Origin: Candidatus Karelsulcia muelleri PSPU
Lineage (GTDB): Bacteria > Bacteroidota > Bacteroidia > Flavobacteriales > Blattabacteriaceae
Direction: 5' to 3'
NCBI RefSeq assembly: GCF_000829155.1
Contig: NZ_AP013293.1
Span: 30,001 to 62,000, forward strand
Length of the DNA: 32,000 nucleotides
Below, one piece after another: positions 1-32,000 of this stretch (the first letter of the stretch is position 1; each line of letters starts with the position of its first letter). Both the position numbers and the translations under genes were made by a program. Below the pieces are notes generated by a model. It saw only the letters and a list, made by a program, of their open reading frames with translations, was not told where the DNA came from and made no database searches.

Positions 1-19
1 TATATTTTAAAAATATATT

Positions 20-1809
20 TTAAAATTTTAAAATTGAAATAAAAGCAGATTGAGGTATATCTACCCAACCAATTGTTCTCATTTTTTTTTTACCCTTTTT
101 TTGTTTTTCTAATAATTTACGTTTTCTAGTAACATCTCCTCCATAACATTTAGAAATAACATTTTTACGAAGTGATCTAATGGTTTCTCTAGAAATAATT
201 TTTTTACCTATAGCTGCTTGAATAGGTATTTCAAATTGTTGTTTTGGAATTATTTTACTAAGGTTGTTACATATTTTTTTTCCTATTGAAAAAGAATTTT
301 TTATATGTACTAATGTTGATAAAGCATCTACAATTTTTCCATTTATTAAAATATCAATTTTAACCATATCTGATTTTCTATACTCTAAATGAGTATAATC
401 AAAAGAAGCATAACCCTTAGATAGGGTTTTTAATTTATCATAAAAATCAAAAATAATCTCAGAAAGAGGTAATTCAAAAATAAGTTCCACTCTATTATTA
501 GTGATATATGATTGATTTTTTATTACTCCTCTTTTTTCAATACATAATTGCATTATTCCCCCTATGTATTTAGCAATAGTTATTATATAAGCTTTTATAT
601 AAGGTTCTTCAATTTTTTCTAATTGATTTTTATCAGGTAAATCATAAGGATTATTAATTAATAATGGATTTTTTGAACTCTTTTTTAAATAAGCATTATA
701 ATGTACATTTGGAAGAGTAGTAATAACATCTATATTATATTCACGTTCAAGTCTTTCTTTCATTATTTCCATATGTAGCATACCTAAAAAACCACATCTA
801 AAACCAGTTCCTAGCGCATAGGATGTTTCTGGTGTAAATGATAAAGAAGAATCATTTAAATGTAATTTTGCTATAGCAATTCTTAATTCTTTATATTTTT
901 CATTTTCTCTAGGATATATTCCTGCAAATAACATTGGTTTTACTTCTTTAAATCCTCCTATAGGTTTTTTTGCTGGATTTTTAACTTCTGTTAATGTATC
1001 TCCTACTTTTACTTCAGAAGGATTTTTTATTCCAGCAATTAAATAACCTACATTACCTGCATTAAGCATTTTTTTTTTTATATTTTTTAATTTAAATATT
1101 CCAATTTCCTCAACATTATAAACATTATTTGTTGACATAAACTTTATTTTTTGACCTGTTTTTAGAGTACCATTTTTAATACGAAAATATGTTTGTACAC
1201 CTCTAAATGTATTATATATAGAATCAAATATAATAGCTTGTAAAGGAAGTTTAATATCTCCCTTAGGAGCTGGAATTCTACTAATAATAGAATTTAATAT
1301 ATTTTTTATACCTATTCCTTTTTTAGCACTTGTACAAATTATATCATCTTGATTACATCCTAATAATTCTATTATATCATTTTTTACTAACTCAATATTA
1401 GAATTAGGTAAATCTATTTTATTTATAATAGGAATTATAGTAAGGTCTTTTGATAAAGCAAGATATAAATTAGAAATTGTTTGGGATTGTATGCTTTGAG
1501 TTGCATCTATTATAAGTAAAGCACCTTCACAAGCTGATATAGACTAGATACTTCATAAGAAAAATCAACATGACCTGGTGTATCAATTAAATTTAGTATA
1601 TATTTTTTTTCATTATATTCATACTCCATTTGAATTGGATGACTTTTTATTGTAATTCCTCTTTCTCTTTCTAGATCCATACTATCAAGTAATTGATTTT
1701 TTTTTTCTTTTATTGATATAGTATTAGTAAATTCTAATAAACGATCAGCTAATGTGCTTTTACCATGATCTATATGAGCAATAATACAAAAATTTCTTAT
1801 ATAATTCAT
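20..1809 (-). pseudogene. lepA: Elongation factor 4 (LepA), interrupted by one 1-nt frameshift near 1544-1546; otherwise full length (about 596 codons)
   Basis: Minus strand. ORF 1510..1809 gives [23 protein letters not shown] (G1) and [13 protein letters not shown] (G3), then loses sense. Shifting one base at 1544-1546 gives [22 protein letters not shown]...IPIINKIDLP (G4). I hand-translated 1139..1543 and found no stop. That frame is continuous with track ORF 20..1138 (GFRCGFLGMLHMEI, LepA C-terminal domain). Confidence 0.8.
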
Positions 1810-2874
1810 TTAAATTAATTTATTTATTTTTAATGATAAATCTAAAAATACTATTTTAACCATAGCATGATTTTCTATATCGTAAATAGCTTTATTTATT
1901 TCCATGCTTATTTTTTCTATATTTTTTGTATTTATATAAATACAAAAATTATACCAATTAAATTTATTATAAGTAATAGGTATTTCTTTTATTAAAAGAT
2001 TATTATAATTATATATAAAAGCTTTTCTAAAAATTTCTAATAAAAATAGAAAAAATTTTTTTTTTTTTTCTTTACTAAAAAAATTTATTTGATTTGAAAA
2101 ATCAATTATTTTATTTAAAATAAAAAATTTTTTTTTAAGTAAAAATAAATGCCTTATCCAGGTAACAAAATTAATTTCTAAATATTTTTCTTGTATATTA
2201 TTTAATTTTTTTAAAGCTTTATTTAAATTTCCTTCTGATTTCGATGCTATCAATTTTGATTGATATCTATCAATATAGAATTTTTTTTCTAAATATATTT
2301 TTATATAATTAAAAGAATATTTATTAAAACGTATAATATTAACTCTAGATTTTATAGTTGGTAATATTAAATTGTCATTTACACCAACTAATATAAAAAT
2401 TGTTTTTTTAGGAGTAAATTCTAAAATTTTTAGTAATTTATTACTTGAATAAAGTGTTAATTGTTCAGGCATCCATAATATTATTATTTTATATTCACTT
2501 TCATAACTTTTATAGTTAATTATATTAATAATATTATTTATCTGTTCTTTATGTATTAAACATTGTTTATAATATGATTTTATTAATTTTATCCAATCTG
2601 ATAAATCTCCGTAAGGTTTTTTTGTTAAAAACAATCTCCATTTAATTAAATAATTATTGTAAATTCCCCCTTTTGGGAAAGGAAATAAAAAATGTAAATC
2701 TGGATGTTGAATTTTTTTAAATTTTAACAAACAAGAATTATTATTTTTTTTACATAAAATTTTTTTAGAAAAATTTAAAGCTGTAATTAAATTTCCACAA
2801 CCTTCAGGACCTAAAAAAAATAAAGCATGAGGTATTTTATTTTTTTTTAATAAATTCATTATTTCACTATTCAT
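1810..2874 (-). CDS. holB: DNA polymerase III delta-prime subunit (clamp-loader AAA+ protein)
   Basis: 354 aa. HALFFLGPEGCGN is a degenerate P-loop without Lys-Thr, as in delta-prime rather than tau/gamma. LPTIKSRVNIIRF matches the SRC-type clamp-loader motif. The stop abuts the lepA start with 0 nt between them. Confidence 0.72.
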   Translation of the reverse strand: MNSEIMNLLKKNKIPHALFFLGPEGCGNLITALNFSKKILCKKNNNSCLLKFKKIQHPDLHFLFPFPKGGIYNNYLIKWRLFLTKKPYGDLSDWIKLIKSYYKQCLIHKEQINNIINIINYKSYESEYKIIILWMPEQLTLYSSNKLLKILEFTPKKTIFILVGVNDNLILPTIKSRVNIIRFNKYSFNYIKIYLEKKFYIDRYQSKLIASKSEGNLNKALKKLNNIQEKYLEINFVTWIRHLFLLKKKFFILNKIIDFSNQINFFSKEKKKKFFLFLLEIFRKAFIYNYNNLLIKEIPITYNKFNWYNFCIYINTKNIEKISMEINKAIYDIENHAMVKIVFLDLSLKINKLI

Positions 2875-2910
2875 AATTATAATAGTATATATTTAATATA
2901 AAATATATTT

Positions 2911-4155
2911 ATGCATACATATAAAAAATTAGAACTTATGGCCCCTGTAGGAAGTTTAGAATCTTTAGAAGCCGCTATTAATTCTGGAGCTGATTCTATC
3001 TATTTTGGATTAGATCAATTAAATATGCGTGCAAGATCTGCTAAAAATTTTTATATTTCTGATATTCCTTATATAGTAAAAAAATGTAATTATAATAATA
3101 TTCGTACATATTTAACAATAAATACTATTATATATGATCATGATTTTTTTTTAATAAAAAAAATAGCAAATAATGCTAAAAAATTTGGAATAGATGCAAT
3201 TATAGCAATGGATCAATCAATAATTAATTATGCTAAATCAATTGATCTAAAAGTACACATATCTACACAATTAAATATAACAAATATTGAAAGTATTAAA
3301 TTTTATTCTTTTTTTTCTGATACTATAGTATTAAGTCGTGAATTAAGTTTAATACAAATTAAAAATATTATTTCTAATATAAAAAAGAAAAATATAATAG
3401 GTCCATCAGGAAATTTAATTAAAATAGAAATATTTTGTCATGGAGCATTATGTATGGCAATTTCAGGAAAATGTTATTTAAGTTTACATTCATATAACTC
3501 TTCTGCAAATAGAGGATCATGTAAACAAAATTGTAGAAAAAAATATACATTAATAGATAAAGATAATGGATTTTCTATAGATGTTGATAATGAATATTTG
3601 ATGTCATCAAAAGATTTATGTACAATAAATTTTTTAGATAAAATTATAGATACTGGAATTAGTTTATTAAAAATAGAAGGTAGAGCGCGTTCTCCTGAAT
3701 ATGTTGCAAATACTACCTCATGTTATAGAGAAGCTATAGATTATATATTAAACAATAAAAAAATTACAAAATCTAAAATTAATTTTTGGGTTAAAAAATT
3801 AAATAGTGTTTATAATAGAGGATTTTATAGTGGTTACTATTTAGGAAAAACAATTAAAGAATGGTCTAATAAAGGAGATTACTTTTATACTAATAAAAAA
3901 ATTTATTTAGGAAAAGTAAAAAAATTTTATAAAAAATCTATGATAGGGGAATTTATAATAGAATCATTTAATTTAAAATTAAATGATAATATTTATATTA
4001 TAGGTACTAATACTGGATTAAAAAAAACTAATGTAAAATCATTAATGGTAAATGATATAAAAACTAATTTAGCATTAAAAGGAGATATTTGTACTTTTCC
4101 TATTAATTTTAATATTAAATTATCAGATAAATTATATAAAATAATTGAAAATTAA
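2911..4155 (+). CDS. Peptidase-U32 family protein (PrtC/YegQ/TrhP-like; probably an Fe-S RNA hydroxylase rather than a protease)
   Basis: 414 aa. The U32 signature is IEIFCHGALCMAISGKCYLS followed by NRGSCKQNCRKKY, the conserved Cys set. IEGRARSPEYV is also present. Confidence 0.85.
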   Translation: MHTYKKLELMAPVGSLESLEAAINSGADSIYFGLDQLNMRARSAKNFYISDIPYIVKKCNYNNIRTYLTINTIIYDHDFFLIKKIANNAKKFGIDAIIAMDQSIINYAKSIDLKVHISTQLNITNIESIKFYSFFSDTIVLSRELSLIQIKNIISNIKKKNIIGPSGNLIKIEIFCHGALCMAISGKCYLSLHSYNSSANRGSCKQNCRKKYTLIDKDNGFSIDVDNEYLMSSKDLCTINFLDKIIDTGISLLKIEGRARSPEYVANTTSCYREAIDYILNNKKITKSKINFWVKKLNSVYNRGFYSGYYLGKTIKEWSNKGDYFYTNKKIYLGKVKKFYKKSMIGEFIIESFNLKLNDNIYIIGTNTGLKKTNVKSLMVNDIKTNLALKGDICTFPINFNIKLSDKLYKIIEN

Positions 4156-4385
4156 TGTTTATAATAAGCTTTCAAAGGAAAAAATGTATAGGTTGTAATT
4201 ATTGTATAGAATCTTCTCCATTACATTTTAAAATGTCTAAGACAGATGGAAAATCATTTTTATTAAATTCTATTAAAAAAAAAAATTTTTATATTTTAAA
4301 AACAAATAATTATTTTACATATTTAAAATGTAAAATAGCTTCTACAATATGTCCTGTTAATATAATTAAATTAATTATAAAATAA
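4155..4385 (+). CDS. Small ferredoxin-like protein (single CxxCxxC...CP cluster motif)
   Basis: 76 aa. KKCIGCNYCIESSP plus C-terminal STICPVN give four Cys in 4Fe-4S ferredoxin spacing. Its ATG overlaps the U32 stop (TAATG at 4153-4157), indicating translational coupling. Confidence 0.6.
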   Translation: MFIISFQRKKCIGCNYCIESSPLHFKMSKTDGKSFLLNSIKKKNFYILKTNNYFTYLKCKIASTICPVNIIKLIIK

Positions 4386-4390
4386 TTAAA

Positions 4391-6031
4391 TTATTTTATA
4401 TTTATTGTTTTATTAAACAACAAATTTTTGTTATTACTTTTTTTATCTAAACAAAAATATCCAATTCGTTGAAATTGAAATTTATTTTTAATAGTAGCTG
4501 TTCTTAATGCAGGTTCTGCATATGCAATTTTAGTTTTAAAAGAATCATTATTAATAAAATTAATAAAATTATTATTTTTTAATATATCAGGATTTTTTTC
4601 TATAAAAATATTTTTATATATATTTATTCTAATTTTAATAAAAAATTTTTTAGAGACCCAATGTAATGTAGATTTTATTTTTCTTTTACTTGAAGTACCA
4701 GTTTTAGATAAACTATTTTTATCATAAGTACAATATATACTTTTAATATTCCCATCTAAATTACGATATACATTATGAGCTTTTAATATATAAGCATTTT
4801 TTAAACGTACTTCTTTACCTAAAGATAATCTGAAAAAATTTTTTTTTATTTTTTCCATAAAATCGTTATTTTCTATATATAGATATTTTGAAAAAGGTAT
4901 TTTTCTATAAGTTTTTTTTATATCTTCAGGATTATTTTCAGAATTTAACCATTCTACTTTATCAGATGGATAATTTTCAATTATAATTAATATTGGATTA
5001 AATACAACCATTACTCTAGATGAAATTTTATTTAAATGTTTTCTAATACTAAATTCTAAAAGAGATATATCAATATTATTGATACGTTTTGATATACCAA
5101 TATTTTTAATAAAATTATTTATTGATTCTGGAGTATAACCTCTTCTTCTAAGTCCTGAGATAGTTGGCATTCTTGGATCATCCCATCCATTTACAATATT
5201 TTTTTTTACTAAAATTTGTAATTTTCTTTTACTTAAAATATTATAATTTAAATTTAATCTAGAAAATTCATATTGTTTAGGAATTAACTTTTTTTTTTTT
5301 ATATTATTTAAATACCAATTATATAATGGTTTATGATTTTCAAATTCAAAAGAACATAAAGAATGTGATATATTTTCTATATAATCTGATTGACCATGTG
5401 TCCAATCATAAGTAGGATATATACACCATTTATTATTTGTTCTATAATGTAATTTTTTTTTTATTATACGATACATTATAGGATCTCTAAGATTCATATT
5501 TGGTGATTTCATATCTATTTTAGCACGTAAAACACAATCACCGTCATAAAAATATCCATTTTTCATTTTTTTAAATAAAAAAATATTTTCTTTTATTGAT
5601 CTATTTCGATAGGGACTATCTATACCATATTCAAAAGTATTTTTTCTTTGTTCTTGTATTTTTTTTTTTTTTTGATCATCTACATAAGCTTTTCCATTTT
5701 TTATAATGTGTTTAGCAAAATAATAAAGTTTATAAAAATAATTAGAAGCATAAGTTTCTTTTTTACATTTAAAACCTAACCAACAAATATCTATTTTAAT
5801 AGAATCAATAAATTTTTTTTCTTCTTCTATTGGATTAGTATCATCAAATCTTAAAATTACTGAAGTTTTATATTTTTTTGCTAATTTAAAATTTAAATAA
5901 ATAGATTTAGCATGCCCAATATGTAAATAACCATTAGGTTCTGGTGGAAATCTAAAAAGTAATTTTTTTATAGGAAATCCTAATTCTAAATCTTTTTTTA
6001 TAATTTTTTCTAAAAAATTAATTTTTTTCAT
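4391..6031 (-). CDS. glnS: Glutaminyl-tRNA synthetase
   Basis: 546 aa. RFPPEPNGYLHIGHAKS is the class I HIGH motif. ILSKRKL is the KMSKS-type motif. WDDPRMPTISGLRRRGYTPESI is typical of GlnRS. Confidence 0.93.
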   Translation of the reverse strand: MKKINFLEKIIKKDLELGFPIKKLLFRFPPEPNGYLHIGHAKSIYLNFKLAKKYKTSVILRFDDTNPIEEEKKFIDSIKIDICWLGFKCKKETYASNYFYKLYYFAKHIIKNGKAYVDDQKKKKIQEQRKNTFEYGIDSPYRNRSIKENIFLFKKMKNGYFYDGDCVLRAKIDMKSPNMNLRDPIMYRIIKKKLHYRTNNKWCIYPTYDWTHGQSDYIENISHSLCSFEFENHKPLYNWYLNNIKKKKLIPKQYEFSRLNLNYNILSKRKLQILVKKNIVNGWDDPRMPTISGLRRRGYTPESINNFIKNIGISKRINNIDISLLEFSIRKHLNKISSRVMVVFNPILIIIENYPSDKVEWLNSENNPEDIKKTYRKIPFSKYLYIENNDFMEKIKKNFFRLSLGKEVRLKNAYILKAHNVYRNLDGNIKSIYCTYDKNSLSKTGTSSKRKIKSTLHWVSKKFFIKIRINIYKNIFIEKNPDILKNNNFINFINNDSFKTKIAYAEPALRTATIKNKFQFQRIGYFCLDKKSNNKNLLFNKTINIK

Positions 6032-7884
6032 ATTTTTTTTCTTAAAAAAAGAATTAATATACTTATATCTGAAGGAGATACACCACTTATTCTAGATGCT
6101 TCTCCAATAGAATTAGGTTTATAATTTATTAATTTTTCCATAGCTTCTATTGATATTGATTTAACTTTATTATAATTAAAATTATTTGGTATACGTATGT
6201 TTTCTAATCTTAACATTTTTTTTACATTTTCTTCTTCTTTTAGTAAATATCCTTTATATTTAATTAAAATAGATATTTGTTCTAAAATTTTTTTATTTAT
6301 ATTATTTTTTTTTATAAAATCTTTTATTAAAGAATATTTTATTATATCATTTATATAAATTTCTGGTCTAGATAATAAATCACATATTTTAATATTTTCT
6401 TTTTTAGATAAAAAATTATTTGCTATAATATAATTTATTTTTTTTTTTTTAAAAAAAAATAAACATTTTTTTATTTTTTTTCTTTTTTTTTCTAATTTTT
6501 TAATTCTATCAAAACTAACTAATCCTAGTTTTTCTCCAATATTAGTTAATCTTTCATCTGCATTATCTTGTCTTAATAAGATTCTATATTCAGCTCTTGA
6601 AGTAAACATTCTATATGGTTCTTCTGTTCCTTTATAAATTAAATCATCAATAAGTACACCTATATAAGCTTCATTACGTTTTATAATAAATGGTTTTTTT
6701 TCATTAATTTTTAAATTAGCATTTATTCCCGCTATTAATCCTTGTGCTGCTGCTTCTTCATATCCTGTTGTTCCATTTATTTGACCAGCAAAAAAAAGAT
6801 TTTCAATTAATTTTGTTTCTAAATTATTTTTTAATTGTGTAGGAGGAAAATAATCATATTCTATGGCATATCCTGGTCTAATCATTTTGGCCTTTTCAAA
6901 ACCAGGAATTGTAATTAATGCCTTATATTGAATTTTTTCTGGCATAGAAGTAGAAAATCCATTAATATAGACTTCTCTAGTGTTAACTCCTTCTGGTTCT
7001 ACAAATATTTGGTGATTTTCTTTATTAGAAAATCTATAAATTTTTTCTTCAATAGATGGACAATATCTAGGACCTACACATTTAATATTGCCATTAAAAA
7101 GAGGAGATTTATTAAATTTTTCACGTAATAATTTGTGAGTTTTTACATTTGTATATGTAATATAACATTTTTTTTTATTTTTTATATTTAATTTACTTAA
7201 ATAAGAAAAAGGTTCTATAGGAGAATCTCCTAATTGTTCAATCATTTTAGAATAATTTAATGAATTACCATCTAATCTAGGAGAGGTTCCAGTTTTCATT
7301 TTTCCTGATAAAAATCCCATTTTTTTTAATTTTTCTGTTAATCCTTTTACAGAATTTTCTGAAATTCTTCCACCATTATTTTTTTTATTTCCTATATGAA
7401 TAATCCCATTTAAAAATGTTCCATTTGTAAGTATTACTGATTTACTTTTAATAAAAATTCCAAAAATTGTTTTTACTCCAATTACTTTATAATTTTTAAT
7501 TATTAAATCTATCACTGTATCTTGATACAAATCTAAATTTACATTTTTTTCTAAAGTTAAACGCCATTCTTTAGAAAATTTGAATCTATCACATTGAGCT
7601 CTTGGACTCCACATTGCAGGACCTTTAGATTTATTTAACATTCTAAATTGAATTATACTTTTATCGGTTATTATTCCTGAATAACCTCCTAATGCATCAA
7701 TTTCTTTAATAATTTGTCCTTTTGCAATTCCTCCCATTGCGGGATTACAGGACATTTGTCCTATATTATATAAATTGGTTGTAATTAATAAGGTTCTTGA
7801 TCCAAGATTAGAAGCCGCTAAAGCGGCCTCTGATCCAGAATGACCACCACCTACTACAATTACATCATATTGATTAACAAACAT
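6028..7884 (-). CDS. mnmG: tRNA uridine 5-carboxymethylaminomethyl modification enzyme MnmG (GidA)
   Basis: 618 aa. YDVIVVGGGHSGSEAALAA is the FAD-binding motif. GPRYCPSIEEK and FFAGQINGTTGYEEAAAQG are MnmG hallmarks. It overlaps the glnS start by 4 nt. Confidence 0.95.
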   Translation of the reverse strand: MFVNQYDVIVVGGGHSGSEAALAASNLGSRTLLITTNLYNIGQMSCNPAMGGIAKGQIIKEIDALGGYSGIITDKSIIQFRMLNKSKGPAMWSPRAQCDRFKFSKEWRLTLEKNVNLDLYQDTVIDLIIKNYKVIGVKTIFGIFIKSKSVILTNGTFLNGIIHIGNKKNNGGRISENSVKGLTEKLKKMGFLSGKMKTGTSPRLDGNSLNYSKMIEQLGDSPIEPFSYLSKLNIKNKKKCYITYTNVKTHKLLREKFNKSPLFNGNIKCVGPRYCPSIEEKIYRFSNKENHQIFVEPEGVNTREVYINGFSTSMPEKIQYKALITIPGFEKAKMIRPGYAIEYDYFPPTQLKNNLETKLIENLFFAGQINGTTGYEEAAAQGLIAGINANLKINEKKPFIIKRNEAYIGVLIDDLIYKGTEEPYRMFTSRAEYRILLRQDNADERLTNIGEKLGLVSFDRIKKLEKKRKKIKKCLFFFKKKKINYIIANNFLSKKENIKICDLLSRPEIYINDIIKYSLIKDFIKKNNINKKILEQISILIKYKGYLLKEEENVKKMLRLENIRIPNNFNYNKVKSISIEAMEKLINYKPNSIGEASRISGVSPSDISILILFLRKKI

Positions 7885-8299
7885 ATTTTTTATTAAAAAT
7901 AAATATATAAAAATTTTCTTTTTTATACATTATTTTTTTTTCAAATTTATTTTTATCTTTATATCCTATTAAATGGAAACAAGCATGTATCATTACACGT
8001 TTTAATTCATTAAAAAATAATTTTTTAAATTTAAAAGAATTATATTTAATTCTTTTTATACTAATAAATATATCTCCATATAAATTTTTATTTTCATAAT
8101 TTACAAAAGTAATAACATCTGTATAATAATTTTTATTAAGATATTTTTTATTAATATTAATTAAATAATTATCATCACAAAAAATAAAATTTAATTCTTT
8201 AATATTTTTTTTTTCTTTACTTACAACAAAAAAAATAAATTTTGAAAAAAAAATTTCATTATATAAATGAAATATTGTTTCATAATAATAATTTATCAT
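7874..8299 (-). CDS. ybeY: Endoribonuclease YbeY (rRNA maturation factor)
   Basis: 141 aa. FIFCDDNYLININKKYLNKNYYTDVITF and the metal motif HACFHLIGYKD match YbeY. Its 3' end overlaps the mnmG start by 11 nt. Confidence 0.8.
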   Translation of the reverse strand: MINYYYETIFHLYNEIFFSKFIFFVVSKEKKNIKELNFIFCDDNYLININKKYLNKNYYTDVITFVNYENKNLYGDIFISIKRIKYNSFKFKKLFFNELKRVMIHACFHLIGYKDKNKFEKKIMYKKENFYIFIFNKKYVC

Positions 8300-8302
8300 A
8301 TT

Positions 8303-8998
8303 ATGTTATATATTGTTCCTACCCCTATAGGAAATTTAGAAGATATAACTTTTAGAGCAATTCGTATTCTTAAAAAAGTAGATTTTATTTTAACAGAAAA
8401 TACTATTAATTCTAAAAAATTATTAAATTTTTATAATATAAATAATAATTTAAAATCATATCATTCATATAATGAATATAAAATTATATTAAATATAATT
8501 TTATTTTTAAAAAAAGGAAATCATATAGCTTTAATTGCTGATGCAGGTACACCAATTATATCTGATCCAGGATTTTTATTAGTAAGACATTGTATAAAAA
8601 ATAATATAAAAGTTTCTTGTATTCCAGGAGCTACTGCTTTTATACCAGCATTAATAAATTCAGGTTTTAATATAAATGAATTTACATTTATTGGTTTTTT
8701 ACCGCATAAACAATTTAAAAAAAAAAAAATAAAAATTCTTTGTAAAGAGAATAGAACCATTATTATTTATGAAAGTCCTTATAGGATTTTAAATACTTTA
8801 TATATAATAAAAAAATATATAGGAAATATAAATAAAAAAATCTCTCTTTGTAGAGAAATTTCTAAAAAATTTGAAGAAACTATTATAGGAAATATAAATG
8901 ATATAATTTTTTATTTTGAAAATAAAAAACCAAAAGGAGAGTTTGTTCTCTTATTAGAAGGTAAGAAATTAAGTTGTAATAATCCGTTAAATTATTAA
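8303..8998 (+). CDS. rsmI: 16S rRNA (cytidine1402-2'-O)-methyltransferase RsmI
   Basis: MLYIVPTPIGNLEDITFRA and DAGTPIISDPGFLLV are RsmI motifs. I prefer the ATG at 8303 over the track start 8267, because homologues begin just before the PTPIGN motif and 8267 would overlap ybeY. Confidence 0.85.
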   Translation: MLYIVPTPIGNLEDITFRAIRILKKVDFILTENTINSKKLLNFYNINNNLKSYHSYNEYKIILNIILFLKKGNHIALIADAGTPIISDPGFLLVRHCIKNNIKVSCIPGATAFIPALINSGFNINEFTFIGFLPHKQFKKKKIKILCKENRTIIIYESPYRILNTLYIIKKYIGNINKKISLCREISKKFEETIIGNINDIIFYFENKKPKGEFVLLLEGKKLSCNNPLNY

Positions 8999-9063
8999 CA
9001 ATATATAAACTTATCTAACCTACTATTATTTTTTTTAAAAAAAAATCCTTTACATAAAAAATG

Positions 9064-9134
9064 AGGCACTGAGCGGATTTGAACCGCTGTAAGAGGTTTT
9101 GCAGACCTTTGCCTTGCCACTCGGCCACAGTGCC
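9064..9134 (-). tRNA. tRNA-Cys (anticodon GCA), 71 nt, no encoded CCA
   Basis: Reverse complement folded by hand: GGCACTG TG GCC GAGTGGCAA GGC A AAGGT CTGCAAA ACCTC TTAC AGCGG TTCAAAT CCGCT CAGTGCC T. The acceptor stem is a perfect 7 bp and the T-arm is 5 bp with a TTCAAAT loop. The anticodon loop is CT-GCA-AA. This is the most G/C-rich island in the window. Confidence 0.9.
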
Positions 9135-9259
9135 AAATTAAAAATTTTAACAAAAGTAGTATAAAATATACTATTAATTTTTAAAATTATTTATAATATA
9201 ATAAATTTTTTTTTTAAAATTACTTATATTAATAGTAATTAAATTAAATATTTTTTTTT

Positions 9260-10099
9260 ATGAAAAAAAAATATTTTTTATTTTCAATGAAAAAGAGTTT
9301 TAACCTTTCAAAGGAAATAGCTCATTATTATGGAAATATAATATATAGTAAAAAATTTTCTGAATCTGTTAGAGGATATAGTATTTTTTTAATTGGATCT
9401 ATATTACATCATATAGATGATGTAAATGAATTATTATTTATGTGTAATGAAGCATTCCGTGTAGGAGTAAAAAATATAATTTTAATTATTCCATTTTTTA
9501 AATTAAATATAAAAAATGATTTTTGTTTTATAAAACATTTATTTAGCCATTTAATGGCTTTTCCTTTAATAAAAAAAATTATTACAATGGATTTAAATTT
9601 AATGCGATATATTTTTAATATAAAATATATAGATTATTCTATAATTTTAAAAAAATATTTAAAAAAAAAAAAGTTAGATAATATATCAATAGCTTATAAT
9701 TATAATATAGGAGTTGATAGAGCAAATATATATGCTAAATTTTTAAAAACTGATATCGTTTTTTGTTTTAAAAAAAAAAATAAACTTATGAATAATATAA
9801 AATATGAAAATATAAAAAATAAAAATCTATTTATAATAGATAATTTATTATTTACAGCAAATACTCTTTTAATGGTAACAAATATGTTTAAAAACCAAGG
9901 TGCTAAAAGTATAAGAGCTATTGTGACTCATCCAGTTTTATCAGAAAATGCATATAAAAATATAGAAAAATCTTTTTTAGAAGAACTTATAGTAAGTAAT
10001 ACAATGGAAATAGATAATAAAAAATTATTAACTAAAATTAGTATTTTAACTTGTGCAAACATTTTTGCAGAATTTATGCATTTTATAACAAAAAAATAA
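9260..10099 (+). CDS. prs: Ribose-phosphate pyrophosphokinase homologue with eroded catalytic motifs (possibly inactive)
   Basis: 279 aa. Homology is clear in ESVRG..IFLIGS, NELLFMCNEAFR, IILIIPFF and GAKSIRAIVTHPVLSENAYKNIEKSFLEELIVSNT. The RQDR, DLH and DDxxDTGGT motifs are replaced (see findings). Confidence 0.7.
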   Translation: MKKKYFLFSMKKSFNLSKEIAHYYGNIIYSKKFSESVRGYSIFLIGSILHHIDDVNELLFMCNEAFRVGVKNIILIIPFFKLNIKNDFCFIKHLFSHLMAFPLIKKIITMDLNLMRYIFNIKYIDYSIILKKYLKKKKLDNISIAYNYNIGVDRANIYAKFLKTDIVFCFKKKNKLMNNIKYENIKNKNLFIIDNLLFTANTLLMVTNMFKNQGAKSIRAIVTHPVLSENAYKNIEKSFLEELIVSNTMEIDNKKLLTKISILTCANIFAEFMHFITKK

Positions 10100-10108
10100 T
10101 ATATTTAA

Positions 10109-10681
10109 ATGAATTGTATAAATATTCAAGGAAAAAAAAGAAAAGAAATAAAAAAAAAATATAATAGTGAATTAAGAAATTATGGTTATATACCTTGTAT
10201 AATATATAGTAAAAATAAAAATATAAAATTTTATTTATTATTATCAATATTAAAAAAAATAATTTTAACTTATAAAGTATATAAAGTAATTTTATCAATT
10301 AAAAATGAAAATAAAATAGAAGCTATTTTAAAAGAAATACAATTTAATCCAATAAATGATGAAATTATACATGTAGATTTTTTTGAATTAAAAAAAGATA
10401 AATATATTATTATTTCAATTCCTATAATATCTGTAGGTCATTCTTTAGGAGTTTCTAAAGGAGGGGAATATAAATTATTTTTAAATAAAATTAAAATTAA
10501 AATAATTACTGATGATATATTAGATCATATAGATCTAAATATTAATAATTTAGATATAGGAGATAGTTTATATATAAAAAATATATATAATCCTAAGTAT
10601 ATTATACTTCATAATAGTAATGAAGTAATAGCGTCAATAAAATCGTCTAGAACTTATATAAAAGAAGTACATGAAAAATAA
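10109..10681 (+). CDS. rplY: 50S ribosomal protein L25 (long Ctc form)
   Basis: 190 aa. LRNYGYIPCIIYSKNKNIKF and ILKEIQFNPINDEIIHVDFFEL match the L25/Ctc N-terminal domain. Confidence 0.8.
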   Translation: MNCINIQGKKRKEIKKKYNSELRNYGYIPCIIYSKNKNIKFYLLLSILKKIILTYKVYKVILSIKNENKIEAILKEIQFNPINDEIIHVDFFELKKDKYIIISIPIISVGHSLGVSKGGEYKLFLNKIKIKIITDDILDHIDLNINNLDIGDSLYIKNIYNPKYIILHNSNEVIASIKSSRTYIKEVHEK

Positions 10682-12338
10682 AAATATATATAAAAAACGT
10701 TATACTGTAACCGCAGCATTACCATATGCTAATGGACCAATACACATTGGTCATTTATCAGGAGTTTATTTACCAGCAGATATATTTGTGCGTTATCTTA
10801 AATATAATGGTAAAAAAGTTATTTTTATTTCTGGAACAGATGAACATGGTGTACCTATAACAATAAAAGCAAAAGAAGAAGGTTTAACTAAAAAAAAAAT
10901 AGTAGATAAATATCATATATTAATAAAAAAATCATTAAAAAAAATCGGTATATTATTTGATAATTTTTCACGTACTACATCTAAAATACATTATAAAACA
11001 TCTATATCTTTTTTTAAAAAACTTTATAAAAAAAAAAAAATTCTTGAAAGAGAAACTGAACATTATTATGATAATAAAGTCAATAAATTTTTACCTGATA
11101 GATATATATTAGGAATATGTCCTAAATGTAATTATAATATAGCATATGGTGATCAATGTGAAAAATGTGGATTTTCCATTTCTCCTGAAGAATTAATAAA
11201 ACCTTATTCTTATTTTACTGGAGTAAAACCAATTTTAAAAAAAACTAAACATTGGTATTTACCATTAAATAAATATCAAAATTTTTTAGAAAAATGTATA
11301 AAAAATAAAAAAAAAATTAAAAAAAATGTTTATGGACAAATAAAATCATTGCTTAATGAAGGATTAAAAACTCGTGCGATTACAAGAGATTTAAATTGGG
11401 GGATACCTATACCAATTCCTAATAATATTGGAAAAGTTTTATATGTATGGTTTGAAGCTCCTATAGGATATATTTCCTCTACTATAGAATGGAGTTTAAA
11501 AAAAGGGAAAAAATGGGAAAAATATTGGAAATATACAAATACTGCTATTATTAATTTTATAGGAAAAGATAATATTATATTCCATTGTATAATATTTCCT
11601 ATTATGCTTAAAATTCATGGTAATTATATCTTACCAGATAATGTTCCTGCTAATGAATTTCTTAATATTGAAAATAAAAAAATATCTACTTCTAAAAAGT
11701 GGGCTGTATGGTTACATGAATATTTAGAAGATTTTCCAAATAAAGAAGATGTTTTAAGATATGTACTTATTTCTAATATGCCTGAAACAAAAGATACTAA
11801 TTTTAGTTGGAAAGATTTTAAACAAAAAAATAATTCAGAATTAGTTTCAATTTTAGGAAATTTTGTTAATAGAGTAGTTGTTCTTACAAAGAGATATTTT
11901 AATGGAAAAGTGCCTTATTCAGATAAATTATATAAAAAAGATTTATATATATTAGATAATATAAAAAAAAGTACTTTAAAAATAGGATTTTTTATAGAAA
12001 AATATAATTTTAAATATGCTCTTATTAAATTTATGAATTTAGCACGTTTAGGTAATAAATATTTAACTTTAGAAGAACCATGGAAAAAATTTAAATTAAA
12101 TAAAAAAAGAGTTAAAACTATTATATATATATCTTTACAAATAATAGGTGCATTAGGATATTTATCAAATCCTTTTTTACCTTTTACATCTAAAAAAATT
12201 TTAAAAATGTTAAATTTAAAAAAAAAAAAATGGAATTTTATACTAAAAAGTAATGAAATTGTAAAACCTGGATTAAAATTATTAGAATTTAATTTTTTAT
12301 TTAAAAAAATAAAAAAATTAATTAAAAATTATGAATAA
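10671..12338 (+). CDS. metG: Methionyl-tRNA synthetase (short form without a C-terminal tRNA-binding appendix)
   Basis: 555 aa. TAALPYANGPIHIGHLSG is the HIGH motif. CPKCNYNIAYGDQCEKCG is the zinc knuckle. KISTSKKW is the KMSKS motif. The start overlaps the rplY end by 11 nt. Confidence 0.95.
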   Translation: MKNKNIYKKRYTVTAALPYANGPIHIGHLSGVYLPADIFVRYLKYNGKKVIFISGTDEHGVPITIKAKEEGLTKKKIVDKYHILIKKSLKKIGILFDNFSRTTSKIHYKTSISFFKKLYKKKKILERETEHYYDNKVNKFLPDRYILGICPKCNYNIAYGDQCEKCGFSISPEELIKPYSYFTGVKPILKKTKHWYLPLNKYQNFLEKCIKNKKKIKKNVYGQIKSLLNEGLKTRAITRDLNWGIPIPIPNNIGKVLYVWFEAPIGYISSTIEWSLKKGKKWEKYWKYTNTAIINFIGKDNIIFHCIIFPIMLKIHGNYILPDNVPANEFLNIENKKISTSKKWAVWLHEYLEDFPNKEDVLRYVLISNMPETKDTNFSWKDFKQKNNSELVSILGNFVNRVVVLTKRYFNGKVPYSDKLYKKDLYILDNIKKSTLKIGFFIEKYNFKYALIKFMNLARLGNKYLTLEEPWKKFKLNKKRVKTIIYISLQIIGALGYLSNPFLPFTSKKILKMLNLKKKKWNFILKSNEIVKPGLKLLEFNFLFKKIKKLIKNYE

Positions 12339-12470
12339 ACTTCTTTTTTTTAAGTAAAAAAGATATAGTATATTAGTATTTAATATAAATAAAAAATAAT
12401 TATTATTTATCTCATTTTTCTTAGAGATTTAGTAATTATATAATTTTTTTTATAAAAAGTGAAATAAAAG

Positions 12471-12743
12471 ATGCCAAAATTAAATATAAAAAAATATAAG
12501 TCTTTTTTTTTAGAGAGTTTTTTAGTATTTACTATAGGTTCTAAATTAGCCAATTTAAGAATTTCTGAATTATTAATAATTAAAAAAAAAATAATAAATC
12601 TTATATATTTTCTAGATAAACATTTAATGTTTTATTATTTCGATAAGAATTCTTCTATAATTAAGAATTATATATTAATAATAATTATTTTTCTTTTTCT
12701 TAAAAGATTGAGAAAAATAAATGTAATAAAATTTTTTTTATAA
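12471..12743 (+). CDS. Hypothetical 90-aa ORF in the metG-lgt spacer (doubtful; possible gene relic)
   Basis: It is only an open frame. The I/K/L/F-rich sequence has no recognisable motif, and this length is not clearly beyond chance in such AT-rich DNA. Confidence 0.12.
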   Translation: MPKLNIKKYKSFFLESFLVFTIGSKLANLRISELLIIKKKIINLIYFLDKHLMFYYFDKNSSIIKNYILIIIIFLFLKRLRKINVIKFFL

Positions 12744-12758
12744 AAGTATTAGTTTTTA

Positions 12759-12776
12759 GGGTCGGGTAGGGTAGGG
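12759..12776 (+). other. Isolated G-tract GGGTCGGGTAGGGTAGGG (canonical G3-N2-G3-N2-G3-N2-G3 quadruplex motif)
   Basis: Read directly at 12759-12776. It has four GGG runs with 2-nt loops. It lies 16 nt after the stop of ORF 12471..12743 and 112 nt before the lgt ATG. No complementary C-tract lies nearby. Confidence 0.5.
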
Positions 12777-12887
12777 TAATATTATTAAATTACTTACTAA
12801 TAGTTTTTTTTATTAAAAACTTTAAAATAAGAGGTAAATTTTATAATAATAAATAAATTTAAAGACATATTATATGATAAAAGTTAT

Positions 12888-13757
12888 ATGATATTATATA
12901 TTAATTGGGATCCAATTAAATTAATAAATATATGTGGTTATAATATATATACATATAGTATACTATTTATAGTATGTTTTTTTTTTGGAGTAAAAAAAAT
13001 ATTTTTAATTTTTAAAAAAAATGAATTAGGATTAAAAAAAATAGATTATTTTATATTATATAGTCAAATAGGTTTTCTGCTTGGAGCAAGAATATTTCAT
13101 ATAATATTTTATAATTTTTTTTTTTTTAAAAAAAACATAATTGAAGCTATTTTTCCAATTCATAAGAAAATAAATTCTTATTTTTTTTTTTTTATAAAAA
13201 ATTATAAATTTATAGGATATCAAGGATTATCTAGTCATGGGGCCGCTATAGGTTTATTAATATCAATATTAATATATAATAAATTTTTTTTTAAAAAAAA
13301 AAAAAATTGGCTTTGTGATAAAATTTGTCTTATTTTTACTTTAAGTAGTTCCTTAATAAGGATAGGCAATTTATTTAATTCTGAAATTTTAGGAAAAAAA
13401 TGCAATATAATTTTTTCTATATATTTTATACAAATACATTATGATAAGATTTTTCATATAAAAAGACATCCTTCTCAATTATATGAATCTATTTTATATT
13501 TATTATTATCTAATATAATTATTTTTTTTTTAAAAAAAAAAAAATTTAAAAAAAATTTATTTTTTCTCTGTTTAATTAGATTTATTTTAGAATTTTTAAA
13601 AGAACCTCAAAAAAATGAATATTTTACAATAAAAATTTTTAATACAGGACAATTATTAAGTATTCCTTTTATAATTATTGGATTTTATTTATTAAATAAT
13701 AAAAATATTAAAAATTTTTATTATACGTTTTATAGATTCTTTTTTTCCTATTATTGA
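12888..13757 (+). CDS. lgt: Prolipoprotein diacylglyceryl transferase
   Basis: 289 aa polytopic protein. GLSSHGAAIGLLISILIY, IRIGNLFNSEILGKK (Lgt GNFxNxE signature) and RHPSQLYESILYLLL (HPxQLYE) are present. Confidence 0.82.
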   Translation: MILYINWDPIKLINICGYNIYTYSILFIVCFFFGVKKIFLIFKKNELGLKKIDYFILYSQIGFLLGARIFHIIFYNFFFFKKNIIEAIFPIHKKINSYFFFFIKNYKFIGYQGLSSHGAAIGLLISILIYNKFFFKKKKNWLCDKICLIFTLSSSLIRIGNLFNSEILGKKCNIIFSIYFIQIHYDKIFHIKRHPSQLYESILYLLLSNIIIFFLKKKKFKKNLFFLCLIRFILEFLKEPQKNEYFTIKIFNTGQLLSIPFIIIGFYLLNNKNIKNFYYTFYRFFFSYY

Positions 13758-15194
13758 TATAATTAAAAATATATCTAATCCTTTTAAGGATCCTACCATA
13801 GATAAACGTAAAAGCTGTAGAATATAATTTTTATTTATATTTTTATAAAAAATACATTTATTAATTTTTTTTTTTATATTTAAAAAATCAAATTTTTTTA
13901 CATATAAAAGTAAATTTTTAATTTGATGTAAATGTTTAATACTATTATTAGTATGTATTTTTGTTATACAAAACAAATCATATTTTATTTTTTTTTTAAA
14001 AAAAAAAATTGTGTTATCAACAATTTCATGTAAAAATGAAAATTTTTTTCTAAAAATATTTAAAATTAAATAAATTAAATTATTTTTAATATAAATTATA
14101 TTACGTTTTTTTAATTCTTTTTTAAAAAAAAAAAAAATATCTTTAGATGATTTTAATTGTAAATATTTATTATTAAACCAATTTGTTTTTTTATAATTAA
14201 ATTTAGCCGAAGATTTATTAATCTTTTTAAGATCAAAAATTGATATTAATTCTTTTAAAGAAAAAATTTCTTTTGAACCTCCAGGATTCCAACCTAATAA
14301 AACTAACATATTTATAAAAGCTTCATAAGAATAACCTAATTCTCTATACCCTTTAGTTTTTTTCCATTTTAATGGAAAAATTGGAAAAATATATTTATTT
14401 ATATTTCTTTTACTAATTTTTCCTTTTCCTATTGGATTTAATATTAATGGTAAATGTAAAAAATATGGAGGATCCCAATCAAAAGATTTATATAAAAGTA
14501 AATTTATTGGCATAGATGGTAACCATTCTTCACCTTTTATAACATGAGAAATGTTCATTAAATGATCATCAATTACATTAGCTAAATGGTATGTAGGAGT
14601 TTCATCAGATTTAAATAAAATTTTATCATCTAATGATTTATAATTTATATAAATTTTACCTCTAATAAGATCTAATATTTCTATATTAGAATATTTTGGT
14701 ATTTTATATCTTATAACATAAGGTATTCCTTTATTTATTTTGTAAAAAGTTTCTTCATTAGAAAGATTTAACGAATTATCTAATTTTTTTCTATTAGAAT
14801 AATTATATAAAAAAAAATCTCCATTTTTTTTATAATCATTTCTTAATTTTTCTAATTTTTTTTTTTTATCAAAAGCATAATAAGCAAAATTATTATTTAA
14901 TAAATATTTTATATATTTTTTATATATTTTATTTCTTTCTGATTGACTATAAGGTCCATAATATCCTTTAATTGTTGGACCTTCATCAGTCTTAATTCCA
15001 CACCATTTAAGAGATTCAATTATATAATTTTCAGCACCAAACATCAATCTTGATTGATCTGTATCTTCTATTCTTAATAGAAATTTTCCATTATTTTTTT
15101 TAGCAAATAAATAATTATATAAAGCTGTTCTAATGCTTCCTATATGAAGTGGTCCAGTTGGACTAGGAGCAAAACGAACTCTAATTTTTTTCAT
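13692..15194 (-). CDS. gltX: Glutamyl-tRNA synthetase
   Basis: 500 aa. RVRFAPSPTGPLHIGSIRTALYNYLFAK is the HIGH region. LRIEDTDQSR is present. GKISKRN is the KMSKS-type motif. Confidence 0.93.
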   Translation of the reverse strand: MKKIRVRFAPSPTGPLHIGSIRTALYNYLFAKKNNGKFLLRIEDTDQSRLMFGAENYIIESLKWCGIKTDEGPTIKGYYGPYSQSERNKIYKKYIKYLLNNNFAYYAFDKKKKLEKLRNDYKKNGDFFLYNYSNRKKLDNSLNLSNEETFYKINKGIPYVIRYKIPKYSNIEILDLIRGKIYINYKSLDDKILFKSDETPTYHLANVIDDHLMNISHVIKGEEWLPSMPINLLLYKSFDWDPPYFLHLPLILNPIGKGKISKRNINKYIFPIFPLKWKKTKGYRELGYSYEAFINMLVLLGWNPGGSKEIFSLKELISIFDLKKINKSSAKFNYKKTNWFNNKYLQLKSSKDIFFFFKKELKKRNIIYIKNNLIYLILNIFRKKFSFLHEIVDNTIFFFKKKIKYDLFCITKIHTNNSIKHLHQIKNLLLYVKKFDFLNIKKKINKCIFYKNINKNYILQLLRLSMVGSLKGLDIFLIISIIGKKESIKRIIKIFNIFII

Positions 15195-15213
15195 AGTTTT
15201 TTTTTAAAAAGAC

Positions 15214-16017
15214 TTAAATTCCTCCAACTATTTCAAGAATTTCTTTTGTAATTTTTTCTTTTCTTAATTTATTATAAAAAAATAATAATTCATTTTTTAT
15301 TTTAATTCCATTATCTTTTGCTTTATGCATTGCTATCATTCTTGATAAATGTTCTGAAGTTATTGATTCTAAAATAGAATTATATATTTTTATTTTTAAT
15401 ATTTTAGGAATTAAAAATTTTAATATTTTTTTTTTATAAGGTTCAAAAATATAATTGAGATTATATATTTTTTTTTTTTTAAAAGGTAAAATTTTTTTAA
15501 TTGAAATTAATTTATAATTATTATATATAATTTTTATTTCACTAAAAAAACCTTTTAAAAATTTCTTATAAAAAATGTTTACTATTGTAGATAAATTTTC
15601 TTCATTAAGATTATCAATTAATTTATTATTATATAAAAAAATTTGATATTTTTTTTCTAAATATTTTTTTCCAATTTTTCCTATTGGAAATAGATATATA
15701 TTTTCTTTAAAATATTTTTTTTTAATTAATTTTTCTATTGTTTTTAACAAAAAATTATTAAAAGATCCACAAAGACCACGATTTGATGTTATTATTATTA
15801 ATAGTATATTTTTTTTATTTTTTTTTATTTTTATTTTTTTTTTATTTATTAAAATAAAATAAAATTTTTCTATTTTTTTTTTATATAATTTTAAATTGAT
15901 AATTTTATTTTTAAATTTTTTTAATTTTACAGACGAAACCATTTTCATGGCATTTGTCATTTTTATAATAGAACTTACTGTTTTAACTCTACTTATTATT
16001 TCTTTTAAATTAGACAT
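15214..16017 (-). CDS. atpG: ATP synthase F1 gamma subunit
   Basis: 267 aa. The N-terminus is MSNLKEIISRVKTVSSIIKMTNAMKMVSSVKL. TSNRGLCGSFNN is present. The C-terminus is ITKEILEIVGG. Confidence 0.88.
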   Translation of the reverse strand: MSNLKEIISRVKTVSSIIKMTNAMKMVSSVKLKKFKNKIINLKLYKKKIEKFYFILINKKKIKIKKNKKNILLIIITSNRGLCGSFNNFLLKTIEKLIKKKYFKENIYLFPIGKIGKKYLEKKYQIFLYNNKLIDNLNEENLSTIVNIFYKKFLKGFFSEIKIIYNNYKLISIKKILPFKKKKIYNLNYIFEPYKKKILKFLIPKILKIKIYNSILESITSEHLSRMIAMHKAKDNGIKIKNELLFFYNKLRKEKITKEILEIVGGI

Positions 16018-16027
16018 AATAAAAAAA

Positions 16028-17614
16028 TTAATTTTTAAATGTAAAATTATTAATTAATGTTAATACAACATTATTTAATATTGATCTAATTTTATTATTT
16101 AATTTACCTTTTTCTAATAAATTTATTATTTCGGGATAATTTTCATTTAAATTATTTAAATAAATTTTTTCAAAATTTTTAATTTTATTAATTGGTATCT
16201 CTTTAAGAAGATTATTTGTACCAGCATATATAATTGCTATTTGATTTCCTAATCTATAAGGAGAATTAATTGATTGTTTTAATATTTCTATATTTCTTTT
16301 TCCTTTTTCAATAATATTTTTTGTAATAAAATCTAAATCAGAACCAAATTGAGAAAAAGATTCTAATTCTCTAAATTGAGCTTGATCTAATTTAAAAGTA
16401 CATGATATTTTTTTCATTGATTTAATTTGTGCTGAAGCACCTACTCTTGAAACAGATATACCTTCATTTATTGCAGGACGTATTCCTGAATTAAAAAGAT
16501 TGGTTTCTAAAAAAATTTGGCCATCTGTTATTGATATAACATTTGTAGGAATGTATGATGATACATCACCAGATTGTGTTTCTATTATTGGTAAAGATGT
16601 TAAAGAACCCCCACCTAAAATTTTTGTTTTTATACTTTTTGGTATGTCATTCATTTTAGATGCAACTTTGTTATCACTTATTATTTTAGATGAACGTTCT
16701 AATAAACGTGAATGTAAATAAAAAATATCACCTGGATATGCTTCTCTTCCAGGAGGCCTACGTAATAATAAAGATATTTCTCTATATGCTACGGCTTGTT
16801 TAGATAAATCATCATATATAATTAAAGAGGAACGTCCAGTATCTCTAAAAAATTCACCTATTGCCGTACCAGAAAAAGGAGCAAAAACCTGCATTGCAGC
16901 AGAATCTGAAGCATTTGCAGTTAATATAACTGTATATGAGAGAGCCTCATTTTTTTCTAATAATTTAACTATACTAGCTAGAGTTGAAGCTTTTTGACCA
17001 ATTGAGACATAAATACAATAAACTGGATTTTCCATATCCTTAAATTTTTTTTGATTAATTATAGTATCTATAGCTATAGTTGTTTTTCCAGTTTGTCTAT
17101 CTCCTATTATTAATTCTCTTTGCCCTCTTCCTATAGGTATCATAGAATCTATACATTTTATACCAGTTTGTAGAGGTTCTATTACAGGTTCTCTAAAAAT
17201 GACCCCTGGGGCTTTTCTTTCTAATGGCATTAAAAAAACTTCTCCAGAAATAGGTCCTTTTCCATCAATAGGAACCCCTAAACTATTTATAACACGACCT
17301 AACATACCTTCTCCCACATTTATAGAAAATATCATTCCGGTTCTTATAACTTTATCACCTTCTTTTATTCCTTTAAAAGGATCAATTAAGATAATTCCTA
17401 CATTTTCTTCTTCTAAATTAAGAACAATTCCTTTTATTTGATTTTCAAATTCAACTATTTCTCCATAAATTGCATTATTTAATCCATAAACATTAGCGAC
17501 TCCATCTCCTATATTAATTATTATTCCTGATTCAATTATATCATTTTTATAATTAAAATCTGAAATTTTTTTTTTAATTAAAACTGATATATCAGCATAA
17601 TGTTTTTTTAACAT
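16028..17614 (-). CDS. atpA: ATP synthase F1 alpha subunit
   Basis: 528 aa. [20 protein letters not shown] is the Walker A motif. [44 protein letters not shown] is near-invariant alpha sequence. Confidence 0.97.
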
Positions 17615-18137
17615 AAAGATTATTATGTTTTTTTAAAAAATTATTAATTGTAAAATTATAATAATTAAAGTTTTTTTTAATAATAAATCCGCCAATTATA
17701 TTGGTATTAATATAATTATTTATAATTATTGTTTTTTTTTTATAAAGGTAAACTTTTTTTTGTGTTAAAAAAACATTATATATTAATATATTAATTTTTT
17801 CTTTTGAAAAAAGAAAAATATTATCTATTTTATATTTAGATTTAAACAATATAATATAATTAAAAAGAATATTAATAAATAAAAAATTTAAATTATTTTT
17901 AATAATTAAATTAATTAATTTTAAAATTAAAAAGTTTTTTTTTTTAAAAAAAGAACTAAAATATTCATTTTCTAAAAATGAATATTTTATAAAATTATTT
18001 AGAATAGGGTTATATTTTATAATAAATAAAATTTTTTCTATTTCATTTTTTATAAAAATTTCTTTCTTATAAGAAGAAACATAAAAAAAAAAACAATTAA
18101 CATTTCTTTTAACAGAAATTTTATATTTTAAATTCAT
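17592..18137 (-). CDS. atpH: ATP synthase F1 delta (OSCP) subunit, highly diverged
   Basis: 181 aa in the expected position between atpF and atpA. Only the C-terminal OSCP-like [12 protein letters not shown]...INNFLKK is recognisable. It overlaps the atpA start by 23 nt. Confidence 0.62.
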
Positions 18138-18139
18138 TT

Positions 18140-18613
18140 TTAATAAATTATATTTTGGATTAAATCTTTAACAAAAAAATTATTTTTTTTTTTTAAAATT
18201 CTTTCTGAAAGAATAATAGAATTATTTAATATTTCTTTTTTAAATTCTTCTAAAGCCATTTTTTTATTATTATTTATTAATAAATTTGTTTTTTTTATTA
18301 AAGAATCACATATTAAAATTGCTTTTTTTTTAGCTTCTTTTTCAATTTTTTTTTTTCTTTTAAAAGCTTCATTTATAATTAAATTTTTCATTATTTCAGT
18401 TTTTTTTATTATTTGATTTTTTTTATTTTTTATTTCTTTTATTTGATTTTTTTTTTTTTTTGCATCATTTATTGAATCTAAAATAAATTTTTCACGATTT
18501 TCTATAAAATTATTGATTGGTTTCCAAGCAAAACTGCTAAGTAAAATAAATGAAATTAAAAATATTATTGATTGCCAAAATATTAAACCTAAAGCAGGCG
18601 TCATTAAATCCAT
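18140..18613 (-). CDS. atpF: ATP synthase F0 b subunit
   Basis: 157 aa. It has one N-terminal TM segment (LGLIFWQSIIFLISFILLSSFAWKPINNFIENRE) followed by a long charged helix. The operon position fits. Confidence 0.8.
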   Translation of the reverse strand: MDLMTPALGLIFWQSIIFLISFILLSSFAWKPINNFIENREKFILDSINDAKKKKNQIKEIKNKKNQIIKKTEIMKNLIINEAFKRKKKIEKEAKKKAILICDSLIKKTNLLINNNKKMALEEFKKEILNNSIILSERILKKKNNFFVKDLIQNIIY

Positions 18614-18626
18614 ATATCATATTTAA

Positions 18627-18848
18627 TTATTTTAATACGGCTAATAAAGCCGTTACTATTCCAAATAAAGATGCTCCTTCTAGAAGAGCTGCAGATATTA
18701 TCATAGCAGTTTGTATTTTATTTGAAGCTTCTGGTTGCCTTGCTATGGCTTCCATAGCAGAACCTCCAATTTTTCCTATGCCTAATCCTGCACCTACTAC
18801 TGCTATTCCGGCACCTAAAACAGATAATCCGACAAAATTTGAATCCAT
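18627..18848 (-). CDS. atpE: ATP synthase F0 c subunit
   Basis: 73 aa. The Gly-rich helix is GAGIAVVGAGLGIGKIGG. The loop is AIARQPEA. The second helix is MIISAALLEGASLFGIV, carrying the essential Glu. Confidence 0.93.
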   Translation of the reverse strand: MDSNFVGLSVLGAGIAVVGAGLGIGKIGGSAMEAIARQPEASNKIQTAMIISAALLEGASLFGIVTALLAVLK

Positions 18849-18912
18849 AAATTAAAAAAATCTAATGATTAGATTTTAAAATCTACTGAATAAGTGTAAT
18901 TATAAAAGTTAA

Positions 18913-20388
18913 TTAATCCATTTTCATAGAAATACCTAAAAATAATGCGGATAAAGAAGTGAAAATAAATGCTTGTAAAAAACTTACTAATATTTCTAAT
19001 AAAAAAATAAAAATAGAAAAAGGTATAGATATAATTATTGAAAATAAATTTTTAAAAATAAAAATTAAAGAGATAAAACTCATTGAAATTATATGTCCTG
19101 CTGTAATATTAGCGAATAAACGTATACAAAGAGTTAGAGGACGAATAAATAAACCAAATAATTCAATTGGAATTAATAAAAGTCTTACTAAAAAGGGAAT
19201 CTCTGGCAGAGTCAAAAAATCTTTCCAATAATCTTTGTTAGCACTAAAAATTATTGTAAAAAATACAATTGTAGATAAAGTGAAAGTAACGCTAATATTT
19301 CCTGTAAGATTAGGTCCTGTAGGAATTAAACCTATAAGATTATTTATTAAAATGAAAAAAAATATTGTTAATAAAAAAGGTAAATATAATTTATAATAAG
19401 GTTTTCCTATATTAGGAATAGCTATTTTATCTCTTATAAAAAGAATTATATATTCTAAAATGTTTTGAAATTTTGATTTTGGTTGTTTATTTTTATAAGT
19501 TAAAGATAATTTAAAAAAAATTAAAAATAAGATAATTAAAGATATTATTAATGCAAAAACATTTTTTGTTATAGAAAAATCCAAAGGATTCTTATTAAGA
19601 ATATAACCTTTATCATCTATTTCTAAATATCCTTCTGAATTAGTTTTATATATTTTTTCATTAAATAATCTATAATAATTGTTTTTTTTTAAAACTAAGT
19701 TTTTTCCTTTATCAAATTTTGATGACAAAAATAATATTAATTTTTTATCAAATAAAATTATAGGTAATGGAATAAAATAATCTTTATCTTTTTTTTTAAA
19801 CAAATGCCATTTGTGAGAATCTCTAATATGAGATTTAATAAAAAAAGCTGGATTAAAAATTTCTTTATTATTTATCTTTATCTTTTTATAATTTCTCTTA
19901 TTAGAGATCTCTTTCTTATCTTTATCATTTATTTTTTTATCATTTATTTTTTTATCATTTATTTTTTTATCATTTATTTTTTTATCATTTATTTTTTTAT
20001 CATTTATTTTTTTATCATTTATTTTTTTATCATTTATTTTTTTATCATTTATTTTTTTATCATTTATTTTTTTATCATTTATTTTTTTATCATTTATTTT
20101 TTTATCATTTATTTTTTTATCATTTATTTTTTTATCATTTATTTTTTTATCATTTATTTTTTTATCATTTATTTTTTTATCATTTATTTTTTTATCATTT
20201 ATTTTTTTATCATTTATTTTTTTATCATTTATTTTTTTATAATTTCTCTTATTAGAGATCTCTTTCTTATCTTTATCATTTATTTTTTTATTAAAAAAAA
20301 AATTTCTAGTTTTAGTATCTAAACAAATTAATTGACTAAACCAAAAAAAAAAAATAAATAAAAAATTTAAATTGGTTTTATGTGACAT
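18913..20388 (-). CDS. atpB: ATP synthase F0 a subunit with a repeat-expanded N-terminal extension
   Basis: 491 aa. The C-terminal half (LRLFANITAGHII; ...LLEILVSFLQAFIFTSLSALF) is canonical subunit a. The N-terminus has a hydrophobic segment, then the (KINDK)n array, then FIKSHIRDSHKWHLF, as in Bacteroidota-type AtpB. Confidence 0.9.
   Translation of the reverse strand: MSHKTNLNFLFIFFFWFSQLICLDTKTRNFFFNKKINDKDKKEISNKRNYKKINDKKINDKKINDKKINDKKINDKKINDKKINDKKINDKKINDKKINDKKINDKKINDKKINDKKINDKKINDKKINDKKINDKKINDKKINDKKINDKKINDKDKKEISNKRNYKKIKINNKEIFNPAFFIKSHIRDSHKWHLFKKKDKDYFIPLPIILFDKKLILFLSSKFDKGKNLVLKKNNYYRLFNEKIYKTNSEGYLEIDDKGYILNKNPLDFSITKNVFALIISLIILFLIFFKLSLTYKNKQPKSKFQNILEYIILFIRDKIAIPNIGKPYYKLYLPFLLTIFFFILINNLIGLIPTGPNLTGNISVTFTLSTIVFFTIIFSANKDYWKDFLTLPEIPFLVRLLLIPIELFGLFIRPLTLCIRLFANITAGHIISMSFISLIFIFKNLFSIIISIPFSIFIFLLEILVSFLQAFIFTSLSALFLGISMKMD
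19887..19940. repeat. Left copy of a 54-nt direct repeat bracketing the 15-nt array
   Basis: TATAATTTCTCTTATTAGAGATCTCTTTCTTATCTTTATCATTTATTTTTTTAT is identical to 20238..20291. It contains the 10-nt palindrome AGAGATCTCT at 19903-19912. Confidence 0.95.
19921..20240. repeat. Perfect tandem array, 15-nt unit TTTATCATTTATTTT x 21.3, in frame inside atpB (encodes KINDK/INDKK pentapeptides)
   Basis: Read directly. Positions 19921-20235 are 21 identical 15-mers with no substitution, followed by a 5-nt partial unit. Confidence 0.97.
20238..20291. repeat. Right copy of the 54-nt direct repeat bracketing the 15-nt array
   Basis: Identical to 19887..19940, with an offset of 351 nt (a multiple of 3). 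The palindrome AGAGATCTCT lies at 20254-20263. Confidence 0.95.
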
Positions 20389-20514
20389 AATTTAAAAAAA
20401 TTTATTTTTTCTATAAACATAAGTTTTCTAAAACATAAGTATTATTTATATTTTTTTTTTATGAGATCTTTTTAAGAAAGTTAATTATATAAAAATAAAT
20501 ATATAAGATATTTT

Positions 20515-22338
20515 ATGATTAATAAAAAAATTATAGAAAAAATATTTGAAATCTCAAAAGTAGAAGAAGTAATTAGTGATTTTATTTGTTTAAAAAAAAT
20601 TGGTGTTAATTATAAAGCATTAAGTCCATTTTCTAATGAAAAAAATCCTTCTTTAATAGTCTCTCCATTAAAACAAATTTGGAAAGATTTTAGTTCTGGA
20701 AAAGGAGGAAATGTTGTAAATTTCCTTATGGAATATGAAAAATTAAATTTTTTAGAATCAATAAAATATTTAGCTAAAAAATATAACATAGAAATTATAA
20801 ATTCTTATAAAAACAAATTTATAAATTCTTATAAAGAAAGTATTTTTATAATTAATAATTATGCAAAATTTTTTTTTAAAAAAGAATTAAATTTAAATAA
20901 AAAAAGTATTTTTTTTTTAAAAAAAAGAAAATTTAATTTAAAACAATTAAATAAATTTGATATAGGATATGCTCCATATAATTATAATAAATTTACTAAT
21001 TCAGCTTTAAAAAAAGGATTTAAATTAAAAATTTTAAAAAAAAGTGGATTAATTAATAATAATACAAATAATGATTTTTTTATAAATCGTATTATATTTC
21101 CTATACATAGTATATCTGGGTTAATATTAGGATTTGGAGGTAGATCTTTATCAGAAAAAAAAAATATAGCTAAATATTTAAATTCCCCTGAAAGTGAAAT
21201 TTATCATAAAGGTAATAATTTATATGGAATATATCAAGCTAAAAAATATATATTAAAATATAATTTTTGTTATTTAACTGAAGGATATACAGATGTTATT
21301 TCTATGTATAAATTTGGTATAAAAAATGTTGTTGCTTCATTAGGAACTTCCTTAACTTTAAATCAAATTTTTTTAATAAAACGTTTTACAAAAAATATTA
21401 CTATTATATATGATTCTGATGAATCGGGAATAAATTCTTGTTTACGTTTAATAGATATTCTTCTTGAACAAGAGATTCATATTAAAATTATTTCTTTACC
21501 TTTGAAAGAAGATCCTGACTCTTTTTTTAAAAAAAAAAATTATAATAAAATTATAAATTTTTTAAAAAAAAATACATTTAATTTTATTAATTTTAAATTA
21601 AATTTTTTTAAAAAAAAAAATTCTAAAAAACAAAAAATTATATTTATAAAAACTATTATAAATAGTTTGTCAAAAATATCAGATCTAATAATTAGAGATC
21701 TTTATATAAAAGAAATTTGTATATTATTAAATATTAATGAATCTATTATTTTATCTGAAATAGAATTTTTATTATTAAATAAAAATAAATTTAAAAAAAA
21801 ATCATTTAATTTTATTTTAAATGAATCTAAAAAATTTAAGACTTTAATAGTTTTAGAAGAAAAATTATTACAAATAAGTTTATTATATGGTAATGTAATA
21901 ATTACATCAAATAATTATATTCCTTTAAAAGGAAATAAAAAAATAACAATAATTGAAGAATTCATATTTCAAATGAAAATATATAATTTTTGTTTTTATT
22001 TAGAAAAACATAAATATGTATTTAATGTAATAAATAAAAAATTAAAAAATAAAAAAACTTTTTTTTTTAACAAAATTTTTTATAAAGATCTAATGAAATT
22101 AATATCATTAATTGATCAATATGATTTTGATTTTTTTAATTTAGATAAAAAAAAAATATCTCAATATTTTATTGAAACTTTATTACGATATAAATCGTAT
22201 TATATATCAAATATCATAAAAAAAAAATTTTTTATTTTAAATAGAGAAAAAAAAATAAACAAAAAATTGTTATTAAAAACAATTAATTTAACTAAAATAA
22301 AAAATAATATTAATAAAAAATTAAATATATTAATTTAA
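20515..22338 (+). CDS. dnaG: DNA primase DnaG (zinc-ribbon ligands substituted; TOPRIM intact)
   Basis: 607 aa. The N-terminus KALSPFSNEKNPSLIVSPLKQIWKDFSSGKGGNVVNFLM aligns to the CHC2 zinc-finger region. The TOPRIM motifs are YLTEGYTDVISM and IIYDSDESG. Confidence 0.9.
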   Translation: MINKKIIEKIFEISKVEEVISDFICLKKIGVNYKALSPFSNEKNPSLIVSPLKQIWKDFSSGKGGNVVNFLMEYEKLNFLESIKYLAKKYNIEIINSYKNKFINSYKESIFIINNYAKFFFKKELNLNKKSIFFLKKRKFNLKQLNKFDIGYAPYNYNKFTNSALKKGFKLKILKKSGLINNNTNNDFFINRIIFPIHSISGLILGFGGRSLSEKKNIAKYLNSPESEIYHKGNNLYGIYQAKKYILKYNFCYLTEGYTDVISMYKFGIKNVVASLGTSLTLNQIFLIKRFTKNITIIYDSDESGINSCLRLIDILLEQEIHIKIISLPLKEDPDSFFKKKNYNKIINFLKKNTFNFINFKLNFFKKKNSKKQKIIFIKTIINSLSKISDLIIRDLYIKEICILLNINESIILSEIEFLLLNKNKFKKKSFNFILNESKKFKTLIVLEEKLLQISLLYGNVIITSNNYIPLKGNKKITIIEEFIFQMKIYNFCFYLEKHKYVFNVINKKLKNKKTFFFNKIFYKDLMKLISLIDQYDFDFFNLDKKKISQYFIETLLRYKSYYISNIIKKKFFILNREKKINKKLLLKTINLTKIKNNINKKLNILI

Positions 22339-23577
22339 TTTCAATATCCATTGAATATAATCAGAATTTATTTGTCTTAAAATTAATTTATATTTTTTTA
22401 TTATAAAATTTATATTATATACATTATAATGTAATAATGTATATAAATAAACATTATTTAATAATTTTATTATAAATTTTTTTTTTAATTTTTTTATTAA
22501 AAAATATAAATTATTAAATTTATCTTCTATACAAATAGAAATACTAATTGGAGAATTTTGAATTAAAAAAAAATTAATTTTAAAATATGAAATATATTTA
22601 AATATAAAACTAATATCTTTTTCTAAAAAGAAAGAAAATTTTTTTTTCGAAAAAAAAATCAATTTTTGTTGTTTTTTAACAATAAAACAAGATGTAATAA
22701 CATTATTAATATATTTTGCACTTACAAGGGTACCTTTTTTTTTAGGAAAAATAAAAGAACGAATATATAATGGAATTTTTTTTTCTTTTAAAGGATATAA
22801 AGTTTTAGGATGTATAACTGATGCACCATAATAAGATAATTCAAGAGTTTCTTTATAAGAAAGACTTTTAAATATTTTTTTTTTTAAAAAAAATCTAGGA
22901 TCTGCATTTAATATACCAGGAACATCTTTCCAAGTAGTTTGACTTTCTGCATTTAAACAAAATGAAAAAATTGATGCGGTATAATCTGATCCTTCTCTAC
23001 CAAAAGTAGTAGTAAAATAATTGTTATCAGCTCCTATAAAACCTTGAGTTATATAAAAAAAATTTTTATTTATTTGTTTTATTTTTTTTTTTGTTTGTTG
23101 CCAATTAACGTGTGCTTCACGATATGAATTATCCGTTTTTAGATAATTTCTACAATCTAACCAAAAATTGGGAAATCCTATTAAATTTAAATATTCACTA
23201 ACTATTTTAGTTGAAATTAATTCACCAGATCCAACTATTTGATCATATATAAAATGATATTTGATTGATTTTTTTTTTTTAAAAAAAAAAATCAATTCAT
23301 TAAAAAAAAATTTTATATATTTAAAAATAAAATGATTTTTAATAAATAAATTTTTTATTATTTTAAAATGATTTTTATATATATTTAATACTTGTATATA
23401 TGTATTATTTTTAATAAAAAAATTTTTTACAACTTTTTCAAGTTTATTAGTGTTTTTTCCAATAGCTGAAAGTACCATAATTTTATTATTATTTTTATTA
23501 ATTTTAATAACTTTAGATAAATTTTTTATTCTTTTATAGTTTTTTATAGAAGATCCTCCAAATTTATATATTTTCAT
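22330..23577 (-). CDS. lysC: Aspartate kinase
   Basis: 415 aa. MKIYKFGGSSI, FGREGSDYTASIF, ADPRF and SYKETLELSYYGASVIHPKT are aspartokinase motifs. The 3' end overlaps the dnaG 3' end by 9 nt (convergent). Confidence 0.88.
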   Translation of the reverse strand: MKIYKFGGSSIKNYKRIKNLSKVIKINKNNNKIMVLSAIGKNTNKLEKVVKNFFIKNNTYIQVLNIYKNHFKIIKNLFIKNHFIFKYIKFFFNELIFFFKKKKSIKYHFIYDQIVGSGELISTKIVSEYLNLIGFPNFWLDCRNYLKTDNSYREAHVNWQQTKKKIKQINKNFFYITQGFIGADNNYFTTTFGREGSDYTASIFSFCLNAESQTTWKDVPGILNADPRFFLKKKIFKSLSYKETLELSYYGASVIHPKTLYPLKEKKIPLYIRSFIFPKKKGTLVSAKYINNVITSCFIVKKQQKLIFFSKKKFSFFLEKDISFIFKYISYFKINFFLIQNSPISISICIEDKFNNLYFLIKKLKKKFIIKLLNNVYLYTLLHYNVYNINFIIKKYKLILRQINSDYIQWILKLN

Positions 23578-23728
23578 TTTAAATAATTATTAAAATTATA
23601 AAATGATTTTTTAAAAAAAAAAAAAAATATATATAAATTTTAATAAAAAAATAAAAATTATTATTTATTTATAAAAGTAAAAATATTAGATCATATGATG
23701 ATTTCTTTTTTTTTTTTTAAAAAAAATA

Positions 23729-23920
23729 TTATAAAATATATAAGTTTTTTTCAATTATAACTAATATAGTATTAATTATAATGAAAAAGATATTTATTAT
23801 AAATAAAATAATAAAATTTTTATTAAATAATAAATTTTTATTTAAATAAAAATTTATTATTTGTATAAATAATAATAATATTAAAATTATTAATAATATA
23901 TATAAATATTGTTTTTCCAC
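23729..23920 (-). CDS. Hypothetical 63-aa hydrophobic ORF (GTG start) 3 nt downstream of the MarC-family gene; doubtful
   Basis: It is only an open frame with two I/L/F-rich segments. The start codon is GTG (plus-strand CAC at 23918-23920). No motif is recognisable. Confidence 0.15.
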   Translation of the reverse strand: MEKQYLYILLIILILLLFIQIINFYLNKNLLFNKNFIILFIINIFFIIINTILVIIEKNLYIL

Positions 23921-23923
23921 TGT

Positions 23924-24526
23924 TTAAGTTTTAATTAAATTTAAAATATTTTCACTATTAAAAATATAACAAATATTACGTACAAATAATTTTATTGAAA
24001 AAGATAATAATATTATTCCAAATAATATTTTAAATATATTTAAATATTCATTATTAATTTTTTTTTCTATAAAAGAAATATGTTTTAGAACAAAATAAAC
24101 TATTATTAGATTAATAATTAATGATAATAATATGATTTTTATCTCATAATTCTCTGTTAAAGAGATTAAAGTTGTTACAGAACCTGGTCCAGCTATTAAT
24201 GGAAATGAAATTGGTATAATTGATATTTGTGCACTTTTTTGAATTTTATTAAAATTAATACCTAATATCATTTCTAATGAAATGAGAAATAATATGATTG
24301 AACCCGCTAATGAAAAAGAATATATATCAATTCCAAAAATATTAAAAATATAATCTCCTAAAAAGAGGAAAAATAAAAAAATTCCTGATGAAAGGAAAAT
24401 AATTTGATTTACATTTATTTTAAATCCGGTTTTTAGGTATCCTATAATAATCGGAGCATTTCCTATTATATCTATAATACTAAATATTATAAAAAAACAT
24501 GTAAAAAATAATTTTATATGTTCCAT
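23924..24526 (-). CDS. marC: MarC-family (UPF0056) integral membrane protein
   Basis: 200 aa with about 6 hydrophobic segments. The N-terminal FSIIDIIGNAPIIIGYL and ISFPLIAGPGSVTT resemble MarC-family signatures. Confidence 0.75.
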   Translation of the reverse strand: MEHIKLFFTCFFIIFSIIDIIGNAPIIIGYLKTGFKINVNQIIFLSSGIFLFFLFLGDYIFNIFGIDIYSFSLAGSIILFLISLEMILGINFNKIQKSAQISIIPISFPLIAGPGSVTTLISLTENYEIKIILLSLIINLIIVYFVLKHISFIEKKINNEYLNIFKILFGIILLSFSIKLFVRNICYIFNSENILNLIKT

Positions 24527-24528
24527 AA

Positions 24529-25347
24529 TTAATATAATTTTTTTCTTAAAATTTCATATAAAATAATAGCCGTAGAAGTACTAACATTAAGTGAATCTAT
24601 TTTTCCTTTAATAGGAATATTAATAATATTTTTTTTTTTTTTAAACCAAATATCTGATAATCCTTTGGATTCAGATCCAATTATAATTGCAAAAGATTTA
24701 TTTTTTATTTTTTTAATAAAAAAATTATTATAAATTTTATTAACTGATGTTGAAATAATTTTAATTTGGTTTTTATTTAACCATGAAATTATTATTTTAT
24801 AATTAGCTATAAAAATTTGATTGGTAAAAATAGTTCCTAAACTTGAGCGAATAACATTAGGATTGAATATATCTACTTTATTATTACATAATAATATAGC
24901 ATCTATACCAACAGCATCAGCTGTACGGAATATAGCTCCTAAATTTCCTGGTTTTTCTATTCCTTCTAATATTAAAAATAAAGCAGATAAAGAAATTTTC
25001 ATATTTTTTATATTTAATTTTTTTTTAAAAAATGAGGCTATAATACCTCCTGTTTTTTTTCTATAAGAAATTTTATTATATAAAAAATATGTTATCATAT
25101 ATTTTTTTATAAAAAAATTAGAAATAAATTCATATTTACATATTTTATTATATATTAATATATACTCTGGTATATAATTAGCTATTAAGGCCATTTTAAT
25201 TTCTTTAAGTCCTTCAACAGAAAAAGAATTATTTAATTTTTTTTTTTTTTTAATTTTTTTTAATTTATAAAAATATTTAAAAATATTATTTTTAATACTA
25301 AATATTATCATTTGTGTTGTTTTTTTTCTATTTAAGAATAGAATCAA
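24529..25347 (-). CDS. SpoU/TrmH-family RNA 2'-O-methyltransferase (RlmB-like)
   Basis: LILEGIEKPGNLGAIFRTADAVGIDAILL, IIIGSESKGLS and IPIKGKIDSLNVSTSTAIILYEI are the three SpoU motifs. The start may instead be the Met at 25311, which would remove the 20-nt overlap with leuB. Confidence 0.85.
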   Translation of the reverse strand: MILFLNRKKTTQMIIFSIKNNIFKYFYKLKKIKKKKKLNNSFSVEGLKEIKMALIANYIPEYILIYNKICKYEFISNFFIKKYMITYFLYNKISYRKKTGGIIASFFKKKLNIKNMKISLSALFLILEGIEKPGNLGAIFRTADAVGIDAILLCNNKVDIFNPNVIRSSLGTIFTNQIFIANYKIIISWLNKNQIKIISTSVNKIYNNFFIKKIKNKSFAIIIGSESKGLSDIWFKKKKNIINIPIKGKIDSLNVSTSTAIILYEILRKKLY

Positions 25348-26386
25348 CTAAAAAATCTCCTACTTGTTTAGTAGAAAAAAATTTTTTAGAATTTATGTCT
25401 TTAGTCAAAATTCCATTTTTAATTGAATTATTTACAAGTTTATTTATTAATAAACTTTCTTTATTCATTTTAAAATCTTTTAACATCATAGAAACAGATA
25501 ATATAGATCCTAATGGATTTGCAATATTTTTTCCAGCAGCTTTTGGATATGATCCATGTATAGGTTCATACATAGAAGTTTTTTTCCCAATAGAAGAAGA
25601 AGGTAATAATCCTAATGATCCAACTATTGCACTAGCTTCATCTGAAAGAATATCTCCAAACATATTTTCAGTTAATAATATATCAAATTGTTTAGGATTA
25701 ATAATCATTTGCATAGAAGCATTATCTATAAAGAGATAATCTAATTGTACTTCTTTAAATTTTAAATTTATTTCTTTTAAAGTTTCACGCCATAATCTAG
25801 AAGTAGCTAAAACATTTGCTTTATCAACTAATGTTACTTTTTTTTTACGTTTTAAAGCTGCTTTAAAAGCACGTATTGCGATACGTGAAATATTTTTTTT
25901 ATTATAATTACATATATCATATGCTTTATTTCTATTTTTAGAGATTCCTTTTTTACCAAAATATATACCATTAGTAAGTTCTCTATATATAATAAAATCT
26001 ACGTTTTCTATATAGGCTTTTTTTATTGGAGATTTTTTAAGTAAAGATTTATAAACTTTAATAGGTCTTATATTACAATATAACCCCATTTTTTTTCTAA
26101 GTTTTAATAAACCTTGTTCAGGTCTAATTTTTAAATTAGGATTATTATCATATTTAGGATCTCCTATAGCTCCAAACAAAATAGAATCACATCCTAAACA
26201 AGTATCTAAAGTATCCTTTGTTAAAGGAATTCCTGTTTTTTTTATAGAAATGCCTCCTATTAAACATTTATGATAAATAAAATTATGATTATATTTTTGA
26301 CCTATAGCATCTAATATTTTTAAAGATTGATTAATTACTTCTGGTCCTATACCATCTCCTGATAAAACAGCTATATTTTTTTCCAT
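25328..26386 (-). CDS. leuB: 3-isopropylmalate dehydrogenase
   Basis: 352 aa. IAVLSGDGIGPEV, LLTENMFGDILSDEASAIVGSLGLLPS and YEPIHGSYPKAAGKNIANP are present. Confidence 0.95.
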   Translation of the reverse strand: MEKNIAVLSGDGIGPEVINQSLKILDAIGQKYNHNFIYHKCLIGGISIKKTGIPLTKDTLDTCLGCDSILFGAIGDPKYDNNPNLKIRPEQGLLKLRKKMGLYCNIRPIKVYKSLLKKSPIKKAYIENVDFIIYRELTNGIYFGKKGISKNRNKAYDICNYNKKNISRIAIRAFKAALKRKKKVTLVDKANVLATSRLWRETLKEINLKFKEVQLDYLFIDNASMQMIINPKQFDILLTENMFGDILSDEASAIVGSLGLLPSSSIGKKTSMYEPIHGSYPKAAGKNIANPLGSILSVSMMLKDFKMNKESLLINKLVNNSIKNGILTKDINSKKFFSTKQVGDFLVDSILK

Positions 26387-26415
26387 TTAATTATAAAATT
26401 TTTTTTTTTATAAAT

Positions 26416-27003
26416 TTAATTATAAAAATTTTTTTTTTCAAAAAATTTTATTTTTTTTTTAAAACTTAAAAGAAATTCAATATCATCATATCCATTTATA
26501 AAACACTTTTTTTTATAATCATCTATTTTAAAAGATTCTTTATTATTTTCAATTTTTACATATTGATTTTCAATATTAATTTCAAAAATTAAATTATTAT
26601 TTAAATAAAGTTTTTTTAAAATTAAATTTAAAAACGTTTTTTTTAGTTCTATAGTTAATAATCCATTATTTAAAGCATTTTGTTTAAAAATATCAGCAAA
26701 AAAATTTGATATTACAACTTTAAATCCATAATCTTTAATTGCCCACGCTGCATGTTCTCTACTAGAACCACATCCAAAATTTTTTCCAGTTATTAATATT
26801 TTTCCAGAATAATTTTTATTATTTAATATAAAATTTTTATTTATTTTTCCATTTGAATTATATCGCCAGTCTCTAAATAAATTTTTTCCAAAATCTGATT
26901 TAGTTGTTAATTTTAAAAATCTAGCTGGTATAATTTGATCAGTATCTATATTTTCTAGATCTAAAGGAACTGCTGTACTAAATAAAGTAATAAATTTTTC
27001 CAT
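26416..27003 (-). CDS. leuD: 3-isopropylmalate dehydratase small subunit
   Basis: 195 aa. DNIDTDQIIPARFLK and GKNFGCGSSREHAAWAIKDYGF are present. Confidence 0.93.
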   Translation of the reverse strand: MEKFITLFSTAVPLDLENIDTDQIIPARFLKLTTKSDFGKNLFRDWRYNSNGKINKNFILNNKNYSGKILITGKNFGCGSSREHAAWAIKDYGFKVVISNFFADIFKQNALNNGLLTIELKKTFLNLILKKLYLNNNLIFEINIENQYVKIENNKESFKIDDYKKKCFINGYDDIEFLLSFKKKIKFFEKKNFYN

Positions 27004-27010
27004 ATATAAT

Positions 27011-28420
27011 TTATTTAATTGGATTATTTTTTAGATATTCTGTAATATTAACAATTTTACCTTCAATAGCTGTAATTGCTGCAACTAAAGGACTAGCTAA
27101 CAAAGTACGTGCTCCTTTTCCTTGACGTCCTTCAAAATTTCTATTTGATGTAGATAAACAATATTCACCATAAGGAATTTTATCTTCATTCATTCCTAGA
27201 CAAGCTGAACAACCAGGTTGACGTAATTCAAATCCTGCATTTAATAAAATTAAATTAATTCCAGAATTAATAATTTTTTTATATACTTGTTTTGATCCAG
27301 GTACTACTAGAACATAAACATTATCTGCTTTTTTTTTATTTTTTATAATTTTAGAGATTAATCTAATCTCTTCTATTCTAGAATTAGTACAACTTCCAAT
27401 AAAAACATAATTTATTTTTAATCCTAATAAAGAGTTTCCTTCTCTAAATCCCATGTATTTTAAAGATTTAATTTTAATTTTTTTTTTATTTTTAATTTTT
27501 TCTATTGGAATAGTATCAGATATATTTATACACATACTTGGATTAGTTCCATATGTTATCATAGGATAAATATGATCTGAATTAAATTCATATTCTTTAT
27601 TAAAAATAGCTTTTTTATCTGTTTTCATTTTTTTACATAAAATTTTTAATTTTTTAAATTCTTTTTCTTTTGGAGAAAAAAAATTATATTTTAAATAGTT
27701 TAAAGTAGTTGCGTCGGGTTCTATTATTCCTCCTCTAGCCCCCATTTCTATACTCATGTTGCACACAGTCATTCGTTCTTCCATATTCATATTTTTAAAT
27801 ACAGATCCACTATATTCTATAAAATAACCTGTCCCTCCATCTGGACCTAATTTATATATAATATATAAAATTATATCTTTTGCAGATACTCCTAAATTTA
27901 AATTTCCTGTTAATTTTATTCGCATTTGTTTGGGTTTACTTTGTAATAAACATTGAGTAGCCATTACCATAGCAACCTGACTAGTTCCTATACCAAATGC
28001 TATACAACCAAATGCTCCATGAGTAGAAGTATGACTATCTCCACAAACTATTGTCATTCCAGGAAGAGTAATTCCAAGTTCAGGACCAATTACATGTACT
28101 ATTCCTTGAAAATCATGTTTTAATCCAAAAAATAATATTCCATTTTCATCACAATTTTTTTCTAATGTTTTTATTTGAAATTTAGAAAGAACATCTTTTA
28201 TTGGTAAATTTTGATTTTTTGTAGGAACATTATGATCTGTAGTAGCTATAATTTTATTAGATCTTAAAATTGAAATTTTTTTATTTTTTAGTTCTTCAAA
28301 TGCTTGTGGACTAGTTACTTCATGTATATAATGTCTATCAATATATAAAACATCTATTTTTTTATTTAAACTAAAAACTACATGTGATTCCCAAATTTTA
28401 TCAAAAAGGGTTTTATTCAT
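27011..28420 (-). CDS. leuC: 3-isopropylmalate dehydratase large subunit
   Basis: 469 aa. VCGDSHTSTHGAFG, FIGSCTNSRIEE and PGCSACLGMN are the aconitase-family Fe-S ligand motifs. Confidence 0.96.
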   Translation of the reverse strand: MNKTLFDKIWESHVVFSLNKKIDVLYIDRHYIHEVTSPQAFEELKNKKISILRSNKIIATTDHNVPTKNQNLPIKDVLSKFQIKTLEKNCDENGILFFGLKHDFQGIVHVIGPELGITLPGMTIVCGDSHTSTHGAFGCIAFGIGTSQVAMVMATQCLLQSKPKQMRIKLTGNLNLGVSAKDIILYIIYKLGPDGGTGYFIEYSGSVFKNMNMEERMTVCNMSIEMGARGGIIEPDATTLNYLKYNFFSPKEKEFKKLKILCKKMKTDKKAIFNKEYEFNSDHIYPMITYGTNPSMCINISDTIPIEKIKNKKKIKIKSLKYMGFREGNSLLGLKINYVFIGSCTNSRIEEIRLISKIIKNKKKADNVYVLVVPGSKQVYKKIINSGINLILLNAGFELRQPGCSACLGMNEDKIPYGEYCLSTSNRNFEGRQGKGARTLLASPLVAAITAIEGKIVNITEYLKNNPIK

Positions 28421-29571
28421 TATTTAATATTTTTTAATATTTTTTTTAAATCTTCATCATATATTTCTTTTTTTTTATCTGCATATTTTAAATATTTATG
28501 ATATATTATATTTAATTTTGATTTATTAAATGAATAACCTAATTTTTTATAACGATAAGCTAAAGCTGAACGTCCACTTCTAGCTGTTAAGAGAATAGAT
28601 GATTTATTAACTCCTACATCTTTTGGATCAATAACTTCATAAGTTTCTCTTTTTTTTATTAATCCATCTTGATGGATTCCTGAAGAATGTGAAAAAGCAT
28701 TAGCTCCTACTATTGCTTTATTAGATTGTACAAACATACCTGTACATTCAGATACAAATTTACTTGTTTTATATAATAATTTTGTATTTATTTTTGTATA
28801 AAAATTCAATTTTTTATGTTGTTTAATTATCATTACAACTTCTTCTAAAGAAGTATTACCTGCTCTTTCTCCAATACCATTAATAGTACATTCTATTTGT
28901 TTAGCTCCATTAATTATTCCAGCTATTGAATTTGCAGTAGATAAACCCATATCATCATGACAATGAGTTGATATTGTAACTTTATCTATTGAATTAACAT
29001 TTTTTTTTAAAAATTTTATTTTTTCAGCATATTCTTCAGGTAAACAATAACCTGTAGTATCTGGGATATTAAGAACTGTTGCTCCTGCTTTTATAACAGC
29101 TTCACAAATTTTTGCTAAAAAATTATTTTCTGTACGCCCAGCATCTTCTGCATAAAATTCTACATCTTCTACAAATTTTTTTGCATATTTTACAGCTTCT
29201 ATTGCTACTTCTATTATTTTTTTAGGAGTACTATTAAATTTATATTTAATATGATATTTAGATGTTCCTATACCTGTATGTATTCTAGGATTTTTAGCAT
29301 ATTTTAATGCTGATGCGGCAACTTCTATATCTTTTTTTACAGCTCTTGAAAGACTACATATTATTGGTTTATATATATATTTACATATTTTTTCAACTGA
29401 ATTAAAATCTCCTGGACTAGAAATAGGAAAACCTGCTTCGATTATATCTACTCCCATTTTTTCTAATTTACGAGCTATTTTAATTTTTTCTGATGTGTTT
29501 AATTGACAGCCCGGAACTTGTTCTCCATCACGTAAAGTAGTATCAAATATTTGAATTCTTTTTTTTTTCAT
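28420..29571 (-). CDS. leuA: 2-isopropylmalate synthase, catalytic core only (no C-terminal regulatory domain)
   Basis: 383 aa. [26 protein letters not shown] and HSSGIHQDG are present. The protein ends at ...[21 protein letters not shown]. Its stop overlaps the leuC start by 1 nt. Confidence 0.93.
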
Positions 29572-29905
29572 TTTTTTTAATTAAATAATTATCTAAAATA
29601 ATTGAACTAAAATAGTTTAATATAAAATTTGTAATTATAAATTTATTTGATAATGAATAATAATTAATAATATAAATTATGATTAAACAATATAATGTAA
29701 TATTTATAAAATTACAACATAGATAATAGTATATATTATTTAAAATAATTTTTGATAAAAAAAAATGTATTATATATAATATAATTTTTATTATAAATAA
29801 TAAAATATACATTTTAAATACAAAAATATTATCATTATAAAAATAATATATTATATTATAGATAAAAATATCTAATAAAAAATTAGATAATAATTTATTA
29901 ATCAT
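29543..29905 (-). CDS. Hypothetical 120-aa hydrophobic ORF upstream of leuA (orphan; real gene, relic or chance)
   Basis: It is a 120-codon open frame in an almost G/C-free spacer, which is longer than I expect by chance where TAA is so frequent. It has several I/Y/L/F-rich segments and no motif. It overlaps the leuA start by 29 nt. Confidence 0.3.
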
Positions 29906-29936
29906 AATTTTTAATTATATTTATATAAAATATATT

Positions 29937-31205
29937 ATGAAAAATTTAATTAAAGAATTATTTTGGAGAGGATTAATACATGATAGTACTTATAATGAAA
30001 AAATAAAAAATGAAATAATTACTTTATATACAGGATTTGATCCTACTTATAAATCTTTACATATAGGCAATTTAGTAGCTATAATTATGTTAATACATTT
30101 TCAAAAATATGGTCATAATATAATATCAGTTATTGGAGGTGGAACAGGAATTATTGGAGATCCATCTGGAAAAAATAGTGAAAGAAATTTAATAAAAAAA
30201 GAACTTTTAAATTATAATATAAGAAATATAAGAAAACAATTATCTTTATATATAGATTTTAACTTTAAAAAAAGTGAAATATTAAATAATTATGAATGGT
30301 TCAAAAAACATTTATTTATTGATTTTGTTAGAGATATAGGAAAAAATTTTTCAATTAATTATATGTTAACAAAAGATTCCATAAAAAAAAGAATTTCTAA
30401 TAAAAAAAGTATTTCATTTACAGAATTTACATATCAATTATTACAAGCATATGATTTTTTTTATTTATATAAAAAAAAAAAATGTTCATTGCAAATAGGA
30501 GGATCTGATCAATGGGGAAATATTACAAGTGGAATAGAACTTATAAGAAAAAAATTAGGAGTAAAAGTAAATGGATTAACATTTCCATTAATTACTAAAC
30601 TTGATGGATCAAAATTTGGAAAAACTGAAAATGGAGAAAATATCTGGATAGATCCCAATTTAACTTCTCCATATGAATTTTATCAATTTTGGATAAATAT
30701 TACTGATGATCAAGCAAAACAATATATAAAAATATATACTTTTCTTAAAAAAGAAGAAATAAAAGAAATTATTTATAATCATGAAAAAAACCCAAAATTA
30801 AAATTAATTCAAAAAACAATAGCTGATGAAATAACTATTTTTATTCATGGAAAAGAAATTTTTAATAAAGTAAAATTTATATCAAATATTCTTTTTAAAA
30901 AAGAAAAATCAATAAAAAAAATAAGTATAAATGATATTATATATATATATAAATATATTCCACATAAAAAAATATATATATATAATAATTTTAATATTCC
31001 AATATTAGATTTATTAGTAAATAAAAGTAATTTTTTAAAATCTAAAAAAAAAGCTATTAGACATTTGAAATTAAATTCAATACTTATCAATAAAAAAATT
31101 GTAGATGAAAAATTTATTTTAAAAAAAAATGATTTAATATCAGAATCATATGTTCTTTTACAAAAAGGGAAAAAAAAATTTTTTATGATTAAATTTAAAA
31201 AATAA
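29937..31205 (+). CDS. tyrS: Tyrosyl-tRNA synthetase
   Basis: 422 aa. YTGFDPTYKSLHIGNLVAI is the HIGH motif. LQIGGSDQWGNITSGIELIRK is present. KFGKTE is the KMSKS motif. It has a C-terminal S4-like tail. Confidence 0.95.
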   Translation: MKNLIKELFWRGLIHDSTYNEKIKNEIITLYTGFDPTYKSLHIGNLVAIIMLIHFQKYGHNIISVIGGGTGIIGDPSGKNSERNLIKKELLNYNIRNIRKQLSLYIDFNFKKSEILNNYEWFKKHLFIDFVRDIGKNFSINYMLTKDSIKKRISNKKSISFTEFTYQLLQAYDFFYLYKKKKCSLQIGGSDQWGNITSGIELIRKKLGVKVNGLTFPLITKLDGSKFGKTENGENIWIDPNLTSPYEFYQFWINITDDQAKQYIKIYTFLKKEEIKEIIYNHEKNPKLKLIQKTIADEITIFIHGKEIFNKVKFISNILFKKEKSIKKISINDIIYIYKYIPHKKIYIYNNFNIPILDLLVNKSNFLKSKKKAIRHLKLNSILINKKIVDEKFILKKNDLISESYVLLQKGKKKFFMIKFKK

Positions 31206-32000
31206 TTTTTTTTATTTTTATTAATAGTAATAAATTACTTTTTTTTTCAAAAAAAGAAGTAATTTCAATTTGAGATTTTTTTATTAATTTATTAAAACTA
31301 ATATTATTAGAACCCATAATAATTTTTTTATGTGAAAAACGTTCTACAAAAATTAAAGATCTTATATTAAGAAAATTATCTTCTTCTTTAAAGAATTCTG
31401 TTGTTATATTAACGTAATATGGTATTTCTTTATTATATAATAATAATATATTTTTTCTTATAATTTCATTTACAATAAAACGTTCAGATCTATCTGTAAT
31501 AAGATCTTTAGGATAATATGGAGGATGATAAGGTATCTTATTTATAAGAATATTTATTAATTTATTAATATTAAATTTTAATAATGCTGATATTTCTAAT
31601 ATATAGAAATCAGGATAATTTGATTTTAAATTAAAAATTTCTTTTTTTAAAATAGAATTTTTATATTTATCAATTTTATTTAATAAAATAATTGTAAATT
31701 TAAATTTATTAATATTAATTTTTTTAAAAAAAAGTTCGTTATTTTTTCCTATTTCTGTTATATATATTACTATATCGGCCTCAGTTATAGATTTTTTAAT
31801 CTTCTTTAGAAGAAGACCTGGAGTATCATAAAAAATAATTTGAGAATTATATAAATTTAATATTCCCATTATATTATTACGTGTTGTATTAGCTTTATAG
31901 GTAACTATAGAAATATTTTTTCCTATAATAGCATTAATTAATGTGGATTTTCCTACATTAGGATATCCTATAATTTTTACAAAACCAGATTTATGAATCA
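31195..32000 (-). CDS. era: GTPase Era (5' end lies beyond the window)
   Basis: Extending track ORF 31195..31869 upstream in frame gives IHKSGFVKIIGYPNVGKSTLINAIIG (G1). It continues with DTPGLL (G3), LLNKIDK (G4) and a C-terminal KH-like region. The 3' end overlaps the tyrS 3' end by 11 nt (convergent). Confidence 0.9.
   Translation of the reverse strand, partial: IHKSGFVKIIGYPNVGKSTLINAIIGKNISIVTYKANTTRNNIMGILNLYNSQIIFYDTPGLLLKKIKKSITEADIVIYITEIGKNNELFFKKININKFKFTIILLNKIDKYKNSILKKEIFNLKSNYPDFYILEISALLKFNINKLINILINKIPYHPPYYPKDLITDRSERFIVNEIIRKNILLLYNKEIPYYVNITTEFFKEEDNFLNIRSLIFVERFSHKKIIMGSNNISFNKLIKKSQIEITSFFEKKSNLLLLIKIKKIIF

Follow-up and report, generated by a model that had tools for sequence, protein, structure and literature searches.

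The atpB locus and its tandem array

The window, that is the whole 32,000-nt stretch analysed here from Candidatus Karelsulcia muelleri PSPU (host Philaenus spumarius), contains an atpB gene whose 491-aa product is already deposited (Table 1). The rest of the atp operon lies downstream, and the gene order atpB-atpE-atpF-atpH-atpA-atpG, as found in a 99.98%-identical locus (L001), agrees with the ORFs of the window. The 491-aa protein was recognized as ATP synthase subunit a by both PF00119 (8e-52; 176.6 bits against a cut-off of 33.9) and TIGR01131 (131.2 bits against a cut-off of 102.6), and the C-terminal half of its AlphaFold2 model matches solved structures from E. coli (8dbw_a and 6oqr_a) and yeast (6b2z_M), which bears out the canonical subunit-a C-terminal half described in the first-pass annotation. 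R423, N427 and Q472 are invariant in an alignment of 121 sequences, R423 being presumably the equivalent of E. coli aR210, the essential arginine of the proton path. H187, D190 and H192, at the start of the DUF8433-type domain, are invariant as well, and this domain can be aligned across 121 homologues. PF28541 is precomputed in the homologues that span the region, P0001 included, and local Pfam gave no such match for the window protein; a sequence search of solved structures found none covering the N-terminal domain. PSPU AtpB displays the full Bacteroidota-type architecture, consisting of the leader, DUF8433/PF28541 and PF00119 with their invariant motifs, and differs from the 111 non-repeat homologues of this type by a leader-to-DUF8433 segment which is 2-4 times longer than that of any of them.

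The array located in this segment consists of exactly 21 identical head-to-tail copies of the 15-nt TTTATCATTTATTTT, the period-15 run remaining perfect up to position 20240. It begins 153 nt downstream of the ATG and, with a frame offset of 0 in the 491-aa ORF, encodes (KINDK)21. TRF reported 21.7 copies with 99% matches and a score of 643, compared with 110 for the second-best array of the window. The 15-nt unit has 22 matches in the window at one mismatch or fewer, against 1.07 expected, and this number was reached in none of 100 shuffles; the 22nd match is the solitary copy U0. The repeat counts and TRF confirm the in-frame, 21-copy (KINDK)n array of the first-pass annotation, and its placement after the N-terminal hydrophobic segment and ahead of the conserved FIKSHIRDSHKWHLF motif held true. 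Absent from that annotation is a perfect 54-bp direct repeat which flanks the array on both sides. The overall architecture is U-X-(U)21-X, where X encodes DKKEISNKRNYK and the two 36-nt copies of X are identical.

Table 1. Features of the atpB locus and of the downstream atp genes (positions in the window)
Feature	Position	Strand	Remarks
atpB CDS (F0F1 ATP synthase subunit a), 491 aa	18913..20388	-	identical to BAO66221.1 / WP_231850134.1
N-terminal hydrophobic leader, residues 1-28, MSHKTNLNFLFIFFFWFSQLICLDTKTR	20305..20388	-	signal-peptide-like; model helix 4-28
Distal copy of the perfect 54-bp direct repeat	20234..20287	.	
Solitary unit U0, KINDK, residues 35-39	20272..20286	-	KINNK position in CARI (codon alignment); probable seed of the array
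X1, 36-nt spacer encoding DKKEISNKRNYK, residues 40-51	20236..20271	-	
21 perfect 15-nt units, gene sense AAAATAAATGATAAA, (KINDK)21, residues 52-156	19921..20235	-	
Proximal copy of the perfect 54-bp direct repeat	19883..19936	.	
X2, identical to X1, residues 157-168	19885..19920	-	
DUF8433/PF28541-type Bacteroidota-specific N-terminal domain, residues ~178-270	19579..19857	-	beta-rich, high pLDDT
ATP-synt_A membrane domain (PF00119), residues 280-484	18937..19551	-	includes invariant R423, N427 and Q472
atp operon downstream of atpB, whole	15214..18848	-	ORFs in the window and gene table of locus L001
atpE	18627-18848	-	
atpF	18140-18613	-	
atpH	17592-18137	-	
atpA	16028-17614	-	
atpG	15214-16017	-	

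Existence, copy number and translation of the array

The array was compared with NJPN, an independent Sulcia assembly from P. spumarius obtained with SPAdes from 2x150 Illumina reads only. Around the array, NJPN and PSPU are 99.98-100% identical, with 1 difference in 9,459 aligned bases; this only SNP, located in the NJPN stretch matching the proximal 54-bp copy, changes TAT to GAT and Y to D. No NJPN contig spans the array, and both contigs terminate in it with 9 and 14 copies at their ends. Since both end within the array, it is real and longer than a read. The array exists, and 21 is the copy number counted in the PSPU assembly.

This number could be an assembly estimate rather than the true or only copy number, and the bracketing 54-bp repeat could be partly a construct of the assembly, a reading which we consider somewhat unlikely. 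A perfect 315-bp array does exceed the reads and k-mers of short-read assemblies, and the SPAdes assembly failed to cross it, one NJPN contig end at the array being chimeric with foreign sequence; PSPU, however, was deposited as a closed genome of 285,352 bp, the distal X flank and its adjoining units are matched exactly in NJPN, and a similar perfect array is found in the single-contig Sulcia genome CP029023.1. Moreover, such an artefact would alter the count alone, leaving the array itself and its location unaffected, and it would be compatible with an origin by slippage. The copy number is probably variable. A count mis-estimated by assembly and a VNTR, both suggested in the first-pass annotation, are still plausible in view of the break of NJPN on either side of the array. 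A homologue search with the leader and first repeats for contig-end fragments of other spittlebug samples returned no matches, and a metagenome scan for three tandem units returned a single AT-rich contig (L085), unrelated and attributed to chance convergence.

Judging from the reading frame, the insert would be translated as part of AtpB. That the array is effectively non-coding, either because translation begins downstream or because atpB is decaying, is extremely unlikely. Two automated calls do start late, P0001 (349 aa) within the array and P0122 (296 aa) beyond it at a TTG, but both were made on an assembly with a contig end in the array. A scan of the atpB ORF for in-frame ATG, GTG and TTG found no start codon between the array and the conserved motif; the sole one after codon 1 is a TTG at residue 196, beyond the invariant H187/D190/H192/W194 motif, where a start would also drop the leader. 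A downstream translation start was rejected, as no start codon lies ahead of this residue. Decay is also opposed by the leader, which is nearly identical in the Sulcia CARI and OZ032149.1 and matches the core in conservation (1-3 codon differences per 26 codons relative to both), and by the frame, which stays open over 351 nt of repeat despite stops in both alternative frames of the 15-nt unit. Finally, the family-invariant core residues of PSPU AtpB and the entire atp operon are all intact.

Length variation of subunit a and properties of the insert

In 111 other Bacteroidota AtpBs, the segment ahead of the HxxDSH motif measures 9-101 aa (median 48), compared with 186 aa in PSPU, and by sequence comparison the array site appears as the most length-variable segment of the AtpB family. 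CARI possesses no array and has KINNK at the position of the PSPU U0; like all inspected leafhopper and cicada Sulcia sequences, it carries 40-74 aa ahead of the motif. Among 219 Bacteroidota AtpBs, tandem repeats were found in Sulcia sequences only, with none in Blattabacterium or free-living relatives. At exactly the same linker as in PSPU, atpB of OZ032149.1 (546-aa product) holds an in-frame, Lys-rich array of ~540 bp with a period of 15 nt (36.5 units), which differs from the PSPU array in being composite and degenerate (81% matches), its units KKEID/KKEKD, KKEIYKKKKS and NKEIDNKKKE being distinct from KINDK. In CP029023.1 (403-aa product) the 15-nt array is perfect (13.1 copies, 100% matches), in frame and Lys-rich (LVKNK) as in PSPU, but it occupies the loop that follows TMH1, a loop expected to be cytoplasmic from the E. 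coli topology. In leafhopper Sulcia, the AtpB leader contains runs of (YK)n and (SN)n. Since the unit sequences differ among PSPU, OZ032149.1 and CP029023.1, the three arrays would have separate origins. The insert, called unexpected in the first-pass annotation, is less so in view of the length variability of the segment among the 111 homologues and of the several gains of repeats in Sulcia atpB.

A 6-bp atpB repeat, (ATTACT)n, has been described in the Karelsulcia of Macrosteles; in laboratory lines its 6 units increased to 7 or 9, its alleles reached frequencies of 0.80-0.94 in laboratory populations, and slippage in repeats was given as the main source of Karelsulcia variation (PMC13345377, Mol Biol Evol 2026). 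As with the PSPU array, this is an in-frame repeat of Sulcia atpB ascribed to replication slippage, and it would occupy the same N-terminal leader region, its placement in the published strain being deduced from L087, where the homologous site closes the hydrophobic leader and reads AGTAAT x2, i.e. (SN)2. The two differ in unit length (6 against 15 nt) and in copy number (6-9 against 21), and (ATTACT)n lies inside the signal-peptide-like segment whereas the PSPU array comes after it. In addition, the length polymorphism of (ATTACT)n was directly observed, while that of the PSPU array is suspected only.

Coding VNTRs, such as MLVA loci and repeat-containing surface proteins, are made of head-to-tail in-frame units whose number shifts by slippage, and the PSPU array resembles them in its in-frame head-to-tail units and as a potential strain marker. 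Most classical coding VNTRs, known from free-living or pathogenic bacteria, occur in proteins that are secreted or exposed at the surface and are subject to diversifying selection. The PSPU array, in contrast, belongs to an essential membrane subunit of energy metabolism, in an obligate symbiont with a 285-kb genome. Extremely AT-rich genomes, for example that of Plasmodium falciparum, encode Lys/Asn-rich low-complexity inserts, predicted to be disordered, in loops and linkers of their proteins. The PSPU array shares their AAA/AAT/ATA/GAT-driven composition but is perfectly periodic, whereas such inserts are ragged low-complexity tracts.

The first-pass annotation had assumed a lineage expected to evolve fast, a premise which did not stand: the PSPU and CARI atpB cores are 96% identical and the Sulcia of P. 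spumarius show the single difference in 9,459 bases mentioned above. Very low variation has also been reported for Karelsulcia (PMC13345377). The zero substitutions observed in 315 nt place the age of the array below about 0.3-0.5 of the PSPU-CARI split. Given the slow evolution of Sulcia, identical copies need no extreme youth, and the very young array suggested earlier is not implied by this bound.

In the AlphaFold2 model of PSPU AtpB, residues 74-154 and 157-172 have a pLDDT below 50, in contrast to the adjoining beta domain and the membrane helices, which are modelled with confidence. This is compatible with the disordered insert proposed from the sequence, although low confidence is no proof of disorder. 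The only helix predicted in the insert covers residues 38-80 with a pLDDT of about 48-67, the rest being coil below 50. Residues 34-177 comprise K56, N28, I27, D24 and E3, for a net charge of +31. A charged single alpha-helix (ER/K-type) spacer was rejected, as the segment has three Glu and the helix is confined to part of it, at low pLDDT. Matches to histone H1-like or HC2 nucleoproteins (PF07382, 28.7 bits against a cut-off of 40; NF038053, 29.5 against 80) were discounted because they are below threshold, compositional (Lys-rich) and limited to the array. Nor does the array behave as a phase-variable contingency locus, since its 15-nt unit lies inside the CDS and whole-unit gains or losses leave the frame intact. 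In subunit a of E. coli, the whole part that precedes TMH1 is on the periplasmic side. By homology the corresponding region of PSPU AtpB would be periplasmic, making the host-interaction surface considered in the first-pass annotation unlikely. If the domain following the insert is periplasmic, the +31 segment must cross the membrane, contrary to the positive-inside rule, and could consequently be costly rather than neutral.

Possible roles of slippage and selection in the origin of the array

We consider it likely that the array is a near-neutral coding minisatellite generated by replication slippage and devoid of specific function, rather than a new functional module. Neutral slippage had been named as an equal possibility in the first-pass annotation. 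Slipped-strand mispairing during replication would have acted on a local A-rich 15-nt seed, AAAATAAATGATAAA (KINDK), at the KINNK position of CARI; the seed and its adjacent 36 nt would have been duplicated as a 51-nt block, after which one of the 15-mer copies would have expanded to about 21 units. The array strand shows no secondary structure (MFE 0), so that simple misalignment suffices and hairpin-driven expansion is ruled out. The receiving segment, a hydrophilic stretch leading from the signal-peptide-like helix to the periplasmic beta domain, would be the one length-tolerant part of Bacteroidota AtpB. As the unit is a multiple of three and the other frames contain stops, only in-frame length changes would survive in an essential gene. 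In a vertically transmitted symbiont of small effective population, a useless or mildly costly insert could be fixed, and the copies would remain identical because substitution in Sulcia is very slow and continuing slippage homogenises them. The product would be a stretch of about 140 residues rich in Lys, Asn, Asp and Ile, probably unstructured and with the net charge given above, which would either trail from the N-terminus of the mature protein or, if the anchor helix is not cleaved off, tether the protein to it.

An alternative, which we regard as improbable, is that the length of the hydrophilic connection between leader and periplasmic domain (or of a loop) is under directional selection in Sulcia, acting as a spacer or tether which may tune insertion, assembly or stator geometry, repeats being the quickest route to new lengths. 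Such selection is consistent with the separate expansions that PSPU and OZ032149.1 show at one site and with a further one after TMH1 in CP029023.1, but the units, the sequences and even the sites vary by lineage. Likewise, Sulcia is alone among the 219 homologues in having tandem repeats, yet CARI and the inspected leafhopper and cicada Sulcia work with their shorter segments before the motif. The high frequencies of the 6-bp alleles in laboratory populations (PMC13345377) fit selection as well, although drift can also fix alleles in bottlenecked symbionts. The PSPU insert itself is of low complexity and low model confidence and has no conserved motif. As the domain downstream is essential, the insert could survive only in frame, which therefore constitutes no evidence of function.

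It could also be that, across the Sulcia genome, in-frame repeats expand preferentially in the leader and loops of subunit a, making these a hot spot in which length changes are selected, a proposal to which we give little credence. If true, such changes could adjust how the ATP synthase is inserted into the membrane or assembled, or offset a degraded Sec/signal-peptidase machinery. Consistent with it are the independent origins of 15-nt arrays, at least three in number, in the Sulcia of different host lineages, the rise of 6-nt repeats to high frequency within years in laboratory lines and the absence of repeats from Blattabacterium and free-living relatives.

Two observations could count against neutrality. 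Repeats arose in atpB of several Sulcia lineages, three of them with a period of 15, which could indicate selection on length; so could the published 6-bp alleles, described as 'sweeping toward fixation' (PMC13345377). The recurrent Sulcia atpB repeats and their expansions in laboratory lines offer a test case for drift versus selection of slippage alleles in tiny genomes.

With regard to ATP synthase biology, the array is probably a curiosity, while showing that the subunit-a leader of a near-minimal genome tolerates an unstructured, highly basic load. Philaenus spumarius is the main European vector of Xylella fastidiosa. If polymorphic in length, the array could be the most informative maternal-lineage marker for this insect, its Sulcia being otherwise near-invariant. 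In public databases, annotators and comparative studies should beware of truncated Sulcia AtpB entries: short-read assemblies break at the array and tend to form chimeric joins there, which resulted in the AtpB annotations of 349 and 296 aa.

A perfect 15-nt array in the ATP synthase subunit a gene

The array is carried by a 491-aa ORF (18913..20388, minus strand) which is ATP synthase subunit a: it matches PF00119 (8e-52, residues 280-484), stands above the cut-off of TIGR01131 and is the first gene of an intact atp operon, and the C-terminal half of its AlphaFold2 model matches the solved subunit a of E. coli, of yeast and of chloroplasts. The unit TTTATCATTTATTTT is present in 21 identical copies at 19921-20235, encoding in frame (KINDK)21 at residues 52-156, and the period-15 identity stays perfect as far as 20240. 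Direct reading of 19000-20900, Tandem Repeats Finder (TRF) and an exact scan were concordant and, together with the ORF frame, bear out the 21 in-frame copies of the first-pass annotation, which had however overlooked a direct repeat bracketing the array. The TRF score was 643, compared to 110 for the runner-up array of the 32-kb window, and the unit gave 22 matches at one mismatch or fewer where 1.07 were expected, a number reached by 0/100 shuffles. In gene-sense order, the locus reads leader, U0 (a lone KINDK unit), spacer X1, (U)21, spacer X2 and conserved domain.

Features of the array, its surroundings and related loci (window coordinates unless a locus is named)
Feature	Position	Strand	Description
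Solitary 22nd unit, U0	20272-20286	minus	KINDK
Direct repeat bracketing the array	19883-19936 and 20234-20287		54 bp, perfect; exact scan
X1 spacer			36 nt; encodes DKKEISNKRNYK; X2 identical to X1
dnaG (primase)	20515-22338		divergently transcribed from atpB
Foreign sequence in NJPN02	L001 1-262 (end of NJPN02000001.1)		262 nt; codes for a phospholipase A2 motif like that of parvovirus/densovirus VP1 (Pfam Phospholip_A2_4)
OZ032149.1 array	L083 2654-3195		36.5 units, 81% matches overall; composite
CP029023.1 array	L086 1467-1662		13.1 copies of 15 nt, perfect; TTGTTAAAAACAAAC, encodes (LVKNK)n

That the array might be left untranslated, by a start downstream of it as the first-pass annotation had considered, is very improbable: the first in-frame ATG/GTG/TTG after codon 1 is the TTG at residue 196, from which the invariant H187/D190/H192/W194 would be lost. 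The leader codons are conserved to the same degree as the core (1-3/26 differ from the related strain CARI and from OZ032149.1), and both other frames of the unit contain stops, yet the atpB frame is open across the entire repeat region. Judged from the sequence, the conserved parts would be retained only if translation begins at the annotated ATG and runs on through the array. Phase variation was excluded since the unit length is divisible by three, and a histone-H1-like identity was rejected, the matches being weak and compositional.

The product is the very protein deposited as BAO66221.1 / WP_231850134.1 for Candidatus Karelsulcia muelleri PSPU, a Bacteroidota symbiont (genome of 285,352 bp) whose host is the spittlebug Philaenus spumarius. 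The repeat-bearing AtpB thus has GenBank and RefSeq entries already; gene, protein and repeat-containing sequence are all public. Full-text searches, to which the original PSPU genome paper was out of reach, found no description of the array nor of recurrent 15-nt arrays in Sulcia atpB. Coding VNTRs and low-complexity inserts are a well-known kind of feature in AT-rich genomes. For a related Sulcia, a smaller atpB repeat is on record (PMC13345377).

Copy number in a second assembly

NJPN02 (GCA_002855775.2) was assembled with SPAdes from 2x150-bp Illumina reads in a study of three host insects, P. spumarius among them. The source paper gives NJPN00000000 without host, and its assignment here to the P. 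spumarius symbiont relies on near-identity to PSPU: 100% over 5,315 nt on one flank of the array and 99.976% over 4,144 nt, with one mismatch, on the opposite flank. Both contigs recovered (230,708 and 58,220 nt) terminate within the array, one with 14 perfect units and, beyond them, X, U0 and the start of atpB, the other with 9 perfect units fused to a 262-nt foreign stretch of higher GC. The latter end is a chimeric join; its foreign part is a hint that the insect sample contained a densovirus or an endogenous viral element.

Since both contigs end inside it, the array is present in an independent data set and lies beyond read and k-mer resolution. It is thus real and longer than the NJPN02 reads and k-mers could resolve, 21 being the count of the PSPU assembly. 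A wrong copy number is somewhat unlikely, and it is compatible with an origin of the array by slippage. The break at the array also accounts for the truncated AtpB calls of the fragmented assembly, of 349 aa (start within the array) and 296 aa (TTG start, conserved residues lost). In another Sulcia (contig of 270,201 bp), AtpB is annotated as a 193-aa 'hypothetical protein' departing from its relatives past a KKK run, a pattern suggestive of a frameshift in a homopolymer or of a sequencing error in atpB.

The sole NJPN-PSPU mismatch over 9.4 kb falls in X2, at window position 19908 (~427 in L001, the NJPN02 locus with the atp operon), where TAT in PSPU is GAT in NJPN (Y to D), the X copies being identical in PSPU and different in NJPN. 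It could be either a real polymorphism adjoining the array or a contig-end error, and gene conversion is also possible.

Location of the insert in the protein

The domain order is common to all Bacteroidota homologues, with a short hydrophobic leader followed by a hydrophilic segment, a conserved domain that starts with HxxDSHxW (Pfam DUF8433, as precomputed in homologues) and the subunit-a membrane domain; in free-living relatives the leader resembles a cleavable signal peptide (e.g. ...FGFANAASTVT). Where the family varies in length is the segment preceding the HxxDSH motif, of 9-101 aa (median 48) in 111 other homologues, 186 aa in PSPU and 241 aa in OZ032149.1. AlphaFold2, run on a 121-sequence alignment, gave a helix at 4-28 and low confidence for the bulk of the insert (pLDDT <50 at residues 74-154 and 157-172); the beta-rich domain at ~190-270 and the membrane helices beyond it were modelled with confidence. 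By sequence and fold matches, residue ~273 aligns to residue ~41 of E. coli subunit a, at the start of TMH1, and the N-terminus of the E. coli protein is periplasmic. By this analogy the beta domain and the array should lie on the periplasmic side, which makes the host-interaction surface proposed earlier unlikely.

The segment with the array has a net charge of +31 and would need to be exported, against the positive-inside rule. The insert may therefore be mildly deleterious rather than neutral, and this cost is the main uncertainty within a slippage account.

Origin of the array and recurrence of repeats in Sulcia atpB

No array is present in CARI (88-90% protein identity), whose linker reads ...DNKKINNKEIEIFTKKEIDKKEIFNPAFF. 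KINDK of PSPU aligns where CARI has KINNK, which means that the unit arose from local sequence rather than being imported. The U-X-(U)21-X layout implies that 51 nt were duplicated and 15 nt expanded, whichever came first. As the array strand forms no secondary structure (MFE 0), plain slipped-strand misalignment is sufficient. The lineage had been presumed fast-evolving, and the opposite was found: PSPU and NJPN, the two P. spumarius samples, differ at 1/9,459 bases, the atpB core is 96.3% identical between PSPU and CARI, and Karelsulcia is described as nearly invariant, changing mostly via slippage in repeats (PMC13345377). An array dating from the PSPU-CARI split would be expected to carry 5.8-10.6 substitutions in its 315 nt; as 0 were observed, its last homogenisation lies within less than about 0.3-0.5 of that split. 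This amounts to an age below that of the split, and the 'very young' age proposed earlier is not required.

Of all results, the recurrence of repeats in Sulcia atpB is the most interesting. Tandem repeats were confined to Sulcia in the 219 Bacteroidota AtpB sequences compared, and the comparison with sister strains proposed in the first-pass annotation yielded, besides CARI, two genomes with different period-15 arrays. OZ032149.1 (287,254 bp; atpB core 98% identical to CARI) has a ~540-bp array in the same linker as PSPU and a 546-aa AtpB, its units (NKEIDNKKKE x2.5, KKEIYKKKKS x5, KKEID/KKEKD x about 19) being unlike those of PSPU; the two arrays are independent. CP029023.1 (273,631 bp) encodes a 403-aa AtpB whose (LVKNK)n occupies the loop that follows TMH1. 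In leafhopper and sharpshooter Sulcia, (YK)n (TATAAA, 1-4 copies) varies immediately behind the start codon, and (SN)n (AGTAAT) does so at the leader end, as read from locus L087 (301-390) and columns 1-30 of the AtpB alignment. In laboratory lines of Macrosteles Karelsulcia, a 6-bp atpB repeat, ATTACT, went from 6 to 7 or 9 units, one of just seven whole-genome differences (PMC13345377). ATTACT is the reverse complement of AGTAAT, and (SN)n appears to be this same repeat, likewise in atpB of a related Sulcia but with a smaller unit than the 15 nt of PSPU.

This recurrence and the allele frequencies in laboratory lines would also suit selection, either for a spacer or tether or on length, but units and sites differ between lineages and relatives do well with short linkers, making such selection improbable; a genome-wide hot spot where length changes are selected is likewise improbable. 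The array is probably a slippage-born minisatellite with no specific function, so that the neutral slippage considered in the first-pass annotation is favoured, with a mild cost possible. Slippage would generate the in-frame repeat within a permissive leader segment of atpB, and weak selection in a bottlenecked symbiont would let it fix or persist.

Period 15 is common to all three long Sulcia atpB arrays found. OZ032149.1 belongs to the spittlebug Sulcia clade, closest to CARI, and its atpB also has a duplicated TKTINC element. The dnaG product is 607 aa in PSPU and OZ032149.1 versus 566 aa in CARI (L084 700-2400 compared); the least conserved stretch of the CARI locus against the window (86% identity) is L084 1839-2627, covering the dnaG 5' part, the intergenic region and the atpB start, and TRF reported a 40-nt repeat (1.9 copies, 20868-20943) within dnaG. 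Three to four tandem copies of the identical 15-mer (…SNDKKINDKKINDKKINDKDNINNNKDDNDDK…) lie in an unrelated AT-rich coding region of a metagenome contig (Ga0181380_1018997, L085 1550-1594), a chance convergence of AT-rich low-complexity coding sequence.
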